A stretch of 64,000 nt of DNA, from assembly GCF_050920415.1 (NCBI RefSeq), contig NZ_CP169309.1; one strand, given 5' to 3'. The translations under genes were made by a program, and so were the position numbers. Shown one piece after another: positions 1 to 64,000 of the stretch. Under the pieces are notes generated by a model. The model made no database searches and was not told where the DNA came from. It was given only the letters and a program-made list of their open reading frames with translations. The stretch comes from Escherichia coli (GTDB lineage Bacteria > Pseudomonadota > Gammaproteobacteria > Enterobacterales > Enterobacteriaceae). The first letter of the stretch is position 1, and the number at the start of each line of letters is the position of its first letter.

Positions 1-342
1 ACTTAGGACTAACGACGTTTCAACACAGGTTCGGGTTTACTCATCTCACTGTATCTCACATAGGATCAGATCTCGTCTGATCGTTCCCCCTGCGCTCACT
101 ACCATGGCTCTTTACCACAGCAGCCGGGGTTGTTTGGGACCGACTTCCGACAGCAGATCCCGGTGGGCCTGCCACCATCTCTTCACAAGCTTATGCTTAT
201 TACATGCAAAACGTCCCGTTTTGCATCTTTGTGCCTACGGCACACGATGATCTTTCCCTGTACCACCTCCTCAGGAAGTGGTTTAAGGTTAATAACAAAA
301 ATACCAATCATTTTAATAAAATATGACGAGTATTTATTTTCA

Positions 343-615
343 TTATATTTTAAAGCATCCTAGCCCCTGCGATGCTCGCCATCGTTTTAACTCATCAACA
401 ATCCCTTGGGGACTATCTTCTCTATCTTCAGATGGATAGAATATCAAATCACTACCATCTGGGTGCTGAGTGATTCTAATAAAATGACTTACAAGATCAT
501 CAATAAACTTCGACAATTTATCGCCATGCAATTCCTCAGGTGGTTCAAAAAAATTATTTAGAAGTTCGATAAATTCATCTTCCGTATAATCTTCTAGATT
601 ATTTTTAAACTCCAT
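343..615 (-). CDS. Colicin-DNase-type immunity protein (Im7/Im9-like), 90 aa; candidate cognate immunity for the VgrG-fused DNase
   Basis: Translation MEFKNNLEDYTEDEFIELL...HPDGSDLIFYP...DSPQGIVDELKRWRA shares, from memory, the DYTE-EF, HPSGSDLIYYP and DSPSGIV..WRA motifs of Im9/Im7. AGGAGG Shine-Dalgarno 6 nt before the ATG; start lies 14 nt after the vgrG stop; AT-rich codon usage. Confidence 0.85.
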   Translation of the reverse strand: MEFKNNLEDYTEDEFIELLNNFFEPPEELHGDKLSKFIDDLVSHFIRITQHPDGSDLIFYPSEDREDSPQGIVDELKRWRASQGLGCFKI

Positions 616-629
616 TACTACCTCCTTTT

Positions 630-3600
630 TTATTTATGCAATCGTATGTGGTTTTTAGGTGTGTTTACTCTAAGATTATCAATATCATAGACTTCTCCCC
701 CATATTGGATTTCGTCAATATGATGAATTTCAAATGTACCTCGCCCCCCAACTCTTTGTCTTGATATAGTATAAGGTGCGCGTCCACGCTTTATCAACGT
801 TTGGTTAGCTTTATTAAATTGGCTCAATAGTTCTGGACATTCACCTACAGCAGTCCAGAAAGCTGCCCTGAATTCATCAAAATTGTTAAATGACTTACTC
901 CGAAGTTTATTTGCGACCTGTTGTGGAATTGGCACTCCTAAGCTTTTCCCCGCCTGCGACAGCCATCTTCCTGTACCTGCTAACACCTCCCCCTTACCTG
1001 TTACTGTTCCCGCTTCATCCCTTGCAGTTTTCAGATACACATATATTGGTGTTAATTCCGCACCGTCAGGAAAGACAAGTATCCAGTCATTAAAATTTCG
1101 CTCCTCCGGCATTGGAGAAGGCGGCGTGGTGATATCTGTTTTTTCATCGGGTATCGGATTAACATAAATATCAGGTAGATCAACTGGTTCGACAGGAGTT
1201 CCGGTGTGTATGGGCTGCTCTGAACCTTCTGGCTTTGCAGGCGTCCAAAATATTTTTGGTCCCGAATCAGACACAGGTGAAAATTCATAACGGGAAAATT
1301 CCTTATTCCACTCCATCAATGCTACCCGAACACCTTCAAGTTCCGAACCTGCGGGTGTGTGGTATCCGTATGTTCTCAATTCACCAGCAGTATTCCGCTG
1401 AAAGAGAAAGCGCGCCCGCGTAGCTGCCGTCTCTCCAGATTGCGCTTTACGACGTAGCTCATTTTCGAGCCACTGTTCATCCCGTCCAGGAACTTTATCA
1501 CTACCTTCACCGGCAGGTATTGGATATAGTGCTGATACTAGAACACCAAGGGCTGGCACCGTTTTTGATACACTTAAAAAACCTTCTCCACCCCATGCCC
1601 CTAATGTTCCCCATACGCGAGTTAAAACTCCCGCAGACTGTTCCGCCGCTAGTGGAACCGCAACACCCGCTGACGCAACTGTCATTTCCCCCGTCAGTGA
1701 GTTCGCTCCTGAAGTTTTTTTTGCTGACTGCGCAAGTTGCTCCACTTCATCGTCATGATAGTGTGTACCATAGCCGCAACAGTCATCCTCCACTGGCTGG
1801 GCAAATAGAGCCATATCACCAAAATGTTTCGATGGCTCCATGGTCGTACCAGCATCAGTGCAGCCTTTCTCCTTCAGACAAGATTTTGCGTATACAGGAA
1901 TTACCAGTTCATCTGAATCGTCCTTGTCTTCTTCTCCACCTTCTGATTCATCCTCATCACTAGGCTCTCCGTCATTCCCGCCGCCAGCATTCCCTCTGTC
2001 ATACTGCTCGTCAGCCAGAGCGTCCATAACTGCCGGTTGTAGTGTATTTATCGGCGTCCCCGGACTGCCCCCGCCATTCAGATTTATTTTCGGTCCGACA
2101 ATATCCACACCACCAGAATGAACGACCACAAACGAGCCCCCCACCTTCAGGCTTATCCGGCTGCTGCTCTCCAGCACGATATCCCCGTCCACCTTGATCC
2201 CCAGCGCGCCACTCACCTTCTCCGCCAGGTCGCCCTTCACCTCCAGACTGTGCGTTCCCTCCACCAGACTGATATGGTTCCCCGTCGTCTTATGCTCCTG
2301 CTTCCCTTCCACCGTCACTTTACGGTCGTTTCTGACATACAGGCCGTCATCGTGACTCACGCTCACCGTCCGGTCATTCGTCACCTTCAGCGTCTGGTCA
2401 TTACGTACCGTTATGCGCCGGTCGTTCGCCACCGTGATACTCTGGTCGTGACCCCCTTCTTTTCTGGTGCCGACCTCAACCGTCTGCCCCTTCACCACCC
2501 TTATCTTCTGGTCGTTACCGATGGTCTCCGTATGGTCATGCTTCACGTCCGTCCGCCGGTCGTTAAGCACCTCCGTGTCCATGTTCTTCTGCGCGTGGAT
2601 ATACACCTGCTCACTGTCCGTCGCATCCTCGAAACGCAGTTCATTAAAGCCGCTTCCTTTATAGGTCTTCGAGCGGATGGTCATCTGCGTCCGCGTGCCC
2701 GGTAAATCCCCCGGTGAACGGTTGTCCTCATGGTATGTCCGCCCCGTCACAATGGGCTGGTCCGGGTCGCCGTTCAGAAAGTCCACTATCACTTCCTGAC
2801 CCACACGCGGTATCGCCAGATTGCCGAACCCCGGTCCCGCCCATGCCTGCGACACCCGTATCCAGCATGAACTCTCCTCCGTCATCCCGTGATAACGGTC
2901 CCAGTGAAACTTCACCCGTACCCGGCCATGTTCGTCGCAGAATATCTCCTCGCCCTTCGGCCCGGTCACAATGGCACTCTGCGGGCCGTCCACCTTCGGC
3001 TTCGGCAGCGGCGCGTGACGCCACGTCCTGTCTGCCGGTATCACCTCAAACTGATTGCTCAGTGTCGTCCCTTCACCGTGACTCCCGTGCAGCGCCTGCG
3101 GCTGTTCTCCCCGCAGTGTGCTTCCCACAACCTGCCATTCCCGGTTCAGCGTCCCTGACGGATGGCCCGTCAGCCGGAACCGCGTTCCCGGCCACAGTCG
3201 CGCCGTGTTACACACCCCGCTCGCCGTCTCCGCCCCGTTCCGCCACCCTTCCGTCTGGTAACGCGCAAAATCCTGGCCATGCTGCTCATCCTTGAAACGC
3301 CCCGGATAATCAAATATCTCGTACTGCGTTCCCTGCCCGTTCAGGCTCTCCCCGTCATGGCTGTAGTACCCCGGCCACCCCGGCGTTTTGAACGTATAAT
3401 CCTGCGTCTCCACCGACGCCACGCTTATCTGCGCACGGTAACGGAAGTCGCTGATGTACTCTGTCGTGCCTCCGGTCGTGGTATTCGGGTTAAACGCCAG
3501 CGCCCCCATTCCCGTCAGCCCCGCCACGTCATCACACACCGCCAGCTTCTGTTCCGGCCCGTCCTGACTGCAGCGTTCATAAAAGAAGATACCTTCCTCC

Positions 3601-4085
3601 GCCCACAGCCGGGTCAGGAATGTCAGGTCGCTCTCCCCGTACTGCACGCAGAACTCCCGCGCCGGGTGCGCCTCATAGAACAGCGGCATCCACGCCGTCA
3701 CCCCGTTCTCTCTCAGAAGCTGTGCTGATATCGTCCCTATGTCCTGCTGCTGGAAGATACGGAAGTTCTGCCGTAACCCTGCCCGCCACAGCGGCGGGCT
3801 GATGCTCAGGGAATAACGCATCTGCCAGTCGTTGTTCTCACCGAGCTGCACCTCCGTCACGATACCGCTGACGTAACGCTGCGGGATATCACCCTGCCAG
3901 ACCGTCAGCACCGCGCTCTTCTCCAGAAAATCCTCCGCCGTCAGGTCAGACAGCCCGCTGGCGATATCCACATCCAGGATGAACGGCGTGCAGTGGTGCT
4001 GGTACAGACGGAAGCTCACCACCGCCGTCGCCATCTCCACGATACCGGCCACCGACAGCGTGAAACGTAATCCTTCTGAGGACAT
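630..4085 (-). CDS. vgrG: Evolved VgrG (T6SS spike, gp27/gp5-like core) with about 430 aa C-terminal extension ending in a colicin E9-like HNH DNase domain
   Basis: Six-frame ORF 630..4118 (1162 aa). N-terminus MSSEGLRFTL... is VgrG-like, so the likely start is the ATG at 4085 with a GGGG motif upstream (ORF-track alternative 4118). The middle has gp5-type repeats (VANDRRITVRNDQTLKVTNDRTVSV...). The C-terminus ...FDEFRAAFW...RQRVGGRGTFEIHHIDEIQYGGEVYDIDNLRVNTPKNHIRLHK matches the colicin E9/E7 DNase H-N-H motif by eye. Confidence 0.88.
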   Translation of the reverse strand: MSSEGLRFTLSVAGIVEMATAVVSFRLYQHHCTPFILDVDIASGLSDLTAEDFLEKSAVLTVWQGDIPQRYVSGIVTEVQLGENNDWQMRYSLSISPPLWRAGLRQNFRIFQQQDIGTISAQLLRENGVTAWMPLFYEAHPAREFCVQYGESDLTFLTRLWAEEGIFFYERCSQDGPEQKLAVCDDVAGLTGMGALAFNPNTTTGGTTEYISDFRYRAQISVASVETQDYTFKTPGWPGYYSHDGESLNGQGTQYEIFDYPGRFKDEQHGQDFARYQTEGWRNGAETASGVCNTARLWPGTRFRLTGHPSGTLNREWQVVGSTLRGEQPQALHGSHGEGTTLSNQFEVIPADRTWRHAPLPKPKVDGPQSAIVTGPKGEEIFCDEHGRVRVKFHWDRYHGMTEESSCWIRVSQAWAGPGFGNLAIPRVGQEVIVDFLNGDPDQPIVTGRTYHEDNRSPGDLPGTRTQMTIRSKTYKGSGFNELRFEDATDSEQVYIHAQKNMDTEVLNDRRTDVKHDHTETIGNDQKIRVVKGQTVEVGTRKEGGHDQSITVANDRRITVRNDQTLKVTNDRTVSVSHDDGLYVRNDRKVTVEGKQEHKTTGNHISLVEGTHSLEVKGDLAEKVSGALGIKVDGDIVLESSSRISLKVGGSFVVVHSGGVDIVGPKINLNGGGSPGTPINTLQPAVMDALADEQYDRGNAGGGNDGEPSDEDESEGGEEDKDDSDELVIPVYAKSCLKEKGCTDAGTTMEPSKHFGDMALFAQPVEDDCCGYGTHYHDDEVEQLAQSAKKTSGANSLTGEMTVASAGVAVPLAAEQSAGVLTRVWGTLGAWGGEGFLSVSKTVPALGVLVSALYPIPAGEGSDKVPGRDEQWLENELRRKAQSGETAATRARFLFQRNTAGELRTYGYHTPAGSELEGVRVALMEWNKEFSRYEFSPVSDSGPKIFWTPAKPEGSEQPIHTGTPVEPVDLPDIYVNPIPDEKTDITTPPSPMPEERNFNDWILVFPDGAELTPIYVYLKTARDEAGTVTGKGEVLAGTGRWLSQAGKSLGVPIPQQVANKLRSKSFNNFDEFRAAFWTAVGECPELLSQFNKANQTLIKRGRAPYTISRQRVGGRGTFEIHHIDEIQYGGEVYDIDNLRVNTPKNHIRLHK
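633..1004 (-). other. HNH (beta-beta-alpha-metal) colicin-type DNase toxin domain, the last ~124 aa of VgrG
   Basis: HH...N...H arrangement (EIHH, NTPKNH, RLHK) and a preceding KSLGVPIPQQVANKLRSKSFNNFDEFRAAFW segment, collinear with the colicin E9 DNase domain as remembered. About 38% GC by eye, versus about 60% for the VgrG core. Confidence 0.75.
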
Positions 4086-4260
4086 ATAAACCCCATAGCT
4101 ACCGCACTCATGGTGCAAACCATACGGGCTTATAAGAAAGGCTTAAGTGAGATATCTGCCAGATAGCAACTATTAGGAAAATATTTATATATATTTCATG
4201 AATATATATTTCGGTTGGTATAACGGTGTCTAAATATTCCTCTGAACATCTTCCTGATAC

Positions 4261-4298
4261 AAAAAAACCGCCAGCGTTTCCGCTGGCGGTTTTCTTTG
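4261..4298 (-). terminator. Rho-independent terminator downstream of ybfA (bidirectional hairpin), insulating ybfA from the vgrG promoter
   Basis: A-run, then 9-bp perfect stem ccgccagcg/cgctggcgg with tttc loop, then T-run. Confidence 0.75.
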
Positions 4299-4315
4299 AA
4301 CGTAATATTTAGCAA

Positions 4316-4522
4316 TCAGTAAAAATCACCGGTTGCCTTTTCGGCCTGATCCATCCACACCGGTTTATCGCTGGTTTTCGACCAGACGCGGTGCAGGTAG
4401 CTGTAAAAGCGGGCGCGGTCTTTCCAGAAAAGCATGAAAGGCAGCGCCAAAACGCCCGCTGCAACCGCATAAGTACGGCGTAAAAAGATAAGCCATGCAG
4501 GATATTCTCTGTAGAGTTCCAT
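4316..4522 (-). CDS. ybfA: YbfA, DUF2517 small membrane protein (68 aa)
   Basis: Translation [29 protein letters not shown]... matches K-12 YbfA from memory; position adjacent to kdp. Confidence 0.8.
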
Positions 4523-4731
4523 ACTTTTCTCCCCCTTTTGTATCTACCCGGTGAATGGCACCGGAAAAATGAATTTGTTTATCTGATGAAAATAGTACCG
4601 CCTTTTGTGTAATTTTACTACTCATCCGACCACTTATTTTTGCTTATTGATGGTTTATTTACATTCACCCCGTAATTAAGTTACATAAAAGTTAAATTAA
4701 TACTAAACATTAGTTAAATCATGGCTTTTGC

Positions 4732-4800
4732 CATTTTTATACTTTTTTTACACCCCGTCCGCAGATTTTTGCGAAATCTTTGCAGCCAGAATTCTACCCT
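4732..4800 (+). promoter_or_regulatory. kdpFABC promoter region with KdpE-binding site (catttttatactttttttacacccc)
   Basis: T-rich direct-repeat element matching the remembered KdpE operator, about 75-100 nt upstream of kdpF. Confidence 0.55.
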
Positions 4801-4834
4801 TCCGGTATCACTTTTAGGCCACTGGAGGTGCACT

Positions 4835-4924
4835 GTGAGTGCAGGCGTGATAACCGGCGTATTGCTGGTGTTTTTATTACTGGGTTATCTGGTTTATGCC
4901 CTGATCAATGCGGAGGCGTTCTGA
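4835..4924 (+). CDS. kdpF: KdpF, 29-aa K+-ATPase subunit
   Basis: GTG start after GGAGG; [29 protein letters not shown]; stop TGA overlaps the kdpA ATG (tgATGg). Confidence 0.8.
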
Positions 4925-6597
4925 TGGCTGCGCAAGGGTTCTTACTGATTGCCACGTTTTTACTGGTGTTAATGGTGCTGGCGCGCCCTTTGGGCAGTGG
5001 GCTGGCGCGGCTGATTAATGATATTCCTCTTCCTGGTACGACGGGCGTTGAGCGCGTACTCTTTCGTGTACTCGGCGTCTCTGGCCTTGAGATGAACTGG
5101 AAGCAGTATCTCTCTGCCATTCTCGGCCTGAACATGCTGGGGCTGGCGGTGCTGTTTTTTATGTTGCTCGGTCAGCACTATCTACCGCTTAACCCGCAGC
5201 AGTTACCGGGGCTGTCGTGGGATCTGGCGCTGAATACTGCCGTCAGCTTTGTCACTAATACCAACTGGCAATCTTATAGCGGTGAAACCACATTAAGCTA
5301 TTTCAGCCAGATGGTGGGCTTAACGGTACAAAACTTTCTTTCTGCCGCCAGCGGGATTGCGGTGATTTTTGCCCTCATTCGTGCATTTACCCGCCAGAGC
5401 ATGAGCACACTCGGCAATGCCTGGGTCGATCTGCTACGCATCACGTTATGGGTGTTAGCCCCGGTGGCGTTGTTGATCGCGCTGTTTTTTATTCAACAAG
5501 GTGCGTTGCAAAACTTTCTTCCCTATCAGTCGGTTACGACTGTTGAAGGGGCGCAACAGCTGTTACCAATGGGTCCGGTGGCTTCTCAGGAAGCGATCAA
5601 GATGCTCGGCACTAATGGCGGCGGTTTCTTTAATGCCAACTCATCGCATCCGTTTGAAAACCCGACCGCACTGACCAACTTCGTGCAGATGCTGGCGATC
5701 TTCTTGATCCCAACAGCGCTGTGCTTTGCCTTTGGTGAAGTGGCAGGCGATCGCCGCCAGGGGCGCATGTTGCTGTGGGCGATGTCAGTGATTTTTGTCA
5801 TCTGCGTAGGCGTGGTGATGTGGGCAGAAGTTCAGGGTAATCCTCATCTGCTGGCGCTGGGTGCGGACAGCAGCATCAATATGGAAGGTAAAGAGAGCCG
5901 TTTCGGCGTGCTGGTCAGTAGCCTGTTTGCGGTCGTGACTACGGCGGCTTCCTGTGGCGCGGTGATTGCGATGCATGATTCGTTTACCGCTCTCGGTGGC
6001 ATGGTGCCGATGTGGCTGATGCAAATTGGTGAAGTGGTATTCGGCGGTGTCGGTTCTGGTCTTTACGGCATGATGCTGTTCGTTCTGCTGGCGGTGTTTA
6101 TTGCCGGGCTGATGATTGGTCGTACACCGGAATATCTGGGTAAAAAAATCGACGTACGTGAGATGAAACTGACTGCACTGGCGATTCTGGTCACCCCGAC
6201 GCTGGTGCTGATGGGCGCGGCGCTGGCAATGATGACCGACGCCGGACGTAGCGCCATGCTCAACCCTGGCCCGCATGGTTTTAGCGAAGTGCTGTACGCC
6301 GTGTCATCCGCCGCTAACAACAACGGCAGCGCCTTTGCCGGCTTAAGCGCCAACTCTCCGTTCTGGAACTGTTTACTGGCGTTCTGCATGTTTGTCGGTC
6401 GCTTCGGGGTGATTATCCCGGTGATGGCGATTGCCGGTTCGCTGGTGAGTAAAAAGAGCCAGCCCGCCAGCTCCGGCACGCTACCAACGCACGGCCCGCT
6501 GTTTGTTGGTCTGTTGATCGGCACCGTGTTGCTGGTTGGCGCACTGACCTTTATCCCTGCCCTGGCGCTTGGTCCGGTGGCGGAATATCTCTCCTGA
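4924..6597 (+). CDS. kdpA: KdpA, K+-translocating ATPase channel subunit
   Basis: [16 protein letters not shown]...; the ORF-track 5' extension (4780) is rejected in favour of the ATG overlapping the kdpF stop. Confidence 0.95.
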
Positions 6598-6619
6598 TGA
6601 TATTGAGTGAGCACTGAAT

Positions 6620-8668
6620 ATGAGTCGTAAACAACTGGCGCTATTCGAACCAACACTTGTCGTTCAGGCGCTGAAAGAAGCGGTGAAAAAATTAAACCCG
6701 CAGGCGCAATGGCGTAATCCAGTGATGTTTATCGTCTGGATCGGCAGTCTGCTGACCACCTGTATTAGCATCGCGATGGCAAGCGGCGCGATGCCTGGCA
6801 ATGCGCTGTTTAGCGCGGCAATTAGCGGCTGGCTGTGGGTCACCGTACTGTTCGCTAATTTCGCCGAGGCGCTGGCAGAAGGCCGCAGTAAAGCGCAGGC
6901 CAACAGTCTGAAAGGGGTGAAAAAAACTGCCTTTGCCCGCAAGCTGCGTGAGCCGAAATATGGCGCTGTGGCAGACAAAGTTCCTGCCGATCAACTGCGT
7001 AAAGGCGATATCGTACTAGTAGAAGCTGGCGATATTATCCCCTGCGATGGTGAAGTCATTGAAGGGGGTGCATCGGTCGATGAAAGCGCCATCACTGGGG
7101 AATCGGCACCGGTGATCCGTGAATCCGGTGGCGATTTTGCCTCCGTCACTGGCGGCACGCGTATTCTTTCTGACTGGCTGGTGATTGAGTGCAGCGTTAA
7201 CCCCGGTGAGACATTTCTGGATCGGATGATCGCGATGGTGGAAGGCGCGCAGCGACGTAAAACGCCGAACGAGATTGCCCTGACCATTCTGCTGATTGCC
7301 CTGACTATCGTCTTTTTACTGGCAACCGCCACGCTGTGGCCGTTTTCCGCGTGGGGCGGTAATGCAGTCAGCGTAACGGTACTGGTGGCGCTGTTGGTCT
7401 GTCTGATCCCAACCACTATTGGCGGCCTGTTGTCAGCGATCGGCGTCGCCGGAATGAGTCGGATGCTGGGCGCGAATGTGATTGCCACCAGCGGACGTGC
7501 AGTTGAAGCGGCGGGCGACGTGGACGTCCTGCTGCTGGATAAAACCGGTACCATCACCCTCGGTAACCGTCAGGCATCAGAGTTTATCCCCGCGCAGGGC
7601 GTAGAGGAAAAAACGCTGGCCGACGCAGCACAACTGGCTTCGCTGGCCGACGAAACGCCGGAAGGCCGCAGTATTGTGATCCTCGCCAAGCAGCGTTTTA
7701 ACCTGCGCGAGCGCGATGTGCAGTCGCTTCACGCCACTTTTGTACCGTTTACTGCGCAAAGTCGAATGAGCGGGATCAATATCGACAACCGTATGATCCG
7801 TAAAGGTTCTGTCGATGCCATTCGCCGCCATGTTGAGGCTAACGGTGGTCACTTCCCTGCCGATGTTGATCAAAAAGTCGATCAGGTTGCGCGTCAGGGG
7901 GCCACGCCGTTGGTGGTGGTGGAAGGTTCCCGTGTGCTGGGCGTTATTGCGCTGAAAGATATCGTCAAAGGCGGTATTAAAGAGCGCTTCGCCCAGCTGC
8001 GCCAAATGGGCATAAAAACGGTGATGATTACTGGCGATAACCGTCTGACTGCCGCCGCCATTGCTGCGGAAGCGGGCGTCGATGATTTTCTCGCTGAAGC
8101 GACACCGGAGGCCAAGCTGGCATTGATCCGTCAGTATCAGGCGGAAGGCCGTTTGGTGGCGATGACCGGCGACGGCACCAACGATGCTCCGGCGCTGGCG
8201 CAGGCAGATGTCGCGGTGGCGATGAACTCAGGTACTCAGGCGGCGAAAGAAGCGGGCAATATGGTGGATCTCGACTCTAACCCGACCAAGTTGATCGAGG
8301 TGGTGCATATTGGCAAACAGATGCTGATGACCCGTGGCTCGCTGACCACCTTCAGCATTGCCAACGATGTGGCGAAATACTTCGCCATTATTCCGGCGGC
8401 GTTCGCGGCAACGTATCCGCAGTTAAATGCGCTGAACATCATGCGCCTGCATTCGCCCGACTCCGCCATTCTCAGTGCGGTCATTTTCAACGCCTTGATT
8501 ATCGTCTTTTTGATTCCCCTGGCGTTAAAAGGCGTGAGTTATAAACCGCTTACCGCTTCTGCCATGTTGCGCCGTAACTTATGGATTTACGGTCTGGGTG
8601 GGCTGCTGGTGCCGTTTATTGGTATCAAAGTCATTGATTTACTGCTGACCGTTTGCGGTCTGGTGTGA
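6620..8668 (+). CDS. kdpB: KdpB, P-type ATPase catalytic subunit
   Basis: 682 aa; DKTGTIT phosphorylation motif and [11 protein letters not shown] motif present. Confidence 0.95.
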
Positions 8669-8676
8669 GGTTTACC

Positions 8677-9249
8677 ATGCGTGGATTACGTCCGGCATTA
8701 TCAACATTTCTCTTTTTGTTACTGATTACTGGCGGTGTTTACCCGCTGCTGACCACCGCGCTGGGGCAATGGTGGTTTCCCTGGCAGGCCAATGGTTCGT
8801 TGATTCGCGAAGGTGATACGGTGCGCGGCTCGGCATTAATCGGGCAGAATTTTACCGGCAACGGCTATTTTCATGGTCGCCCGTCGGCAACGGCAGAAAT
8901 GCCCTATAATCCACAGGCTTCTGGCGGGAGCAATCTGGCGGTTAGTAACCCGGAGCTGGATAAACAAATCGCTGCACGCGTTGCCGCATTACGGGCCGCT
9001 AACCCGGACGCCAGCACGAGCGTTCCGGTTGAACTGGTGACGGCGTCAGCAAGCGGGCTGGACAATAACATTACCCCGCAAGCGGCGGTCTGGCAGATCC
9101 CACGCGTGGCGAAAGCGCGTAATCTCAGCGTTGAACAGCTCACGCAACTGGTCGCAAAATACAGCCAACAACCGCTGGTGAAATATATCGGCCAGCCGGT
9201 CGTCAATATTGTCGAACTCAATCTGGCGCTGGATAAGCTTGATGAATAA
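8677..9249 (+). CDS. kdpC: KdpC
   Basis: [25 protein letters not shown]...; ATG 8677 preceded by GAGG; the ORF-track TTG at 8653 is an unlikely start. Confidence 0.9.
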
Positions 9250-11926
9250 CGAACCCTTACGTCCCGACCCCGATCGTCTGCTGGAACAAACTGCCGCGCC
9301 GCATCGGGGGAAGCTGAAAGTTTTTTTCGGTGCCTGTGCAGGCGTCGGGAAGACCTGGGCGATGCTGGCAGAAGCCCAGCGACTGCGGGCGCAAGGGCTG
9401 GATATTGTGGTTGGCGTGGTTGAAACTCACGGACGGAAAGATACCGCCGCAATGCTGGAAGGGCTGGCTGTTCTGCCGCTAAAACGCCAGGCGTACCGTG
9501 GGCGGCATATCAGCGAGTTTGATCTCGATGCCGCCCTCGCCCGCCGTCCGGCGCTGATCTTAATGGACGAACTGGCGCACAGTAATGCGCCAGGTTCTCG
9601 TCATCCTAAACGCTGGCAGGACATCGAAGAGCTGCTGGAAGCGGGCATTGATGTTTTCACGACCGTCAACGTTCAGCATCTGGAAAGCCTGAATGATGTG
9701 GTCAGTGGCGTCACCGGAATTCAGGTGCGGGAAACCGTGCCCGATCCCTTTTTTGATGCTGCCGACGACGTAGTGCTGGTGGACTTGCCCCCGGACGATC
9801 TGCGTCAACGGCTGAAAGAAGGCAAAGTCTATATTGCCGGGCAGGCGGAGCGCGCCATTGAACATTTTTTCCGCAAAGGCAATCTGATCGCTCTGCGAGA
9901 ACTGGCACTGCGCCGTACTGCCGATCGCGTAGATGAACAAATGCGCGCCTGGCGGGGGCATCCTGGCGAAGAGAAAGTCTGGCACACGCGCGACGCGATT
10001 CTTTTATGTATTGGGCATAACACCGGCAGTGAGAAACTGGTCCGCGCGGCGGCGCGGCTGGCATCGCGCCTTGGGAGCGTCTGGCACGCGGTGTATGTTG
10101 AAACCCCTGCCCTGAATCGCTTACCGGAGAAAAAACGTCGGGCAATTCTCAGCGCCTTACGTCTGGCGCAGGAGCTGGGCGCGGAGACGGCAACACTTTC
10201 TGATCCGACGAAAGAGAAAGCCGTAGTGCGTTATGCCCGTGAACATAATCTCGGCAAGATTATTCTCGGTCGCCCGGCCTCGCGCCGCTGGTGGCATCGG
10301 GAAACGTTTGCTGACCGACTGGCGCGCATCGCCCCCGATCTCGATCAGGTGCTGGTCGCGCTTGATGAACCACCCGCCCGCCCGCTTAATAACGCGCCGG
10401 ATAGCCGCTCTTTTAAAGACAAGTGGCGGGTACAGATTCAGGGGTGCGTGGTTGCCGCCGCGTTATGTGCCGTTATCACCTTAATTGCCATGCAGTGGCT
10501 GATGGCGTTTGATGCCGCCAACCTGGTGATGCTGTATCTGCTTGGCGTGGTGGTGGTGGCGCTATTTTATGGACGCTGGCCTTCGGTGCTTGCTACCGTC
10601 ATTAATGTGGTGAGTTTCGATCTCTTTTTTATCGCCCCACGCGGCACGCTCGCCGTCTCTGATGTGCAATATCTGCTGACCTTCGCGGTGATGTTAACCG
10701 TCGGGCTGGTGATCGGGAACCTTACTGCTGGCGTGCGTTATCAGGCGCGGGTAGCCCGTTACCGCGAACAACGCACACGGCACTTATATGAAATGTCGAA
10801 AGCTCTGGCTGTGGGCCGCAGTCCGCAGGACATCGCCGCCACCAGCGAACAATTTATTGCTTCCACGTTTCATGCCCGCAGCCAGGTGTTGTTGCCCGAT
10901 GACAACGGTAAATTGCAGCCGTTGACACATCCGCAAGGAATGACGCCGTGGGAAGATGCCATCGCGCAGTGGAGTTTTGATAAAGGCCTGCCTGCGGGCG
11001 CGGGCACCGATACGTTACCCGGTGTGCCATACCAGATTTTGCCGTTAAAAAGCGGCGAGAAAACCTACGGACTGGTGATGGTGGAACCGGGGAATCTGCG
11101 CCAGTTGATGATCCCGGAACAGCAACGCCTGCTGGAGACGTTCACGCTGTTAGTTGCCAATGCCCTGGAACGCCTGGCGCTGACCGCCAGCGAAGAACAG
11201 GCGCGGATGGCAAGCGAACGAGAACAGATCCGCAACGCCCTGCTGGCGGCGCTTTCGCATGATTTACGCACGCCGCTTACGGTGCTGTTCGGTCAGGCAG
11301 AAATCTTAACGCTCGATCTGGCAAGCGAAGGATCGCCTCACGCCCGCCAGGCCAGCGAGATTCGTCAGCATGTGCTGAACACGACCCGACTGGTGAATAA
11401 TCTACTGGATATGGCGCGAATTCAGTCCGGCGGCTTTAATTTGAAGAAAGAGTGGTTAACGCTGGAAGAAGTGGTCGGTAGCGCGCTACAAATGCTGGAA
11501 CCGGGATTATCATCGCCCATCAACCTGTCTTTGCCAGAACCGCTGACCTTAATCCACGTTGATGGGCCACTCTTTGAACGGGTGCTGATTAATCTGCTGG
11601 AGAACGCGGTGAAATACGCGGGTGCGCAGGCCGAAATTGGTATCGATGCCCACGTTGAGGGCGAAAATCTACAACTGGATGTCTGGGATAACGGCCCCGG
11701 TCTTCCACAAGGCCTGGAGCAGACGATATTCGATAAGTTTGCTCGTGGAAATAAAGAGTCGGCAGTGCCGGGCGTCGGGCTTGGGCTGGCAATTTGTCGG
11801 GCGATTGTGGATGTACACAGCGGCACCATTACCGCGTTCAACCGACCGCAAGGTGGTGCCTGTTTTCGTGTTACACTTCCCCAGCAAACAGCCCCTGAAC
11901 TTGAAGAATTTCATGAGGATATGTGA
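9242..11926 (+). CDS. kdpD: KdpD sensor histidine kinase
   Basis: [16 protein letters not shown]...; start overlaps the kdpC stop (gATGAATAAcg); HisKA motif LSHDLRTPL and four transmembrane segments visible. Confidence 0.95.
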
Positions 11927-12600
11927 CAAACGTTCTGATTGTTGAAGATGAACAGGCTATTCGTCGCTTTCTGCGCACAGCGCTGGAGGGCGATGGGATG
12001 CGCGTTTTTGAAGCCGAAACGCTGCAACGGGGGCTGCTGGAAGCGGCGACTCGTAAGCCAGATTTGATTATTCTCGATCTCGGCCTGCCAGACGGTGATG
12101 GGATTGAGTTTATCCGCGACCTGCGCCAGTGGAGCTCGGTGCCAGTAATTGTGCTTTCCGCCCGCAGCGAAGAGAGCGACAAAATCGCCGCGCTGGATGC
12201 CGGAGCGGATGATTACCTGAGTAAGCCATTTGGTATTGGCGAATTACAGGCCCGTCTGCGCGTTGCTTTACGTCGCCACTCCGCCACCACCGCGCCCGAG
12301 CCGCTGGTGAAATTTTCTGATGTTACCGTCGATTTAGCCGCCCGCGTGATTCACCGCGGTGAGGAAGAGGTGCATCTCACCCCGATTGAATTCCGCCTGC
12401 TGGCGGTGCTGCTCAACAATGCCGGAAAAGTGCTCACCCAGCGCCAGCTTCTCAACCAGGTGTGGGGACCAAACGCGGTCGAACACAGCCACTATTTGCG
12501 TATTTATATGGGACATCTGCGACAAAAACTGGAGCAAGATCCCGCCCGCCCTCGCCATTTTATTACTGAAACCGGTATTGGGTATCGGTTTATGCCATGA
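11923..12600 (+). CDS. kdpE: KdpE response regulator (OmpR family)
   Basis: GTG start overlapping the kdpD stop; [17 protein letters not shown]...; 225 aa. Confidence 0.95.
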   Translation: MTNVLIVEDEQAIRRFLRTALEGDGMRVFEAETLQRGLLEAATRKPDLIILDLGLPDGDGIEFIRDLRQWSSVPVIVLSARSEESDKIAALDAGADDYLSKPFGIGELQARLRVALRRHSATTAPEPLVKFSDVTVDLAARVIHRGEEEVHLTPIEFRLLAVLLNNAGKVLTQRQLLNQVWGPNAVEHSHYLRIYMGHLRQKLEQDPARPRHFITETGIGYRFMP

Positions 12601-12645
12601 ATTATTATTCAATAAATACGCTTAACTAATTATTAATTCATTATT

Positions 12646-12679
12646 AAACCTGCCCCGAAAATTATTATTTGGCAGGTTT
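12646..12679 (+). terminator. Putative kdp operon terminator
   Basis: aaacctgcc / ggcaggttt 9-bp stem with a long AT-rich loop; weak T tract. Confidence 0.45.
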
Positions 12680-12874
12680 AATTTCTTAATGAAAATATAA
12701 CCTACGAAATTACAACATTTAAACAACAAAACAGCATCTAATATGGCGCCACTCTTAATTAACGATTTATTATTTTGGGCGTGATCGTTTTTTGTTGATC
12801 TTCTTCACAGTTTATAGCCTTTTCATGGATAGAATAACTCTACCTTCAACTGACACAGCAAAAGGTAAAGGTAA

Positions 12875-12979
12875 ATGGAAAATAATAACCGCTTAATGCC
12901 TCATATAAGGCGGACAACCCATATCATGAAGTTTGCCCATCGTAATAGTTTTGACTTTCATTTCTTTAATGCCCGTTAG
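12875..12979 (+). CDS. speFL: SpeFL, 34-codon ornithine-sensing arrest/leader peptide of the speF operon
   Basis: ATG...TAG ORF translating MENNNRLMPHIRRTTHIMKFAHRNSFDFHFFNAR, about 300 nt upstream of speF; not in the ORF track (below 60 aa). Differs at two or three N-terminal positions from my memory of the K-12 peptide. Confidence 0.7.
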   Translation: MENNNRLMPHIRRTTHIMKFAHRNSFDFHFFNAR

Positions 12980-13289
12980 TCTTCTGACTAAAGGGCACCC
13001 CAGCGTACAGGTCTCCCTGACTTTAAGCATTACAGGTTAATACCTGTATCCCTCGGTGCTCATATACTGCTAACCCTTTTAAACTCTAAATAATTCAAGT
13101 CGCAGCACTAGCAACTTGAAGTATGACGAGTATAGCCAGTTACCGGGCTGGTCTGGGTTATTGCATCTGCAAAAAGCAAACTACTGATTTATTTATCAGC
13201 GGTGGAGTTTTGCTTTTTTTCCGGCGTGATCGATTTCTCCTTTGAGAAATTGAGGACCTGCTATTACCTGAAATAAAGAGATGAACAAA

Positions 13290-15488
13290 ATGTCAGAATT
13301 AAAAATTGCCGTTAGTCGTTCTTGCCCGGATTGTTTTTCCACTCATCGTGCATGCGTGAATATTGACGAAAGTAATTATATTGACGTTGCCGCCATTATT
13401 TTGTCGGTCAATGATGTTGAACGTGGAAAACTCGATGAAATAGACGCTACTGGCTATGGCATTCCTATTTTTATTGCAACGGAAAATGAAGAACGTGTAC
13501 CAGCAGAATATCTGCCACGTATTACTGGTGTCTTCGAGCATTGCGAATCACGGAAAGAATTTTACGGACGTCAGTTAGAAACCGCCGCCAGCCATTATGA
13601 AACGCAGCTGCGCCCGCCCTTCTTCCGCGCACTGGTCGATTATGTCAATCAGGGCAATAGCGCTTTTGACTGCCCGGGTCATCAGGGGGGTGAGTTTTTC
13701 CGTCGCCATCCGGCAGGCAATCAGTTCGTGGAATATTTTGGCGAAATGCTCTTCCGCTCCGACTTGTGTAATGCCGACGTAGCAATGGGCGATCTACTGA
13801 TTCATGAAGGTGCGCCATGCATTGCACAGCAACATGCAGCTAAAGTGTTTAATGCCGATAAAACGTACTTTGTTTTAAACGGCACCTCCTCTTCCAACAA
13901 AGTGGTTTTAAACGCCCTGCTAACACCGGGTGATCTGGTGCTGTTTGACCGCAATAACCATAAGTCTAACCACCACGGGGCCTTGCTACAGGCTGGTGCA
14001 ACACCGGTTTATCTGGAAACAGCACGTAACCCGTATGGTTTTATCGGTGGTATTGATGCGCACTGCTTCGAAGAAAGTTATCTGCGTGAACTGATTAAAG
14101 AAGTTGCACCGCAACGGGCAAAAGAGGCGCGTCCGTTCCGCCTCGCTGTGATTCAGTTAGGCACCTACGACGGTACTATTTATAACGCCCGCCAGGTGGT
14201 GGATAAAATCGGTCATCTGTGTGACTACATCCTGTTTGACTCAGCATGGGTCGGCTATGAACAGTTTATTCCGATGATGGCGGACTGTTCGCCGCTGCTA
14301 CTGGAGCTTAATGAGAACGATCCGGGTATTCTGGTTACGCAATCTGTACATAAGCAGCAGGCTGGTTTTTCCCAGACTTCACAAATTCATAAAAAAGACA
14401 GCCATATCAAAGGGCAACAGCGTTATGTCCCGCACAAACGCATGAACAACGCCTTTATGATGCACGCCTCCACCAGCCCGTTCTATCCGCTGTTTGCCGC
14501 ACTGGATATTAACGCCAAAATGCATGAAGGTGTCAGCGGTCGTAATATGTGGATGGATTGTGTGGTTAACGGTATTAATGCCCGCAAATTGATCCTCGAT
14601 AACTGTCAGCACATTCGTCCGTTCGTTCCTGAACTGGTGGATGGTAAACCCTGGCAATCGTATGAAACAGCGCAAATTGCGGTTGATCTGCGCTTCTTTA
14701 AATTTGTACCCGGTGAGCACTGGCATTCTTTTGAAGGTTACGCAGAGAATCAATACTTTGTCGATCCGTGCAAACTGTTGCTGACAACTCCTGGCATTGA
14801 TGCACGTAACGGCGAATATGAAGCATTCGGTGTACCCGCGACGATTCTTGCTAACTTCCTGCGCGAAAATGGCGTAGTGCCGGAAAAATGCGATCTTAAC
14901 TCCATCCTCTTCCTGCTGACTCCGGCAGAAGATATGGCCAAACTGCAGCAACTTGTTGCCCTGCTGGTACGCTTCGAAAAACTACTGGAAGCTGATGCGC
15001 CTCTGGCGGAAGTATTGCCTTCCATCTACAAACAGCATGAAGAGCGCTACGCCGGTTATACCCTGCGTCAGTTGTGCCAGGAAATGCATGATTTGTATGC
15101 CCGTCACAACGTGAAACAACTGCAAAAAGAGATGTTCCGTAAGGAACACTTCCCACGCGTCAGCATGAATCCACAGGAAGCCAACTATGCCTACTTACGC
15201 GGTGAAGTGGAACTGGTTCGTCTGCCGGATGCAGAAGGCCGTATCGCAGCCGAAGGTGCGCTTCCTTATCCTCCGGGTGTGCTGTGTGTTGTTCCGGGTG
15301 AAATCTGGGGTGGTGCTGTTCTGCGTTACTTCAGCGCTCTGGAAGAAGGGATCAACCTGCTGCCAGGTTTTGCACCGGAGCTGCAGGGTGTCTATATCGA
15401 AGAACATGATGGTCGTAAGCAAGTTTGGTGCTATGTCATCAAGCCTCGTGATGCGCAAAGCACCCTGTTGAAAGGGGAAAAATTATGA
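13290..15488 (+). CDS. speF: Inducible ornithine decarboxylase
   Basis: MSELKIAVS...; second in-frame ATG chosen (9-nt spacing from AAAGAG); PLP-dependent decarboxylase signature. Confidence 0.95.
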   Translation: MSELKIAVSRSCPDCFSTHRACVNIDESNYIDVAAIILSVNDVERGKLDEIDATGYGIPIFIATENEERVPAEYLPRITGVFEHCESRKEFYGRQLETAASHYETQLRPPFFRALVDYVNQGNSAFDCPGHQGGEFFRRHPAGNQFVEYFGEMLFRSDLCNADVAMGDLLIHEGAPCIAQQHAAKVFNADKTYFVLNGTSSSNKVVLNALLTPGDLVLFDRNNHKSNHHGALLQAGATPVYLETARNPYGFIGGIDAHCFEESYLRELIKEVAPQRAKEARPFRLAVIQLGTYDGTIYNARQVVDKIGHLCDYILFDSAWVGYEQFIPMMADCSPLLLELNENDPGILVTQSVHKQQAGFSQTSQIHKKDSHIKGQQRYVPHKRMNNAFMMHASTSPFYPLFAALDINAKMHEGVSGRNMWMDCVVNGINARKLILDNCQHIRPFVPELVDGKPWQSYETAQIAVDLRFFKFVPGEHWHSFEGYAENQYFVDPCKLLLTTPGIDARNGEYEAFGVPATILANFLRENGVVPEKCDLNSILFLLTPAEDMAKLQQLVALLVRFEKLLEADAPLAEVLPSIYKQHEERYAGYTLRQLCQEMHDLYARHNVKQLQKEMFRKEHFPRVSMNPQEANYAYLRGEVELVRLPDAEGRIAAEGALPYPPGVLCVVPGEIWGGAVLRYFSALEEGINLLPGFAPELQGVYIEEHDGRKQVWCYVIKPRDAQSTLLKGEKL

Positions 15489-16804
15489 GTCAGGCTAAAT
15501 CGAACAAAATGGGCGTCGTTCAGTTAACCATACTGACGATGGTCAACATGATGGGCTCCGGCATCATCATGCTGCCGACAAAGCTTGCCGAAGTTGGGAC
15601 AATCTCAATAATCTCCTGGTTGGTGACAGCCGTAGGCTCAATGGCGCTGGCATGGGCATTCGCAAAATGCGGTATGTTCAGCCGTAAATCAGGCGGTATG
15701 GGCGGTTATGCCGAGTATGCTTTCGGTAAATCCGGTAACTTTATGGCGAACTATACCTACGGCGTCTCGCTGCTGATTGCTAACGTGGCGATTGCTATTT
15801 CGGCAGTTGGTTACGGCACCGAACTGCTCGGCGCGAGTTTGTCACCAGTGCAGATTGGTCTGGCAACCATCGGAGTGCTGTGGATTTGTACCGTGGCTAA
15901 CTTTGGTGGTGCGCGCATTACCGGGCAAATCAGTAGCATTACCGTGTGGGGGGTCATTATTCCGGTGGTAGGCCTGTGCGTTATCGGCTGGTTCTGGTTT
16001 AGCCCGACACTTTACGTTGATTCCTGGAATCCGCATCATGCACCGTTCTTCAGTGCGGTAGGTTCTTCCATCGCCATGACGCTGTGGGCTTTTCTTGGTC
16101 TGGAGTCTGCGTGTGCGAATACTGATGTAGTGGAAAACCCGGAACGTAATGTGCCAATCGCGGTACTCGGCGGTACGTTAGGTGCGGCGGTGATTTATAT
16201 CGTCTCCACCAACGTGATTGCCGGGATTGTGCCCAATATGGAGCTGGCAAATTCAACGGCACCATTTGGTCTGGCCTTCGCGCAAATGTTCACACCGGAA
16301 GTGGGTAAAGTCATTATGGCGCTGATGGTGATGTCCTGCTGCGGTTCGCTACTTGGCTGGCAGTTCACCATTGCCCAGGTGTTTAAATCTTCATCTGATG
16401 AAGGCTACTTCCCTAAAATTTTCTCCCGTGTAACCAAAGTGGATGCACCGGTTCAGGGGATGTTGACCATTGTGATTATTCAGAGTGGATTGGCACTGAT
16501 GACCATTAGCCCGTCACTGAACAGCCAGTTCAACGTGCTGGTTAACCTGGCCGTGGTGACCAATATCATCCCATATATTCTGTCGATGGCGGCATTAGTC
16601 ATTATTCAGAAGGTCGCCAATGTGCCACCATCAAAAGCGAAAGTAGCAAACTTTGTTGCCTTTGTTGGTGCGATGTACAGTTTCTATGCGCTGTACTCAT
16701 CCGGGGAAGAAGCCATGCTGTACGGTTCCATCGTGACCTTCCTTGGTTGGACACTGTATGGTCTGGTATCACCACGCTTTGAACTGAAAAACAAACACGG
16801 TTAA
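15485..16804 (+). CDS. potE: Putrescine:ornithine antiporter
   Basis: 439 aa; MSQAKSNKMGVVQLTILTMVNMMGSGIIMLP; start overlaps the speF stop. Confidence 0.95.
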   Translation: MSQAKSNKMGVVQLTILTMVNMMGSGIIMLPTKLAEVGTISIISWLVTAVGSMALAWAFAKCGMFSRKSGGMGGYAEYAFGKSGNFMANYTYGVSLLIANVAIAISAVGYGTELLGASLSPVQIGLATIGVLWICTVANFGGARITGQISSITVWGVIIPVVGLCVIGWFWFSPTLYVDSWNPHHAPFFSAVGSSIAMTLWAFLGLESACANTDVVENPERNVPIAVLGGTLGAAVIYIVSTNVIAGIVPNMELANSTAPFGLAFAQMFTPEVGKVIMALMVMSCCGSLLGWQFTIAQVFKSSSDEGYFPKIFSRVTKVDAPVQGMLTIVIIQSGLALMTISPSLNSQFNVLVNLAVVTNIIPYILSMAALVIIQKVANVPPSKAKVANFVAFVGAMYSFYALYSSGEEAMLYGSIVTFLGWTLYGLVSPRFELKNKHG

Positions 16805-16821
16805 AAAAGCGAAATAAAAAA

Positions 16822-16848
16822 GGGCGATCTTCCGACCGCCCTTTTTCT
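16822..16848. terminator. Bidirectional terminator between convergent potE and pgm
   Basis: A-run, gggcgatc/gaccgccc stem, T-run. Confidence 0.6.
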
Positions 16849-16860
16849 TATTTAATGTGT

Positions 16861-18501
16861 TTACGCGTTTTTCAGAACTTCGCTAACAATCTCAACCGCT
16901 TCTTTCTCGATCTGCTTGCGATGTTCTTCACCGAGGAAGCTTTCGCAGTAGATTTTGTATGCGTCTTCCGTGCCTGACGGACGCGCGGCGAACCAGCCGT
17001 TGTCAGTCATCACTTTCAGACCGCCAATAGAAGCACCGTTGCCCGGAGCAGCAGTCAGGCGCGCGGTGATCGGGTCGCCTGCCAGGGTGCTGGCGCTCAC
17101 CATTTCCGGAGACAGCTTAGACAGCGCCGCTTTTTGTGCGGAAGTCGCAGCTGCCTGCAAACGGTTGTAGCTCGGCGCACCAAAGCGTTTTGCCAGTTCG
17201 TTGTAGTGTTCCTGCGGGTTCTTACCGGTAACAGCAGTGATTTCCGCCGCCAGCAGACACATAATGATACCGTCTTTATCGGTGGACCACGGCGTGCCGT
17301 CGAAACGCAGGAAGGAAGCCCCTGCGCTCTCTTCGCCGCCAAAGCCGAAACTGCCGTCGAACAGACCATCAACAAACCATTTGAAGCCTACCGGGACTTC
17401 TACCAGCTTACGGCCCAAATCATTGACCACACGGTCGATCATCGCAGATGAAACCAGCGTTTTACCGACAGCAACATCTTTGCCCCACTGCGGACGATGC
17501 TGGAACAGGTAGTTGATCGCCACCGCCAGGTAGTGGTTCGGATTCATCAAACCTGCCGGAGTGACGATACCGTGACGGTCATAATCCGGGTCGTTAGCAA
17601 ACGCCAGATCGAACTTATCACGCAGTGCCAGCAGACCCGCCATCGCACACTCGGAGGAGCAGTCCATACGGATCGCGCCGTCTTTATCGAGGTGCATAAA
17701 GCGGAAGGTTTGATCGACCTGATCGTTAACGATGGTCAGGTTAAGGTTGTAATACTCGCCAATACGCTTCCAGTATTCGATACCGGAACCGCCCAGCGGA
17801 TCAACGCCCAGCGTCAGGCCCGCTTTCTGAATCGCCGCCATATCAACGATATCGGCCAGACCTTCCACAAACGGCTGCACCAGATCCTGCTCTTTCACAT
17901 GACCGGATGCCATCGCTTCGTCAAGGGAGATACGCTTCACGCCTTTCAGGCCATCGGCCAGCAGTGCGTTGGCCCTGTCTTCCACCACTTTGGTGACGTT
18001 AGTATCAGCCGGGCCACCATTTGGCGGATTGTACTTGATACCACCATCTTCCGGCGGGTTATGGGACGGTGTAATCACGATACCGTCTGCCAGCGGGCCA
18101 CCTTTTTTATTGTGAACCAGGATGGCATTGGAAACGGCAGGCGTCGGAGTGAAGCCATTGTTTTCCTGCACAATAACATCTACGCCGTTCGCTGCCAGCA
18201 CTTCCAGTACGGAAATGAACGCAGGCTCGGACAGGGCGTGAGTATCTTTACCCACATAGCAAGGGCCAGTGATGCCGTTTTTCGCACGTTCTTCAGCAAT
18301 TGCCTGAGCGATCGCCAGAATGTGCGGCTCGTTAAAGCTGTGGCGCGCTGCACTGCCACGGTGACCGGAAGTACCGAATTTCACCGCGTGCTCCGCATTC
18401 CCTGCTTCTGGTTTCAGTACATAATATTGCGCCGTCAGTTGGGCGACGTTAATCAAATCACTCTGTTGTGCAGGTTGGCCTGCACGATTGTGGATTGCCA
18501 T
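16861..18501 (-). CDS. pgm: Phosphoglucomutase
   Basis: [22 protein letters not shown]...; active-site TSGHRGS (phosphoserine loop); start at the internal ATG with AAGGA Shine-Dalgarno (ORF-track extension rejected). Confidence 0.95.
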
Positions 18502-18526
18502 TGCTTTGTCCTTTGTCTGCAACGTT

Positions 18527-19072
18527 TTAGATAGTTCCGCAAACCTTCTCAATCAATTCCGCCGGGAATTGCATCGACTGCATGATGTGTTCGATCATGC
18601 TGCATTTACGGCCGGTGTTGGTGTTGGTGATCACCCAATACGGCGTGCCTGGCACATGTTTCGGCTTGGTCTGATTACCATTTTTCAGCAGCGTTTGTTC
18701 ATCTGCCGCAAAGTAAACGCGTGTACGACCGTGCAACGATTCCGTGGCCTCGGCAAACGCCTGGGCGTCAAGAGAATATAGTGTAGACAACAGCAGCATG
18801 AAGCGATTGACCGCTCGCTTTTGCTCTGCGTATTCGTCTGAAAGCAAAAGTTCACGCATTGCGCGAACCTTGTCTTTAATCGTTTTGACCGGCTTCGCTT
18901 CGACGATAGCAGGTGACGCAACGCGAACCTCTTTCGTCACCGGAGCAGCAGGCTGTGATGCGGCGGAAAATTTCAACATACGCCGTAAAATGTCGGATGC
19001 GCTCTCGCCGATATGCTTAGTGTGGCTGGCAATATAGCTGTAGAGTTCATCATCAACTTCAATCGTTTTCAT
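18527..19072 (-). CDS. seqA: SeqA, negative modulator of replication initiation
   Basis: [33 protein letters not shown]...; 181 aa from the internal ATG. Confidence 0.95.
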
Positions 19073-19256
19073 CTTAATCCAGTGCAGTGTCTTAGCTGAA
19101 TACAAGTCGCCAGGAGTATATGAATAAATCCCGGCAGCGGATAGCGTCAAGCCTGGCTTGCAGAAAAACTCGGATTAAACCTTATTTGTTGCAGCCCTGT
19201 GGCACAATGGTCAACATAATACCCTAACCCGACAACGCGAAAAAAAGAACTTTGCC

Positions 19257-20021
19257 ATGAAATTGAATATCCGCGCGCAAACTGCACAAAACCAGCACAA
19301 TAATTCTCCCATCGTTCTTGTCCATGGTCTGTTTGGCAGCCTCGACAACCTTGGCGTACTGGCTCGCGATCTGGTAAACGATCACAATATCATCCAGGTT
19401 GATATGCGTAACCACGGTCTTTCCCCGAGAGATCCGGTGATGAGTTACCCGGCGATGGCCCAGGATCTTGTTGACACTCTGGATGCACAGCAGATCGATA
19501 AGGCAACATTTATTGGACACTCAATGGGCGGTAAAGCGGTGATGGCACTGACTGCACTGGCCCCCGATCGCATCGATAAACTGGTGGCGATTGATATCGC
19601 GCCGGTCGACTATCACGTACGCCGTCATGATGAAATTTTCGCGGCTATCAACGCAGTCAGTGAATCCGACGCGCAAACTCGCCAGCAAGCAGCGGCAGTA
19701 ATGCGCCAGCATCTTAATGAAGAAGGGGTGATTCAGTTTCTGTTGAAATCTTTTGTTGACGGGGAGTGGCGCTTTAACGTGCCGGTATTGTGGGATCAGT
19801 ATCCGCATATTGTGGGTTGGGAGAAAATCCCGGCATGGGATCACCCTGCCCTGTTTATCCCAGGCGGCAATTCTCCGTATGTTAGCGAGCAGTATCGTGA
19901 TGATTTACTGACACAATTTCCACAGGCACGAGCGCATGTGATTGCTGGCGCGGGTCACTGGGTCCATGCTGAAAAACCGGATGCGGTATTACGCGCTATC
20001 CGTCGCTATCTCAATGATTAA
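19257..20021 (+). CDS. ybfF: YbfF esterase (alpha/beta hydrolase)
   Basis: 254 aa; GHSMGG nucleophile elbow. Confidence 0.9.
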   Translation: MKLNIRAQTAQNQHNNSPIVLVHGLFGSLDNLGVLARDLVNDHNIIQVDMRNHGLSPRDPVMSYPAMAQDLVDTLDAQQIDKATFIGHSMGGKAVMALTALAPDRIDKLVAIDIAPVDYHVRRHDEIFAAINAVSESDAQTRQQAAAVMRQHLNEEGVIQFLLKSFVDGEWRFNVPVLWDQYPHIVGWEKIPAWDHPALFIPGGNSPYVSEQYRDDLLTQFPQARAHVIAGAGHWVHAEKPDAVLRAIRRYLND

Positions 20022-20026
20022 CGTAA

Positions 20027-20042
20027 CTGATTAAAAACCCAG
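20027..20042 (+). promoter_or_regulatory. Putative LexA box upstream of ybfE
   Basis: CTGATTAAAAACCCAG fits CTG-N10-CAG; ybfE is remembered as a LexA-regulon member. Confidence 0.45.
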
Positions 20043-20160
20043 CGTCCGCGTCGCTTTCCGCGCGTGGGCGTTGGCGTGACTCATCGCGCTGATGTATTAT
20101 GGCGCGCTATCCATCCGGGCAGGCGCCTGGCTGATTGTTTCCCCCGAAGTCACCAAGATC

Positions 20161-20454
20161 ATGGCCAAAGAACAAACGGACCGTACGACATTAGATCTGT
20201 TCGCGCACGAGCGTCGACCGGGACGACCGAAAACTAATCCGCTTTCGCGCGATGAACAGCTGCGTATTAATAAACGCAACCAGCTAAAACGCGACAAAGT
20301 ACGTGGCCTTAAGCGTGTCGAACTGAAGCTAAACGCGGAAGCTGTCGAGGCGCTGAACGAGCTGGCGGAATCGCGCAATATGAGCCGTAGCGAACTGATC
20401 GAAGAGATGTTAATGCAGCAACTGGCGGCGCTGCGTAGTCAGGGCATCGTTTAA
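20161..20454 (+). CDS. ybfE: YbfE (LexA-regulated small protein; CopG/RHH-like C-terminus)
   Basis: [33 protein letters not shown]...; internal ATG chosen. Confidence 0.8.
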
Positions 20455-20593
20455 ATTTCCACTTTCATGTAGCACAGTGTGCAGTCCTGCTCGTTTGCTG
20501 ATTCCGCAAGACTGCCTGTTCTGCTATGATTGCCTTTATCCGTGGGCAATTTTCCACCCCCATTTCAATAAGTTTCAAGAGGTTATTTCACTC

Positions 20594-21124
20594 ATGGCTA
20601 TCACTGGCATCTTTTTCGGCAGCGACACCGGTAATACCGAAAATATCGCAAAAATGATTCAAAAACAGCTTGGTAAAGACGTTGCCGATGTCCATGACAT
20701 TGCAAAAAGCAGCAAAGAAGATCTGGAAGCATATGACATTCTGCTGCTGGGCATCCCAACCTGGTATTACGGCGAAGCGCAGTGTGACTGGGATGACTTC
20801 TTCCCGACTCTCGAAGAGATTGATTTCAATGGCAAACTGGTTGCGCTGTTTGGTTGTGGCGACCAGGAAGATTACGCTGAATACTTCTGTGACGCATTGG
20901 GCACCATCCGCGACATCATTGAACCGCGCGGTGCAACCATCGTTGGTCACTGGCCAACTGCGGGCTACCATTTCGAAGCATCAAAAGGTCTGGCAGATGA
21001 CGACCACTTTGTCGGTCTGGCTATCGACGAAGACCGTCAGCCGGAACTGACCGCTGAACGTGTAGAAAAATGGGTTAAACAGATTTCTGAAGAATTGCAT
21101 CTCGACGAAATTCTCAATGCCTGA
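20594..21124 (+). CDS. fldA: Flavodoxin 1
   Basis: [27 protein letters not shown]...; 176 aa. Confidence 0.95.
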
Positions 21125-21329
21125 TGTGATGCGGCGTAGACTCATGTCTACGCCGTATTAATAGATAATGCCAATCAAAATAATTGCTACAAATTTGTAA
21201 CTTTTGCTGTTGTACCTGTACAATGTCCCGGTGTTCAAGTGGCCTTGCCGTTGTAAATGTAAGCTGTGCCACGTTTTTATTAACAATATTTGCCAGGGAC
21301 TTGTGGTTTTCATTTAGGCGTGGCAATTC

Positions 21330-21348
21330 TATAATGATACGCATTATC
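21330..21348 (+). promoter_or_regulatory. Fur-box-like 19-mer in the fur leader/promoter
   Basis: tataatgatacgcattatc against the remembered consensus GATAATGATAATCATTATC; overlaps a TATAAT hexamer and the uof start. Confidence 0.5.
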
Positions 21349-21420
21349 TCAAGAGCAAATTCTGTCACTTCTCCTAATGAAGTGAACCGCTTAGTAACAG
21401 GACAGATTCCGCATGACTGA
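21334..21420 (+). CDS. uof: uof, 28-codon upstream ORF translationally coupled to fur
   Basis: MIRIISRANSVTSPNEVNRLVTGQIPHD; stop overlaps the fur start. Confidence 0.6.
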   Translation: MIRIISRANSVTSPNEVNRLVTGQIPHD

Positions 21421-21859
21421 TAACAATACCGCCCTAAAGAAAGCTGGCCTGAAAGTAACGCTTCCTCGTTTAAAAATCCTGGAAGTTCTTCAGGAGCCGG
21501 ACAACCATCACGTCAGTGCGGAAGATTTATACAAACGTCTGATCGATATGGGTGAAGAAATTGGTCTGGCTACGGTATATCGCGTACTGAACCAGTTCGA
21601 CGACGCTGGTATCGTCACCCGCCACAATTTTGAAGGCGGTAAATCCGTATTTGAACTGACACAGCAACATCACCACGATCACCTGATCTGCCTCGACTGC
21701 GGCAAGGTTATCGAATTTAGTGATGATTCCATCGAAGCGCGTCAGCGTGAAATTGCCGCAAAACATGGCATTCGCCTGACTAACCACAGTCTCTATCTTT
21801 ACGGTCACTGTGCCGAAGGCGATTGCCGCGAAGATGAGCACGCGCACGAAGGCGAATAA
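21413..21859 (+). CDS. fur: Ferric uptake regulator
   Basis: MTDNNTALKKAGLKVTLPRLKILEVLQEPDNHHVSAEDLYKRL...; 148 aa. Confidence 0.95.
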   Translation: MTDNNTALKKAGLKVTLPRLKILEVLQEPDNHHVSAEDLYKRLIDMGEEIGLATVYRVLNQFDDAGIVTRHNFEGGKSVFELTQQHHHDHLICLDCGKVIEFSDDSIEARQREIAAKHGIRLTNHSLYLYGHCAEGDCREDEHAHEGE

Positions 21860-21878
21860 GCCAGTCTGAACGAGAAAA

Positions 21879-21902
21879 GCCAACCTGCGGGTTGGCTTTT
21901 TT
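21879..21902. terminator. Bidirectional terminator between fur and chiQ
   Basis: gccaacc/ggttggc stem, tgcg loop, T6 run; A-run on the other side. Confidence 0.75.
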
Positions 21903-21942
21903 ATACAAGGGACATAAGAAAAGCGAGAGTTACAGCTCTCAC

Positions 21943-22269
21943 TTATTTGTTATTGCTGCGAATTTCCTGCCAGACCTTATCACAATCGGTTTTCACTGCC
22001 TGGTCATTACCGGTTTGCGTTGCCTGAATGCACTGCTGATAATCCAGCACACGGACACTTTCCTGCTCGGCAAATTGCTGATGTTGTTTCTCTTTCTTCA
22101 GCACGTTTAACACGCTCTGACAGGCTTCAATTTTTTCCGGCGAACCTTGCGCGGTGTTGATACAGGCGCTGTAAGCTTCTTTCAGATGGCTGTCTTCCTG
22201 TGGCGCGGTGGATTGTGCACAAGCCACCAGCCCCGATGCCATCATGGCGATGAGAATCAGTTTTTTCAT
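21943..22269 (-). CDS. chiQ: ChiQ lipoprotein
   Basis: MKKLILIAMMASGLVAC lipobox; 108 aa; downstream of chiP. Confidence 0.85.
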   Translation of the reverse strand: MKKLILIAMMASGLVACAQSTAPQEDSHLKEAYSACINTAQGSPEKIEACQSVLNVLKKEKQHQQFAEQESVRVLDYQQCIQATQTGNDQAVKTDCDKVWQEIRSNNK

Positions 22270-22318
22270 TGCAAATTCCTCAAACGTGCGGCAGGCACAA
22301 AACCTGCCGCGTCGGGCA

Positions 22319-23725
22319 TCAGAAGATGGTGAATGGTGCGATTACCATAAATTTCACGTCACGCTCATCCTGGAAGATGTTGCCGTAACCACCGCCCCAG
22401 CTTGGGATGTCGGAGTGGTTGTCGTATTCGGTAAAGTGCAGTTTGAACATCGTGCCTTTGGCGCGACCGTCCTGAATGGTGTAGACCGCATCCAGGCTGT
22501 ATGCAGACTCTTCAATAGTCCGGTTTTTGTCGTAGTACGCATCCGGATTGCTCTGCCAGGTAGCGGGTTTAGCATCCCATGCGTAAACGTAGGAAGCGCC
22601 GATGGCGAAGCCTGGAAGATTCCAGTTTTTCAGGTCATACATCGCACCGAAGAAGACCGCTTTTTCGCCGTTGGCGTTGAAGTCAGAACGGTTATCCCAC
22701 CAGATATCCAGGCGACCGTTCGAGGAAGCGTAGGTTGGAGTCATACGTTGCAGGAAGTATCCCTGCTGGCCGTCGGCTTTAACCCAGGTGCCTTCCAGAC
22801 GCAAATCCACTACGTCAGCCGCCCGGTAACCAAAGGTCAACGCTTGCAGCCAGGCGGTGCCGTCATAAAGATCGTTGACGCTGCGATCGTCAACTTTATC
22901 GCGCGTACCGTAGAACTGGTAGCTGGTGGTTAACGGGCTACCGGCGATATCAAATTTGTAGCTGGCTTTGGCAAAATATTGATCGATATACCCTTCTGCC
23001 TGACCAAATGCCGCTTCCAGTACGAAGTTATTTTTGAAGTCGTACTTCGCCCCAAGGGAGTGTAGATAATCAACTTTGGTGGTTTTATCGTTCTGATAAA
23101 ACTCATCCATTTCCAGATGCCACGGCGCTTTATATTCGTTGGTCCACATGTAGGAGAAACTCAACGCACCAGCATCGCCGTAATCAAAATTCGCCCCCGC
23201 TTCCGCCCCCTGATAAGTACCCGGCATAAAGCTCCAGTGCGGCGCTAACAGCGTCTGACCGGTTGGCTGAATATAACCTGCCCGCGCCCACACCGGACCG
23301 TATTTAAATTTGGCCGCTGCTTTATACAGGCTTATACCGCTTTTATCGCCGGACCAGTCTTCGTCATAGGCTTTATTGCTTTTTGAAAACGCGATTTCGT
23401 TCGGGTGAGAACTGTCGCCGTTTTCCGCCATTTCAATCGCCGTAAACGCCGCAATATCAAGGCCGAACATATCAGCAGCATAACCAGACTGAAAATCGAG
23501 GTTGGCATTCCAGGTGGAGTGAGAAAGGTTGGTTTTGTATTTATCGCCGTCGGTAACGTCTTTACGGTCGCGTTCACGCTGCCAGTAATAGATACCGCCG
23601 GTTAAGGTTGAATCGTCGATGAATCCTTCGGCGCGAGCCTCCGGCATTGCCATAAAGCCCGACATTGCTGTAACACTGGCGATAGCCAGCGCCAGCGTAC
23701 TACGTTTGCCACTAAACGTACGCAT
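22319..23725 (-). CDS. chiP: Chitoporin ChiP (OprD-family outer membrane porin)
   Basis: 468 aa with signal peptide; C-terminal aromatic residue (F). Confidence 0.9.
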
Positions 23726-24125
23726 GGGTTAATCCTCTTTGACGTATAAATTGCTGCACCAAAGGTGAACAGCGAAAAAAATAAAAATTAAAAAAGTAGC
23801 GTTGAGAAAAGTCTCGCTGACTACAGGAACAGACTATTTTTCGCGACGCGAATTATCAATCTCTTTCTGTAACCAGAATGTAAGAACATGAGCAACCGCA
23901 CATATTTTGATGATTTTTGTTACAAGGCTTAAGTTTGCAGTTGAAAGGCTTGCAGAAGAATAAAAGCGTGAATTTCCAGCAAGATGAAAACGGTTACATT
24001 TTATTTAATTATGGTTTGTGATTTTAAATTTGTTTTATGGATAAATTGCGAAGCGGAATTAATTCGCGAAGAAAAGCAAAAAAAACGCCGCAGAGCGCGG
24101 CGTTTGGGTTTGTTTGCTATTTCTT

Positions 24126-24287
24126 GCCGGATGCGGCGTGAACGCCTTATCCGGCCTACAAAAGCACGCAAATTCAATATATGGCAGAGATCATGTAGGC
24201 CTGATAAGCGTAGCGCATCAGGCAATTTAGCGTTTGAAACTGTTTCTATGTTTCTTGCCGGATGCGGCGTAAACGCCTCACCCGGCC
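24126..24287. repeat. REP/BIME cluster (three REP units) between chiP and glnS
   Basis: gccggatgcggcgtgaacgccttatccggcctac, gtaggcctgataagcgtagcgcatcaggc, gccggatgcggcgtaaacgcctcacccggcc. Confidence 0.8.
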
Positions 24288-24302
24288 TGGTAGAACTTAA
24301 AA

Positions 24303-25967
24303 TTACTCGCCTACTTTCGCCCAGGTATCACGCAGCCCAACGGTGCGGTTAAATACCGGTTTTTCCGCCGTAGAATGGCGGCTGTCGAGGCAGAAATAAC
24401 CTTCACGCTCAAACTGGAATGCTTTACCCGCTACCGCATCTTTCAGCGAAGGTTCAGCAAAGCCCTGTTTGATCACCAACGATTCCGGGTTAATCACCGA
24501 CAGGAAATCATCCGCAGCACCTGGGTTCGGCACGCTGAACAGACGATCGTACAGGCGGATTTCAACCGGCAGCGCATGTGCCGCGCTCACCCAGTGAATA
24601 ACGCCTTTCACTTTACGACCATCTGCCGGATCTTTGCTTAAGGTGTCGGCGTCATAAGTACAGAAGATGGTGGTGATATTGCCTTCGGCATCTTTCTCCA
24701 CGCGTTCTGCCTTAATAACGTAAGCATTACGCAGACGCACTTCTTTACCCAGCACCAGACGTTTGTACTGCTTGTTAGCTTCTTCGCGGAAATCGGCGCG
24801 ATCGATCCAAATCTCACCGCTAAACGGCACCTGACGGCTACCCATTTCCGGTTTGTTTGGATGGTTCGGCATGGTAACCATTTCGCCTTCGCCCTGGTAG
24901 TTTTCGATAACCAGTTTCACCGGATCGATAACCGCCATTGCGCGCGGGGCGTTTTCGTTGAGATCTTCACGAATGCAGGATTCCAGCGACGCCATCTCAA
25001 TGGTGTTGTCCTGCTTGGTCACGCCAATGCGTTTGCAGAACTCACGAATAGAAGCCGCCGTGTAACCACGACGACGCAGACCGGAAATAGTCGGCATACG
25101 CGGATCATCCCAGCCTTCAACGTGCTTGTCGGTCACCAGCAGGTTCAGCTTACGCTTGGACATCACGGTGTATTCCAGATTCAGGCGCGAGAATTCGTAC
25201 TGGCGCGGATGAACAGGAATGGTGATGTTGTCCAGTACCCAGTCATACAGACGACGGTTATCCTGGAACTCCAGCGTACACAGAGAGTGTGTAATACCTT
25301 CCAGCGCATCGCTGATGCAGTGGGTGAAGTCGTACATCGGGTAGATGCACCACTTGTTACCGGTCTGGTGGTGTTCAGCAAACTTAATGCGGTACAGCAC
25401 CGGATCGCGCATCACGATAAACGGCGAAGCCATGTCGATTTTCGCGCGCAGGCAGGCTTTACCTTCTTCAAAACCACCGGTACGCATTTTTTCGAACAGC
25501 GCCAGGTTCTCTTCAACGCTACGGTCGCGGTACGGGCTGTTTTTACCCGGCTGAGTCAGGGTGCCACGATATTCGCGGATCTGTTCCGGTGTCAGTTCAT
25601 CAACATACGCCAGGCCTTTATTGATCAGTTCGATCGCATAGGCGTGGAGCTGATCAAAATAATCGGAGGAGTAACGGACGTTACCAGACCAGTGAAAACC
25701 TAACCACTCTACGTCGTTTTTGATCGAATCGACATACTCGATATCTTCTTTTACCGGGTTAGTGTCGTCGAAACGCAGGTTGCACTGGCCTTTATAGTCC
25801 TGGGCGATCCCGAAGTTCAGGCAGATAGATTTCGCATGGCCAATATGCAGATAGCCATTCGGCTCCGGCGGGAAACGGGTGTGTACTGTGGTGTGCTTAC
25901 CACTGGCCAGATCTTCATCGATGATCTGACGGATAAAGTTAGTCGGGCGGGCTTCTGCCTCACTCAT
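24303..25967 (-). CDS. glnS: Glutaminyl-tRNA synthetase
   Basis: 554 aa; class I HIGH (HIGHAKS) and VMSKR motifs. Confidence 0.95.
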
Positions 25968-26140
25968 CGTGGATTCCTCAAAGCGTAAACAACGTATAAC
26001 GGCGTATGATCTTATAAGCGGGACAGGCTGACAACTGTTAGTTAGTGAAAATCGAAAATCTCACTGAGATTATGGGGATGATTGATGAAAAAAAAAGCGG
26101 CAGAGAAGATCTCCACCGCTTTTGCCAGTCCTGCGTCATT

Positions 26141-26224
26141 GTTGGATGCGACGCTTAAGCGTCTTATCCAACCTGGACTGAGATTTTGTAGGCCTGATAA
26201 GACGCGTCATGCGTCGCATCAGGC
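26141..26224. repeat. REP elements between glnS and nagE
   Basis: ggatgcgacgcttaagcgtcttatcc and gtaggcctgataagacgcgtcatgcgtcgcatcaggc palindromes. Confidence 0.7.
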
Positions 26225-26234
26225 ATGAAGCAGA

Positions 26235-28181
26235 TTACTTTTTGATTTCATACAGCGGCGTTTGACCCGCCACAACATGACCTTGAGCTTTAATGATAAG
26301 GCCGCTGAAATCGTCGATATTGCTGCAAACCACCGGGCTAATCATCGAACGGGCGTTAGCGTTCAGGTAATCCAGATCCATTTCCAGAATCGGTTGCCCT
26401 GCGCTTACTTGCGCCCCCTCTTCCACCAGACGTTTAAAGCCTTTGCCTTCCAGCGCTACGGTGTCGATACCCATATGGACGACAATCTCAGCGCCTTTTT
26501 CGGTTTCCAGGCAGAACGCGTGATTGGTGTTGAAGATTTTCACGATTGTCCCTGCGGCTGGCGATACGACGATTTTATCCGTCGGTTTCACCGCCACACC
26601 GTCACCCACCGCTTTGCTGGCAAATGCTTCGTCAGGAACCTGATCCAGCGCCACAACATCACCGGTAATCGGCGATACCAGCTCCGCGACAGACACCGCG
26701 TTTGGTACGGCCTGCGGTTTTGCTACAGGCACGGTAGTTGCAGGCGCAGTTTCAGCAGAGGCGGCTGCTACCGGACCACGGGCAACGACTTTCTTCATTG
26801 CATCGCCAATGGATTCCGCTTTCGCGCCAACAATCACCTGAATAGTCTGTTTGTTCAGTTTTACCACCCCAGAAGCACCCAGACGTTTACACATCGCATC
26901 GTTGACGCGAGCTGAGTCAGCCACCGTCAGGCGCAGACGAGTAATACAGGCGTCAATGGCTTTCAGGTTGTCAGTGCCGCCAACCGCAGCAATATAGTTG
27001 GTCGCCAGTTGATTGAGACCTTCTTCAGTGTTGCTGTTGGCTTCTTCAGTAACGATCTCGTCTTCTTTATCTTCGCGACCCGGCGTTTTCAGATTGAACA
27101 TGCGGATAACCACACTGAACACCACGAAGTAGATAGCGAAGAACACAACCCCCATCACCAGCAGCATCCAGACGTTCTGGCTGGCGGCCGGCAGGTTATA
27201 CATCAACGCGTAGTCGATAGCCCCCGCAGAGAAGGAGAAGCCAGCATGGATACCCAGCAGCGTTGCCACAAACAGGCTGATACCCGTCAGCAGTGCGTGC
27301 AGGAGGTACAGCAGCGGCGCAAGGAACATGAACAGGAATTCCAGCGGCTCAGTCACACCGGTCAGGAACGCAGTAACAGCAACAGAAAGCAGCATACCGC
27401 CAACCATCGGACGACGCTCTTTCGGTGCTGCGAAGTACATCGCCAGCGCCGCACCCGGCAGACCGAACATCATAATCGGGAAGAAGCCGGACATGAACAT
27501 CCCCGCGGTGCCGTCACCGGCATAGAAGCGGTTAATGTCGCCGTGGAAAACCGTACCCGCCGCGTTGGTGAATTCACCAATCTGGAACCAGGCGATGGTG
27601 TTCAGTACCTGATGCAGACCGGTTGGGATCAGCAGACGGTTGATGAAACCAAAGATACCGGAACCCAGCGCGCCCGCAGAAACGATCCATTCGCCGCCTG
27701 CATGGATAGCGTGCTGTACCGGTGGCCAGACGTAACCAAAAATGGCCGCCAGCACCAGGCAGAAGAAGCCGGTGGCGATCGGCACAAAACGTTTGCCGCC
27801 AAAGAAGCTCAGGAAATCCGGCAGTTTAATATCGGACCAACGGTTATAGACTGCGCCACCCACCAGACCGGTAATGATACCCGCCAGTACACCCATGTTA
27901 ATTTCTGGGTTGATGGTCACCATCGCTTTGGTTAATACAAAGTAACCTACCGCACCCGCCAGGGCCGCCGCACCTGCGCTGTCTTTCGACCAGCTGGATG
28001 CCACACCGATGGCGAAGATTAATGCGAGGTTATCAAAAATCGCACCGCCCGCCTGGGCAATAAACGCAACGTTAAGTAAATCTGGCTGACCGAATCGCAG
28101 CAACAGTGCCGCCACCGGCAGCACCGCGATAGGGAGCTGTAACGCCCTACCGAGTCGCTGGAAAAAACCTAAAATATTCAT
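26235..28181 (-). CDS. nagE: PTS N-acetylglucosamine-specific EIICBA
   Basis: 648 aa; polytopic N-terminus, EIIB Cys-containing CITRLR motif, EIIA C-terminus. Confidence 0.95.
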   Translation of the reverse strand: MNILGFFQRLGRALQLPIAVLPVAALLLRFGQPDLLNVAFIAQAGGAIFDNLALIFAIGVASSWSKDSAGAAALAGAVGYFVLTKAMVTINPEINMGVLAGIITGLVGGAVYNRWSDIKLPDFLSFFGGKRFVPIATGFFCLVLAAIFGYVWPPVQHAIHAGGEWIVSAGALGSGIFGFINRLLIPTGLHQVLNTIAWFQIGEFTNAAGTVFHGDINRFYAGDGTAGMFMSGFFPIMMFGLPGAALAMYFAAPKERRPMVGGMLLSVAVTAFLTGVTEPLEFLFMFLAPLLYLLHALLTGISLFVATLLGIHAGFSFSAGAIDYALMYNLPAASQNVWMLLVMGVVFFAIYFVVFSVVIRMFNLKTPGREDKEDEIVTEEANSNTEEGLNQLATNYIAAVGGTDNLKAIDACITRLRLTVADSARVNDAMCKRLGASGVVKLNKQTIQVIVGAKAESIGDAMKKVVARGPVAAASAETAPATTVPVAKPQAVPNAVSVAELVSPITGDVVALDQVPDEAFASKAVGDGVAVKPTDKIVVSPAAGTIVKIFNTNHAFCLETEKGAEIVVHMGIDTVALEGKGFKRLVEEGAQVSAGQPILEMDLDYLNANARSMISPVVCSNIDDFSGLIIKAQGHVVAGQTPLYEIKK

Positions 28182-28304
28182 CTTATTCCCCCTACGAGAA
28201 CCCTATTTGGCTCGTTTAAAGCCGTATTTTTATTTTGCTGCAAATTGTACTGCCGATGTTCTGTAATCAGATTGTTAGATCATCTGCTACAGAGTGTGTG
28301 AAAA

Positions 28305-28327
28305 TTTAATTCGTATCGCAAATTAAA
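28305..28327. promoter_or_regulatory. NagC operator (nagE-proximal)
   Basis: tttaattcgtatcgcaaattaaa palindrome-like element in the divergent nagE/nagB region. Confidence 0.6.
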
Positions 28328-28335
28328 CGCGTGTC

Positions 28336-28357
28336 TTTTGTGAGTTTTGTCACCAAA
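28336..28357. promoter_or_regulatory. CRP site in the nagE-nagB intergenic region
   Basis: TGTGAgttttgTCACc. Confidence 0.6.
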
Positions 28358-28398
28358 TATCGTTATCATCACTCCCTTTTACTGGCTAAACCAGAAAA

Positions 28399-28422
28399 CT
28401 TATTTTATCATTCAAAAAATCA
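28399..28422. promoter_or_regulatory. Putative second NagC operator (nagB-proximal)
   Basis: cttattttatcattcaaaaaatca; position consistent with the two-operator loop remembered for nagE/nagB. Confidence 0.4.
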
Positions 28423-28514
28423 GGTCGGATTGACGCCTGTCTGCGCAAATCCAGGTTACGCTTAAAGATGCCTAATCCGCCAACGGCTTACTTTTTACTT
28501 ACTTGAGGTGAATA

Positions 28515-30523
<2,009 letters not shown>

Positions 30524-30531
30524 GAGAAAGT

Positions 30532-31752
30532 ATGACACCAGGCGGACAAGCTCAGATAGGTAATGTTGATCTCGTAAAACAGCTTAACAGCGCGGCGGTT
30601 TATCGCCTGATTGACCAGTATGGGCCAATCTCGCGGATTCAGATTGCCGAGCAAAGCCAGCTTGCCCCCGCCAGCGTAACCAAGATTACGCGTCAGCTTA
30701 TCGAACGCGGGCTGATCAAAGAAGTTGATCAGCAGGCCTCCACCGGGGGCCGCCGCGCTATCTCCATTGTCACCGAAACCCGCAATTTCCACGCAATCGG
30801 CGTACGGCTTGGTCGTCATGACGCCACCATCACCCTGTTTGATCTCAGCAGCAAAGTGCTGGCAGAGGAACATTACCCGTTGCCTGAACGCACTCAGCAA
30901 ACGCTGGAACATGCACTGCTGAATGCCATTGCTCAGTTTATTGATAGCTACCAGCGCAAACTGCGCGAGCTGATCGCCATTTCCGTGATCCTGCCAGGGC
31001 TTGTTGACCCGGACAGTGGCAAAATTCATTACATGCCGCATATTCAGGTAGAAAACTGGGGACTGGTAGAAGCACTGGAAGAACGTTTTAAAGTGACCTG
31101 TTTTGTCGGCCACGATATCCGCAGTCTGGCACTGGCAGAGCACTACTTCGGTGCAAGCCAGGATTGCGAAGACTCCATTCTGGTGCGTGTGCATCGCGGA
31201 ACCGGGGCAGGGATTATCTCTAACGGGCGCATTTTTATCGGGCGCAACGGCAACGTCGGTGAAATTGGCCATATTCAGGTCGAACCGCTGGGTGAACGCT
31301 GCCACTGCGGCAACTTTGGCTGCCTGGAAACTATCGCCGCCAACGCTGCCATTGAACAACGGGTGTTGAATCTGTTAAAGCAGGGCTACCAGAGCCGTGT
31401 GCCACTGGACGACTGCACCATCAAAACTATCTGCAAAGCCGCGAACAAAGGCGATAGCCTGGCGTCGGAAGTGATTGAGTATGTCGGTCGTCATCTGGGC
31501 AAAACCATCGCCATTGCTATCAACTTATTTAATCCGCAAAAAATTGTTATTGCCGGTGAAATCACCGAAGCCGATAAAGTGCTGCTCCCTGCTATTGAAA
31601 GCTGCATTAATACCCAGGCGCTGAAGGCGTTTCGTACTAATCTGCCGGTGGTACGTTCTGAGCTGGATCACCGCTCGGCAATCGGCGCTTTTGCGCTGGT
31701 AAAACGCGCCATGCTCAACGGTATTTTGCTCCAGCATTTGCTGGAAAATTAA
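30532..31752 (+). CDS. nagC: NagC transcriptional regulator (ROK family)
   Basis: 406 aa; helix-turn-helix N-terminus; ROK zinc motif CHCGNFGCLE. Confidence 0.95.
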   Translation: MTPGGQAQIGNVDLVKQLNSAAVYRLIDQYGPISRIQIAEQSQLAPASVTKITRQLIERGLIKEVDQQASTGGRRAISIVTETRNFHAIGVRLGRHDATITLFDLSSKVLAEEHYPLPERTQQTLEHALLNAIAQFIDSYQRKLRELIAISVILPGLVDPDSGKIHYMPHIQVENWGLVEALEERFKVTCFVGHDIRSLALAEHYFGASQDCEDSILVRVHRGTGAGIISNGRIFIGRNGNVGEIGHIQVEPLGERCHCGNFGCLETIAANAAIEQRVLNLLKQGYQSRVPLDDCTIKTICKAANKGDSLASEVIEYVGRHLGKTIAIAINLFNPQKIVIAGEITEADKVLLPAIESCINTQALKAFRTNLPVVRSELDHRSAIGAFALVKRAMLNGILLQHLLEN

Positions 31753-31799
31753 TGTGCTTTTATAGTGGCGCTTATTGTTGTCAATATTCTGGGTAGTCC

Positions 31800-32552
31800 A
31801 TGACCATTAAAAATGTAATTTGCGATATCGACGGCGTGCTGATGCACGATAACGTCGCCGTACCGGGTGCAGCGGAATTTTTGCACGGGATTATGGATAA
31901 AGGCCTGCCGCTGGTGTTGCTGACCAACTATCCTTCGCAGACCGGGCAGGATCTGGCGAACCGCTTTGCCACTGCGGGTGTAGATGTGCCGGACAGCGTG
32001 TTTTATACCTCCGCGATGGCGACCGCCGATTTCCTGCGTCGCCAGGAAGGCAAGAAAGCGTATGTGGTGGGCGAAGGCGCACTGATTCATGAACTGTACA
32101 AAGCCGGTTTCACTATTACCGATGTGAACCCTGATTTTGTGATTGTTGGCGAAACGCGTTCCTACAACTGGGACATGATGCATAAAGCAGCCTATTTCGT
32201 CGCTAACGGTGCACGCTTTATCGCCACCAATCCGGATACTCACGGACGCGGTTTTTATCCAGCCTGCGGCGCGTTGTGCGCGGGGATCGAGAAAATCTCC
32301 GGACGTAAACCGTTCTATGTCGGTAAGCCCAGCCCATGGATCATCCGCGCGGCATTAAACAAAATGCAGGCGCATTCGGAAGAAACGGTGATTGTCGGTG
32401 ATAATCTGCGTACCGACATTCTGGCGGGCTTCCAGGCCGGTCTGGAGACGATTCTTGTACTGTCCGGTGTTTCGTCGCTCGACGATATCGACAGTATGCC
32501 GTTCCGCCCGAGCTGGATTTACCCATCGGTCGCTGAAATCGACGTTATCTGA
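31800..32552 (+). CDS. umpH: UMP phosphatase (HAD superfamily; NagD)
   Basis: 250 aa; DIDGV HAD motif I. Confidence 0.9.
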   Translation: MTIKNVICDIDGVLMHDNVAVPGAAEFLHGIMDKGLPLVLLTNYPSQTGQDLANRFATAGVDVPDSVFYTSAMATADFLRRQEGKKAYVVGEGALIHELYKAGFTITDVNPDFVIVGETRSYNWDMMHKAAYFVANGARFIATNPDTHGRGFYPACGALCAGIEKISGRKPFYVGKPSPWIIRAALNKMQAHSEETVIVGDNLRTDILAGFQAGLETILVLSGVSSLDDIDSMPFRPSWIYPSVAEIDVI

Positions 32553-32557
32553 ATAGC

Positions 32558-32590
32558 AACCACGCCTCAGGGCGTGGTTTCTTATTTTTA
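32558..32590 (+). terminator. Terminator of the nag operon
   Basis: aaccacgcc/ggcgtggtt stem, tcag loop, T-rich tail. Confidence 0.75.
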
Positions 32591-32808
32591 CCCATCATTA
32601 AAATTCGCCCATTCAATAAAACCCGCCAAAAAATATCGATTCATCAATAAATACACCTCCAAACCCTCCTCTTTTTCATCAATCAGCAATCACCATTACG
32701 TTTTTTATTTTCCCCCTGCCAAATCGCTTGCGCATAGTGCTGCTTTGCGGCATTTTTTTAAACAAGCAAACACAATAAGCAACAAACACCAGGTTAACGG
32801 AGAAGGTT

Positions 32809-34473
32809 ATGTGTTCAATTTTTGGCGTATTCGATATCAAAACAGACGCAGTTGAGCTGCGTAAGAAAGCACTCGAGCTGTCACGCCTGATGCGTCATCG
32901 TGGCCCGGACTGGTCCGGTATTTATGCCAGCGATAACGCCATTCTCACCCACGAACGTCTGTCCATTGTTGACGTTAACGCGGGGGCGCAACCTCTCTAC
33001 AACCAACAAAAAACTCATGTGCTGGCAGTAAACGGTGAAATCTACAACCACCAGGCATTGCGCGCTGAATATGGCGATCGTTACCAGTTCCAGACCGGGT
33101 CTGACTGTGAAGTGATCCTCGCGCTGTATCAGGAAAAAGGGCCGGAATTTCTCGACGATTTGCAGGGCATGTTCGCTTTTGCCCTGTACGACAGCGAAAA
33201 AGATGCGTATCTGATTGGTCGCGACCATCTGGGGATCATCCCACTGTATATGGGCTATGACGAACATGGTCAGCTGTATGTGGCCTCAGAAATGAAAGCC
33301 CTGGTGCCGGTATGCCGCACGATTAAAGAGTTCCCGGCGGGGAGCTATTTGTGGAGTCAGGACGGCGAAATCCGTTCTTATTATCACCGCGACTGGTTCG
33401 ACTACGATGCGGTGAAAGATAACGTGACCGACAAAAACGAGCTGCGTCAGGCACTGGAAGATTCCGTTAAAAGCCATCTGATGTCTGATGTGCCTTACGG
33501 TGTGCTGCTTTCTGGTGGTCTGGATTCCTCAATTATTTCCGCGATCACCAAGAAATACGCCGCCCGTCGCGTGGAAGATCAGGAACGCTCTGAAGCCTGG
33601 TGGCCGCAGCTGCACTCCTTTGCTGTAGGTCTGCCGGGTTCACCGGATCTGAAGGCAGCCCAGGAAGTGGCAAACCATCTGGGCACTGTGCATCATGAAA
33701 TTCACTTCACTGTACAGGAAGGTCTGGACGCCATCCGCGACGTGATTTACCACATTGAAACCTATGATGTGACCACTATTCGCGCTTCAACACCGATGTA
33801 TTTAATGTCGCGTAAGATCAAGGCGATGGGCATTAAAATGGTGCTGTCCGGTGAAGGTTCTGATGAAGTGTTCGGCGGTTATCTTTACTTCCACAAAGCA
33901 CCGAATGCCAAAGAACTGCATGAAGAGACGGTGCGTAAACTGCTGGCCCTGCATATGTATGACTGCGCGCGTGCCAACAAAGCGATGTCAGCCTGGGGCG
34001 TGGAAGCACGCGTTCCGTTCCTCGACAAAAAATTCCTTGATGTGGCGATGCGCATTAACCCACAGGATAAAATGTGCGGTAACGGCAAAATGGAAAAACA
34101 CATCCTGCGTGAATGTTTTGAAGCGTATCTGCCTGCAAGCGTGGCCTGGCGGCAGAAAGAGCAGTTCTCCGATGGCGTCGGTTACAGTTGGATCGATACC
34201 CTGAAAGAAGTGGCGGCGCAGCAGGTTTCTGATCAACAGCTGGAAACTGCCCGCTTCCGCTTCCCGTACAACACGCCGACGTCCAAAGAAGCGTATCTGT
34301 ACCGGGAGATCTTTGAAGAACTGTTCCCGCTTTCGAGCGCCGCAGAGTGCGTACCGGGCGGTCCTTCCGTCGCGTGTTCTTCCGCTAAAGCGATTGAGTG
34401 GGATGAGGCGTTCAAGAAAATGGACGATCCGTCTGGTCGTGCGGTTGGTGTTCACCAGTCGGCGTATAAGTAA
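32809..34473 (+). CDS. asnB: Asparagine synthetase B (glutamine-hydrolysing)
   Basis: 554 aa; MCSIFGV N-terminal nucleophile; SGGLDSS PP-loop. Confidence 0.95.
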   Translation: MCSIFGVFDIKTDAVELRKKALELSRLMRHRGPDWSGIYASDNAILTHERLSIVDVNAGAQPLYNQQKTHVLAVNGEIYNHQALRAEYGDRYQFQTGSDCEVILALYQEKGPEFLDDLQGMFAFALYDSEKDAYLIGRDHLGIIPLYMGYDEHGQLYVASEMKALVPVCRTIKEFPAGSYLWSQDGEIRSYYHRDWFDYDAVKDNVTDKNELRQALEDSVKSHLMSDVPYGVLLSGGLDSSIISAITKKYAARRVEDQERSEAWWPQLHSFAVGLPGSPDLKAAQEVANHLGTVHHEIHFTVQEGLDAIRDVIYHIETYDVTTIRASTPMYLMSRKIKAMGIKMVLSGEGSDEVFGGYLYFHKAPNAKELHEETVRKLLALHMYDCARANKAMSAWGVEARVPFLDKKFLDVAMRINPQDKMCGNGKMEKHILRECFEAYLPASVAWRQKEQFSDGVGYSWIDTLKEVAAQQVSDQQLETARFRFPYNTPTSKEAYLYREIFEELFPLSSAAECVPGGPSVACSSAKAIEWDEAFKKMDDPSGRAVGVHQSAYK

Positions 34474-34514
34474 GAAATGCGGTACTGCCCCGGAGAAATC
34501 CGGGGCTGTTTCAG

Positions 34515-34952
34515 TTATTGAGCTGCTTGTTGATTCTGATATGCAGTAAGGAAATGTTCCGGGTTTGCCACATCACTGTTTGACAACTCATCACTGTAGG
34601 CCACCGACCAGGTCGCCTGCTCATCCGGAATATGCAGGCTGCCATTCCCCTCTTTCAGGCGTAATAACTCAAAAGATTTGCCCTTAATTACGGCGGTATA
34701 GGATTTTTCACCTTCCTGTAATGCTTTCACTTTACAGCGAAAAATCTGGCCATCGATGTCATTATCAACATGCGATACCTGAATGAGGGCTTCATTAGAG
34801 GCTTTCGGCCCTATCCGCATCATCCACACCACAGCGCCTTCCTGCCCACGATAGCCAAAAACATATTTACCGATTTCCGGTTTGACCGTATCGGCAAACG
34901 CAGATTGCATAAGTAATAACGCACCCATCAGCGCCGTCATAAAACGCAGCAT
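34515..34952 (-). CDS. Hypothetical secreted protein (145 aa, predicted Sec signal peptide); apparently strain-specific
   Basis: ORF MLRFMTALMGALLLMQSAFA|DTVKPE... with a signal-peptide-like N-terminus and AFA cleavage motif. Sits in the asnB-tRNA spacer, which I recall as much shorter in K-12. No homolog recognised. Confidence 0.5.
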   Translation of the reverse strand: MLRFMTALMGALLLMQSAFADTVKPEIGKYVFGYRGQEGAVVWMMRIGPKASNEALIQVSHVDNDIDGQIFRCKVKALQEGEKSYTAVIKGKSFELLRLKEGNGSLHIPDEQATWSVAYSDELSNSDVANPEHFLTAYQNQQAAQ

Positions 34953-35215
34953 AGTATTCCCTCAATAAATCGCCTGAAGTGGTAGCAGAGATGCAGGCGT
35001 AGCGATCCCTGCCCTGTCCTGTTGCAACGGGCCAGTATTTCATAGATTAATTTCCTACCACTATTGTTGAATTCCGAATTTCATCCTGTATGACAAAAGA
35101 ATGGCTGTAGGGTGGGAAAAAAACACAAAGTAAACAATAATTGACGAATATAGCGCCACGCTGTTCGCAACCTAACCAAACAGTCACTTTCGAGCAATTT
35201 TCCTTGAAAAAGAGG

Positions 35216-35250
35216 TTGACGCTGCAAGGCTCTATACGCATAATGCGCCC
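35216..35250 (+). promoter_or_regulatory. Promoter of the tRNA operon (stringent-type)
   Basis: TTGACG, 17 nt spacer, CATAAT, followed by GC-rich discriminator gcgccccgc; A/T-rich upstream. Confidence 0.6.
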
Positions 35251-35283
35251 CGCAACGCCGATAAGGTATCGCGAAAAAAAGAT

Positions 35284-35360
35284 GGCTACGTAGCTCAGTT
35301 GGTTAGAGCACATCACTCATAATGATGGGGTCACAGGTTCGAATCCCGTCGTAGCCACCA
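35284..35360 (+). tRNA. metT: tRNA-Met (elongator, CAU)
   Basis: ggctacgtagctcag...ctcataat... cloverleaf ending CCA; first gene of the seven-tRNA operon. Confidence 0.85.
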
Positions 35361-35368
35361 TCTTTTTT

Positions 35369-35453
35369 GCGGGAGTGGCGAAATTGGTAGACGCACCAGA
35401 TTTAGGTTCTGGCGCCGCAAGGTGTGCGAGTTCAAGTCTCGCCTCCCGCACCA
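35369..35453 (+). tRNA. leuW: tRNA-Leu (UAG), long variable arm
   Basis: gcgggagtggcgaaattggtag...anticodon loop tttaggt...CCA; 85 nt. Confidence 0.85.
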
Positions 35454-35476
35454 TTCACCAGAAAGCGTTGTACGGA

Positions 35477-35551
35477 TGGGGTATCGCCAAGCGGTAAGGC
35501 ACCGGTTTTTGATACCGGCATTCCCTGGTTCGAATCCAGGTACCCCAGCCA
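35477..35551 (+). tRNA. glnU: tRNA-Gln (UUG)
   Basis: tggggtatcgccaagcggtaagg...anticodon loop ttttgat...CCA. Confidence 0.85.
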
Positions 35552-35585
35552 TCTTCTTCGAGTAAGCGGTTCACCGCCCGGTTAT

Positions 35586-35660
35586 TGGGGTATCGCCAAG
35601 CGGTAAGGCACCGGTTTTTGATACCGGCATTCCCTGGTTCGAATCCAGGTACCCCAGCCA
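35586..35660 (+). tRNA. glnW: tRNA-Gln (UUG), second copy
   Basis: Identical to the previous tRNA-Gln (UUG). Confidence 0.85.
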
Positions 35661-35675
35661 TCGAAGAAACAATCT

Positions 35676-35752
35676 GGCTACGTAGCTCAGTTGGTTAGAG
35701 CACATCACTCATAATGATGGGGTCACAGGTTCGAATCCCGTCGTAGCCACCA
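35676..35752 (+). tRNA. metU: tRNA-Met (elongator, CAU), second copy
   Basis: Identical to the first tRNA-Met. Confidence 0.85.
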
Positions 35753-35800
35753 AATTCTGAATGTGTCGAATGCGTTCGGCAAATTCACAAACCAATTTGT

Positions 35801-35875
35801 TGGGGTATCGCCAAGCGGTAAGGCACCGGATTCTGATTCCGGCATTCCGAGGTTCGAATCCTCGTACCCCAGCCA
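35801..35875 (+). tRNA. glnV: tRNA-Gln (CUG)
   Basis: tggggtatcgccaagcggtaagg...anticodon loop ttctgat...CCA. Confidence 0.85.
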
Positions 35876-35912
35876 ATTTATTCAAGACGCTTACCTTGTA
35901 AGTGCACCCAGT

Positions 35913-35987
35913 TGGGGTATCGCCAAGCGGTAAGGCACCGGATTCTGATTCCGGCATTCCGAGGTTCGAATCCTCGTACCCCAGCCA
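35913..35987 (+). tRNA. glnX: tRNA-Gln (CUG), second copy
   Basis: Identical to the previous tRNA-Gln (CUG). Confidence 0.85.
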
Positions 35988-35991
35988 CATT

Positions 35992-36024
35992 AAAAAAGCT
36001 CGCTTCGGCGAGCTTTTTGCTTTT
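35992..36024 (+). terminator. tRNA operon terminator
   Basis: aaagctcgc/gcgagcttt stem, ttcg loop, T-run. Confidence 0.8.
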
Positions 36025-36069
36025 CTGCGTATATTCAATGTCGAATGCGATGTTGACACGTCTTATTCT

Positions 36070-36115
36070 TCAAAGTCGGATGCGACGCTGACGCGTCTTA
36101 TCCGACCTACGGTTG
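36070..36115. repeat. REP element
   Basis: ggatgcgacgctgacgcgtcttatccgacctac palindromic unit. Confidence 0.6.
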
Positions 36116-36140
36116 GCATGCATTCGGCAATGTTGTAAGG

Positions 36141-37322
36141 CTACAACCCTAACGCATATTTCAGCGCCTGCCGTTTCAATACGCCAGCACGCTCCGCCGC
36201 CATTAACCCGAGATTACGCATAAAACGCAGTGGCGGCAGATTATTGCTGAATCCGGCATAAAACAGATCCATACCGCTTTGCATAATGAAGTTATCCGCC
36301 ATACGCCGCATCTGGTAACGCTTGAGGACAGGATAACTGGCCCACGCTTCACCGTAGCTGCGGGCATTCACCAGAACGTCAATCAGCGCATCAACATCGC
36401 GATAACCAAGATTCACCCCCTGCCCCGCCAGCGGATGAATGGTGTGCGCCGCATCGCCCACCAGCGCCAGCCCTGGTTGCACATACTGCAACGCATGGCG
36501 GCGCGTCAGCGGAAACGCACCAGCGGCGAGTGGCATCACGTACCCAAGACGCGACGGGAAATGCTTCGCGATTTCCGCCTGTAGCTGCGCCATATTCATA
36601 TTCTGCAACTGGCGAATGCGTGCCGGAGAGTCATACCACACCAGCGATGCCCAGTTATCAAACAACGGCAGAAACGCACGAGGTCCATCCGGGGTAAATT
36701 GCTGCCAGGTGCTGTCGCCGGGATCGTTCTCACACTGTACGCTAATCAACATACACGACTGTGCATACTGCCAGGCATGAACGCCAATTCCCGCCATTTG
36801 CCGCACCTGCGAATTTGCACCGTCAGCGCCAATCACCAGCTTCGCCTGGATCACTTCGCCCCCCTTCAGTTCCAGTTCCTGAAGATCATTATGGCGATGC
36901 AGAGCAATCAGTGAGCCTGGCACACGTAACGTTACTTTCGGATGCGCCTCCAGCGCCTGCCACAGCGCCTGTTGCAGGACAGTGTTTTCCACCATATAGC
37001 CAAGCAACGGCAGCTTCAATTCGGCTGCATCAAACACCACATGCGCCGTTTCCCACTCCCACGTTTCCAGTCTGCGATAAGGATGGCAACGCATGGCCTG
37101 TACCGCGTCCCAGACGCCTAAACCTTTAAGCAATGATACCGAAGCCGCACTAATCGCCGAGATCCGCACATCCGGCTGGCTGTCAGCGACAAACGGCGCA
37201 GGTTCTGCGTGCTCGATTACCGTTACCGAAAATCCGTGCTGTGCCAGTCCCAGCGCCAGTGCGCCGCCGACCATTCCTCCGCCGACAATGGCAATTTCCG
37301 TTGGTTGATTTGTCATGGTCAA
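36141..37322 (-). CDS. ubiF: 2-octaprenyl-3-methyl-6-methoxy-1,4-benzoquinol hydroxylase (FAD monooxygenase)
   Basis: MTMTNQPTEIAIVGGGMVGGALALGL (GxGxxG FAD fold); the true start may be the ATG at 37316. Confidence 0.9.
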   Translation of the reverse strand: MTMTNQPTEIAIVGGGMVGGALALGLAQHGFSVTVIEHAEPAPFVADSQPDVRISAISAASVSLLKGLGVWDAVQAMRCHPYRRLETWEWETAHVVFDAAELKLPLLGYMVENTVLQQALWQALEAHPKVTLRVPGSLIALHRHNDLQELELKGGEVIQAKLVIGADGANSQVRQMAGIGVHAWQYAQSCMLISVQCENDPGDSTWQQFTPDGPRAFLPLFDNWASLVWYDSPARIRQLQNMNMAQLQAEIAKHFPSRLGYVMPLAAGAFPLTRRHALQYVQPGLALVGDAAHTIHPLAGQGVNLGYRDVDALIDVLVNARSYGEAWASYPVLKRYQMRRMADNFIMQSGMDLFYAGFSNNLPPLRFMRNLGLMAAERAGVLKRQALKYALGL

Positions 37323-37461
37323 TCATCCTGTTAGCAATATGCTTTAAGTTTACAGGATTTTTACCCCCAAGGGCTGATAACGCTCATACTGGTCACAACG
37401 GCAGCAAAGCATTACACTATGCGCCCTGCATTCCTGGCTACTATTTCGCAAGAGCAAGTCG

Positions 37462-38886
37462 ATGACCAAAAAACTCCATATTAAAACCTGGGGCTGTCAG
37501 ATGAACGAGTACGATTCATCGAAGATGGCCGATCTGCTGGATGCCACCCACGGCTATCAACTGACCGACGTGGCGGAAGAAGCGGATGTGCTGCTGCTGA
37601 ACACCTGCTCAATCCGCGAGAAGGCTCAGGAAAAAGTCTTCCATCAGTTGGGTCGCTGGAAACTGTTAAAAGAGAAGAATCCAGACCTGATTATCGGCGT
37701 CGGCGGCTGCGTGGCATCGCAAGAAGGCGAGCACATTCGCCAGCGCGCCCACTATGTTGATATTATTTTTGGGCCGCAAACACTGCACCGTCTGCCGGAG
37801 ATGATCAACTCCGTACGCGGCGACCGCAGCCCGGTTGTAGATATCAGCTTCCCGGAAATCGAGAAGTTTGACCGTCTGCCGGAACCGCGTGCCGAAGGAC
37901 CAACCGCGTTTGTCTCCATCATGGAAGGCTGCAATAAATATTGCACCTACTGTGTGGTGCCTTACACCCGTGGTGAAGAGGTAAGCCGTCCTTCCGACGA
38001 TATTCTGTTTGAGATTGCCCAGCTTGCGGCTCAGGGCGTGCGTGAAGTCAACCTGCTCGGTCAGAACGTGAACGCCTGGCGTGGTGAGAACTACGACGGC
38101 ACCACCGGATCGTTTGCCGATCTGCTGCGTCTGGTTGCGGCGATCGACGGGATCGATCGTATTCGCTTTACCACCAGCCATCCGATCGAATTCACCGACG
38201 ATATCATCGAAGTGTACCGCGACACGCCGGAGCTGGTGAGCTTCCTGCATCTGCCGGTTCAGAGCGGTTCCGATCGCATTCTAAACCTGATGGGACGTAC
38301 CCACACGGCGCTGGAGTACAAAGCGATCATCCGTAAATTGCGTGCGGCGCGTCCTGATATTCAGATCAGTTCTGACTTCATTGTCGGCTTCCCGGGCGAA
38401 ACCACCGAAGACTTCGAAAAAACGATGAAGCTGATTGCCGACGTCAATTTCGACATGAGCTACAGCTTTATCTTCTCCGCTCGTCCGGGTACACCAGCCG
38501 CCGATATGGTTGATGATGTTCCGGAAGAAGAGAAGAAGCAGCGTCTGTATATTCTGCAAGAGCGCATTAATCAGCAAGCGATGGCATGGAGCCGCCGTAT
38601 GCTCGGCACCACCCAGCGTATTCTGGTAGAAGGTACATCGCGTAAGAGCATCATGGAGCTTTCCGGTCGTACTGAAAATAACCGCGTGGTTAACTTCGAA
38701 GGCACGCCGGATATGATCGGTAAATTCGTCGATGTAGAAATTACCGACGTCTATCCGAACTCTCTGCGCGGTAAAGTGGTGCGAACTGAAGATGAAATGG
38801 GTCTGCGCGTGGCAGAAACACCGGAATCGGTGATTGCCCGTACCCGCAAAGAAAATGACCTGGGCGTGGGTTATTATCAGCCGTAA
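37462..38886 (+). CDS. miaB: tRNA-i6A37 methylthiotransferase (radical SAM)
   Basis: 474 aa; CxxxCxxC radical-SAM motif (CNKYCTYC). Confidence 0.95.
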
Positions 38887-38892
38887 TTCTCA

Positions 38893-38923
38893 GGCCCGCC
38901 GTTCCGGTGGGCCTTGTTTTTTC
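38893..38923 (+). terminator. Terminator after miaB
   Basis: ggcccgcc/ggtgggcc stem (one G-U pair), T-run. Confidence 0.65.
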
Positions 38924-39038
38924 TCTCTTTATCCCCATCTTTATCGCAATGCTTGCGCCTTTTTCCTGTGGCGTGAATAATTTCCTTATAGGCCGGTGAA
39001 TGTTCAGCTTCCGGCGGCATACAGATAAGAGGAACGGT

Positions 39039-40079
39039 TTGAACATAGACACTCGCGAAATCACTCTGGAGCCAGCAGACAACGCACGTCTGTTGAGCCT
39101 GTGCGGCCCGTTTGATGACAACATCAAACAACTCGAACGCCGTCTCGGCATCGAAATCAATCGCCGCGATAATCATTTTAAACTGACCGGCCGTCCGATT
39201 TGCGTCACCGCTGCGGCAGACATTCTGCGTAGCCTGTATGTCGATACTGCCCCGATGCGCGGTCAGATTCAGGATATCGAGCCGGAACAGATCCACCTTG
39301 CGATTAAAGAAGCGCGCGTGCTGGAACAAAGTGCGGAGAGCGTGCCGGAGTATGGCAAAGCGGTCAATATCAAGACCAAACGCGGTGTAATTAAACCGCG
39401 CACGCCAAACCAGGCGCAGTACATCGCCAATATTCTCGACCATGACATTACCTTCGGCGTTGGCCCGGCGGGTACGGGTAAAACCTACCTGGCAGTGGCT
39501 GCGGCAGTTGATGCCCTGGAGCGTCAGGAAATTCGCCGTATTCTGCTGACTCGTCCGGCGGTAGAAGCCGGTGAGAAACTGGGCTTCCTGCCTGGCGATT
39601 TAAGCCAGAAAGTGGACCCGTATCTGCGCCCGCTGTATGACGCGCTGTTTGAAATGTTGGGCTTTGAGAAAGTCGAGAAGCTGATTGAGCGCAACGTTAT
39701 TGAAGTCGCGCCACTGGCCTATATGCGTGGCCGTACGCTGAACGACGCGTTTATCATTCTTGATGAGAGCCAGAACACCACCATCGAACAGATGAAGATG
39801 TTCCTGACTCGTATCGGTTTTAACTCAAAAGCAGTTATTACCGGCGATGTCACGCAGATCGACTTACCGCGTAATACTAAATCAGGTTTACGTCACGCTA
39901 TCGAGGTGTTAGCCGATGTCGAAGAGATCAGCTTTAACTTCTTCCACAGCGAAGACGTGGTTCGTCACCCGGTGGTAGCGCGTATCGTTAACGCTTATGA
40001 AGCCTGGGAAGAAGCCGAACAAAAACGAAAAGCGGCGCTGGCAGCAGAACGCAAGCGCGAAGAACAGGAACAAAAATGA
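39039..40079 (+). CDS. ybeZ: PhoH-like ATPase YbeZ
   Basis: Walker A GPAGTGKT; probable TTG start (LNIDTRE...) after AGAGGA; the ORF-track start 39000 is less likely. Confidence 0.85.
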
Positions 40080-40543
40080 GTCAGGTGATCCTCGATTTAC
40101 AACTGGCATGTGAAGATAATTCCGGGTTACCGGAAGAGAGCCAGTTTCAGACATGGCTGAATGCGGTGATCCCGCAGTTTCAGGAAGAATCGGAAGTGAC
40201 GATTCGCGTGGTCGATACCGCCGAAAGCCACAGTCTCAATCTGACCTATCGCGGTAAGGATAAGCCGACCAACGTGCTCTCCTTCCCGTTTGAAGTACCG
40301 CCTGGCATGGAGATGTCGCTGCTGGGCGATCTGGTTATCTGCCGTCAGGTGGTTGAAAAGGAAGCACAGGAGCAAGGCAAACCACTGGAAGCGCACTGGG
40401 CGCATATGGTGGTGCACGGCAGTCTGCATTTGTTAGGTTACGATCACATCGAAGATGACGAAGCAGAAGAAATGGAAGCCCTCGAAACAGAGATTATGCT
40501 TGCTCTGGGCTATGAGGATCCGTACATTGCCGAGAAAGAATAA
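40076..40543 (+). CDS. ybeY: Endoribonuclease YbeY (rRNA maturation)
   Basis: 155 aa; [11 protein letters not shown] metal-binding motif; start overlaps the ybeZ stop. Confidence 0.95.
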
Positions 40544-40632
40544 TTTGCCAGGCATTTGACTGGCAGACGTCCCCGCCGTTGGTGATTAACGACGGCGTTT
40601 TGATTAACTAACATGAGAACCCATACGACGCC

Positions 40633-41511
40633 ATGAGCGACGACAATTCACACAGTAGTGACACGATAAGCAACAAGAAGGGATTTTTCTCCCTGTTACT
40701 CAGCCAACTTTTCCACGGTGAACCGAAAAACCGTGACGAACTGCTGGCGCTGATCCGTGATTCCGGGCAGAACGACCTTATCGACGAAGATACGCGCGAT
40801 ATGCTCGAAGGGGTGATGGACATCGCAGACCAACGCGTTCGCGACATCATGATCCCCCGCTCCCAGATGATTACCCTGAAACGCAACCAGACGCTGGACG
40901 AATGCCTTGATGTCATCATCGAGTCCGCCCACTCACGTTTCCCGGTGATTAGCGAAGACAAAGATCACATTGAAGGGATTCTGATGGCGAAAGACTTGCT
41001 GCCGTTTATGCGCAGCGATGCTGAAGCCTTCAGCATGGACAAAGTGTTACGTCAGGCGGTTGTCGTTCCTGAAAGTAAGCGCGTAGACCGGATGCTGAAA
41101 GAGTTTCGCTCTCAGCGTTACCACATGGCGATCGTCATTGACGAATTCGGTGGGGTTTCCGGTCTGGTGACCATTGAAGATATCCTGGAACTGATTGTTG
41201 GTGAGATTGAAGACGAGTATGACGAAGAAGATGATATCGACTTCCGTCAGCTGAGTCGTCATACCTGGACCGTGCGCGCACTGGCTTCCATCGAAGATTT
41301 CAACGAAGCCTTCGGCACCCACTTTAGCGATGAAGAAGTCGACACCATCGGAGGTCTGGTGATGCAGGCATTTGGGCATCTCCCGGCGCGTGGCGAAACC
41401 ATCGACATCGACGGTTACCAGTTCAAAGTGGCGATGGCCGACAGTCGGCGTATTATTCAGGTTCATGTCAAAATCCCGGATGACTCACCCCAGCCAAAGC
41501 TGGATGAATAA
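40633..41511 (+). CDS. corC: CorC/YbeX CBS-domain divalent cation efflux protein
   Basis: 292 aa; tandem CBS pair plus CorC_HlyC C-terminus. Confidence 0.9.
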
Positions 41512-41535
41512 AACCGAAACTGGATAGATAACTAC

Positions 41536-43074
41536 ATGGCTTTTGCCTCATTAATTGAACGCCAGCGCATTCGCCTGCTGCTGGCGTTATTATTCGGTGC
41601 CTGCGGAACGCTGGCCTTCTCTCCTTACGATGTCTGGCCTGCGGCGATTATTTCGCTGATGGGGCTTCAGGCGCTGACCTTTAACCGCCGTCCACTCCAG
41701 TCTGCCACTATTGGCTTTTGCTGGGGATTTGGCCTGTTTGGCAGCGGTATTAACTGGGTCTATGTCAGCATCGCGACCTTTGGCGGAATGCCTGGCCCGG
41801 TTAACATCTTCTTGGTGGTGCTGCTGGCGGCGTATTTGTCGCTGTATACCGGACTGTTTGCTGGCGTACTGTCGCGTCTGTGGCCGAAAACCACCTGGCT
41901 GCGCGTGGCGATTGCCGCCCCTGCTCTCTGGCAAGTGACCGAGTTTCTGCGCGGTTGGGTGCTGACTGGCTTCCCGTGGTTGCAGTTCGGCTATAGCCAG
42001 ATTGACGGTCCGTTAAAAGGACTGGCACCGATAATGGGCGTGGAAGCCATTAACTTCCTGCTGATGATGGTAAGCGGCCTGCTGGCACTGGCGTTGGTCA
42101 AACGCAACTGGCGTCCGCTGGTGGTGGCCGTCGTGCTGTTCGCCCTTCCCTTCCCGCTGCGTTACATCCAGTGGTTCACCCCGCAACCGGAGAAAACCAT
42201 TCAGGTTTCGATGGTTCAGGGCGACATTCCGCAATCGCTGAAGTGGGATGAAGGCCAGCTTCTCAATACGCTGAAGATTTACTACAACGCAACGGCACCG
42301 CTGATGGGCAAATCATCGCTGATTATCTGGCCGGAGTCGGCGATAACCGACCTGGAAATTAATCAGCAGCCGTTCCTCAAAGCACTGGACGGTGAGTTGC
42401 GTGATAAAGGTAGCTCGCTGGTCACCGGGATTGTCGACGCGCGTCTCAATAAGCAGAATCGCTACGATACCTACAACACCATCATCACGCTGGGTAAAGG
42501 TGCACCGTATAGCTACGAATCAGCCGATCGCTATAACAAAAACCATCTGGTACCGTTTGGCGAGTTTGTCCCGCTGGAGTCGATTCTGCGTCCGTTAGCA
42601 CCGTTCTTTGATCTGCCGATGTCGTCATTCAGCCGTGGACCATATATCCAACCACCGCTGTCGGTAAATGGTATTGAGCTTACTGCGGCTATTTGCTACG
42701 AGATCATTCTCGGCGAGCAAGTGCGCGATAACTTCCGCCCGGATACCGACTATCTGCTGACTATCTCCAACGATGCGTGGTTTGGTAAGTCTATTGGCCC
42801 ATGGCAGCACTTTCAGATGGCGCGAATGCGTGCGCTGGAGCTGGCGCGCCCGCTGCTGCGTAGCACCAACAACGGCATTACGGCGGTGATTGGCCCGCAG
42901 GGTGAGATTCAGGCGATGATCCCGCAATTCACCCGCGAAGTGTTAACCACTAATGTGACGCCGACCACCGGACTCACACCGTACGCACGTACCGGCAACT
43001 GGCCGCTGTGGGTGCTGACGGCACTGTTTGGTTTTGCCGCTGTGTTGATGAGTCTGCGTCAACGACGTAAATAA
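41536..43074 (+). CDS. lnt: Apolipoprotein N-acyltransferase
   Basis: 512 aa; polytopic N-terminus plus nitrilase-like domain. Confidence 0.95.
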
Positions 43075-43470
43075 TCCCTTCTTATCGTGCCGGAATACAT
43101 CCCGTATTTCGGCACGCTCGCCGGATGTGGTATCAGTGCGTTATCCGGATGACAAAATTCCCCTATCCAACTTTGGCACATCTATTGCTTTGTTATACAA
43201 GGCAAAGCTTGAACCCGCGTCAGTACAACCCGGTTGCACCATAGCAATCCACCGGTAGCACCAAAAGAGTGCATTTTAAGAGTTTTGCTTCGGAATGGTG
43301 CGGCGCATCTCGCAAAAACAAACAATAAAACATCAATATCTTTACATTTAGCCAAACTAAATGTTACCTAACAAACACAACACTGCACAATAAAGTTGCA
43401 GATGATAACAACACAAACACTCACAACGGGTATCCATGCGTTCTTAACGCAGAAGATAAAGGAGTTGGAT

Positions 43471-44379
43471 ATGCAATTACGTAAACCTGCCACAGCAATC
43501 CTGGCCCTGGCGCTTTCCGCAGGCCTGGCACAGGCAGATGACGCCGCCCCGGCAGCGGGCAGTACGCTGGACAAAATCGCCAAAAACGGTGTGATTGTCG
43601 TCGGTCACCGTGAATCTTCAGTACCTTTCTCTTATTACGACAATCAGCAAAAAGTGGTGGGTTACTCGCAGGATTACTCCAACGCCATTGTTGAAGCAGT
43701 GAAAAAGAAACTCAACAAACCGGACTTGCAGGTGAAATTGATTCCGATCACCTCACAAAACCGTATTCCGCTGCTGCAAAACGGCACTTTCGATTTTGAA
43801 TGTGGTTCTACCACCAACAATGTCGAACGCCAAAAACAGGCGGCTTTCTCTGACACTATTTTCGTGGTCGGTACGCGCCTGCTGACCAAAAAAGGCGGCG
43901 ATATCAAAGATTTTGCCGACCTGAAAGACAAAGCCGTAGTCGTTACTTCCGGCACTACCTCTGAAGTTTTGCTCAACAAACTGAATGAAGAGCAAAAAAT
44001 GAATATGCGCATCATCAGCGCCAAAGATCACGGTGACTCTTTCCGCACCCTGGAAAGCGGTCGTGCCGTTGCCTTTATGATGGATGACGCTCTGTTAGCC
44101 GGTGAGCGAGCGAAAGCGAAGAAACCAGACAACTGGGAAATCGTCGGCAAGCCGCAGTCTCAGGAAGCCTACGGTTGCATGTTGCGTAAAGACGATCCGC
44201 AGTTCAAAAAGCTGATGGATGACACTATCGCTCAGGTGCAGACCTCCGGTGAAGCGGAAAAATGGTTTGATAAGTGGTTCAAAAATCCAATTCCGCCGAA
44301 AAACCTGAACATGAATTTCGAACTGTCGGACGAAATGAAAGCACTGTTCAAAGAACCGAATGACAAGGCACTGAACTAA
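43471..44379 (+). CDS. gltI: Glutamate/aspartate periplasmic binding protein
   Basis: MQLRKPATAILALALSAGLAQA signal peptide; AAGGAG Shine-Dalgarno; the ORF-track 5' extension is rejected. Confidence 0.95.
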   Translation: MQLRKPATAILALALSAGLAQADDAAPAAGSTLDKIAKNGVIVVGHRESSVPFSYYDNQQKVVGYSQDYSNAIVEAVKKKLNKPDLQVKLIPITSQNRIPLLQNGTFDFECGSTTNNVERQKQAAFSDTIFVVGTRLLTKKGGDIKDFADLKDKAVVVTSGTTSEVLLNKLNEEQKMNMRIISAKDHGDSFRTLESGRAVAFMMDDALLAGERAKAKKPDNWEIVGKPQSQEAYGCMLRKDDPQFKKLMDDTIAQVQTSGEAEKWFDKWFKNPIPPKNLNMNFELSDEMKALFKEPNDKALN

Positions 44380-44384
44380 TTACA

Positions 44385-44536
44385 AGAACCAGGGGCGGAA
44401 ATTCCAGCCCTCTCGATTGTTACGTAGCACGGACAGACTATACGCCTGATGGTCGTTCCCCATCGGGCCTGAAAACCGCAATACGCTGGGTAACAATCTT
44501 CGAGGGTAGCAGTTAACGCTGCTACCCTCTTTTTTC
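44385..44536 (+). ncRNA. sroC: Probable SroC sRNA (gltI 3'UTR / gltI-gltJ spacer-derived), ending in an intrinsic terminator
   Basis: Position and strong terminator (gagggtagcag/ctgctaccctc stem plus T7) match where SroC is remembered to lie; the 5' end is not determinable by eye. Confidence 0.45.
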
Positions 44537-44548
44537 TGGAGTAGATTT

Positions 44549-45289
44549 ATGTCTATAGACTGGAACTGGGGTATTTTTTTACAACAAGCCCCGTTCGGCA
44601 ACACCACCTATCTTGGTTGGATCTGGAGTGGTTTTCAGGTGACGATTGCTTTGTCGATCTGCGCCTGGATTATCGCTTTCCTCGTCGGTTCATTTTTCGG
44701 CATTTTACGTACCGTTCCAAACCGTTTTCTCTCCGGTCTGGGTACGTTGTATGTCGAACTGTTCCGCAACGTGCCGTTGATTGTGCAATTCTTTACCTGG
44801 TATCTGGTTATCCCTGAACTGTTGCCGGAAAAAATCGGCATGTGGTTTAAGGCAGAACTAGACCCCAATATTCAGTTTTTCCTCTCCTCCATGCTCTGTC
44901 TGGGACTGTTTACTGCAGCTCGTGTTTGCGAACAAGTACGCGCCGCGATTCAGTCGTTGCCGCGTGGGCAAAAGAATGCCGCGCTGGCAATGGGTCTGAC
45001 GCTACCGCAGGCTTACCGCTACGTACTGTTGCCTAACGCTTATCGCGTTATCGTCCCGCCAATGACCTCTGAGATGATGAACCTGGTGAAAAACTCCGCC
45101 ATCGCCTCGACCATCGGTCTGGTGGATATGGCGGCGCAGGCCGGTAAATTGCTCGACTACTCGGCCCACGCCTGGGAGTCATTTACCGCCATTACGCTGG
45201 CGTATGTGTTGATTAACGCTTTTATCATGCTGGTGATGACGCTGGTTGAACGTAAAGTTCGCCTGCCCGGCAACATGGGGGGCAAATAA
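44549..45289 (+). CDS. gltJ: Glutamate/aspartate ABC permease
   Basis: 246 aa polytopic. Confidence 0.95.
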
Positions 45290-45962
45290 TGTACGAGTTT
45301 GACTGGAGTTCCATTGTTCCTTCCCTGCCATATCTGCTCGACGGGCTGGTGATCACCCTGAAAATCACCATCACGGCGGTGGTCATTGGTATTTTGTGGG
45401 GTACGATGCTGGCAGTGATGCGCTTGTCCAGCTTTGCGCCGATTGCCTGGTTTGCCAAAGCCTACGTTAACGTGTTCCGTTCGATCCCGTTAGTCATGGT
45501 TTTGCTATGGTTTTACCTGATTGTGCCGGGATTTCTGCAAAACGTGCTGGGATTATCGCCAAAAAATGATATCCGTTTAATTTCGGCGATGGTGGCGTTT
45601 TCGATGTTTGAAGCGGCCTACTATTCAGAGATTATCCGTGCCGGTATTCAAAGTATTTCCCGTGGGCAGTCGAGCGCCGCGCTGGCGTTGGGGATGACTC
45701 ACTGGCAGTCGATGAAACTGATTATTCTGCCGCAGGCGTTCCGCGCGATGGTGCCGCTGCTGCTCACTCAGGGCATCGTACTTTTCCAGGATACCTCGCT
45801 GGTGTATGTGTTATCTCTGGCCGATTTCTTCCGTACCGCCTCAACCATTGGTGAGCGTGATGGTACACAGGTCGAAATGATTCTGTTTGCCGGGTTTGTT
45901 TATTTCGTTATTAGCCTTAGCGCATCGTTGTTGGTCAGCTACTTGAAAAGAAGGACAGCATA

Positions 45963-45963
<1 letters not shown>
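45289..45963 (+). CDS. gltK: Glutamate/aspartate ABC permease
   Basis: 224 aa polytopic; start overlaps the gltJ stop. Confidence 0.95.
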
Positions 45964-46688
<725 letters not shown>

Positions 46689-46694
46689 TCACTC

Positions 46695-46730
46695 TGGCGC
46701 GCATACCCAAGTGCGCGCCATCTCACGCTT
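46695..46730 (+). terminator. Putative terminator after gltL
   Basis: tggcgcgca/tgcgcgcca stem; weak T tract. Confidence 0.5.
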
Positions 46731-46805
46731 TATCGTTTCGCTCCTCGTATCTGTTACATCCTGGCGGTACCCTTGTCGCAAAGAAGCACACAACAAGGAG
46801 CAACA

Positions 46806-47741
46806 ATGGCACTGCCAATTCTGTTAGATTGCGACCCAGGTCATGACGACGCTATCGCAATAGTTCTTGCCCTCGCCTCACCAGAGCTTGATGTCAAAGC
46901 AATTACGTCTTCCTCCGGAAACCAGACTCCAGAAAAAACCTTACGCAATGTTCTGCGTATGCTGACCTTGCTCAATCGCACCGATATTCCGGTAGCAGGC
47001 GGCGCGGTAAAACCGTTAATGCGTGAGTTGATTATCGCGGACAATGTGCACGGCGAAAGCGGTCTCGACGGCCCGGCATTACCGGAACCGACGTTCGCAC
47101 CGCAAAACTGTACGGCGGTGGAGCTGATGGCGAAAACGCTGCGTGAAAGTGCGGAACCTGTCACGATTGTTTCTACCGGGCCGCAAACTAACGTTGCCTT
47201 GCTGCTCAATAGCCATCCGGAACTGCATAGCAAAATCGCCCGTATCGTGATTATGGGCGGCGCAATGGGGCTTGGTAACTGGACGCCAGCCGCCGAGTTT
47301 AATATTTATGTTGACCCGGAAGCGGCAGAAATTGTTTTCCAGTCAGGGATCCCGGTGGTGATGGCCGGTCTGGATGTTACTCATAAAGCGCAAATCCACG
47401 TTGAAGACACCGAGTGTTTCCGCGCGATTGGCAACCCTGTTTCAACCATTGTTGCCGAACTGCTGGATTTCTTCCTCGAATATCATAAAGACGAAAAATG
47501 GGGCTTTGTTGGCGCACCGCTGCATGACCCATGCACCATCGCCTGGCTGTTAAAACCGGAGTTGTTTACCACTGTTGAGCGCTGGGTTGGCGTGGAAACA
47601 CAGGGGAAATATACTCAGGGCATGACGGTTGTTGATTATTATTATCTGACCGGCAATAAACCGAATGCTACTGTAATGGTCGATGTTGATCGTCAGGGCT
47701 TTGTTGATTTACTGGCTGATCGTCTGAAATTTTACGCTTAA
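46806..47741 (+). CDS. rihA: Pyrimidine-specific ribonucleoside hydrolase
   Basis: [20 protein letters not shown] (DxDxxxDD motif); AAGGAG Shine-Dalgarno. Confidence 0.9.
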
Positions 47742-47752
47742 CACACCACATT

Positions 47753-47805
47753 GATTAAGATCACCACGCGTTCACAAGGTGGTCTTAATCTGTTTATCTC
47801 TTTTT
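47753..47805 (+). terminator. Terminator after rihA
   Basis: 13-bp stem gattaagatcacc/ggtggtcttaatc plus T-rich tail. Confidence 0.6.
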
Positions 47806-47824
47806 CTTTCAAGATATAAATGCA

Positions 47825-49495
47825 ATGGATAATGCAGAACTCGCCATTGGTATCGATCTCGGCACTACCAATAGTTTAATTGCCGTCTGGAAAGACGGTG
47901 CCGCGCAATTAATTCCAAATAAGTTCGGTGAATATTTAACACCATCCATAATTAGCATGGATGAAAATAATCATATTTTAGTCGGAAAACCCGCTGTATC
48001 ACGGCGCACTTCGCATCCGGATAAAACGGCAGCGTTATTTAAACGTGCAATGGGCAGTAATACCAACTGGCGGTTAGGCAGCGACACATTTAACGCACCA
48101 GAACTGTCCTCTTTAGTATTACGCTCATTAAAAGAAGATGCCGAAGAATTTCTGCAACGTCCGATTAAAGATGTGGTGATCTCCGTTCCGGCTTATTTCA
48201 GCGATGAACAACGCAAGCATACCCGTTTAGCAGCGGAGTTAGCCGGGTTAAATGCGGTACGCTTAATTAATGAACCCACAGCAGCTGCGATGGCATATGG
48301 CCTGCATACGCAACAAAATACCCGCTCGCTGGTTTTTGATCTCGGTGGTGGCACGTTTGACGTCACGGTGCTCGAATACGCCACGCCGGTGATTGAAGTT
48401 CACGCCTCCGCGGGAGATAACTTTCTTGGCGGCGAAGATTTTACTCATATGCTGGTGGATGAAGTTTTAAAACGCTCCGCAGTGGCTAAAAACATGCTCA
48501 ACGAAAGTGAGCTGGCAGCCCTGTACACCAGCGTGGAAGCGGCAAAATGCAGCAATCAATTACCGCTGCAAATTAGCTGGCAGTATCAGGAAGAAACGCG
48601 TGAGTGCGAATTTTACGAGAACGAACTGGAAGATTTGTGGTTGCCGCTGCTCAATCGCTTGCGAGTGCCGATTGAACAGGCGTTGCGCGATGCACGTCTG
48701 AAGCCAAGTCAAATCGACAGTCTGGTGCTGGTTGGCGGCGCATCACAAATGCCGCTGGTGCAGCGAATCGCCGTGCGTCTGTTTGGCAAATTACCGTATC
48801 AAAGTTACGACCCGAGTACTATTGTCGCGCTGGGAGCAGCAATCCAGGCCGCCTGCCGCTTACGCAGCGAAGACATTGAAGAAGTGATCCTCACCGATAT
48901 TTGCCCCTACTCCTTAGGTGTTGAAGTTAACCGCCAGGGCGTTTCCGGCATTTTCTCACCGATTATTGAACGAAACACCACTGTACCGGTGTCGCGTGTA
49001 GAAACTTACTCGACCATGCACCCGGAACAGGATTCAATTACGGTTAACGTCTATCAGGGAGAAAACCACAAAGTTAAAAATAACATTCTGGTAGAATCCT
49101 TCGATGTGCCGTTGAAGAAAACCGGGGCTTATCAGTCGATTGATATTCGCTTTAGTTATGATATCAACGGGTTGCTTGAAGTTGACGTGCTTCTGGAAGA
49201 CGGCAGCGTTAAGTCCAGAGTCATTAACCACAGTCCTGTAACATTGAGCGCACAGCAGATTGAAGAGAGTCGGACGCGGTTATCCGCATTGAAAATTTAT
49301 CCGCGCGATATGCTCATCAACCGCACCTTTAAGGCCAAACTGGAAGAGTTGTGGGCGCGGGCGCTGGGTGACGAGCGAGAAGAGATCGGCCGGGTGATCA
49401 CCGATTTTGATGCGGCGTTGCAGTCAAACGATATGGCCCGCGTCGATGAAGTTCGGCGACGGGCGAGCGATTATTTAGCCATTGAGATCCCATAA
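47825..49495 (+). CDS. hscC: Hsp70-family chaperone HscC
   Basis: IGIDLGTTNS, DLGGGTFD Hsp70 signatures; 556 aa (shorter than DnaK). Confidence 0.9.
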   Translation: MDNAELAIGIDLGTTNSLIAVWKDGAAQLIPNKFGEYLTPSIISMDENNHILVGKPAVSRRTSHPDKTAALFKRAMGSNTNWRLGSDTFNAPELSSLVLRSLKEDAEEFLQRPIKDVVISVPAYFSDEQRKHTRLAAELAGLNAVRLINEPTAAAMAYGLHTQQNTRSLVFDLGGGTFDVTVLEYATPVIEVHASAGDNFLGGEDFTHMLVDEVLKRSAVAKNMLNESELAALYTSVEAAKCSNQLPLQISWQYQEETRECEFYENELEDLWLPLLNRLRVPIEQALRDARLKPSQIDSLVLVGGASQMPLVQRIAVRLFGKLPYQSYDPSTIVALGAAIQAACRLRSEDIEEVILTDICPYSLGVEVNRQGVSGIFSPIIERNTTVPVSRVETYSTMHPEQDSITVNVYQGENHKVKNNILVESFDVPLKKTGAYQSIDIRFSYDINGLLEVDVLLEDGSVKSRVINHSPVTLSAQQIEESRTRLSALKIYPRDMLINRTFKAKLEELWARALGDEREEIGRVITDFDAALQSNDMARVDEVRRRASDYLAIEIP

Positions 49496-49503
49496 ACACG
49501 GCT

Positions 49504-49532
49504 GCCGGATGCGGCGTAAACGCTGCATCCGG
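49504..49532. repeat. REP-like hairpin / bidirectional terminator between hscC and djlC
   Basis: gccggatgc ... gcatccggc perfect 9-bp stem. Confidence 0.6.
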
Positions 49533-49554
49533 CATCGGCGCAAAAAACACATCC

Positions 49555-51006
49555 TCAGCTAAACAACATCGCGATTTTTCCGAGAGCATAGCCTATCACC
49601 AGCACCGTTAAGCTGATTTTGATAATGCTGGTAATGCTCTGTGGTTTTTCATCCTCATCATTTTTTTCTTCGTGGTTTTCAGGTGTTGGCTCATCGACAT
49701 CTTCATCCTCCGGCTCGAGTTTCACTTTCGTCAACAGCATCCGCGTGATAATGGCCTCTAATGGATGAGCATCTCCACCTTCCAGCCTTGTATTAAGACG
49801 GGCCAGCATCTCTTGTTTCGGGAACGCTTCCAGCACAACCTGTTCCGCTACCCGATACAAATCCAGTAACGGTGAATCTTGTTCTGTCTCGCTACCGACT
49901 CTCGATTTCCACCATGCCCATGCTTTGCGTTTGAAGAATAACGACTCAATAAACGATTGACCTAACGGCGATAATTTTCCGCTATGTAAAATTTCCGCCC
50001 ATAACAGCCTCGTCCGGGCGCTCTCACCAGGAACATATTTTAGCGGCTTACCTTGCGCATCAACCATACTTCGCGCTTCGATAACCATCACTAACAGCGC
50101 GAAGTAATCCGGGCAATGTTGCGCACTCCACTGCAGTAATAAATTATCGGCTTGTGTAGATGGATAACTTTCCCAGTAACCACAGAGATCGGCAAGCATG
50201 CTTTCACCCTCGCCGCAGTACAACTGTTGCGCACACTGGTAATATCGGGCATCTTCACTTTCTGGTTCTTCCGTTTGCCACTGTTGCGCTACAGAAATGA
50301 GTTCCGCCATACCTGTTTGCACCGAGCTATACCAGCGCAACAATTTGCGATGCAACTTCGCATCATCAGGAATGAACCACGGACCTTCCATTGCCATAAA
50401 CGCAGTGACATAGTCAGGATGGTAACGGCAGCAGCGTTCCAGCGCGAAGTAATACTCAACAGTCTGGTTCTGCAACGCGACGGGATATTCCAGAAGGCTA
50501 AGGAAATCGAAACAATCACCAGCCTGAATGGCCTCAAGAAAAGCCTCCCTTTCTTCCTCATCCATTCCTTCGCTGTCATTAAACGAATGCCAGTTCAAAC
50601 GCTCTGCCAGCAAAGAAGCACAATTTAATGAAAGATATCGCGCTTCTATAGCGACTGCACACAGCGGCCAGCGTAATTGATCGACATCCTCCATGTTCCA
50701 GGTATTTAATTGCTGAATAAATTTCTGCCAGGCGGAGGGCTGAAAACGATCACTTTCAGAATCCAGTAATGCCCTGAATGCACGTAGTATTTCATGTTCA
50801 GCGGCGGCATCTTTTTCTTCATCATCTGCTTCCTCGACAGGATTTACCGCCAGTCGCAGCGCCTCTTCATAGGCCTGGCGTAATGCTTTAAACCCCTGCG
50901 GATCGGTTTCGGGATGACACAACGGTAAGCGAGCAAGATAAGCCTGGCGGATAATTTCTATTTGCGTCGTGCTTTCAATTTCGAGGATTTGCCAACATGT
51001 TTTCAT
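49555..51006 (-). CDS. djlC: J-domain co-chaperone DjlC (C-terminal membrane anchor)
   Basis: N-terminal J-like domain ...[33 protein letters not shown]; C-terminal hydrophobic tail; 4-nt overlap with the ybeU stop. Confidence 0.85.
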
Positions 51007-51710
51007 AGGTCGCTTACATCCTTAAGCGTTACCGGGCATTCAGGCTGGACAGTTAATGGCTGCCAGGGAAGCGTGGCATAGAAACGGTCGCTTCCCGCTG
51101 CCAGCTCTTCGAACATCCGACTCCCGGCGCTATCGTATTTGTACAGGGTTAGCGCCTCGCGTAGCGAAGCGTTGTCTTCGCACTGAGAAGATTGCCAGTA
51201 GAGACGCCCTAACGAATAGGCGGAAAAATAGTGCATCCAGCTGTGATAGTAATGGTGTGCTCGTATATAGACACGCGATTGCAGCCATAAACTCTCGTCT
51301 TCCGTCAGCCACTTGTTGAGCACACCAACCCGTGATAAAAAACTCATCCGCACATAATCCCAGGCTTTGATTCCCCCTTCCCCACAACACATAGCGGTTT
51401 GGGTAACGAATTGGGTATAAATCAACCCTCTCTCCGAGCCGCCAGCAATTAATGCTTTCCACTCTTCAGGGGAAGAGCGATGCCATGTCAGATATAAGCC
51501 AGCTAAATCATTGGCATGACCATCATCGGTCATCTGATAAATAGTCTGAATTAAATCATCACGATTATTTATTCCCCAGGATGATGAGAGATCGAATTCT
51601 TTTATCCCGGTATACATTTTTGGCGAGTCATGCGCTGGCTTGCAACCCTGATTAAGTATTTCCATGGGTGCAGAAAGCGCAAAAAGAAGATATTGTTCTT
51701 CCTTATTCAT
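51003..51710 (-). CDS. ybeU: YbeU (DUF1266 family)
   Basis: 235 aa; paralog of YbeR (shared [22 protein letters not shown] motifs). Confidence 0.85.
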
Positions 51711-51810
51711 TTGTTAATAATCCCTTAAGTGCATTAACTGACTACTTTTTTATTATCGATGAGTATAAACTTGACGTTTTCAAAATAAAAGAAAATAGAA
51801 GTATTCAAGC

Positions 51811-52365
51811 ATGAATAAAAAATTAATGTATATATTCGCAATATTTATAGTTGCGGCAATTACCTGTATTAGCCAACCCAAGAAAACGACCCTGCGCGAT
51901 AAAGCTATGGCGAATTATGTCTTTGATTATTTAAGCTCACCGGGCAGTCTTCCGTTTACCACGGCAGCAACAGAGCTTTCCGCCATTCATGGTCACTCAA
52001 CGTCGCAATATAGACTTGGCGAATTTTATCTTCATGGTAGCGATGGTAAGCCTCTGGATTATACAAAGGCGAGATACTGGTATGAGCAATCAGCGGAACA
52101 GGAAAATCCACGCGCGCAAAGTCAACTGGGATGGATCTACCTGAAAGGTTTGGGAGTCAATCCCGATACCCGTAAAGCAATTCTCTGGTATAAGGAAGCA
52201 GCTGAACAAGGGCATGTTCATGCACAATACACGTTGGGTTTGATCTACAGAAACGGCACGGGCATTAGCACCAACAATTATGAAGCTCGCAAATGGTTAG
52301 AACTGGCGGCAGAGCAACATTATAAAAATGCGGAAAGATTACTTGCAGAGCTTCCCGCACATTAA
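51811..52365 (+). CDS. ybeT: YbeT, Sel1-repeat protein with N-terminal hydrophobic segment
   Basis: 184 aa; repeats of A.YNLG..Y..G.GV.QD..KA..WY.KAAEQG type. Confidence 0.85.
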
Positions 52366-52374
52366 CGTCGACTG

Positions 52375-53802
52375 TCACCCGAACAGATGGAGTATTTTCC
52401 CTATCAAACCGGCAAAGATAAAAATGTAGAAAATAATTTTGATGACGCCCAGGCAGCCCGGCCCACCATCGTCAACGAGCATCGACTGCGGTTGCGGCTC
52501 CGGTTCGACGGTTTGCTTCTCGGTAAAATTTGCCGCCTGAATTAATAATCGACGAATCATTAATGCTTCCAGTGGACAACGATCTTCTGCATCAAGGCGG
52601 CTGACGATCGGCATTAATGATTCTTCTGTCGGTTGGCTGGCCTGAACTAATTGTTTAGCAACTAAATATAATGGCCATAAGGGATGTTCTGTATCACGCG
52701 TGAGTGAGATCCGCGGCTTACGTCCTTTGTGCAAAACCATCTCGACCAGAGAACGCCCCAGCGCAGAGAGTTTTTCATCACTGAGTATTTCGTATAAATG
52801 AAAACGCGTACGAGCGCTGTCACCAGGGACATAAAGTAGCGGTTTTCCCTGATCGTTAACCAGATCACGCGCTTCAATCATCATCACCACTAACGGGTAA
52901 TAATCGACCCGATGCTGACGGCACCATTGCAACATTAAAGCATCCGCCTGGGTGGAGGGATACTCGCGCCAGAAGTCACAAAGTTCTGCCAGCAGGCTTT
53001 CGCCTTCTCCACAATAGACGCGTTGCGCGTATTCATAATAACGCGCATCTTCATTATCAGGTTCAGCTACCCGCCACGACCGGGCGTAATCCAGAAGTTC
53101 GGGGATATCCAGACGGCTTGTGCTATACCAGCGGAGTAAATTTCTGTGCAAATTTGCATCATCGGGGATAATCACTGCGCGATGTTGCGCTAAATACAAT
53201 GTCAGCCATTCTGGATGCGATGACCAAATCCGCGCGAACATTTGGTAAAAATCAATGGTGTCATTTTGTACGGCAACGGGCAGATGCAGAATGGTCTGGA
53301 AGTTAAAAACATTCCCCTTCGCAATGGCATATAAAAAGGATTCCAGTTCTTCTTCGTCTATTTCCCCGACGTTTTCCTCCTGCAACCACCGCAATCTTTC
53401 TGCTAATAACACCACGCACTCGAAGGATAAATGGGCAGTGTTCATGGCTATTGTGCACAGCGACCAGCGTAATTCATCAATATCTTCCATCGAGCAATAA
53501 TTTAATTGCTGAATGAATCGCTGCCAGGCAGAGGGCAGAAAACGTTCGCTATCAGAGGCGAGTAACGCACGAAAGGCGAGCAGAATTTCATGTTCTGCAA
53601 CTTCATGTTCTTCTGGTTGCCAAACAGATTTAGCAGGCGACTGCGCAATCCGTAGCGCGTCCTCATACGCCTGACGAAGTTGTTTAAAACCCTGCGGATC
53701 GGTTTCTGGATGAAAGGACGGTAACAGCGCCAGATAAGCGCGGCGGATAATATCGACGTCAGTCGTTTCCTCTATTTCGAGAATATTCCAGCAATTTTTC
53801 AT
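52375..53802 (-). CDS. djlB: J-domain co-chaperone DjlB (C-terminal membrane anchor)
   Basis: Paralog of DjlC: [39 protein letters not shown]...; C-terminal hydrophobic tail; 4-nt overlap with the ybeR stop. Confidence 0.85.
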
Positions 53803-54506
53803 AGGTCGCTCATATCATTAAGCGTTTCCGGACATGTGGGGTAGTCAGCCAGTGGTTGCCAGGGTAAGGTCGCGTAATATGCATCGTCACTGGCAATTAA
53901 TTGATAAAACATATCATTGCCGGAATCGTCGTATTCTTTACGTGCCAATGTTTCCCGCAATAACGGTAAATTGTCATCATCAGGAGACTGCCAGTATTGC
54001 CGGCCAAAGGTATAACCGGCAAAATACTGCCGCCAGCTGGTATAATAACGTAGCACCCGCAGGTGAAGACGCGATTGGATCCACAGGCTTTCTTCTTCGC
54101 TGAGCCAGTTATTAAGTACGCCCATCCGGCTTAAAAAACCCATACGGACATAATCCCAGGCTTTTATACCGCCTTCGCCACAACATTCGGCAGTGCTGGC
54201 GACAAACTGCGCATAAGCCTGACCTTGCTCATTTAGTTCAGCAAGATAGTCACGCCATTCACATGGAGAATAACGAAACCAGCGGTGATAAAAACCAGCC
54301 AACCGCGCAGCATGACCGTTATCCATCATTCGATGAATTGTCCGCAACAGGTCTTCACGGTCATCAATTCCCCATGAGGAAGAAAGGTCAAAAAAGCGTG
54401 TACCTAAATACATTTTGGGGGATGAATGCGAAGGTAAACAGCATTCATTGCGTATTTCCATCGGAGTGGAAAGTGCAAACAATATTTTTTGCGACTCCAT
54501 GTCCAT
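53799..54506 (-). CDS. ybeR: YbeR (DUF1266 family)
   Basis: 235 aa; paralog of YbeU. Confidence 0.85.
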
Positions 54507-54663
54507 ATAATTTATCCTTAAACATTTATTTAATGAATGTAAACTACATTGCGAGACTCAGTTATTTATACTTTTCTGACGCAACATAATACGCATAAAA
54601 TAAGGCTTACGCAAAAATGGAATACATAAAAATATAATATGTTTTATCTACAACCATAAGGAA

Positions 54664-55647
54664 ATGATAATGATTTTTACGTCAAGTTGCTGCGATAATT
54701 TATCAATAGATGAGATTATCGAACGTGCTGAAAAAGGCGATTGCGAGGCTCAATATATTGTTGGGTTTTATTATAATCGCGATAGCGCAATTGACTCTCC
54801 GGACGACGAAAAGGCCTTTTACTGGCTGAAGCTGGCCGCTGAGCAAGGTCATTGTGAAGCACAATATTCCTTAGGGCAAAAGTATACCGAGGATAAAAGC
54901 CGTCATAAAGATAATGAGCAAGCCATCTTTTGGCTGAAAAAAGCAGCCCTACAAGGACATACTTTCGCTTCCAACGCCCTTGGCTGGATACTGGATCGTG
55001 GAGAAGACCCCAACTATAAAGAAGCGGTTGTCTGGTATCAGATAGCCGCGGAGAGCGGAATGTCTTATGCGCAAAATAATCTTGGGTGGATGTACAGAAA
55101 TGGCAACGGAGTCACACAAGATTATGCGCTGGCATTTTTCTGGTACAAACAAGCTGCATTGCAAGGCCATAGTTACGCACAAGACAATCTGGCCGATCTT
55201 TATGAAGACGGTAAAGGTGTTGCTCAAAACAAGACACTCGCCGCATTCTGGTATTTGAAAAGCGCACAGCAGGGTAATCGGCATGCCCAGTTTCAAATTG
55301 CATGGGATTATAACGCTGGCGAAGGGGTGGACCAGGACTATAAGCAAGCGATGTACTGGTATCTGAAGGCTGCCGCTCAGGAAAGCGTCGGCGCTTACGT
55401 TAACATCGGCTATATGTATAAACACGGTCAAAGCGTTGAGAAGGATTATCAGGCCGCCTTTGAATGGTTTACGAAAGCCGCTGAATGCGATAATGCCACT
55501 GCCTGGTATAACCTTGCCATTATGTATCATTACGGAGAAGGAAGACCTGTCGATCTCCGACAGGCTCTCGATCTGTATCGTAAAGCTCAGTCATCCGGTA
55601 CCAGGGATGTCAGTCAAAAAATCCGTGAGATTGAAGATTTACTGTAG
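54664..55647 (+). CDS. ybeQ: YbeQ, Sel1-repeat protein (about 8 repeats)
   Basis: 327 aa; tandem Sel1/TPR-like repeats, no signal peptide. Confidence 0.85.
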   Translation: MIMIFTSSCCDNLSIDEIIERAEKGDCEAQYIVGFYYNRDSAIDSPDDEKAFYWLKLAAEQGHCEAQYSLGQKYTEDKSRHKDNEQAIFWLKKAALQGHTFASNALGWILDRGEDPNYKEAVVWYQIAAESGMSYAQNNLGWMYRNGNGVTQDYALAFFWYKQAALQGHSYAQDNLADLYEDGKGVAQNKTLAAFWYLKSAQQGNRHAQFQIAWDYNAGEGVDQDYKQAMYWYLKAAAQESVGAYVNIGYMYKHGQSVEKDYQAAFEWFTKAAECDNATAWYNLAIMYHYGEGRPVDLRQALDLYRKAQSSGTRDVSQKIREIEDLL

Positions 55648-55716
55648 AGATAAAAACAAGGGCCGGGGAATTTTATTCGGCCCATATTCTCTTTATTGCT
55701 GTTTGAAATCGGACCA

Positions 55717-56199
55717 TTAAGGCTCGAACGGGCGTCTCTGGAACTGATCATGACCACATTTCGGGCATAGCGTCAGCACTTCCGGTGTGTAGATTGGGAG
55801 ATGGAAGTGACATTTCTCGCAGACCAGATTCCCCAGACCTACGACTTCCCCGCTGTGATAAACCCCGTGATGATTGAGATCCTGGAAAACTTCGCGCCAC
55901 TCAAGTTGCGTTTTATCGGTAATGTCCGCCAGTTCCTGCCAGAGGCTTTCTTTAATCACCCGCATAAAGACGCTGTCAGACTCTTCTTTCAGGCTCTCTT
56001 CATAGCTCATGGCGAACTCTTCCAGGTCACGTCTGACAGCTCGCGTCAGCTCATCGACCTCGGTTCGCGTTAACTCCCCTGTTTTTATTACGCGCTCGCG
56101 CGCCTGTTCCACCAGTGCGTCGATATCACGTTCGCCATTACGCAGGCGTTCGCTCAGTGACGCGACCAGTTCACGGTAATATTGAGCAACCTTGTTCAT
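55717..56199 (-). CDS. ybeL: YbeL (DUF1451, C-terminal zinc-ribbon)
   Basis: 160 aa; CEKCH...CPKCGH motif. Confidence 0.85.
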   Translation of the reverse strand: MNKVAQYYRELVASLSERLRNGERDIDALVEQARERVIKTGELTRTEVDELTRAVRRDLEEFAMSYEESLKEESDSVFMRVIKESLWQELADITDKTQLEWREVFQDLNHHGVYHSGEVVGLGNLVCEKCHFHLPIYTPEVLTLCPKCGHDQFQRRPFEP

Positions 56200-56434
56200 C
56201 GTTTCATCTCCCGGGTCGTTAACTGACTATAATAATAGACGTTCTTTGTTCCTTGCTTTGCTATTACGCCCACAAACTCTGTAAATTAATGTATGAATAA
56301 TCCGGGCATCATTTCAACGTCGAGTGCGCGAAAGGCTGTTTTGACGCGGACGTTTGGGCTATGCTATGCGGATCTGAAAAACCACCTCTAACGCTACTTT
56401 TGTAGCCGTATTGAAAACAGGACCACTGGCTGCC

Positions 56435-59017
56435 ATGCAAGAGCAATACCGCCCGGAAGAGATAGAATCCAAAGTACAGCTTCATTGGGATGAGAAGCGC
56501 ACATTTGAAGTAACAGAAGACGAGAGCAAAGAGAAGTATTACTGCCTGTCTATGCTTCCCTATCCTTCTGGTCGACTACACATGGGCCACGTACGTAACT
56601 ACACCATCGGTGACGTGATCGCCCGTTACCAGCGCATGCTGGGCAAAAACGTTCTGCAGCCAATCGGCTGGGACGCGTTTGGTCTGCCTGCGGAAGGCGC
56701 AGCGGTGAAAAATAACACCGCGCCAGCACCGTGGACGTACGACAACATCGCGTACATGAAAAACCAGCTCAAAATGCTGGGCTTTGGTTATGACTGGAGC
56801 CGCGAGCTGGCAACCTGTACGCCGGAATATTACCGTTGGGAACAGAAATTCTTCACCGAGCTGTATAAAAAAGGCCTGGTATATAAGAAGACTTCTGCGG
56901 TCAACTGGTGCCCGAACGACCAGACCGTACTGGCGAACGAACAGGTTATCGACGGCTGCTGCTGGCGCTGCGATACCAAAGTTGAGCGTAAAGAGATCCC
57001 GCAGTGGTTTATCAAAATCACCGCTTACGCTGACGAGCTGCTCAACGATCTGGATAAACTGGATCACTGGCCAGACACCGTTAAAACCATGCAGCGTAAC
57101 TGGATCGGTCGTTCCGAAGGAGTGGAAATCACCTTCAACGTTAACGACTATGACAACACGCTGACCGTTTACACTACCCGCCCGGACACCTTTATGGGTT
57201 GTACCTACCTGGCGGTAGCGGCAGGTCATCCGCTGGCACAGAAAGCGGCGGAAAATAATCCTGAACTGGCCGCCTTTATTGACGAATGCCGTAACACCAA
57301 AGTTGCCGAAGCTGAAATGGCGACGATGGAGAAAAAAGGCGTCGATACTGGCTTTAAAGCGGTTCACCCATTAACGGGCGAAGAAATTCCCGTTTGGGCA
57401 GCAAACTTCGTATTGATGGAATACGGCACGGGCGCAGTTATGGCGGTTCCGGGTCACGACCAGCGCGACTACGAGTTTGCCTCTAAATACGGCCTGAATA
57501 TCAAACCGGTTATCCTGGCAGCTGACGGTTCTGAGCCAGATCTTTCTCAGCAAGCCCTGACTGAAAAAGGCGTGCTGTTCAACTCTGGCGAGTTCAACGG
57601 TCTTGACCATGAAGCGGCCTTCAACGCCATCGCCGATAAACTGACTGCGATGGGCGTTGGCGAGCGTAAAGTGAACTACCGCCTGCGCGACTGGGGTGTT
57701 TCCCGTCAACGTTACTGGGGCGCGCCGATTCCGATGGTGACGCTGGAAGACGGTACTGTAATGCCGACCCCGGACGACCAACTGCCGGTGATCCTGCCGG
57801 AAGATGTGGTGATGGACGGCATTACCAGCCCAATCAAAGCTGATCCTGAGTGGGCGAAAACCACCGTTAACGGTATGCCTGCGCTGCGTGAAACCGATAC
57901 TTTCGACACCTTTATGGAGTCCTCCTGGTACTATGCGCGCTACACTTGCCCTGAGTACAAAGAAGGTATGCTGGATTCCGAAGCGGCCAACTACTGGCTG
58001 CCGGTGGATATCTACATTGGTGGTATCGAACACGCCATTATGCACCTGCTCTACTTCCGCTTCTTCCATAAACTGATGCGTGATGCAGGCATGGTGAACT
58101 CTGACGAACCAGCAAAACAGTTGCTGTGTCAGGGTATGGTGCTGGCGGATGCCTTCTACTATGTTGGCGAAAACGGCGAGCGTAACTGGGTTTCCCCAGT
58201 TGATGCTATCGTTGAACGTGACGAGAAAGGCCGTATCGTGAAAGCGAAAGACTCGGCAGGCCATGAACTGGTTTATACCGGCATGAGCAAAATGTCCAAG
58301 TCGAAGAACAACGGTATCGACCCTCAGGTGATGGTTGAACGTTACGGCGCGGACACCGTTCGTCTGTTTATGATGTTTGCTTCTCCGGCGGATATGACTC
58401 TCGAATGGCAGGAGTCTGGCGTGGAAGGGGCTAACCGCTTCCTGAAACGTGTCTGGAAACTGGTTTACGAGCACACTGCAAAAGGTGATGTTGCAGCACT
58501 GAATGTCGACGCGTTGACTGAAGATCAGAAAGCACTGCGTCGCGATGTTCATAAAACTATCGCTAAAGTGACCGATGATATCGGCCGTCGTCAGACCTTC
58601 AACACCGCGATTGCGGCAATTATGGAGCTGATGAACAAACTGGCGAAAGCACCGACCGATGGCGAGCAGGATCGCGCCCTGATGCAGGAAGCGCTGCTGG
58701 CGGTAGTCCGTATGCTTAACCCGTTCACCCCGCACATCTGCTTCACGCTGTGGCAGGAACTGAAAGGCGAAGGCGATATCGACAACGCGCCGTGGCCGGT
58801 TGCTGACGAAAAAGCGATGGTGGAAGACTCCACCCTGGTGGTGGTGCAGGTTAACGGTAAAGTCCGTGCCAAAATCACTGTTCCGGTGGACGCAACGGAA
58901 GAACAGGTTCGCGAACGTGCTGGCCAGGAACATCTGGTAGCAAAATATCTTGATGGCGTTACCGTGCGTAAAGTGATTTACGTACCGGGTAAACTCCTCA
59001 ATCTGGTCGTTGGCTAA
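56435..59017 (+). CDS. leuS: Leucyl-tRNA synthetase
   Basis: [21 protein letters not shown]...; HMGH and KMSKS motifs; internal ATG chosen over the ORF-track start. Confidence 0.95.
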
Positions 59018-59031
59018 GCGCGGGAGGAAGC

Positions 59032-59613
59032 GTGCGATATCTGGCAACATTGTTGTTATCTCTGGCGGTGTTAATCACCGCCGGGTGTGGCTGGCATCTG
59101 CGTGATACTACGCAGGTTCCTTCCACTATGAAGGTCATGATCCTGGACTCTGGCGACCCGAACGGGCCGTTAAGTCGTGCGGTGCGTAACCAGTTACGTC
59201 TGAACGGTGTCGAGTTGCTTGATAAAGAAACCACCCGTAAGGACGTTCCATCCCTGCGTTTGGGTAAAGTGAGCATCGCGAAAGATACCGCATCGGTATT
59301 CCGTAACGGTCAAACAGCAGAGTATCAGATGATCATGACGGTCAATGCGACCGTGTTGATCCCCGGCCGTGACATCTACCCGATTAGCGCCAAAGTCTTC
59401 CGTTCGTTCTTCGATAACCCGCAAATGGCGTTAGCGAAAGATAACGAACAAGACATGATCGTAAAAGAGATGTACGACCGTGCTGCCGAACAGCTGATTC
59501 GTAAGCTGCCAAGCATCCGTGCTGCGGATATTCGTTCCGATGAAGAACAGACGTCGACCACAACGGATACTCCGGCAACGCCTGCACGCGTCTCAACCAC
59601 GCTGGGTAACTGA
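59032..59613 (+). CDS. lptE: LPS-assembly lipoprotein LptE
   Basis: GTG start; [19 protein letters not shown] lipobox. Confidence 0.9.
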
Positions 59614-60644
59614 TGATTCGGTTGTACCCAGAACAACTCCGCGCGCAGCTCAATGAAGGGCTGCGCGCGGCGTATCTTTTACTTGGTAACGATCCTCTGT
59701 TACTGCAGGAAAGCCAGGACGCTATTCGTCAGGTCGCTGCGGCACACGGATTCGAAGAACACCACACTTTTTCCATTGATCCCAACACTGACTGGAATGC
59801 GGTCTTTTCGTTATGCCAGGCCATGAGTCTGTTTGCCAGTAGACAAACGCTATTGCTGTTATTACCAGAAAACGGACCGAATGCGGCGATCAATGAACAA
59901 CTTCTCACGCTCACTGGACTTCTGCATGACGACCTGCTGTTGGTCGTCCGCGGTAATAAATTAAGCAAAGCGCAAGAAAATGCTGCCTGGTTTACTGCTC
60001 TTGCGAATCGCAGCGTGCAGGTGACCTGTCAGACGCCGGAGCAGGCTCAGCTTCCCCGCTGGGTTGCTGCGCGTGCAAAACAGCTCAACTTAGAACTGGA
60101 TGACGCGGCAAACCAAGTGCTCTGCTACTGTTATGAAGGTAACCTGCTGGCGCTGGCCCAGGCACTGGAGCGTTTATCGCTACTCTGGCCAGACGGCAAA
60201 CTGACATTACCGCGCGTTGAACAGGCGGTGAATGATGCCGCGCATTTCACCCCTTTTCATTGGGTTGATGCTTTGTTGATGGGCAAAAGTAAGCGCGCGT
60301 TGCATATTCTTCAGCAACTGCGTCTGGAAGGCAGCGAGCCGGTTATTTTGTTGCGCACATTACAACGAGAACTGTTGTTACTGGTTAACCTGAAACGCCA
60401 GTCTGCCCATACGCCACTGCGTGCGTTGTTTGATAAACATCGCGTTTGGCAGAACCGCCGGGGCATGATGAGTGAGGCGTTAAATCGCTTAAGCCAGCCG
60501 CAGTTACGTCAGGCCGTGCAACTCCTGACACGAACGGAACTCACCCTCAAACAAGATTACGGTCAGTCAGTGTGGGCAGAGCTGGAAGGGTTATCTCTTC
60601 TGTTGTGCCATAAACCCCTGGCGGACGTATTTATCGACGGTTGA
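59613..60644 (+). CDS. holA: DNA polymerase III delta subunit
   Basis: 343 aa; start overlaps the lptE stop. Confidence 0.9.
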
Positions 60645-60645
60645 T

Positions 60646-61287
60646 ATGAAATCTTTACAGGCTCTGTTTGGTGGCACCTTTGATCCGGTGCACTATGGTC
60701 ATCTTAAGCCCGTGGAAACGCTGGCGAACTTGATTGGTCTGACGCGAGTCACCATCATCCCTAATAATGTTCCTCCGCATCGTCCCCAGCCGGAAGCAAC
60801 CAGCGTGCAGCGTAAACACATGCTTGAACTGGCGATTGCCGACAAGCCACTGTTTACTCTTGATGAACGCGAGCTAAAGCGCAATTCTCCCTCTTACACT
60901 GCACAAACACTGAAAGAATGGCGGCAGGAACAAGGGCCAGATGTGCCGCTGGCATTTATTATTGGCCAGGATTCACTGCTCACCTTTCCAACCTGGTACG
61001 AATACGAAACGATACTCGACAATGCACATTTGATCGTCTGTCGGCGTCCCGGTTACCCACTTGAAATGGCGCAACCGCAATACCAGCAATGGCTGGAAGA
61101 TCATTTGACACATAACCCGGAAGATCTTCACCTTCAGCCTGCCGGTAAAATTTATCTGGCTGAAACGCCGTGGTTTAACATCTCGGCGACCATCATCCGC
61201 GAACGTTTGCAAAACGGTGAATCGTGTGAGGATTTATTGCCGGAACCGGTACTGACTTACATTAACCAACAAGGCTTGTATCGCTGA
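60646..61287 (+). CDS. nadD: Nicotinate-mononucleotide adenylyltransferase
   Basis: [11 protein letters not shown] nucleotidyltransferase motif. Confidence 0.9.
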
Positions 61288-61307
61288 TACCTGTCGTTAC
61301 GGAGGGC

Positions 61308-61922
61308 ATGATGCGACTGTGGTTAATTCGTCATGGCGAAACGCAAGCGAATATCGATGGTCTGTACAGCGGTCATGCTCCCACACCCCTGACTGCGCGC
61401 GGTATTGAGCAAGTGCAAAATCTGCATACGCTGCTACATGGTGTTTCCTTTGACCTGGTTTTATGCAGTGAACTGGAACGGGCACAGCATACCGCGCGAC
61501 GGGTTCTCAGTGATCGCCAGCTCCCCGTGCAAATCATCCCTGAACTCAACGAAATGTTTTTTGGCGACTGGGAGATGCGACATCATCGCGACCTCATGCA
61601 AGAAGATGCCGAAAACTATAGCGCGTGGTGCAATGACTGGCAGCATGCTATCCCCACGAACGGTGAAGGATTTCAGGCATTTTCACAACGTGTGGAACGG
61701 TTTATCGCAAGGCTTAGTGAATTTCAGCACTATCAGAATATTTTAGTCGTCAGCCATCAGGGTGTACTGAGTCTGTTAATCGCTCGTTTAATTGGCATGC
61801 CTGCCGAGGCTATGTGGCATTTTCGCGTTGACCAGGGGTGTTGGAGCGCCATTGATATCAACCAAAAATTCGCGACGTTACGCGTCCTCAATAGCCGTGC
61901 CATCGGGGTCGAGAATACATGA
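61308..61922 (+). CDS. cobC: Alpha-ribazole phosphatase (histidine phosphatase family)
   Basis: LIRHGETQAN (RHG catalytic motif); start 61308 or 61311. Confidence 0.85.
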   Translation: MMRLWLIRHGETQANIDGLYSGHAPTPLTARGIEQVQNLHTLLHGVSFDLVLCSELERAQHTARRVLSDRQLPVQIIPELNEMFFGDWEMRHHRDLMQEDAENYSAWCNDWQHAIPTNGEGFQAFSQRVERFIARLSEFQHYQNILVVSHQGVLSLLIARLIGMPAEAMWHFRVDQGCWSAIDINQKFATLRVLNSRAIGVENT

Positions 61923-62163
61923 CTTTTCTGTTTTTTTACGGGTAAGCCGCAACGACCATTGACAGCCCCGGGCAGGCTGATATTCTCCGCAGCCAGACTT
62001 TTTTCGCCAGACACGACTTTGTAGAAATTGTTTTACAAAAATGGCGATGCAATCTGCGGCGCGGGGTGGGATGATAGCCCACTTTCGAAAGCCGATTCGG
62101 CGACAATTGTCCCGAAATCGCCTCTGGTTCAGGTATACTGACAGACCATTTTTATCTATTTGA

Positions 62164-62499
<336 letters not shown>

Positions 62500-62502
62500 T
62501 GC

Positions 62503-62970
62503 GTGAAGCTGCAACTTGTCGCCGTGGGAACGAAAATGCCGGACTGGGTACAAACCGGTTTTACCGAGTACCTGCGTCGTTTTCCGAAAGATATGCCCTT
62601 CGAGCTGATTGAAATTCCGGCCGGAAAACGCGGCAAGAATGCGGACATCAAGCGCATACTCGACAAAGAGGGTGAGCAGATGTTGGCGGCCGCAGGCAAA
62701 AACCGCATTGTCACCCTCGATATTCCAGGCAAGCCCTGGGATACACCGCAGTTAGCCGCTGAGCTGGAACGCTGGAAACTGGATGGTCGCGACGTCAGTC
62801 TACTGATTGGCGGGCCTGAAGGGTTGTCGCCTGCCTGTAAAGCGGCGGCGGAGCAGAGCTGGTCGCTGTCGGCGCTTACCCTTCCCCATCCGCTGGTTCG
62901 CGTGCTGGTCGCAGAGAGTCTGTACCGGGCGTGGAGCATCACCACCAACCATCCTTATCACCGTGAGTGA
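62503..62970 (+). CDS. rlmH: 23S rRNA m3-pseudouridine1915 methyltransferase
   Basis: 155 aa; SPOUT fold; GTG start. Confidence 0.9.
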
Positions 62971-63000
62971 TAAGGGAGCTTTGAGTAGAAAACGCAGCGG

Positions 63001-64000
63001 ATGAAACTACAGAACTCTTTTCGCGACTATACGGCAGAGTCCGCGCTGTTTGTGCGCCGGGCGCTGGTCGCCTTTTTGGGGATTTTGCTGCTGACCGGCG
63101 TGCTTATCGCCAACCTGTATAATCTGCAAATTGTTCGCTTTACCGATTACCAGACCCGATCTAATGAAAACCGCATTAAGCTGGTGCCTATCGCGCCCAG
63201 CCGCGGCATTATCTACGACCGTAACGGTATCCCTCTGGCACTTAACCGCACTATCTACCAGATAGAGATGATGCCGGAGAAAGTCGATAACGTGCAGCAA
63301 ACGCTGGACGCTTTGCGCAGCGTGGTTGATCTGACCGATGACGATATTGCTGCATTCCGAAAAGAGCGCGCACGTTCACACCGTTTCACCTCCATTCCGG
63401 TGAAAACTAACCTGACTGAAGTACAAGTGGCACGCTTTGCCGTCAATCAGTACCGTTTTCCGGGTGTCGAAGTTAAAGGCTATAAGCGTCGTTACTATCC
63501 TTACGGTTCGGCGTTGACCCACGTTATCGGCTATGTGTCGAAAATCAACGATAAAGACGTCGAACGCCTGAATAATGACGGCAAACTGGCCAACTATGCG
63601 GCAACGCATGATATCGGTAAGCTGGGCATTGAGCGTTACTATGAAGACGTGCTGCACGGTCAGACCGGTTATGAAGAGGTTGAAGTTAACAACCGTGGGC
63701 GTGTTATCCGCCAGTTAAAAGAAGTGCCACCGCAAGCCGGACACGATATTTACCTGACGCTGGATCTCAAACTGCAGCAATATATTGAAACGCTGCTGGC
63801 GGGTAGCCGCGCAGCGGTGGTAGTCACCGATCCGCGTACAGGTGGGGTGCTGGCGCTGGTTTCCACGCCTAGTTATGACCCAAACCTGTTTGTTGACGGT
63901 ATCTCCAGCAAAGATTATTCCGCCTTGCTGAACGACCCAAATACACCGCTGGTGAACCGCGCCACACAGGGGGTTTATCCTCCCGCGTCTACAGTTAAAC
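63001..64000 (+). CDS. mrdA: Penicillin-binding protein 2 (peptidoglycan transpeptidase), 3' truncated by window edge
   Basis: Own translation MKLQNSFRDYTAESALFVRRALVAFLGILLLTGVLIANLYNLQIV... continuing open to the window end; not in the ORF track because no stop lies within the window. Confidence 0.9.
   Translation, partial: MKLQNSFRDYTAESALFVRRALVAFLGILLLTGVLIANLYNLQIVRFTDYQTRSNENRIKLVPIAPSRGIIYDRNGIPLALNRTIYQIEMMPEKVDNVQQTLDALRSVVDLTDDDIAAFRKERARSHRFTSIPVKTNLTEVQVARFAVNQYRFPGVEVKGYKRRYYPYGSALTHVIGYVSKINDKDVERLNNDGKLANYAATHDIGKLGIERYYEDVLHGQTGYEEVEVNNRGRVIRQLKEVPPQAGHDIYLTLDLKLQQYIETLLAGSRAAVVVTDPRTGGVLALVSTPSYDPNLFVDGISSKDYSALLNDPNTPLVNRATQGVYPPASTVK

Follow-up and report, generated by a model that had tools for sequence, protein, structure and literature searches.

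The LexA-type box CTG-N10-CAG upstream of ybfE is an already known site, first published in 2000, and on balance we favor the view that this LexA-like sequence is marginal or fortuitous, with little or no part in the regulation of ybfE. LexA occupancy of the box in vivo would then be low or absent, with no regulatory effect. The main competing explanation is that the box is a genuine LexA operator specific to Escherichia and Citrobacter, which makes ybfE SOS-inducible and acts upstream, from an unusual position, for instance through interference with the alpha-CTD or with the upstream DNA contacts of RNA polymerase; we consider this possible but doubtful.

The 16-mer CTGATTAAAAACCCAG was read directly from the + strand of the window (the whole 64-kb stretch of E. 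coli DNA analysed here) at 20027-20042, exactly where the earlier note had placed a CTG-N10-CAG box. It forms the core of the LexA-type 20-mer AACTGATTAAAAACCCAGCG (20025-20044, + strand), the published ybfE SOS box. The upstream gene, ybfF, encodes an esterase (CDS 19257-20021, + strand, with its TAA at 20019-20021, according to the ORF list and the RefSeq annotation), and the box lies 5 nt after this stop codon, in agreement with its description as directly following ybfF. On the other side, ybfE (20161-20454, + strand) encodes a 97-residue ribbon-helix-helix protein of the CopG family (RefSeq annotation; Pfam RHH_1, E=1.7e-10). Its start maps by RefSeq to ATG 20161-20163, and the distance from box to ATG, claimed to be about 120 nt, was counted as 118 nt. 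Locally, the genes are arranged as pgm, seqA, ybfF, ybfE, fldA, uof, fur. A 1.4-kb stretch around the box was matched in 5,424 of 5,426 complete E. coli genomes. At 19200-20600 the window shows at least 99% identity to only 16 of the 5,424 genomes, with strains MFDS1022581 and N96 as best matches, and 95–99% identity to the others; it therefore belongs to a less commonly sequenced lineage.

In E. coli K-12 MG1655 the identical 20-mer is found at 712015-712034, which corresponds to its location in the ybfF-ybfE spacer of the window. The ybfF-ybfE spacers of the two strains differ at only three bases, none of which falls in the box; one of them, position 20024 (T in the window strain, C in K-12), is located 1 base outside the 20-mer. 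The same 16-mer is given as the ybfE LexA box, citing Fernandez de Henestrosa 2000 (PMC2585105), and the RefSeq product name for YbfE in E. coli genomes is “LexA regulated protein”, which together identify the site as one already known. In the curated K-12 record, YbfE is named only as a ribbon-helix-helix protein. The proposal of a LexA-type box is thus upheld with respect to its identity with a published site, and is weakened by the distance of the box from the promoter and by the poor conservation of its arms, as detailed below.

Motif strength was evaluated by means of a Lewis-type heterology index (HI), rebuilt from 20 LexA boxes in PMC3009722, where the outermost bases of 2 of the 20 reference 20-mers were filled in from outside this source. 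The symmetrised HI tracks the published values for 19 reference genes. The plain matrix gives the ybfE box an HI of 10.4 and the symmetrised one 12.0; the published value is about 11 (PMC11228462). Its CTG and CAG arms are exactly 10 bp apart, and its HI is below the working threshold of about 15, at the weak end of the range. Three other boxes with a single CTG-N10-CAG share this HI range, namely polB (13), dinB (9.4) and ftsK (9.2), and an HI of 10–12 is accordingly within the accepted range, which speaks in favor of an operator. The spacer departs from the expected T after the left CTG and the A/T alternation that follows (positions 6-7 = TA): position 6 is A, which is found in none of the 20 references, and position 7 is T, found in two, and together these positions contribute 5.5 of the 10.4 HI units. 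The box is therefore degenerate, as had been claimed. The earlier note had also named a high HI combined with a lack of SOS induction as the outcome that would speak against the box; with an HI of 10.4–12.0 and the expression data described below, the outcome is borderline on both counts. A half-site T at the position-15 equivalent leads to weaker LexA binding (Culyba et al., PMC5999292). Among known boxes, that of symE (yjiW), CTGATGATATATACAG, resembles the ybfE box in having the rare A after the left CTG (0 of 20 other references); the symE spacer is otherwise an alternating TA sequence near consensus, whereas the ybfE spacer consists of an A-tract followed by CC.

Within the 64-kb window the ybfE box ranks first by HI, and the next-best sites have HI values of at least 11.8 and each lack one arm. 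The chance expectation for an equally good site is 0.28–0.45 per 64 kb, or about 33 per genome, and 23% of Markov-1 random 64-kb windows hold such a site; given this chance rate, the sequence alone is without significance, and function cannot rest on the motif. The bare CTG-N10-CAG pattern was rejected as evidence, since it occurs 30 times in the window. Dinucleotide shuffles give an expectation of 12.9 occurrences, and none of the shuffles reached 30; the excess is probably due to CTG (Leu) and CAG (Gln) codons, both of them frequent, that share a reading frame, rather than to LexA sites.

Evidence from expression is divided. Fernandez de Henestrosa 2000 assigned ybfE to the LexA regulon, reportedly from Northern blots with lexA+, lexA(Def) and lexA(Ind-) strains. 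The gene is present in SOS gene tables, and the SOS regulon lists that include it, derived from Fernandez de Henestrosa 2000 and Courcelle 2001, argue for a functional operator. The same applies to a PybfE-GFP reporter that is UV-responsive, which its authors dropped as an outlier without a predicted sigma-70 promoter (PMC5999292). Against an operator, RNA-seq after AZT showed a 4-fold increase of ybfE for which the lexA dependence was 0.74, and ybfE expression is described there as not lexA-dependent; in the same data the lexA dependence was 3.1-fold for polB and 6.9-fold for dinB, and the AZT induction of ybfE had a 2.9-fold SspA dependence (PMC11228462). Ciprofloxacin likewise failed to induce ybfE in two studies, in which expression did not change significantly either over time in a bioreactor (PMC11002266) or in EHEC (PMC11125564). 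The mutagen MX did not induce ybfE in Salmonella. In Salmonella Typhimurium, nalidixic acid induces ybfE, yet an SOS box was not found (PMC8072944). The earlier description of ybfE as an SOS-inducible gene is thus backed by the SOS lists and the UV reporter, and contradicted by the lexA-independent response to AZT and by the missing response to ciprofloxacin and MX.

The position of the box relative to the ybfE promoter also bears on its function. A scan located a sigma-70 promoter on the + strand with a -35 hexamer TTGGCG at 20071-20076 and a -10 hexamer TATTAT at 20095-20100, the latter being TATGAT in most genera of the alignment. This combination, TTGGCG-18-TATTAT, is the sole sigma-70-like match on the + strand, agrees with the consensus at 9 of 12 positions, and is the ybfE RpoD-holoenzyme promoter listed by Shimada 2014 (PMC3946193). 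Its spacing is within 16–18 bp, it is bound by RpoD holoenzyme, and it is conserved, with CGTTGGC and TGATGTAT.ATGGCGCGCT as invariant promoter blocks across 33 Enterobacteriaceae genera. The operon ybfE-fldA-uof-fur begins at ybfE and has its own promoter (Conway 2014, PMC4161252). A GC-rich stretch, GGCGCGCT (20101-20108), directly follows the -10 hexamer and is invariant; it resembles the GC-rich discriminator of stringent or growth-rate-controlled promoters, and such a discriminator-like element would fit the reported shutoff of ybfE expression in stationary phase (PMC4161252).

From the promoter elements, we infer that transcription of ybfE starts near 20107. With this start, the 20-mer spans approximately -82 to -63 with its center near -72, and ends 26 nt 5′ of the -35 hexamer, so that it neither overlaps nor abuts the core promoter. 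At characterised operators, LexA represses by sterically excluding RNA polymerase. Because the ybfE box is centered near -72, LexA bound there could not occlude RNA polymerase, which counts against an operator. In this respect the box is unlike those that overlap a core promoter, including the other weak accepted SOS boxes (polB, dinB and ftsK). A second promoter over the box was sought on either strand and rejected; the scan gave no match, and by eye only poor -35/-10 combinations were seen. A 120-residue ORF starting at ATG 20092 (20092-20454, + strand), just upstream of the -10 hexamer, includes ybfE; it is unlikely that this ATG is the real start of ybfE, since it lies upstream of the inferred transcription start, and RefSeq uses ATG 20161.

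We analyzed the conservation of the box in 80 ybfE loci, retrieved as one genome per species. Almost all of them contain homologous sequence about 115 nt upstream of ybfE, but the bases kept there are not those that LexA requires. Every aligned genus has the left-arm T and G and the central AAAA, whereas the C of CTG and the whole right arm vary, the latter being CAG, CGG, CAT, CAA, GAG, GCC or GAC. Of 71 loci, 15 possess both arms, comprising all three from Escherichia, 11 of 12 from Citrobacter, and Yokenella, and in no others. In most of the Enterobacteriaceae genera sampled, the orthologous upstream region lacks one or both LexA arms. The 230 nt preceding ybfE in other genera contain no better LexA box at another position. 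CTG occurs in 65% and CAG in 31% of the 71 loci, and the observed 15 co-occurrences compare with 14.3 expected under independence; this chance-level association is evidence against an operator, as is the loss of the right arm in Salmonella arizonae, which has CAT, and in one Citrobacter youngae, which has CGG.

Within Escherichia, the picture is more favorable to an operator. E. coli K-12, O157, the E. coli species representative, a cryptic Escherichia species and E. albertii all carry the 20-mer unchanged, while the bases flanking it and the interior of the adjacent hairpin vary, although few substitutions were sampled. Together with the retention of both arms in most Citrobacter, this invariance would be compatible with lineage-specific selection.

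The invariant bases of the box coincide with other features. The left arm contains a TGA at 20028-20030 (+ strand), identified by stop-codon mapping, which is in frame with ybfF and whose T and G are the invariant bases. In 49 of 74 Enterobacteriaceae loci, ybfF actually ends at this TGA, and in 16 more the stop is within 4 nt of it. In E. coli, ybfF ends 9 nt (three codons) before the TGA owing to an acquired in-frame TAA. Early stop codons, TAA or TAG, at this 9-nt distance are seen in ybfF of both E. coli and E. albertii, with the ancestral TGA still in frame. Within 20019-20037, the invariant TGATTAA also offers a second stop codon, TAA, which begins 4 nt later and lies in a different frame. 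Between the arms of the box is an AAAA at 20033-20036 (+ strand), part of an A-run at 20033-20037 and corresponding to the invariant columns A48-A51 of alignment A1 and A16-A19 of alignment A2. Across genera, this core stands at a constant, gapless distance from the -35 hexamer.

These observations could also mean that another factor or signal acts on the invariant core, TGATTAAAAA, and that its likeness to a LexA site is incidental. Candidates are an upstream activator or a curved-DNA element serving the ybfE promoter, or else a translation-termination context of ybfF. The invariance of T, G and AAAA at a gapless distance from the -35 hexamer, with LexA arms that vary, argues for such a target, as does the use of the TGA as ybfF stop codon in the majority of loci, with a TAA at +4 giving a tandem stop. 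No known motif was matched by the core, however, and the A-tract, at -70 to -77, lies upstream of where the classical UP element is positioned, at -40 to -60. We regard a dedicated target of this kind as fairly unlikely.

The right arm of the box coincides with a GC-rich RNA hairpin on the + strand directly after ybfF (20039-20074). The base of its 5′ side is CCAG (20039-20042), which contains the right arm of the box, and the base of its 3′ side is the TTGG of the -35 hexamer. Pairs were counted in a gapless alignment of 47 distinct sequences, with partner columns slid as a control. The helix is paired in 75.5% of cells compared with 27–51% in the slid controls, compensatory changes occur at three inner pairs, and at two pairs within the box arm A/G changes keep A-U or G-U pairing. 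Folds of individual loci gave z<-2 in 46 of 71 cases, and the hairpin is conserved across the majority of Enterobacteriaceae genera. The RNAalifold consensus of the hairpin showed essentially no structure (-0.18 kcal/mol), and since RNAalifold missed the helix and the case rests on pair counts and per-sequence folds, the hairpin is moderately supported. An Rfam search of 19800-20700 gave no match at E≤1.

The hairpin resembles those 3′-end stem-loops and intrinsic terminators which reach into the promoter of the following gene, in that it is GC-rich, follows the stop codon, and has its 3′ arm in the -35 hexamer. It differs from intrinsic terminators in that its strong + strand stem is not followed by a U-tract, whereas the minus strand has a T-run and a weak stem. 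An intrinsic terminator on the minus strand, with the T5 run of TTTTTAATCA after the stem, was rejected (-16 kcal/mol, z=+0.44); the stem is weak on this strand because the G-U pairs of E. coli become C-A mismatches, which makes the hairpin of E. coli + strand-specific. The hairpin may serve as a stabiliser of the ybfF 3′ end, or may couple ybfF read-through to the ybfE promoter.

Returning to a marginal or fortuitous LexA-like site, we propose that a weak LexA-type palindrome arose upstream of ybfE from unrelated constraints: (i) the TG of the left arm would be kept as part of the ancestral ybfF stop codon TGA, (ii) the central AAAA would belong to an invariant A-tract, and (iii) the CAG of the right arm would form the base of the + strand hairpin, where its partner is the TTGG that is invariant in the -35 hexamer. 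Placed at about -82 to -63, such a palindrome would be too distant to exclude RNA polymerase. The conserved bases would then be explained without LexA, which is a further point against an operator. The complete form of this explanation, in which the palindrome is an accident of stop codon, A-tract and hairpin, the response of ybfE to DNA damage is LexA-independent, and “LexA regulated protein” is a misnomer, is a plausible proposal that we put forward tentatively, with slightly less than even confidence.

It is highly improbable that LexA at the box forms a roadblock to ybfF read-through into ybfE-fldA, such that SOS induction raises ybfE via read-through: the box is located 5 nt past the ybfF stop codon, and the lack of a + strand U-tract after the hairpin may render ybfF termination inefficient, but a site with an HI of 10–12 would make a poor roadblock, and LexA roadblocking is not, to our knowledge, an established mechanism. 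The start of the operon at ybfE with its own promoter (Conway 2014, PMC4161252) and the lexA-independent expression of ybfE (PMC11228462) also disagree with a roadblock.

Beyond the site itself, only gene annotation is affected. Thousands of genomes have inherited the name “LexA regulated protein”; it may be unwarranted, especially in genera without the box, and would be a misnomer if the box is no operator. If the box is non-functional, ybfE falls outside the core SOS regulon, and its induction by AZT needs another explanation.

Finally, a second hairpin was found in the inferred 5′ UTR of ybfE as a terminator-like match (20115-20140, + strand), in which CCGGGC pairs with GCCTGG and is followed by the U-rich CTGATTGTTT. 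Its pairing amounts to 75%, compared with at most 57% when partner columns are slid, and its covariation is not significant, as 68 of 500 shuffles matched the observed score. This leader hairpin may be an attenuator. Beyond CTGATTGTTT, the ybfE leader contains TTGTTTCCCC, which is widely conserved.

Follow-up and report, generated by a model that had tools for sequence, protein, structure and literature searches.

The closest described counterpart of the site analysed here is the operator of the fur promoter of Escherichia coli K-12 (de Lorenzo et al. 1988). It appears under the name 'fur' in the tabulated sites of Chen et al. 2007, where positions 709931-709960 are listed as a DNase I footprint credited to de Lorenzo 1988. 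Autoregulation of fur is reported in the literature (PMC7867234 among other sources) and the Fur box has been placed over the -10 element of the promoter named Pfura (PMC7867234). A translational layer of control is known from the uof-fur leader (Vecerek, Moll and Blasi 2007; NF011344), with the promoter Puof upstream of the small open reading frame uof and Pfur inside it (PMC6191717). At low iron, both RyhB and inefficient decoding of a UCA codon are reported to weaken the coupling of uof and fur translation (PMC6191717 and PMC11448259 among other sources); the Fe-S methylthiotransferase MiaB is reportedly required for the decoding of this codon, the sixth of uof (PMC11448259). RyhB was found to lower the short fur mRNA and not the uof-fur mRNA, and its regulation is abolished in the RyhB G44C45 mutant (PMC6191717). 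At the transcript level, a ybfE-fldA-uof-fur operon with three promoters has been described (Conway 2014).

Outside E. coli, the Fur box TATAATGAGACGCAATTGA of Yersinia enterocolitica (PMC7867234) has the same TATAATGAGACGCA core over a predicted -10 element, about 84 nt before fur, but its right arm is poorer (58% consensus identity). According to its authors, uof is absent from this species (PMC7867234). In our own reading of the Yersinia enterocolitica 19-mer, the frame opened by its ATG stops after four codons (ATG AGA CGC AAT TGA).

Examination of the window, by which we mean the whole 64,000-nucleotide stretch of E. coli DNA that was analysed (contig NZ_CP169309.1), revealed the same gene order as in K-12, namely ybfF-ybfE-fldA-uof-fur, followed by chiQ and chiP in opposite orientation. 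The gene fldA (20595-21124) is followed by a 289-bp intergenic region, then by fur, and then by chiQ and chiP. The site under study is the known Fur autoregulatory operator overlapping the known uof leader, and its existence was thus already established. Locus and 19-mer are the same as in K-12 and there is no operator difference; the 51 bases upstream of the K-12 start 709939 (Kim 2012) end in TATAATGATACGCA, just as the corresponding stretch of the window does. An 801-bp region of the locus has a match covering at least 80% in 5,424 of 5,426 complete E. coli genomes, and in the best eight matching records listed the reading frame is named 'uof: fur leader peptide' (RefSeq). The coordinates of the features are collected in Table 1.

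Table 1. Positions in the window of the operator, promoters, transcript starts and reading frames of the fldA-uof-fur region (v3, K-12 v3 coordinates; SMRT-Cappable-seq entries are those among the rows listed).
Feature	Position	Strand	Source	Details
19-bp Fur box TATAATGATACGCATTATC	21330..21348	.		from -13 to +6, counted from the Pfur start
Published Fur footprint (DNase I), fur promoter	21322..21351	.	Chen 2007 Table 3, as tabulated	mapped to the window
Pfur core promoter	21307..21335	+		-35 TTTTCA (21307-12), 17-bp spacer, -10 TATAAT (21330-35)
Main fur TSS	21343	+	two datasets	70-nt leader; 9 nt past the first base of the uof ATG
K-12 709939	21343		Kim et al. 2012 suppl. file 2	count 46; 5'UTR 70 nt
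710716 (v3)	21343		SMRT-Cappable-seq, PMC6131387	transcript with b0683 (fur) only
K-12 709876	21406		Kim et al. 2012	count 28
Puof	21195..21231	+	promoter scan	TTGTAA (21195-200), 18-bp spacer, TACAAT (21219-24), TSS 21231; 9/12 matches
K-12 710051	21231		Kim et al. 2012	count 8; assigned to uof; 5'UTR 103 nt
K-12 710082	21200		Kim et al. 2012	count 5
Distal TSSs, read-through into uof and fur	20108..20538	+		ybfE 20108; fldA 20486 and 20538
710796 (fldA TSS)	20486		Kim et al. 2012
711521 (v3)	20538		SMRT-Cappable-seq, PMC6131387	b0684|b4637|b0683; fldA-uof-fur read-through
711951 (v3)	20108		SMRT-Cappable-seq, PMC6131387	b0685|b0684|b4637|b0683; ybfE-fldA-uof-fur read-through
GC-rich hairpin, no T-run	21132..21155	+	read from sequence	just after the fldA stop; candidate leaky terminator
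uof, 28-codon leader ORF MIRIISRANSVTSPNEVNRLVTGQIPHD	21334..21420	+	RefSeq 'fur leader peptide'	ATG 21334-21336, TGA 21418-21420
uof codon 6, UCA	21349..21351	+	PMC11448259	MiaB-dependent decoding reported
GAGCAA	21353..21358	+		candidate for pairing with RyhB nt 42-47, among them G44 and C45; on short and long transcripts
fur Shine-Dalgarno AGGA	21399..21402	+	71-leader alignment	10 nt before the fur ATG; columns invariant
fur coding sequence	21413..21859	+	RefSeq annotation	NF006999 308.8 bits, cut-off 146

The leader itself shows no structural difference from the published uof-fur leader, having the same 28 codons, the same overlap of the uof stop with the fur ATG and the same UCA at codon 6; what the comparative data presented below add is a lineage-restricted reading frame apparently free of peptide-level constraint. 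The uof ATG is embedded in the -10 hexamer of Pfur as TATAATG, the Fur box covers the first five codons (MIRII), and the terminal TGA overlaps the fur ATG (21413-21415) within ATGACTGA. The peptide matches the NCBIfam equivalog NF011344 over residues 1-28 of 28 (81.3 bits, cut-off 71). Codon 14 (21373-21375) is polymorphic, being CCT (Pro) in the window strain, TCT (Ser) in K-12 and E. albertii, and TTT (Phe) at a further locus (L004); such variation within E. coli and Escherichia fits a missing constraint on the peptide. The gene miaB is found in the same window (37462-38886, + strand; TIGR01574, 738.7 bits), 16 kb from uof.

The match of TATAATGATACGCATTATC to the Fur consensus GATAATGATAATCATTATC exceeds chance. 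Sixteen of the 19 positions are identical, and no other site on either strand of the 64-kb window matches the consensus with three mismatches or fewer (0.02 expected from 100 shuffles). A symmetrised 19-bp position weight matrix (PWM) was built from 11 other footprinted Fur sites (Chen et al. 2007, Table 3), the fur site being excluded and the coordinates of the training sites being moved to K-12 v3 with offsets checked against gene positions. The fur-promoter site scores 18.65 bits with this matrix, a value that falls among those of the 11 training sites (12.6-22.5 bits), and ranks second among 63,982 window positions; 200 first-order Markov simulations of the window gave 0.02 hits at that score. 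The first-pass annotation of this DNA, made from the letters, had proposed a Fur-box-like operator overlapping the start of uof in the fur leader, a reading that sequence, shuffles and matrix all bear out. Its estimate of about 15 of 19 consensus matches was right as to the strength of the match and wrong as to the exact count, and the score by which it had suggested judging the site is not low with the present matrix. The TATAAT hexamer and the ATG of the 28-codon uof lie inside the 19-mer, and the uof stop overlaps the fur start, just as it had described. Its two background statements are also in agreement with published work: the autoregulation of fur with the literature and with the footprinted site as tabulated in Chen et al. 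2007, and the coupling of fur translation to RyhB through uof with PMC6191717 and PMC11448259, among other sources.

The best PWM match of the whole window is another sequence, GGAAATGATAATGATTTTT, at 54660-54678, which reaches 20.5 bits and thus stands above the fur operator. Situated between the divergent genes ybeR and ybeQ, it covers the ribosome-binding site and the annotated ATG (54670) of the latter. We know of no Fur regulation of ybeQ.

The published footprint was placed on the window by means of a +777 offset from the old K-12 coordinates to v3 (fur at 709423-709869 versus 710200-710646), the window position being 732059 minus the K-12 v3 position. Mapped in this way, the tabulated footprint is centred on the 19-mer and spans -21 to +9 relative to the start site. 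Its 30-bp sequence has a match of at least 99% identity in 5,295 of 5,426 complete E. coli genomes. Occupancy in vivo is less uniform: within the portion of the nine-strain Fur ChIP-exo supplement that was available, one peak row names uof,fur, in strain KO11, and that file holds no MG1655 peak coordinate beginning 7099, 7100, 7107 or 7108, that is, none at fur. The own 24-site model of Chen et al. 2007, which had the fur site among its training sequences, predicted two sites here, the better of which reached 12.3 bits and thus stood at the lower end of the footprinted sites. Because of this low published score and of the ChIP-exo peak in one of nine strains, repression at the fur promoter is likely weak and autoregulation modest. 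The Fur boxes of fepA-fes, entC, fhuF and cir follow the same 19-bp inverted-repeat logic and occupy the same position over core promoter elements, but they comprise three to four overlapping sites of 17-23 bits; the two predicted sites and lower maximum at the fur promoter fit a much weaker repression than at these iron-uptake promoters.

Pfur has the hexamers, the 17-bp spacing and the mapped start, at 21343, of a sigma-70 promoter. A promoter scan found 10 of 12 consensus matches in its hexamers, both of which belong to stretches conserved across at least 80-95% of 71 aligned Enterobacterales leaders. A search by eye upstream of Pfur gave no convincing match to a CRP site. Such a site is reportedly present there. 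The start at 21343 is common to two independent datasets, one of them cap-specific, in the rows listed for the latter. Since it falls past the A of the uof ATG, Pfur transcripts cannot encode uof. According to the same data, as far as they are listed, the uof ATG is carried by transcripts from 21231, which begin 7 nt after the TACAAT hexamer of Puof, by those from 21200 and by read-through from fldA and ybfE, and is left out of the dominant transcript from 21343. Only the longer, less abundant transcripts can therefore encode uof. Which transcripts include the uof start, those reading through from fldA or those of a fur-proximal promoter, was a question that the first-pass annotation had left open. 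The public TSS data, in the rows listed, answer it with a fur-proximal start that lacks the uof start and with read-through that carries it; far from beginning downstream of 21336 in every case, transcripts also start at 21231, at 21200 and at the fldA and ybfE promoters.

The GC-rich hairpin that follows fldA was not called by a terminator scan, and it probably permits read-through, because read-through isoforms are present among the listed SMRT-Cappable-seq rows. A further 5' end, at 21406, lies 7 nt before the fur ATG and downstream of the fur Shine-Dalgarno sequence, and is absent among the SMRT-Cappable-seq rows listed; it may be a true TSS, whose mRNA would be almost leaderless, or else result from processing. 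A weaker PWM match of 11.0 bits, GATAATGCCAATCAAAATA, is found at 21164-21182, shortly before the -35 element of Puof. We take the OxyR site of the fur region to lie around these same positions, and Puof and the fldA promoters are said to be driven by OxyR and SoxS.

A Fur-protein scan with one genome per species yielded 80 Enterobacterales loci. The core TATAATGA[G/T/A]ACGCA is present 70-92 nt before fur in 71 of them, from Escherichia to Pantoea and Erwinia. Alignment of 71 unique leaders revealed conservation of the -35 region, of AATTCTATAATGA, of ACGCATT and of the Shine-Dalgarno and start region of fur, and none of the columns of uof codons 6-15. The Fur box scores 16-18.6 bits in Escherichia, Citrobacter, Salmonella and Enterobacter, the only group in which the right arm ATTATC is well conserved, and decays to 3-10 bits in Pantoea and Erwinia, where the -10/+1 core is kept. 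Because TATAATGA-ACGCA is retained across the order even at such low scores, its conservation is that of the promoter and not of Fur binding, the Fur box being an additional layer in the enteric core group.

In 44 of 65 unique leaders, the frame that begins at the embedded ATG runs without a stop as far as the fur start; a control frame does so in 27 of 65 (Fisher p 0.005, not corrected for phylogeny). Among the 44 open frames, 32 end at ATGACTGA, seven end at ATGA in another frame and five run past the fur ATG; leader length equals 1 mod 3 in 38 of the 65, with steps of 79, 82 and 85. Truncated forms of the ORF occur in Salmonella enterica arizonae, Klebsiella oxytoca, Raoultella, Atlantibacter, Pantoea, Erwinia and Edwardsiella; it comprises only 4-16 codons in Pantoea, Salmonella arizonae and Klebsiella oxytoca, its ATG still being within the conserved -10 element. 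A codon-periodicity test for peptide-level selection on uof detected none (entropies 0.42/0.51/0.49 and 1.40/1.24/1.54 by codon position), only 8 of 65 leaders have an SD-like tetramer ahead of the ATG, and of 49 orthologous ORFs open to fur only 15 have UCA as their sixth codon. This pattern fits a leader ORF that would act through being translated and not through its peptide, and it also fits the confinement of such a role to a subset of Enterobacteriaceae.

Several variants of this arrangement were observed. In Mangrovibacter, Cedecea neteri, Enterobacter sp. Ag1 and one Buttiauxella, the ORF that starts at TATAATG lies in another frame than E. coli uof and ends on the fur start (ATGA); the loci with a frame ending at ATGA are L017, L025, L033, L054, L057 and L064. 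In Dryocola, Enterobacter sp. R1 and two Buttiauxella (L055, L056, L058 and L061), it is in frame with fur and, if translated, would give an N-terminally extended Fur. Inside E. coli uof, in the +1 frame, there is a mini-ORF, ATG AAG TGA, at 21377-21385. Where the leader is 1 nt shorter, as in Salmonella arizonae and Citrobacter sedlakii, uof reads into the frame of this mini-ORF and stops at its TGA, 27 nt before fur, by which the overlap with the fur start is removed.

Very probably, the 19-mer serves as the operator through which Fur acts on the fur-proximal sigma-70 promoter Pfur, being placed over its -10 element and start, and uof can be translated only from the longer transcripts. Iron-loaded Fur bound over the -10 hexamer and the start site would compete with RNA polymerase, an arrangement that would result in negative autoregulation. 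We infer occlusion from the geometry of the operator and of the footprint, which is the standard one for this mechanism. In the long RNAs, the transcribed Fur box would supply the uof AUG together with the codons for MIRII, and uof would be translated only from the Puof transcripts (21231 and 21200) or from fldA and ybfE read-through. The overlap of the uof stop and the fur start in ATGACTGA would then allow translational coupling.

The resemblance to a Fur box could also be incidental, arising from a perfect -10 hexamer within promoter DNA rich in A and T, with negligible binding of Fur in the cell. Such an origin would account for the conservation of TATAATGA-ACGCA whatever the quality of the Fur box (3-10 bits in Pantoea and Erwinia versus 16-18.6 in Escherichia, Citrobacter and Enterobacter), and it would agree with the low published score and with a ChIP-exo peak in one of nine E. 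coli strains in the supplement as available. We nevertheless regard it as very unlikely, given that the tabulated DNase I footprint is centred on exactly this 19-mer, that a matrix from which the fur site was excluded scores it within the training range, and that the right arm CATTATC, which is unneeded for a -10 element, is near-invariant in E. coli. A binding site of Fur need not, for all that, serve Pfur initiation. Because the starts at 21231, 20538 and 20108 (the last two from the SMRT-Cappable-seq rows listed) precede this site by about 100 to about 1,200 nt, bound Fur would stand in the path of upstream polymerases, and its main role could be that of a roadblock or isoform selector at 21330-21348 which thins the Puof, fldA and ybfE transcripts and sets the amount of uof-mRNA. 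The presence of full-length fldA-uof-fur and ybfE-fldA-uof-fur molecules among the single-molecule sequencing rows listed argues against such a role, as do the little-changed level of fldA in fur-deletion RNA-seq, a measurement that is informative neither for read-through nor for fur itself, and the classical occlusion geometry over -10 and +1, so that a roadblock is highly improbable as the main function.

Occlusion of Pfur by Fur, the preferred reading, leaves the standing of uof to be weighed: it might have no function of its own as an ORF, with an ATG that is fixed only as part of TATAATG and an open frame that is incidental. The ATG does belong to an order-wide -10 element even where the ORF is very short, and the lack of codon periodicity, the rarity of SD-like tetramers and a main TSS that leaves out the ATG are all what one would expect of an incidental frame. 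The literature, however, reports uof translation, coupling to fur and control by RyhB. The frame is open more often than the control frame in a comparison uncorrected for phylogeny, the in-frame class of leader lengths is favoured, and some frame-shifted genera still end the ORF on the fur start. On balance, an incidental frame seems to us quite unlikely, and we retain uof as a leader ORF that would be translated from the longer transcripts.

Predictions of how RyhB meets this leader were less specific. The duplex of GAGCAA with RyhB was predicted at -12.9 kcal/mol in a windowed calculation and was not the best match; with the RyhB core, windowed prediction gave several near-equal sites between 21230-21279 and 21336-21365, and for this reason no firm RyhB site was assigned. 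A whole-molecule prediction of the RyhB-leader duplex was rejected, as it returned an unrealistic duplex of 83 nt. In a published benchmark, the reported interaction of RyhB with the fur leader was likewise not predictable. Neither the short leader (21343-21440, z -1.19) nor the long one (21231-21440, z +0.58) folded better than its shuffles, and folding of both leaders gave no support for a strong sequestration of the fur ribosome-binding site. As RNA, the Fur-box palindrome (21331-21347) is predicted to form a hairpin, AUAAUG paired with CAUUAU around a 5-nt loop, of about -2.5 kcal/mol; the uof AUG is in its stem, which is among the few pairs kept in the centroid of the 210-nt leader. An Rfam search of 20400-22000 found nothing relevant, its two sub-threshold matches being attributable to chance.

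Since the -10 element, the Fur box and the uof AUG share bases, we also considered whether the choice of promoter decides if Fur synthesis comes under uof-type control, a tentative proposal to which we attach a rather low likelihood and which is not stated explicitly in the literature examined. If true, Fur occupancy would set the ratio of two differently regulated species of fur mRNA. Coupling and UCA decoding would then apply to the long transcripts that start at Puof, fldA and ybfE, and the Fur-repressed Pfur transcript would bypass uof, yet it is the isoform that RyhB lowers (PMC6191717).

The operator and the leader being known, the value added by the present analysis is modest and lies in an explicit isoform map and in the comparative picture across Enterobacterales. 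Because the dominant fur mRNA starts inside uof, the uof/RyhB/MiaB layer as originally described can act only on the minority of longer transcripts, and quantitative models of Fur homeostasis should treat the fur mRNA isoforms separately.

What the first reader, a model, noticed from the sequence alone, without database searches (positions are those of the whole stretch)
28182..28514. Divergent nagE/nagB control region with NagC-like operators flanking a CRP site
Seen in sequence: tttaattcgtatcgcaaattaaa and a second AT-rich NagC-like element bracket a TGTGA-N6-TCACC CRP core. This matches the known DNA-looping architecture of the nag regulon. It is ordinary, but it confirms the locus is intact.
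Basis: partly seen in the sequence, partly recalled or inferred. Interest (0 to 1): 0.15.

Follow-up and report, generated by a model that had tools for sequence, protein, structure and literature searches.

The report
Known nagE–nagB control region, intact
This 333-base gap between two E. coli amino-sugar genes is the well-studied on/off switch of the N-acetylglucosamine regulon (two NagC repressor sites around one CRP activator site), it is intact, and it is ordinary.

Summary
Window 28182-28514 is exactly the gap between divergent nagE (-) and nagBACD (+). It is 100% identical to many E. coli genomes. It differs from K-12 MG1655 at 4 of 333 positions, none in a binding site.

The "second AT-rich element" (28399-28421) is letter-for-letter the published nagB operator. 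The TGTGA-N6-TCACC core lies at 28339-28354, between them.

A NagC matrix built only from seven sites elsewhere in the genome ranks these two operators 2nd and 3rd in the 64 kb. First is the known chiP operator, which also lies in the window.

The CRP core alone is no better than chance (1 hit, 1.81 expected). Its support comes from identity to K-12 and from conservation.

In 60 loci from other species, the operator centres are 94 bp apart in 49 and 93 bp in 9. The CRP centre lies 30.5 bp from the nagE operator centre in 56. The sequence between the sites and the leader lengths drift freely.

The mechanism is the one published for K-12: NagC forms a repression loop, GlcNAc-6-P releases it, and cAMP-CRP activates. 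This is already known, so interest is low.

The parts
28182..28514 (.). nagE-nagB divergent intergenic control region (333 bp, 38% G+C against 51% for the window)
   Evidence: Found in 5424 of 5426 complete E. coli genomes. Differs from K-12 at 4 positions.
28305..28327 (.). nagE operator (NagC site, centre 28316). TT at -6/-5, AA at +5/+6, T/A at +/-11. 16 of 23 positions are self-complementary.
   Evidence: Reverse complement of the published nagE site TTTAATTTGCGATACGAATTAAA (PMC3098098). Leave-out matrix score 17.7 bits, rank 2. Conserved in 58 of 60 loci from other species.
28336..28357 (.). CRP (CAP) site. Core TGTGA-N6-TCACC at 28339-28354, centre 28346.5.
   Evidence: 9 of 10 core matches and the only such hit in the window, though 1.81 are expected by chance. 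At least 8 of 10 core matches in 58 of 60 loci, and the centre lies at a fixed 30.5 bp from the nagE operator centre in 56 of 60, with a variable N6. Identical in K-12.
28399..28421 (.). nagB operator (NagC site, centre 28410). TT at -6/-5, AA at +5/+6, C at -11 and +11.
   Evidence: Identical to the published nagB site CTTATTTTATCATTCAAAAAATC (PMC3098098). Matrix score 14.5 bits, rank 3. Lies 94 bp from the nagE operator centre.
28383..28388 (+). Inferred nagB promoter -35 hexamer TGGCTA
   Evidence: Inference. It is an isolated conservation peak (T, G, C, A) in otherwise unconserved spacer, 17 bp upstream of TATCAT. The consensus promoter scan found nothing here, as expected for an activator-dependent promoter.
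28406..28411 (+). Inferred nagB promoter -10 hexamer TATCAT, inside the nagB operator. Implied start near 28418, which puts CRP near -71.5.
   Evidence: Inference. TATnAT is conserved across species in the operator centre, where other NagC sites vary. The transcription start was not verified here.
28316..28321 (-). Inferred nagE promoter -35 hexamer TTGCGA, inside the nagE operator
   Evidence: Inference. The operator half that carries it (28317-28326) is nearly invariant, more so than the other half.
28293..28298 (-). Inferred nagE promoter -10 hexamer CACACT. Implied start near 28285-28286, which puts CRP near -61.
   Evidence: Inference. ACACT (28293-28297) is strongly conserved among 42 Enterobacterales inside an unconserved leader. 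It lies 17 bp from TTGCGA. The transcription start was not verified here.
26235..28181 (-). nagE, the GlcNAc-specific PTS IIABC transporter (648 aa)
   Evidence: NF007608 equivalog, 1446 bits, profile positions 1-648 of 648. 11 amino-acid differences from K-12.
28515..32552 (+). nagB-nagA-nagC-nagD (umpH) operon
   Evidence: NCBIfam equivalog models, all matched full length. NagA, NagC and NagD are identical in protein to K-12; NagB differs by G265D.

Best explanation
This is the canonical control region of the E. coli nag regulon.

The two NagC operators are centred 94 bp apart, about 9 helical turns, so they lie on the same face of the DNA. One overlaps the nagE promoter and the other overlaps the nagB promoter. 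NagC bound to both holds the intervening DNA in a loop and represses both divergent promoters. The nagE operator has A/T at +/-11 and depends on cooperative binding with the strong nagB operator. GlcNAc-6-phosphate, made when NagE imports GlcNAc, releases NagC. cAMP-CRP bound at the single site inside the loop then activates both promoters.

Shown here: the identity of the sites, their matrix scores, their conservation and their spacing. Taken from the literature on K-12: binding, looping, induction and CRP dependence. Inferred here: the positions of the -35 and -10 hexamers and of the transcription starts.
For: - Gene context is nagE divergent from nagBACD, all full length.
- Both operators are identical to the published sequences (PMC3098098 Table 1).
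- Both carry the invariant TT/AA at +/-5,6. They show the +/-11 pattern described for nagE (A/T) and for high-affinity sites (C/G) in PMC4288165.
- A leave-out NagC matrix ranks them 2nd and 3rd in 64 kb, after the known chiP operator.
- The region differs from K-12 at 4 of 333 positions, none in a site. The flanking genes differ at 2.0-5.0% of nucleotides.
- The 137-bp core is at least 99% identical in 5344 of 5424 E. coli genomes. The most divergent one examined varies only outside the sites.
- In 60 loci from Enterobacterales, Aeromonas and Vibrionaceae, the spacing is 94 bp in 49 and 93 bp in 9. The CRP centre lies 30.5 bp from the nagE operator in 56. The intervening sequence is unconserved, the gap ranges from 253 to 500 bp, and the leaders range from 48 to 270 bp.
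- The literature states that looping is required, that altering operator phasing derepresses both operons, and that GlcNAc-6-P is the inducer (PMC4288165; PMC2946308; PMC3551598; PMC5401889).
Against: - No binding, looping or transcription start was measured here. The primary papers (Plumbridge and Kolb 1991, 1993, 1998; Plumbridge 2001) are not in the held library.
- The CRP core is not significant on sequence alone.
- The consensus promoter scan finds no sigma-70 promoter in the region, so the promoter hexamers rest on conservation and geometry.
- The -61.5 and -71.5 positions of CRP are my recollection of the 1991 paper. They fit the sequence but I did not verify them.
Confidence: 0.95

Rival explanations
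1. The two AT-rich elements and the TGTGA/TCAC core are chance matches in an AT-rich intergenic region and have no regulatory role.
For: The region is 38% G+C. The CRP core occurs at chance frequency in the window. The nagB operator's matrix score is expected 0.62 times per 64 kb by chance.
Against: Both operators are identical to experimentally defined sites. The joint occurrence in one 333-bp region has P of about 0.001 and 0.02 for the two operators. Sequence, spacing and CRP offset are conserved across three orders of bacteria while the surrounding bases are randomised.
Confidence: 0.01
2. The nagE operator, with A/T at +/-11 like Mlc sites, is mainly a target of Mlc, the glucose-regulon paralogue, rather than of NagC.
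For: [quoted passage not shown] It also reports that overexpressed Mlc or NagC can repress each other's targets.
Against: The same paper states that there is no cross-regulation at physiological protein levels. It also states that, with the nagB operator present, the nagE operator is preferentially regulated by NagC. The conserved 94-bp pairing with a C/G-flanked NagC operator fits cooperative NagC binding.
Confidence: 0.03
3. The TGTGA-N6-TCACC element is not a CRP site but a spacer or bend element needed only for loop geometry, or a site for another CRP/FNR-family factor.
For: The flanks of the 22-mer do not match the CRP consensus (10 of 22 positions). Its fixed position inside the loop could reflect a purely architectural role.
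Against: The conserved bases are exactly the CRP half-sites with a freely varying N6. The titles and citations of the K-12 work name CAP binding and cAMP-CAP dependence of this region (references listed). The FNR consensus has a different core (my own knowledge).
Confidence: 0.02

Closest known systems
E. coli K-12 nagE-nagBACD regulatory region (two NagC operators, one CAP site, repression loop; Plumbridge and Kolb)
   Same: Same genes on both sides. Both operators and the CRP core are identical to K-12. The 94-bp operator spacing is the same. 329 of 333 positions match.
   Different: Three substitutions (28218 A for C, 28367 C for T, 28492 T for A) and one extra C at 28502. All lie in leaders or spacer. 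The window's allele of the 137-bp core is the commoner one among E. coli genomes.
Other two-operator NagC systems (chb, glmUS, fimB, chiP)
   Same: A 23-bp quasi-palindrome with TT/AA at +/-5,6, and cooperative use of two sites (PMC5401889; PMC3098098). The chiP proximal operator is in this same window at 23835-23857.
   Different: Those systems have other spacings and partners (ChbR, IHF, SlyA), and NagC activates at glmUS and fimB. Here NagC is purely a repressor of two back-to-back promoters that share one CRP site.
Mlc operators (ptsG, ptsHI, manX, malT, mlc)
   Same: The sequence logo is nearly indistinguishable, and the A/T at +/-11 is shared with the nagE operator (PMC4288165).
   Different: The nagB operator has C at +/-11. 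Regulation at physiological levels is by NagC.

Membership tests
NagC (ROK-family) operator | 23-bp quasi-palindrome with invariant TT at -6/-5 and AA at +5/+6 (PMC4288165; PMC2806358) | tested here: met
   The site centred at 28316 has TT at 28310-11 and AA at 28321-22. The site centred at 28410 has TT at 28404-05 and AA at 28415-16.
NagC (ROK-family) operator | C or G at +/-11 in high-affinity sites, with A/T at +/-11 in the atypical nagE operator | tested here: met
   The nagB operator has C at 28399 and C at 28421. The nagE operator has T at 28305 and A at 28327.
NagC (ROK-family) operator | Scores as a NagC site with a matrix built from independent known sites | tested here: met
   Matrix from 7 sites elsewhere in the genome: ranks 2 and 3 of about 64,000 positions. 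The held-out chiP operator ranks 1.
NagC (ROK-family) operator | Sequence identity to the experimentally defined nagE and nagB operators | tested here: met
   Exact matches to Table 1 of PMC3098098.
NagC (ROK-family) operator | Bound by NagC and released by GlcNAc-6-P | not testable with these tools
   Known for the identical K-12 sequence (PMC5401889 used this region as a footprint control). NagC in this window is identical in protein to K-12.
NagC repression loop of the nag regulon | Two operators in helical phase, each overlapping one of the two divergent promoters | tested here: met
   The centres are 94 bp apart, about 9.0 turns. The spacing is 94 or 93 bp in 58 of 60 loci from other species, and 126 bp (12 turns) in Moritella. 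The overlap with the promoters is inferred from conserved hexamers.
NagC repression loop of the nag regulon | Loop formation is required for repression (phasing mutants derepress) | not testable with these tools
   Literature only: PMC2946308 and PMC4288165, both citing Plumbridge and Kolb 1993.
CRP (CAP) binding site | TGTGA-N6-TCACA core | tested here: met
   9 of 10 core positions at 28339-28354. At least 8 of 10 in 58 of 60 loci.
CRP (CAP) binding site | Statistically enriched match, or a good full 22-bp score | tested here: inconclusive
   1 hit against 1.81 expected per window. Ranks 12th by an ad hoc weighted consensus, with 10 of 22 matches. No curated CRP matrix was available.
CRP (CAP) binding site | Centred at an activating distance from the transcription starts (class I, near -61.5 and -71.5) | tested here: inconclusive
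   The inferred -10 hexamers put the starts near 28285-28286 and 28418. That places CRP near -61 and -71.5. The starts themselves were not verified.

The most novel reading that the evidence does not exclude
The operator-CRP-operator core behaves as a fixed-geometry module: 94 bp between operators, with CRP 30.5 bp from the nagE operator. It has been held almost indel-free across Enterobacterales, Aeromonadales and Vibrionales, even where the adjacent nagE gene is a form only about 45% identical to the K-12 type. This would mean that the CRP-induced bend is a structural, selected part of the NagC repression loop, and that the switch is conserved independently of the transporter gene it controls.
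Probability: 0.15. Interest if true: 0.3.

Novelty: already known. Interest (0 to 1): 0.08.

Why it matters
For this window it matters only as annotation. It shows that the amino-sugar catabolic switch (sites, spacing, genes and the NagC protein) is intact and of the common E. coli type. The survey of other species adds a clean illustration that spacing, and not only sequence, is under selection in a looped repression system. This extends well-known biology and does not change it.

Tried and rejected
- The primary papers could not be read. A search for the -61.5/-71.5 positions found nothing relevant. The transcription starts therefore remain inferred.
- The consensus sigma-70 scan found no promoter in 28100-28600. 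It found one terminator-like hairpin (28208-28224, + strand), which is at chance level.
- The Rfam scan of 28100-28600 gave only a chance hit to a yeast snoRNA (E = 0.36, below the gathering score).
- ORFs of 20 aa or more inside the gap have no support. The leaders are unconserved except for the Shine-Dalgarno regions.
- An ad hoc 22-bp CRP consensus score did not discriminate, so I dropped it as evidence.
- The NagC-matrix hit at 1279-1301 (13.8 bits) lies inside a long ORF and is at chance level.
- PMC4288165 has no supplementary files held as text.

Full report
**What is at the coordinates.** Window 28182-28514 is exactly the gap between a 648-aa ORF on the - strand (26235-28181) and a 266-aa ORF on the + strand (28515-29315). 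NCBIfam equivalog models identify them, full length, as NagE (NF007608, 1446 bits) and NagB (NF001685, 627 bits). NagA, NagC and NagD/UmpH follow on the + strand. GlnS and AsnB flank the cluster. This is the K-12 gene order in reverse orientation.

**Comparison with E. coli genomes.**
- The 333-bp gap is found in 5424 of 5426 complete E. coli genomes and is 100% identical to many of them.
- Against K-12 MG1655 it shows three substitutions and one 1-bp indel, at 28218, 28367, 28492 and 28502.
- The flanking genes differ from K-12 at 2.0-5.0% of nucleotides, against 1.2% for the gap. NagC is identical in protein sequence.

**The observation.**
- A second element, CTTATTTTATCATTCAAAAAATC, is at 28399-28421.
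- TGTGAGTTTTGTCACC is at 28339-28354, between the two.
- Table 1 of the FITBAR paper (PMC3098098) lists the known NagC sites. Its nagB site is identical to the second element, and its nagE site is the reverse complement of the first.
- Both carry the only invariant NagC/Mlc positions, TT at -6/-5 and AA at +5/+6 (PMC4288165).
- The nagB operator has C at both +/-11, the mark of high-affinity NagC sites. The nagE operator has T/A there. The same paper describes it as an atypical hybrid that relies on cooperative binding with the strong nagB operator through a DNA loop.

**Is it more than chance?**
- I built a symmetrised matrix from the seven listed sites that lie outside this window (chbB, manX, fimB1, fimB2, glmU, ydeN1, ydeN2) and scanned all 64 kb.
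- The top hit is 23835-23857 (20.8 bits), which is the published ybfM/chiP proximal operator. I had held it out, so it serves as a positive control.
- The nagE operator is second (17.7 bits) and the nagB operator third (14.5 bits).
- First-order Markov simulations give 0.07 and 0.62 hits per 64 kb at those scores. In a 333-bp sequence of the gap's own AT-rich composition the probabilities are 0.0012 and 0.021.
- The CRP core is weaker evidence. It is the only match with at most one mismatch in the window, but 1.81 are expected by chance. Its flanks do not match the consensus (10 of 22 positions; rank 12 by an ad hoc score).

**Conservation within E. coli.** The 137-bp core (28295-28431) is at least 99% identical in 5344 of 5424 genomes. 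The most divergent genome I examined, at 97.8%, differs only at 28334, 28335 and 28365, outside the operators and the CRP core.

**Conservation across species.**
- One scan of representative genomes with NagB returned 80 loci. In 60 of them a nagE homologue is divergent from nagB.
- I scanned each gap with the same leave-out matrix and a CRP core count.
- The two best NagC sites are 94 bp apart in 49 loci and 93 bp apart in 9.
- The best CRP core has 9 of 10 matches in 49 loci and 8 of 10 in 9.
- The CRP centre is 30.5 bp from the nagE-side operator centre in 56 loci.
- These loci span Enterobacterales, Aeromonas, Photobacterium, Grimontia, Enterovibrio, Salinivibrio and one Vibrio.
- Over the same loci the gap length ranges from 253 to 500 bp. 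The distance from the nagB operator to the ATG ranges from 48 to 270 bp, and from the nagE operator to its ATG from 94 to 186 bp.
- An ungapped profile anchored on the nagE operator (50 sequences) shows near-zero information everywhere except five places: the two operators, TGTGA/TCAC with a variable N6, a short peak at 28382-28388, and a block at 28292-28304.
- Moritella has 126 bp between sites, about 12 turns, so still in phase. Bisgaardia shows no such pair.
- Saturated sequence with no indels between the sites is direct evidence that spacing is under selection. This is what a phase-dependent loop predicts.

**Promoters (inferred).**
- The consensus scan found none, as expected for CRP-dependent promoters.
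- On the nagB side, TATCAT (28406-28411) sits in the centre of the operator. It is conserved as TATnAT across species, although operator centres vary among other NagC sites.
- Seventeen bp upstream of it lies the isolated conserved TGGCTA (28383-28388). A start near 28418 would put CRP at about -71.5.
- On the nagE side, TTGCGA (28321-28316, - strand) lies in the nearly invariant half of the operator.
- Seventeen bp downstream of it, CACACT (28298-28293) contains the ACACT that is strongly conserved in 42 Enterobacterales. A start near 28285-28286 would put CRP at about -61.
- These values agree with my recollection of Plumbridge and Kolb (1991): -61.5 and -71.5, with the starts 133 bp apart. 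I could not read that paper.
- On this reading, NagC at the nagE operator covers the -35 and spacer, and NagC at the nagB operator covers the -10 and the start.

**Mechanism.** The following comes from the literature.
- NagC represses nagE-BACD.
- GlcNAc-6-P, the product of NagE transport, displaces it (PMC3551598; PMC8964723).
- Repression needs cooperative binding to both operators through a loop (PMC4288165; PMC5401889).
- Changing the phasing between the operators derepresses both operons (PMC2946308).
- CRP is involved in expression (PMC2946308).

Binding, looping and induction were not tested here.

**Other checks.** Rfam gave only a chance hit. The small ORFs in the gap have no support. 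A terminator-like hairpin at 28208-28224 is at chance level.

**Verdict.** This is a textbook system that is already known, and interest is low.

Noticed in passing
window 23835-23857 (- strand), also 24040-24062 and 24058-24080: The published chiP (ybfM) proximal NagC operator GATAATTCGCGTCGCGAAAAATA lies upstream of the 468-aa chiP ORF (22319-23725) and is the top NagC-matrix hit in the window. Two overlapping NagC-like 23-mers (13.0 and 10.9 bits) sit just after the glnS terminator. They may be the distal chiP site or sites.
   Followed up: partly
L003-L082, upstream of nagB (e.g. L003:3-1184, L006:3-1174, against L005:3-1174): nagE comes in two deeply different forms at the same position. 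The K-12-like form shows at least 87% identity over the first 120 aa in 11 loci. The second form is about 45% identical over 394 aa but still passes the TIGR01998 NagE IIBC model, and it occurs in most other loci. Both forms occur within Enterobacter and within Cedecea. Both keep the same operator-CRP-operator core. This suggests nagE was replaced in place next to a conserved switch.
   Followed up: partly
L003 (NZ_JAATUR010000059.1, labelled E. coli SCPM-O-B-8794): NagB is 99% identical to the window's protein and the nagB-side half of the gap is identical. From about the nagE operator leftwards the DNA diverges, and nagE is the second form. That nagE DNA has no megablast match in 5426 complete E. 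coli genomes. This could be a recombinant or a mislabelled assembly.
   Followed up: partly
window 28452-28464: The block CCAGGTTACGCTT in the nagB leader is moderately conserved among 42 Enterobacterales, while the surrounding leader is not (also visible). I found no function for it.
   Followed up: no
L072 (Moritella sp. PE36) and L062 (Bisgaardia hudsonensis): Moritella has its two NagC-like sites 126 bp apart (12 turns rather than 9), with the CRP core 62.5 bp from the left site. The Pasteurellaceae locus shows no convincing operator pair.
   Followed up: no
window 24120-24300 (- strand reading): Repeated GCCGGATGCGGCGT/AGGCCGGATAAGGCG-type REP/BIME-like palindromic units lie between glnS and chiP.
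   Followed up: no
window 28182-28514 against the flanking genes: The non-coding gap differs from K-12 at 1.2% of positions, whereas nagE, nagB, nagA, nagC and nagD differ at 2.0-5.0% of nucleotides. The regulatory DNA is therefore more conserved than the neighbouring coding DNA.
   Followed up: yes
window 1279-1301: GAAAATTCATAACGGGAAAATTC scores 13.8 bits with the NagC matrix (rank 4) but lies inside a 1162-aa ORF (630-4118, - strand). The score is at chance level.
   Followed up: no

What the first reader, a model, noticed from the sequence alone, without database searches (positions are those of the whole stretch)
44380..44548. Structured gltI-gltJ spacer consistent with the SroC sRNA
Seen in sequence: the 169-nt spacer ends in a strong intrinsic terminator (11-bp GC-rich stem plus T7) immediately before gltJ. 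Established knowledge: SroC is processed from this part of the gltIJKL mRNA and acts as a sponge for GcvB. The 5' boundary cannot be fixed by eye.
Basis: partly seen in the sequence, partly recalled or inferred. Interest (0 to 1): 0.25.

Follow-up and report, generated by a model that had tools for sequence, protein, structure and literature searches.

The report
SroC small RNA, the GcvB sponge
The structured stretch between gltI and gltJ is the well-known E. coli small RNA SroC, cut from the gltI messenger, which destroys the regulator RNA GcvB; it is identical to the K-12 reference copy and therefore ordinary.

Summary
The finding is correct and already known. The gltI-gltJ spacer is 169 nt (44380-44548). 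It ends in a strong intrinsic terminator at 44502-44529: 11 Watson-Crick pairs plus one G-U, followed by T6, not T7. Rfam's sroC model (RF00369) matches 44375-44537 (+) over its full length at 174.8 bits, against a gathering score of 45. The K-12 reference annotates sroC (b4763, 163 nt) at the homologous position, and the window is 100% identical to K-12 across 200 aligned bases. This fixes the boundaries: the RNA starts 5 nt inside gltI and ends in the U-tract, 11 nt before the gltJ ATG.

Both experimentally defined GcvB contact sites are present, 14 nt apart: GGACAGAC at 44431-44438 and the loop UCGUUCC at 44453-44459. In 57 homologues from about 17 enterobacterial genera the loop site is nearly invariant, while the surrounding stem changes in a compensatory way. 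The C/A-rich GcvB target in the gltI 5' UTR is also in the window, so both arms of the published feedback circuit are present.

Rival readings fail: own promoter, minus-strand ORF, repeat element. Novelty: already known. Interest is low.

The parts
44375..44537 (+). SroC small RNA (163 nt), overlapping the last 5 nt of gltI and ending in the terminator U-tract
   Evidence: Rfam RF00369 at 174.8 bits, full model. K-12 ncRNA sroC b4763, 163 nt, lies at the homologous position. 100% identity to K-12.
44375..44391 (+). Unpaired A/U-rich 5' leader of SroC; the 5' end is made by RNase E cleavage inside the end of gltI
   Evidence: Unpaired in both the MFE and the centroid structure. The 5' monophosphate and RNase E dependence are taken from PMC4474525 and were not tested here.
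44392..44411 (+). Stem-loop 1 (SroC 18-37)
   Evidence: MFE structure. 87.5% of cells paired across 57 distinct sequences, and 2 pairs changed on both sides (helix 1).
44415..44498 (+). Long stem-loop 2 domain (SroC 41-124), including the internal bulge and the apical hairpin
   Evidence: MFE structure and the Rfam consensus structure. Helix 2 is 82% paired with 6 pairs changed on both sides.
44431..44438 (+). GcvB contact site in the internal bulge, GGACAGAC (SroC 57-64). It is complementary to GcvB 156-163 and equals the site carrying the published C63G mutation (Salmonella numbering = K-12 C60, window 44434).
   Evidence: 8 contiguous Watson-Crick pairs, dG -12.6 kcal/mol, or -15.3 extended. 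Published compensatory mutations are in PMC4474525. The two free positions of my search pattern (SroC 61-62) are invariant in 58/58 sequences.
44444..44468 (+). Apical hairpin of SL2 (SroC 70-94): a 9-bp stem presenting a 7-nt loop
   Evidence: Recovered independently by RNAalifold. 97.3% of cells paired, and 6 of 9 pairs changed on both sides (helix 5).
44453..44459 (+). GcvB contact site in the SL2 loop, UCGUUCC (SroC 79-85). It is complementary to GcvB 13-19 and equals the site carrying the published C87G mutation (K-12 C84, window 44458).
   Evidence: 7 contiguous pairs, dG -9.0 kcal/mol, or -12.2 extended. Mean probability of being unpaired is 0.85. It lies outside the search pattern yet is invariant in 56-58 of 58 sequences.
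44502..44537 (+). Rho-independent terminator (stem 44502-44529, then UUUUUUCU). It forms the 3' end of SroC and of the monocistronic gltI mRNA, and is leaky so that gltJKL is still transcribed.
   Evidence: Terminator scan: 12 pairs, 7 G-C, loop 4. Hairpin energy -22.7 kcal/mol. 96% of cells paired across genera (helix 6). Leakiness is from PMC4474525 section 14.
43471..44379 (+). gltI, the parental gene (periplasmic Glu/Asp-binding protein) whose mRNA decay releases SroC
   Evidence: ORF list. Annotated as gltI in thousands of E. coli genomes and in K-12.
43393..43430 (+). C/A-rich element in the gltI 5' UTR (core AACAACACAAACACUCACAAC), the target of the GU-rich R1 region of GcvB. It makes gltI both a target of GcvB and the source of its antagonist.
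   Evidence: Predicted duplex with GcvB 61-95, dG -38.2 kcal/mol. The gltI 5' UTR 'CA' target site is described in PMC4474525.
44549..46688 (+). gltJ, gltK and gltL (permeases and ATPase), expressed only by read-through of the SroC terminator
   Evidence: ORFs 44549-45289, 45289-45963 and 45963-46688. K-12 annotation.

Best explanation
Window 44375-44537 (+) encodes SroC, an Hfq-associated small RNA derived from the 3' UTR of gltI.

Mechanism, with the basis for each step:
1. The single gltI promoter transcribes gltIJKL. A leaky intrinsic terminator at 44502-44537 ends many transcripts after gltI. The terminator is shown here; its leakiness comes from the literature.
2. RNase E decay, proceeding in a 5'-end-dependent way from within gltI, stops at the tightly folded region. 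This leaves a very stable 163-nt RNA with a 5' monophosphate. This step is from the literature and was not testable here.
3. Two short exposed segments of SroC pair with two distant regions of GcvB. These are GGACAGAC in the internal bulge and UCGUUCC in the SL2 loop, 14 nt apart. The sequence complementarity is shown here; its function was shown by compensatory mutations in Salmonella and by E. coli half-life experiments in the literature.
4. The pairing triggers RNase E degradation of GcvB, while SroC survives and acts repeatedly.
5. Loss of GcvB de-represses the many amino-acid transport and metabolism mRNAs that GcvB silences. These include gltI itself, through the C/A-rich site at about 43393-43430, so the locus forms a positive feedback loop.

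The literature also reports further SroC partners: the MgrR sRNA and the fliE/flhBAE mRNAs.
For: - Rfam sroC matches the full model at 174.8 bits, against a gathering score of 45.
- K-12 annotates sroC b4763 at the same position relative to gltI and gltJ, and the window is 100% identical to it over 200 nt.
- The region is present in 5421 of 5426 complete E. coli genomes, with a median of one copy.
- Folding z-score is -6.5.
- A strong terminator is present.
- Both published GcvB sites are present with the published 14-nt spacing. The Salmonella residues reported as probed or mutated (G61, G65, G84, C63, C87) all map onto the same bases at a constant offset of 3.
- Across 57 homologues, 88% of cells are paired against 37-54% in slid controls, and 162 cells changed on both sides against 23-54. 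The SL2 stem covaries while its loop is invariant.
- No sigma-70-like promoter was found on the + strand anywhere in 43000-47000, which fits a processed rather than primary transcript.
- GcvB is present in 5425 of 5426 E. coli genomes.
- The GcvB target element in the gltI 5' UTR is present.
- Experimental mechanism is described in PMC4474525, PMC10250213 and PMC9438474.
Against: - Nothing contradicts this explanation.
- Caveat 1: 7-8 bp of complementarity to GcvB is not statistically unusual on its own. 75% of dinucleotide shuffles of SroC have at least one helix of 7 bp or more with GcvB, and 22% have one of 8 bp or more plus another of 7 bp or more. Two other helices of equal length also exist, but they lie inside stable stems. 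The sites are meaningful because of their position, conservation and the published mutational proof, not because of the count.
- Caveat 2: conservation of the bulge site is partly forced, because it lay inside my retrieval pattern.
- Caveat 3: expression, processing and Hfq binding in this particular strain are inferred from sequence identity, not observed.
- Caveat 4: gcvB is not in the window.
Confidence: 0.97

Rival explanations
1. The spacer is only a cis-acting intra-operon terminator/attenuator that sets the GltI : GltJKL ratio, and the RNA fragment it leaves has no function in trans.
For: The terminator is real and strong. PMC4474525 itself states that the leaky terminator produces the monocistronic gltI mRNA and so gives a higher GltI stoichiometry. 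This role coexists with the sponge role.
Against: A terminator needs only about 36 nt, yet 125 nt upstream of it are conserved with compensatory changes. The 7-nt SL2 loop is invariant across about 17 genera while its stem varies, which points to selection on an exposed sequence. Published compensatory mutations show a trans effect on GcvB.
Confidence: 0.02
2. SroC is an independent sRNA gene with its own promoter inside the 3' end of gltI, as for DapZ or MicL.
For: Some 3' UTR sRNAs are made this way (PMC4474525 section 14). A simple consensus scan cannot exclude weak or non-sigma-70 promoters.
Against: There is no promoter-like site on the + strand in 43000-47000. The literature reports a 5' monophosphate, no transcription start site at the 5' end, and a requirement for RNase E and a leader of at least 20 nt for maturation.
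Confidence: 0.01
3. The region encodes a small protein on the minus strand (ORF 44380-44607, 75 aa) or is a repeated or mobile element.
For: The ORF appears in the mechanical six-frame list.
Against: The distance from the invariant core to the gltJ ATG varies among homologues (109, 110, 111, 112, 114, 115, 116 and 122 nt). These differences are not multiples of three, so no frame is preserved. Only 4 of 57 homologues have any stop-free minus frame across the segment. The ORF would also have to start inside gltJ. The sequence occurs once per genome, with a median of 1 place, so it is not a repeat family.
Confidence: 0.005

Closest known systems
SroC (Rfam RF00369; E. coli K-12 b4763; Salmonella SroC of Miyakoshi, Chao & Vogel 2015, PMC4474525)
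   Same: Same locus (gltI-gltJ junction), strand, length (163 nt) and structure. Both GcvB contact sites and the terminator are present. The sequence is identical to the K-12 copy.
   Different: Nothing within the RNA differs. Relative to Salmonella and most other genera, the Escherichia copy (including this window) has a 9-nt insertion that lengthens the terminator stem, giving -22.7 against -13.7 kcal/mol. It also has a U6 tract rather than U8. Upstream, this strain lacks the IS5D that K-12 carries 103 nt before the gltI ATG.
Other RNase E-processed 3' UTR-derived Hfq sRNAs (CpxQ, SdhX, NarS, MalH, OppZ)
   Same: Released from the 3' end of an mRNA by RNase E, share the host terminator, carry a 5' monophosphate, and are stable (PMC9438474 and PMC10250213).
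   Different: SroC comes from an internal cistron junction of an operon rather than the operon's end. Its main target is another sRNA, not an mRNA.
Other bacterial sRNA sponges (chbBC spacer vs ChiX; 3'ETS-leuZ vs RyhB/RybB; AgvB vs GcvB)
   Same: An RNA by-product base-pairs with an Hfq-dependent sRNA and lowers its activity.
   Different: SroC uses two short sites that contact distant parts of GcvB, and it triggers RNase E decay of GcvB while remaining intact itself. ChiX inactivation instead involves its terminator region and PNPase (PMC4474525). The comparisons with 3'ETS-leuZ and AgvB rest on my own knowledge and were not tested here.

Membership tests
SroC (RF00369) | Sequence-plus-structure match to the curated covariance model above its gathering score | tested here: met
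   174.8 bits against 45, E = 7.4e-37, model 1-163 of 163, not truncated.
SroC (RF00369) | Located at the gltI-gltJ junction on the coding strand, with the 5' end inside the end of gltI | tested here: met
   gltI 43471-44379 and gltJ 44549-45289 flank the hit 44375-44537. The arrangement is the same in K-12. tblastn found gltI upstream and gltJ downstream of the core in all 7 homologous loci checked; the other 50 loci were not checked.
SroC (RF00369) | Identity to the experimentally detected E. coli sroC gene | tested here: met
   100% identity to K-12 b4763 and its flanks over 200 aligned bases.
SroC (RF00369) | 3' end formed by a Rho-independent terminator in the intergenic region | tested here: met
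   Stem 44502-44529 with 12 pairs, then UUUUUUCU. Hairpin energy -22.7 kcal/mol. Conserved across genera (helix 6).
SroC (RF00369) | Two GcvB-complementary sites (BS1, BS2) 14 nt apart, one in the internal bulge and one in the SL2 loop | tested here: met
   SroC 57-64 pairs with GcvB 156-163 (8 bp). SroC 79-85 pairs with GcvB 13-19 (7 bp). The gap is 14 nt, and the loop site is 85% unpaired. By length alone this is not beyond chance (same call). It matches the sites in PMC4474525 at a constant numbering offset of 3.
SroC (RF00369) | Conserved, covarying secondary structure (SL1, long SL2, terminator) | tested here: met
   88.4% of cells paired against 37-54% in slid controls. 16 pairs and 162 cells changed on both sides. 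0 of 500 shuffles reached the observed covariation score. SL2 and the terminator were found independently by RNAalifold.
SroC (RF00369) | Processed transcript: no own promoter, RNase E-generated 5' monophosphate | tested here: inconclusive
   No sigma-70-like promoter on the + strand in 43000-47000, but a consensus scan cannot prove absence. RNase E processing is known only from PMC4474525.
SroC (RF00369) | Stable Hfq-bound RNA of about 160 nt that shortens GcvB half-life | not testable with these tools
   Reported for Salmonella and for the E. coli sequence identical to this one (PMC4474525; PMC10250213 Table 1). No expression data exist for this strain.
SroC (RF00369) | Partner GcvB encoded in the same genome | not testable with these tools
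   gcvB is not in the 64-kb window. It is present in 5425 of 5426 complete E. coli genomes, at 99% identity or more in 5389.

The most novel reading that the evidence does not exclude
The nucleotides of SroC that are invariant across genera but lie outside the two GcvB contacts may serve a function that has not been described. Examples are CCU/CGAU at SroC 35-43, CUAUA after the bulge site, and AAUCUUCGAGGGUAG leading into the terminator. One possibility is a binding site for a factor or RNA that tunes termination versus read-through at the gltI-gltJ junction. That idea was raised but left open in PMC4474525 section 14. In addition, the Escherichia/Kluyvera-specific lengthening of the terminator stem (-22.7 against -13.7 kcal/mol, U6 against U8) may shift the SroC : gltJKL output ratio relative to Salmonella.
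Probability: 0.15. Interest if true: 0.3.

Novelty: already known. Interest (0 to 1): 0.05.

Why it matters
The result matters only as correct annotation. Most automated E. coli annotations list nothing between gltI and gltJ: the records show only gltI and gltJ under the match. Yet this 163-nt segment encodes a regulator that controls the stability of GcvB, the master sRNA of amino-acid transport and metabolism. It also links expression of one ABC transporter to many others. No new biology follows from this window.

Tried and rejected
- Full-length RNAduplex of SroC against GcvB gave a meaningless end-to-end hybrid. I replaced it with an enumeration of contiguous helices plus shuffled controls.
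- One script failed on a wrong file path.
- I expected the GcvB complementarity to be statistically striking, but it is not: 22-75% of shuffles do as well. I rest the argument on position, conservation and published mutagenesis instead.
- About 40 of the 97 genome contigs matches to the 17-mer pattern were chance hits in unrelated phyla, with no similarity outside the pattern. I discarded them.
- RNAalifold on the MAFFT alignment did not recover SL1 or the long-range helix, because indels misalign those columns. The projected MFE structure was tested instead.
- Three readings were considered and rejected: a minus-strand 75-aa ORF, a repeat element, and an independent promoter.
- A weak sub-threshold Rfam hit (Pseudomonadales-1, 22.6 bits against a gathering score of 68) at 261-409 (-) was treated as chance.

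Full report
**Observation**

The gltI reading frame ends with TAA at 44377-44379 and gltJ starts with ATG at 44549.

The terminator scan finds a stem at 44502-44529 with 12 pairs, 7 of them G-C, and a 4-nt loop, followed by TTTTTTCT. That is 11 Watson-Crick pairs plus one G-U. The T-run is six consecutive T, not seven. The gltJ Shine-Dalgarno GGAG (44538-44541) and the ATG follow directly.

The 163-nt segment 44375-44537 folds to -66.3 kcal/mol, against -40.5 +/- 4.0 for 200 dinucleotide-preserving shuffles. The z-score is -6.5, and no shuffle folded as well.

**Identity**

A scan of the whole window against Rfam 15 gives sroC (RF00369) at 44375-44537 on the + strand. The score is 174.8 bits against a gathering score of 45, E = 7e-37, covering all 163 model positions.

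The K-12 MG1655 reference annotates the ncRNA sroC (b4763, 163 nt) at 686681-686843. It overlaps the last 5 nt of gltI and ends 11 nt before gltJ. An alignment of window 44360-44560 with the K-12 locus is 100% identical over all 200 shared columns.

The segment is found in 5421 of 5426 complete E. coli genomes, with a median of one copy and 99% identity or more in 5367. Most of those records annotate only gltI and gltJ there.

The RNA begins at 44375, inside gltI, and ends at 44537.

**Mechanism as published**

Miyakoshi, Chao and Vogel (PMC4474525) established the following:
- SroC is a stable fragment of about 160 nt with a 5' monophosphate. Its 5' end lies within the gltI coding sequence and is not a transcription start.
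- Its 3' end comes from a conserved, leaky Rho-independent terminator, which also yields the monocistronic gltI mRNA.
- RNase E and Hfq are needed for its maturation.
- SroC base-pairs with GcvB at two short sites (BS1, BS2) that are 14 nt apart in SroC but distant in GcvB.
- Single and double compensatory mutations (SroC C63G/C87G with GcvB G160C/G14C) prove that this pairing causes RNase E-dependent decay of GcvB, while SroC survives.
- Deleting sroC raises the GcvB half-life from 1.7 min to more than 15 min.
- The E. coli homologues are reported as equally functional.

An independent E. coli study found the GcvB half-life falling from more than 16 min to 3.8 min when SroC was produced, whatever its 5' phosphorylation state (PMC10250213). 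A review adds MgrR and the fliE/flhBAE mRNAs as further SroC partners (PMC9438474).

**Testing the mechanism on this sequence**

I fetched K-12 gcvB and listed all contiguous Watson-Crick helices between it and the window's SroC.
- GGACAGAC (SroC 57-64, window 44431-44438) pairs with GcvB 156-163: 8 bp, -12.6 kcal/mol.
- UCGUUCC (SroC 79-85, window 44453-44459) pairs with GcvB 13-19: 7 bp, -9.0 kcal/mol.
- The two sites are 14 nt apart, as published.
- The second site is exactly the 7-nt loop of the SL2 apical hairpin, with a mean probability of being unpaired of 0.85.

Every Salmonella residue named in the paper (G61, G65, G84, C63, C87) maps to the same base in this sequence at a constant offset of 3. 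The alignment shows no length difference between S. enterica subspecies and E. coli upstream of these sites. I therefore infer that the Salmonella 5' end is counted 3 nt further upstream. This leaves the 5' end at 44372-44375.

An honest caveat applies. Complementarity of this length is not unusual on its own. 75% of shuffled SroC sequences have at least one helix of 7 bp or more with GcvB, and 22% have one of 8 bp or more plus another of 7 bp or more. Two other helices of equal length exist in the real pair, both buried in stable stems. The sites count because of where they are, how they are conserved and what was mutated, not because of the match length.

**Comparative evidence**

A scan of one genome per species with the core pattern AGCACGGACNNACTATA returned 97 matches. 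Of these, 57 are true homologues (76-100% identity over about 278 nt) from Escherichia, Salmonella, Citrobacter, Enterobacter, Klebsiella, Raoultella, Kluyvera, Kosakonia, Lelliottia, Phytobacter, Siccibacter and others. About 40 are chance matches in unrelated phyla.

In the alignment the loop site and its flanks, GGUCGUUCCCC, lay outside the search pattern. They are nevertheless invariant in 56-58 of 58 sequences. The SL2 stem around the loop changes by compensatory substitutions, for example UGAUGG/CCAUCG, GAGUGG/CCACUC, AGGUGG/CCACCU and GGCUGG/CCAGCC.

RNAalifold independently recovers this hairpin and the terminator. When the window's MFE structure is projected onto the alignment:
- 88.4% of cells are paired, against 37-54% when partners are slid by 1-3 columns.
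- 162 cells changed on both sides, against 23-54 in the slid controls.
- No shuffle out of 500 reaches the observed covariation score.
- Helix 5 (the SL2 apex) is 97% paired, and 6 of its 9 pairs have double changes.

An invariant exposed loop on a freely covarying stem is the signature of a base-pairing seed. Conservation of the bulge site is less informative, because it lay inside my retrieval pattern. Even so, its two free positions were also invariant.

**The rest of the circuit**

The gltI 5' UTR in the window contains the C/A-rich element AACAACACAAACACUCACAAC, within 43393-43430. It forms a long predicted duplex with the GU-rich R1 region of GcvB (positions 61-95, -38.2 kcal/mol). This matches the 'CA' target site described in PMC4474525. 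Both arms of the published loop are therefore present: GcvB represses gltI, and gltI-derived SroC destroys GcvB. GcvB itself is not in the window but occurs in 5425 of 5426 E. coli genomes.

**Rivals**

- A purely cis-acting terminator does not explain 125 nt of conserved, covarying structure and an invariant loop upstream of it. The published point mutant also separates the two roles.
- An independent promoter is not supported. No sigma-70-like site was found on the + strand in 43000-47000, and the literature reports a processed 5' end.
- The 75-aa minus-strand ORF (44380-44607) is not conserved. Spacer lengths differ among genera by non-multiples of three, and only 4 of 57 homologues keep any open minus frame.
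- The sequence is single-copy, so it is not a repeat element.

**Verdict**

This is the known sRNA SroC in a copy identical to K-12. Novelty is nil.

The only open points concern the invariant nucleotides outside the GcvB contacts and the longer Escherichia-type terminator stem (-22.7 against -13.7 kcal/mol for the Salmonella type, with U6 instead of U8). Either might tune termination or read-through, an idea already raised in the literature.

Noticed in passing
window 59-176 (-), continuing off the window start: A group II intron fragment matches Rfam RF01999 (D1-D4-2) at 93.1 bits against a gathering score of 36. It lies just beyond a small ORF (343-615, -) and a 1162-aa ORF (630-4118, -). 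In an identical genome these are annotated as a bacteriocin immunity protein and an S-type pyocin domain protein next to TssI/VgrG. Only 4 of 5426 E. coli genomes cover at least 80% of window 1-2500, and only one (NZ_CP169399.1) includes the intron piece.
   Followed up: partly
window about 43366-43369, upstream of gltI: K-12 carries IS5D 103 nt upstream of the gltI ATG; this window does not. Homology to K-12 breaks at a CTAA. The gltI 5' UTR shows 1 mismatch in the 103 nt shared upstream of the ATG, 68 nt before it, plus a 3-nt difference next to the insertion point. This strain therefore has the uninterrupted lnt-gltI intergenic region.
   Followed up: partly
window 44502-44537 compared with L023, L076, L047 and other loci: Escherichia and Kluyvera copies of the sroC terminator carry an 8-11 nt insertion that lengthens the stem, giving a -22.7 kcal/mol hairpin here against -13.7 for the Salmonella/Citrobacter type. 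The window and K-12 have TC in place of TT at the foot of the stem, leaving U6 instead of U8. One E. coli (L017) has the long stem with U8.
   Followed up: partly
L027 (C. braakii), L089/L096 (Phytobacter), L041 (Intestinirhabdus): In these species about 70-130 extra nucleotides lie between the gltI stop codon and SroC stem-loop 1. The SroC 5' end therefore cannot lie inside gltI as it does in E. coli. The nature of the insertion was not examined.
   Followed up: no
L015, L050 (Siccibacter colletis, S. turicensis): The 3' third of SroC and its terminator are replaced by unrelated sequence. The loop site has U to C (CCGUUCC), which loses one pair with GcvB. This recalls the truncated, non-functional Yersinia variant described in PMC4474525.
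   Followed up: no
window 35284-35984 (+): A cluster of seven tRNA genes reaches the Rfam gathering score. It is consistent with the Met/Leu/Gln tRNA operon near this region of the E. coli chromosome; that identification is from my own knowledge, and the anticodons were not checked.
   Followed up: no
window 44475-44482 and 44520-44526: Two further stretches of SroC are perfectly complementary to GcvB: ACCGCAAU with GcvB 189-196 (8 bp), and UGCUACC with GcvB 114-120 (7 bp). Both lie inside stable stems of both RNAs and are matched by chance expectation, so they are probably not functional.
   Followed up: partly

What the first reader, a model, noticed from the sequence alone, without database searches (positions are those of the whole stretch)
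49555..53802. Both J-proteins carry HPE instead of the canonical HPD tripeptide
Seen in sequence: the J-like domains of DjlC (…[13 protein letters not shown]…) and DjlB (…[13 protein letters not shown]…) have Glu where canonical J-domains have the invariant Asp of the HPD motif, which contacts the Hsp70 ATPase domain. Both end in a hydrophobic C-terminal tail (tail-anchored topology). Inference: the HPE variant may tune specificity toward HscC rather than DnaK, or alter ATPase stimulation.
Basis: partly seen in the sequence, partly recalled or inferred. Interest (0 to 1): 0.4.

Follow-up and report, generated by a model that had tools for sequence, protein, structure and literature searches.

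The report
Known HPE J-domains of HscC co-chaperones
The two E. coli membrane-anchored co-chaperones DjlC and DjlB do carry His-Pro-Glu instead of the usual His-Pro-Asp in their J-domains, but this is a published hallmark of the partners of the specialised Hsp70 HscC, so the finding is correct and ordinary.

Summary
The window carries the E. coli hscC-djlC-ybeU-ybeT-djlB-ybeR-ybeQ locus. DjlC and DjlB both read H31-P32-E33, and each has one hydrophobic helix at its extreme C-terminus.

A family profile aligns HPE onto the HPD of solved J-domains (E=1e-7). The AlphaFold model places HPE in the helix II-III loop, and its structure matches are J-domains. The only HPD in either protein (DjlC 196-198) lies outside the J-domain and is not conserved.

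HPE is not drift. Of 212 family members, 199 have HPE and none HPD, within a fixed short loop, HPE-x-DP-x-GF. In 9 of 11 distant relatives sampled (Pseudomonas, Marinobacter, Yersinia, Paenibacillus, Lachnospiraceae, metagenomes), the gene lies within 4 kb of an HscC-type Hsp70.

The Hsp70 residues that bind the Asp (DnaK R167, Q378) are unchanged in HscC. So Glu alone is unlikely to set specificity, and many other interface positions differ.

The HPE variant, its link to HscC, DjlC's specific stimulation of HscC and its tail-anchoring are all published (PMC13254874, PMC10410713, PMC8215388).

Verdict: already known, low interest. The conserved HscC-JDP-DUF1266-TPR/Sel1 gene module is the only under-described aspect.

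The parts
47825..49495 (+). hscC, the specialised 556-aa Hsp70 that is the cognate partner of the two J-proteins
   Evidence: Pfam HSP70 E=8.8e-117. Annotated hscC in the identical E. coli record. It keeps DnaK R167 (R146) and Q378 (Q341), and lacks DnaK 208-211.
49555..51006 (-). djlC (ybeV), a 483-aa tail-anchored J-domain protein. Layout: J-domain aa 1-54, disordered acidic linker, all-alpha TPR-like domain aa 69-430, acidic linker, TM helix.
50845..51006 (-). DjlC J-domain (aa 1-54). HPE = aa 31-33 = nt 50908-50916.
49561..49635 (-). DjlC C-terminal transmembrane tail anchor (aa 458-482)
   Evidence: Kyte-Doolittle 19-residue windows above 1.6 occur only from aa 457 onward. AF2 helix 458-482. 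Membrane insertion was shown experimentally by Peschke 2018, as cited in PMC8215388.
51003..51710 (-). ybeU, a DUF1266 protein. Its stop overlaps the djlC start (ATGA), suggesting translational coupling.
   Evidence: Pfam DUF1266 E=2.2e-45. Overlap sequence CTATGAAAA.
51811..52365 (+). ybeT, a Sel1-repeat protein with a hydrophobic N-terminus
   Evidence: Pfam Sel1 E=1.8e-33. Annotation.
52375..53802 (-). djlB (ybeS), a 475-aa paralogue of DjlC (50% identity) with the same architecture
53641..53802 (-). DjlB J-domain (aa 1-54). HPE = aa 31-33 = nt 53704-53712.
52378..52467 (-). DjlB C-terminal hydrophobic tail anchor (aa 446-475)
   Evidence: Kyte-Doolittle windows up to 2.37, found only at aa 446-475
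53799..54506 (-). ybeR, a DUF1266 paralogue of ybeU (58% identity). Its stop overlaps the djlB start (ATGA).
54664..55647 (+). ybeQ, a Sel1-repeat protein (8 repeats), divergent from ybeR. The RefSeq annotation starts two codons later, at 54670.
   Evidence: Pfam Sel1 E=2e-64. Annotation.

Best explanation
DjlC and DjlB are tail-anchored inner-membrane class C J-domain proteins. They serve as the dedicated co-chaperones of the neighbouring specialised Hsp70, HscC.

Their N-terminal 54 residues form a genuine but divergent J-domain. The helix II-III loop reads HPE-T-DP-Q-GF instead of HPD-x-N-(6-8 more residues). Glu33 takes the place of Asp35 of DnaJ. It presumably contacts the conserved Arg146 and Gln341 of HscC (DnaK R167 and Q378) and so triggers ATP hydrolysis and recruits HscC to the membrane.

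HPE plus the shortened loop is the ancestral, selectively maintained signature of a whole clade of J-domains. This clade has the PF27158 helical domain, often with TPR repeats, DUF805 or a tail anchor. It is genetically coupled to HscC-type Hsp70s, and usually to a DUF1266 protein, from Gammaproteobacteria to Bacillota. Partner specificity is most likely spread over many interface positions rather than residing in the Glu alone.

Shown here: sequence, alignment, fold, conservation, synteny. From the literature: ATPase stimulation, HscC specificity, membrane insertion. Inferred: the Glu-Arg/Gln contact and how specificity is distributed.
For: - HPE aligns on HPD, and the fold is a J-domain.
- Other residues that matter in DnaJ's J-domain are retained in the family: Y23 (DnaJ Y25) in 57/57, F39 (F47) in 54/57, R43 (K51) in 57/57, R/K20 (R22) in 55/57.
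- H31, P32 and E33 are invariant in a 58-sequence full-length alignment reaching down to 16% identity.
- Of 212 family members, 199 have HPE and 0 have HPD, although Glu GAA to Asp GAT/GAC is a single-base change.
- 9 of 11 distant members lie within 4 kb of a 560-567-aa Hsp70, or a cut fragment of one. These are 42-59% identical to HscC and 33-37% to DnaK or HscA. Their taxa are listed.
- R167 and Q378 equivalents are invariant in HscC-type proteins.
- Literature: only DjlC stimulates HscC, and DjlC is tail-anchored (PMC8215388). HPE is 'the only replacement tolerated', found in DjlB/C, which interact with HscC (PMC13254874). The DjlC J-domain cannot replace DnaJ's (PMC1906734).
Against: - The Pfam DnaJ scores of the two window proteins are below the gathering threshold.
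- No complex structure or contact map could be computed here, so the Glu-Arg146/Gln341 contact is inferred by homology with 5NRO as described in PMC8215388.
- DjlB has never been assayed; its activity is assumed from similarity.
- Two of 11 sampled relatives showed no adjacent Hsp70. One sits on a contig with only 2 kb upstream; the other has a cut, unidentified upstream gene.
- The synteny sample is small and was not drawn at random.
Confidence: 0.75

Rival explanations
1. Glu33 itself is the key specificity switch. The longer side chain fits HscC and misfits DnaK, insulating the HscC system from DnaK/DnaJ.
For: - HPE and HscC-type Hsp70s co-occur across phyla, and HPD never occurs in this clade.
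- HscC-type-specific changes lie close to the J-site. L392T is found in 8/8, D481N in 7/8, D477S/T in 8/8 and G380A in 8/8. D481N would leave Arg146 less neutralised.
- DnaJ, CbpA and HscB (all HPD) do not stimulate HscC (PMC8215388).
Against: - The direct partners of D35 (R167, Q378) are invariant in HscC.
- Many other interface residues differ at the same time: K26L and R27A in DjlB/C, a loop 6 residues shorter, and the deleted D211 loop.
- About 1,200 eukaryotic J-domains have HPE without any HscC (PMC10410713).
- No D/E swap data were found.
Confidence: 0.2
2. HPE is a functionally neutral conservative substitution. It was fixed once in the ancestor of the clade and carried along without selection for Glu over Asp.
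For: Asp and Glu are chemically similar. HPE occurs sporadically (about 1%) in otherwise ordinary J-domain families, with HPD/HPE differing between orthologues (PMC10410713).
Against: No reversion to HPD occurs among 212 sequences spanning Gammaproteobacteria and Bacillota, although it needs only a one-base change. By contrast, His varies (8 NPE, 3 RPD, 1 KPE, 1 PPE). This pattern indicates purifying selection on Glu.
Confidence: 0.08
3. The HPE domains are degenerate, inactive J-like domains, comparable to Tim16/Pam16 or 'type IV' J-proteins. They would bind the Hsp70 but not stimulate it.
Against: DjlC is reported to stimulate HscC ATPase (Kluck 2002, via PMC8215388 and PMC13254874). His, Pro and the Y25, F47 and K51 equivalents are conserved. 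Tight operon linkage with an Hsp70 argues for a working pair.
Confidence: 0.03

Closest known systems
E. coli K-12 DjlC (YbeV/Hsc56) and DjlB (YbeS), co-chaperones of HscC (Hsc62)
   Same: These are the same genes. DjlC is 95% identical to the main E. coli cluster. Synteny (hscC-djlC-ybeU-ybeT-djlB-ybeR-ybeQ), the HPE motif and the tail anchor are all the same.
   Different: Only allelic divergence. The 7.9-kb locus is 90-95% identical to most E. coli genomes, against 95-99% for the adjacent leuS.
Canonical J-domain of DnaJ, CbpA and DNAJA1 (Pfam PF00226; PDB 5NRO chain B, 2LO1)
   Same: Helix II-loop-helix III hairpin. His-Pro of the motif. Equivalents of Y25, F47, K51, A53, Y54 and E55. Rmsd 2.0 A over 56 columns to 5nro_B.
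   Different: Glu replaces Asp. Asp replaces Asn two residues later (HPE-x-D-P against HPD-x-N-P). Five rather than 11 residues lie between the motif and the helix III Phe when compared with DnaJ. No canonical helix IV is followed by a G/F region. The K26 and R27 equivalents are not basic in DjlB/C.
HscB-HscA, the other dedicated J-protein/Hsp70 pair of E. coli
   Same: A specialised Hsp70 with its own exclusive class C J-protein encoded nearby. The Hsp70 lacks the DnaK 208-211 loop.
   Different: HscB keeps HPD and a long loop. It is soluble and delivers IscU. HscA keeps L392, and has Q at position 477 and D at 481.
Tim16/Pam16-type J-like domains
   Different: Pam16 lacks the HPD-type motif altogether and does not stimulate its Hsp70. 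DjlC keeps H-P-acidic and is reported to be active.

Membership tests
J-domain (Pfam PF00226 DnaJ) | Sequence match to the family model at or above the curated threshold | tested here: not met
   DjlC scores 19.0 bits and DjlB 21.2 bits against a cut-off of 27.8. Distant relatives P0138 and P0153 pass, at 29.0 and 29.9 bits. A profile of the family matched 68 PDB sequences at E<=1, and the 60 listed are J-domain proteins, with best E=1e-7.
J-domain (Pfam PF00226 DnaJ) | Antiparallel helix II / helix III hairpin with the motif in the connecting loop | tested here: met
J-domain (Pfam PF00226 DnaJ) | Invariant His-Pro-Asp tripeptide | tested here: not met
   The tripeptide is His-Pro-Glu in both proteins and in 199 of 212 relatives, none of which has HPD. 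This is a conservative acidic replacement.
J-domain (Pfam PF00226 DnaJ) | Stimulates ATP hydrolysis by a partner Hsp70 | not testable with these tools
   Reported for DjlC with HscC (Kluck 2002, as summarised in PMC8215388 and PMC13254874). Never assayed for DjlB.
DjlB/DjlC family (HscC co-chaperones; Pfam PF27158 DjlB_C_2nd) | Orthology to E. coli DjlC/DjlB and possession of the family-specific helical domain | tested here: met
   95% identity to the E. coli DjlC cluster. Precomputed PF27158 is present on nearly all homologues. The window is identical to a record annotated djlC/djlB. PF27158 is absent from the local Pfam copy, so it was not scored directly.
DjlB/DjlC family (HscC co-chaperones; Pfam PF27158 DjlB_C_2nd) | Genomic linkage to an HscC-type Hsp70 | tested here: met
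   hscC is convergent with djlC, 59 nt away. 9 of 11 distant relatives are within 4 kb of an HscC-type Hsp70.
Tail-anchored membrane proteins | A single transmembrane segment within the last ~30 residues and no N-terminal signal sequence | tested here: met
   The only hydrophobic windows are at DjlC 457-483 and DjlB 446-475. AF2 gives helix 458-482 preceded by a disordered acidic linker. The N-terminus is the J-domain. Insertion of DjlC was shown by Peschke 2018, cited in PMC8215388.
Inactive J-like / 'type IV' J-proteins | Loss of the functional tripeptide together with loss of Hsp70 ATPase stimulation | tested here: not met
   His and Pro are retained and the acidic residue is conserved. The Y25, F47 and K51 equivalents are conserved. 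The literature reports activity.
Known anti-phage defence systems (PADLOC) | Match to a defence-system protein model | tested here: not met
   HscC, DjlB, DjlC, YbeU and YbeR have no hits. The Sel1 proteins give only weak repeat-type hits to the N-terminus of PtuA.

The most novel reading that the evidence does not exclude
HPE, the Asp two residues later and the shortened loop may have co-evolved with HscC-type-specific changes around the J-binding site: linker L392T, and the SBD-beta loop FDIDADGIL changed to F(S/T)YDINGLL, including D481N and D477S/T. Together they would form an orthogonal J-domain/Hsp70 'code'. In addition, the conserved module of HscC + HPE J-protein + translationally coupled DUF1266 protein + Sel1/TPR protein, duplicated in E. 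coli and in Paenibacillus, may be a four-part membrane-associated machine with a dedicated, still unknown client.
Probability: 0.3. Interest if true: 0.45.

Novelty: already known. Interest (0 to 1): 0.15.

Why it matters
The HPD tripeptide is the most conserved feature of J-proteins, and D-to-N changes abolish function. A naturally selected Glu variant tied to one Hsp70 subfamily is therefore a useful natural experiment on how J-domain/Hsp70 pairs are kept separate. That point has already been made in the chaperone literature for exactly these two proteins.

This analysis adds modest detail. The Glu is under purifying selection across phyla. It always comes with a fixed short loop. It travels with HscC-type Hsp70s and DUF1266 proteins. 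The Hsp70 residues that bind the acidic side chain have not changed.

Tried and rejected
- Single-sequence phmmer of the DjlC N-terminus against PDB sequences found nothing. A family profile was needed.
- PADLOC and NCBIfam gave no informative hits for DjlB, DjlC, YbeU or YbeR, so a defence-system reading was dropped.
- The primary paper (Kluck 2002, PMID 12183460) is not held. Barriot 2020 was not among the papers returned by my search. Their content is cited only through reviews.
- Literature searches for HPD-to-HPE mutagenesis found nothing beyond the 2026 review.
- The promoter and terminator consensus scan gave no more sites than shuffled sequence and was not used.
- A second, canonical HPD was considered. 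The only one (DjlC 196-198) is outside the J-domain and not conserved.
- Modelling an HscC-J-domain complex was considered and dropped. The structure tool returns no coordinates or contacts, so the interface could not be read.
- The large genome-collection scan was not run. The 11 cheaper context look-ups already gave a clear answer.
Full report
**1. What is in the window.**
The interval 47.8-55.7 kb is the E. coli chromosomal locus rihA | hscC (47825-49495, +) | djlC (49555-51006, -) | ybeU (51003-51710, -) | ybeT (51811-52365, +) | djlB (52375-53802, -) | ybeR (53799-54506, -) | ybeQ (54664-55647, +) | ybeL | leuS. The window is 100% identical to E. coli MFDS1022581, whose RefSeq annotation gives these gene names.

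Pfam confirms HscC as an Hsp70 (E=8.8e-117), YbeU and YbeR as DUF1266, and YbeT and YbeQ as Sel1-repeat proteins. The finding's coordinates run exactly from the djlC stop to the djlB start.

**2. The observation.**
DjlC reads ...LPLC-H31-P32-E33-TDPQGF... and DjlB reads ...LPSF-H31-P32-E33-TDPQGF.... The codons are CAT CCC GAA at 50908-50916 and CAT CCA GAA at 53704-53712.

Several independent lines show this tripeptide occupies the HPD position:
- MAFFT with the J-domains of E. coli DnaJ, CbpA, DjlA and HscB, taken from K-12, aligns HPE on HPD.
- The Pfam DnaJ model matches residues 4-47 to profile positions 2-51.
- A profile built from 57 diverse family N-termini (alignment A1) matched 68 sequences among 177,635 PDB sequences, and the 60 listed are J-domain proteins. 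The best E is 1e-7, with 'hPE' aligned on the HPD of DNAJA1, dnj-12 and E. coli DnaJ, including 5NRO chain B.

The window proteins score below Pfam's gathering threshold (19.0 and 21.2 bits against 27.8). They are divergent J-domains, mainly because the stretch between the motif and the helix III Phe is 5 residues instead of the 11 in DnaJ.

The finding's refuting condition is not met. The only HPD in either protein is DjlC 196-198, inside the helical middle domain. DjlB has HPE there and most homologues have neither.

The tail-anchor claim also holds. The only hydrophobic windows are DjlC 457-483 and DjlB 446-475, and 94 of 101 full-length homologues share the feature. AF2 models a helix at 458-482 after a disordered acidic linker.

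**3. Is the Glu meaningful?**
Among 120 close homologues from Escherichia, Salmonella, Citrobacter, Enterobacter and Pseudocitrobacter, all 113 with an intact N-terminus have HPE in the context HPE[TSNI]DPQGF.

An exhaustive HMMER search of 1.84 billion representatives found 1,618 relatives at E<=1e-3. The listed ones include many 400-1,240-aa proteins. They share the same N-terminal domain fused to the PF27158 helical domain plus DUF805 membrane domains or long TPR arrays.

Across all 212 retrieved sequences with the loop signature, the counts are 199 HPE, 8 NPE, 3 RPD, 1 KPE, 1 PPE and 0 HPD. In a full-length alignment reaching down to 16% identity, H31, P32 and E33 are invariant.

Glu (GAA) to Asp (GAT/GAC) is a single-base change. 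The complete absence of HPD at this depth argues for purifying selection on Glu, not for a frozen accident.

The family also fixes Asp at +2 (53/57), Pro at +3 (56/57) and Gly-Phe at the start of helix III. It retains equivalents of DnaJ Y25 (57/57), F47 (54/57), K51 (R, 57/57) and R22 (R/K, 55/57). In DjlB and DjlC the K26 and R27 equivalents are Leu and Ala. In many other members the K26 equivalent is Arg.

**4. Link to HscC.**
I looked up the genomic context of 11 distant family members. Nine lie within 4 kb of a 560-567-aa Hsp70 gene, or of a fragment cut by the contig end:
- P0136, Pseudomonas
- P0184, Marinobacter
- P0147, Yersinia
- P0258, Paenibacillus
- P0255, Lachnospiraceae
- P0231, metagenomic
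- P0222, metagenomic
- P0241, metagenomic
- P0210, from GenBank assembly GCA_900101385.1 (organism not looked up)

All of these Hsp70s are HscC-type. They are 42-59% identical to the window's HscC and 32-37% to E. coli DnaK or HscA.

The two exceptions are weak negatives. One contig has only 2 kb upstream of the gene. In the other, the upstream gene is cut and unidentified.

A DUF1266 gene is adjacent in at least five of these loci, usually overlapping the J-protein gene by 1-4 nt. This matches ybeU/djlC and ybeR/djlB here, which share an ATGA overlap. Paenibacillus, like E. coli, has two J-protein/DUF1266 pairs beside one HscC.

So the HPE-type J-domain is a clade-wide hallmark of HscC partners. 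All four non-HscC J-proteins of E. coli have HPD.

**5. Does the Glu explain specificity?**
According to PMC8215388, in the DnaK-DnaJ structure 5NRO, D35 hydrogen-bonds to DnaK R167 and Q378, H33 to the L391 carbonyl, and P34 packs on P419.

In HscC these are R146, Q341, L356 and P388. All are conserved here, and R167, Q378 and P419 are invariant in all eight HscC-type sequences compared, while L391 is Met in one of them. There is therefore no obvious compensating change at the direct partners.

What differs in HscC-type proteins near the J-site is:
- deletion of the 208-211 loop, which removes D211 (also deleted in HscA and noted in PMC8215388)
- D477 to S/T (8/8)
- I478Y and A480I
- D481N (7/8)
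- linker L392T (8/8)
- G380A and K421S

The J-domain's own changes (section 3) add to this list. Specificity is more plausibly distributed over many positions than carried by the Glu alone. Whether D481N or L392T co-vary functionally with the Glu is an untested idea. The tools return no coordinates, so I could not examine an interface model.

**6. Mechanism proposed.**
Shown or reported:
- DjlC is inserted into the inner membrane by its C-terminal helix (Peschke 2018, via PMC8215388).
- DjlC stimulates HscC ATPase, whereas DnaJ, CbpA and HscB do not (Kluck 2002, via PMC8215388).
- The DjlC J-domain cannot replace DnaJ's in vivo (PMC1906734).
- Deletion of hscC, or of djlB and djlC together, causes Cd2+ sensitivity (PMC8215388).

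Inferred:
- The J-domain docks on HscC-ATP as DnaJ does on DnaK. E33 takes the role of D35 towards R146 and Q341 and triggers hydrolysis.
- The translationally coupled DUF1266 protein is a likely stoichiometric partner.

**7. Comparison with what is known.**
The observation and the interpretation are both published.
[quoted passage not shown] - A 2026 preprint treats HscC-DjlC as one of three known E. coli Hsp70/J-domain classes.

The proteins are the E. coli genes themselves, not new members. What I did not find discussed in the searchable literature is the conserved HscC/J-protein/DUF1266/TPR-Sel1 module. Only one paper mentions DUF1266.

**8. Verdict.**
- Observation: confirmed.
- Interpretation: partly supported. 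The clade-level association with HscC holds, but a causal role for the Glu is untested and not favoured as the sole determinant.
- Novelty: already known.
- Interest: low (0.15).

Noticed in passing
window 49555-55647: The locus contains a tandem duplication of a three-gene module: J-protein, DUF1266 and Sel1-repeat protein (djlC-ybeU-ybeT and djlB-ybeR-ybeQ). The paralogues are 50% (DjlC/DjlB) and 58% (YbeU/YbeR) identical. In both copies the DUF1266 stop overlaps the J-protein start (ATGA).
   Followed up: partly
L006, L007, L012, L013/L014, L015 (Pseudomonas, Marinobacter, Paenibacillus, Yersinia, and assembly GCA_900101385.1, organism not looked up): DUF1266 genes are adjacent to HPE-type J-protein genes next to HscC-type Hsp70s across phyla, usually overlapping them. 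Paenibacillus also has two J-protein/DUF1266 pairs. This suggests a conserved multi-component HscC system that is scarcely described; only one paper in the library mentions DUF1266.
   Followed up: partly
window 47800-55700 versus 56411-59017: The hscC-ybeQ locus is more variable than its surroundings. 4,448 of 5,426 complete E. coli genomes have a match and 3,689 have at least 80% of it, mostly at 90-95% identity. The adjacent leuS is in 5,424 genomes, all at 95% identity or higher.
   Followed up: partly
P0255/L010, P0241/L017, P0210/L015 and other family members: Some family members have lost the His of the motif (8 NPE, 3 RPD, 1 KPE, 1 PPE) yet still sit beside HscC-type Hsp70 genes. In canonical J-domains, replacing the His abolishes function. 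All three Arg variants carry Asp in the third position.
   Followed up: partly
window 49504-49533: The 59-nt gap between the convergent hscC and djlC genes holds an imperfect palindrome, GCCGGATGCGGCGTAAACGCTGCATCCGGC. It looks like a REP element, a call made from memory of the REP consensus and not tested.
   Followed up: no
window 51003-51020 and 53799-53816 (C-termini of YbeU and YbeR): Both DUF1266 proteins end in an acidic ...D(V/M)SDL tail. Their neighbours encode Sel1/TPR-like repeat proteins, and the J-proteins have a TPR-like middle domain. A possible EEVD-like tail/TPR interaction is pure speculation.
   Followed up: no
window 51811-51890 (YbeT N-terminus): YbeT starts with a hydrophobic segment ending ...AAITC, which could be a signal or lipoprotein-like sequence. 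It might therefore act on the periplasmic side, unlike YbeQ, which has no such segment.
   Followed up: no
DjlC aa 196-198, window 50413-50421 (-): An HPD tripeptide (RYHPDY) occurs in the middle helical domain of DjlC. It is not in a J-domain context, reads HPE in DjlB, and is absent from most homologues.
   Followed up: yes
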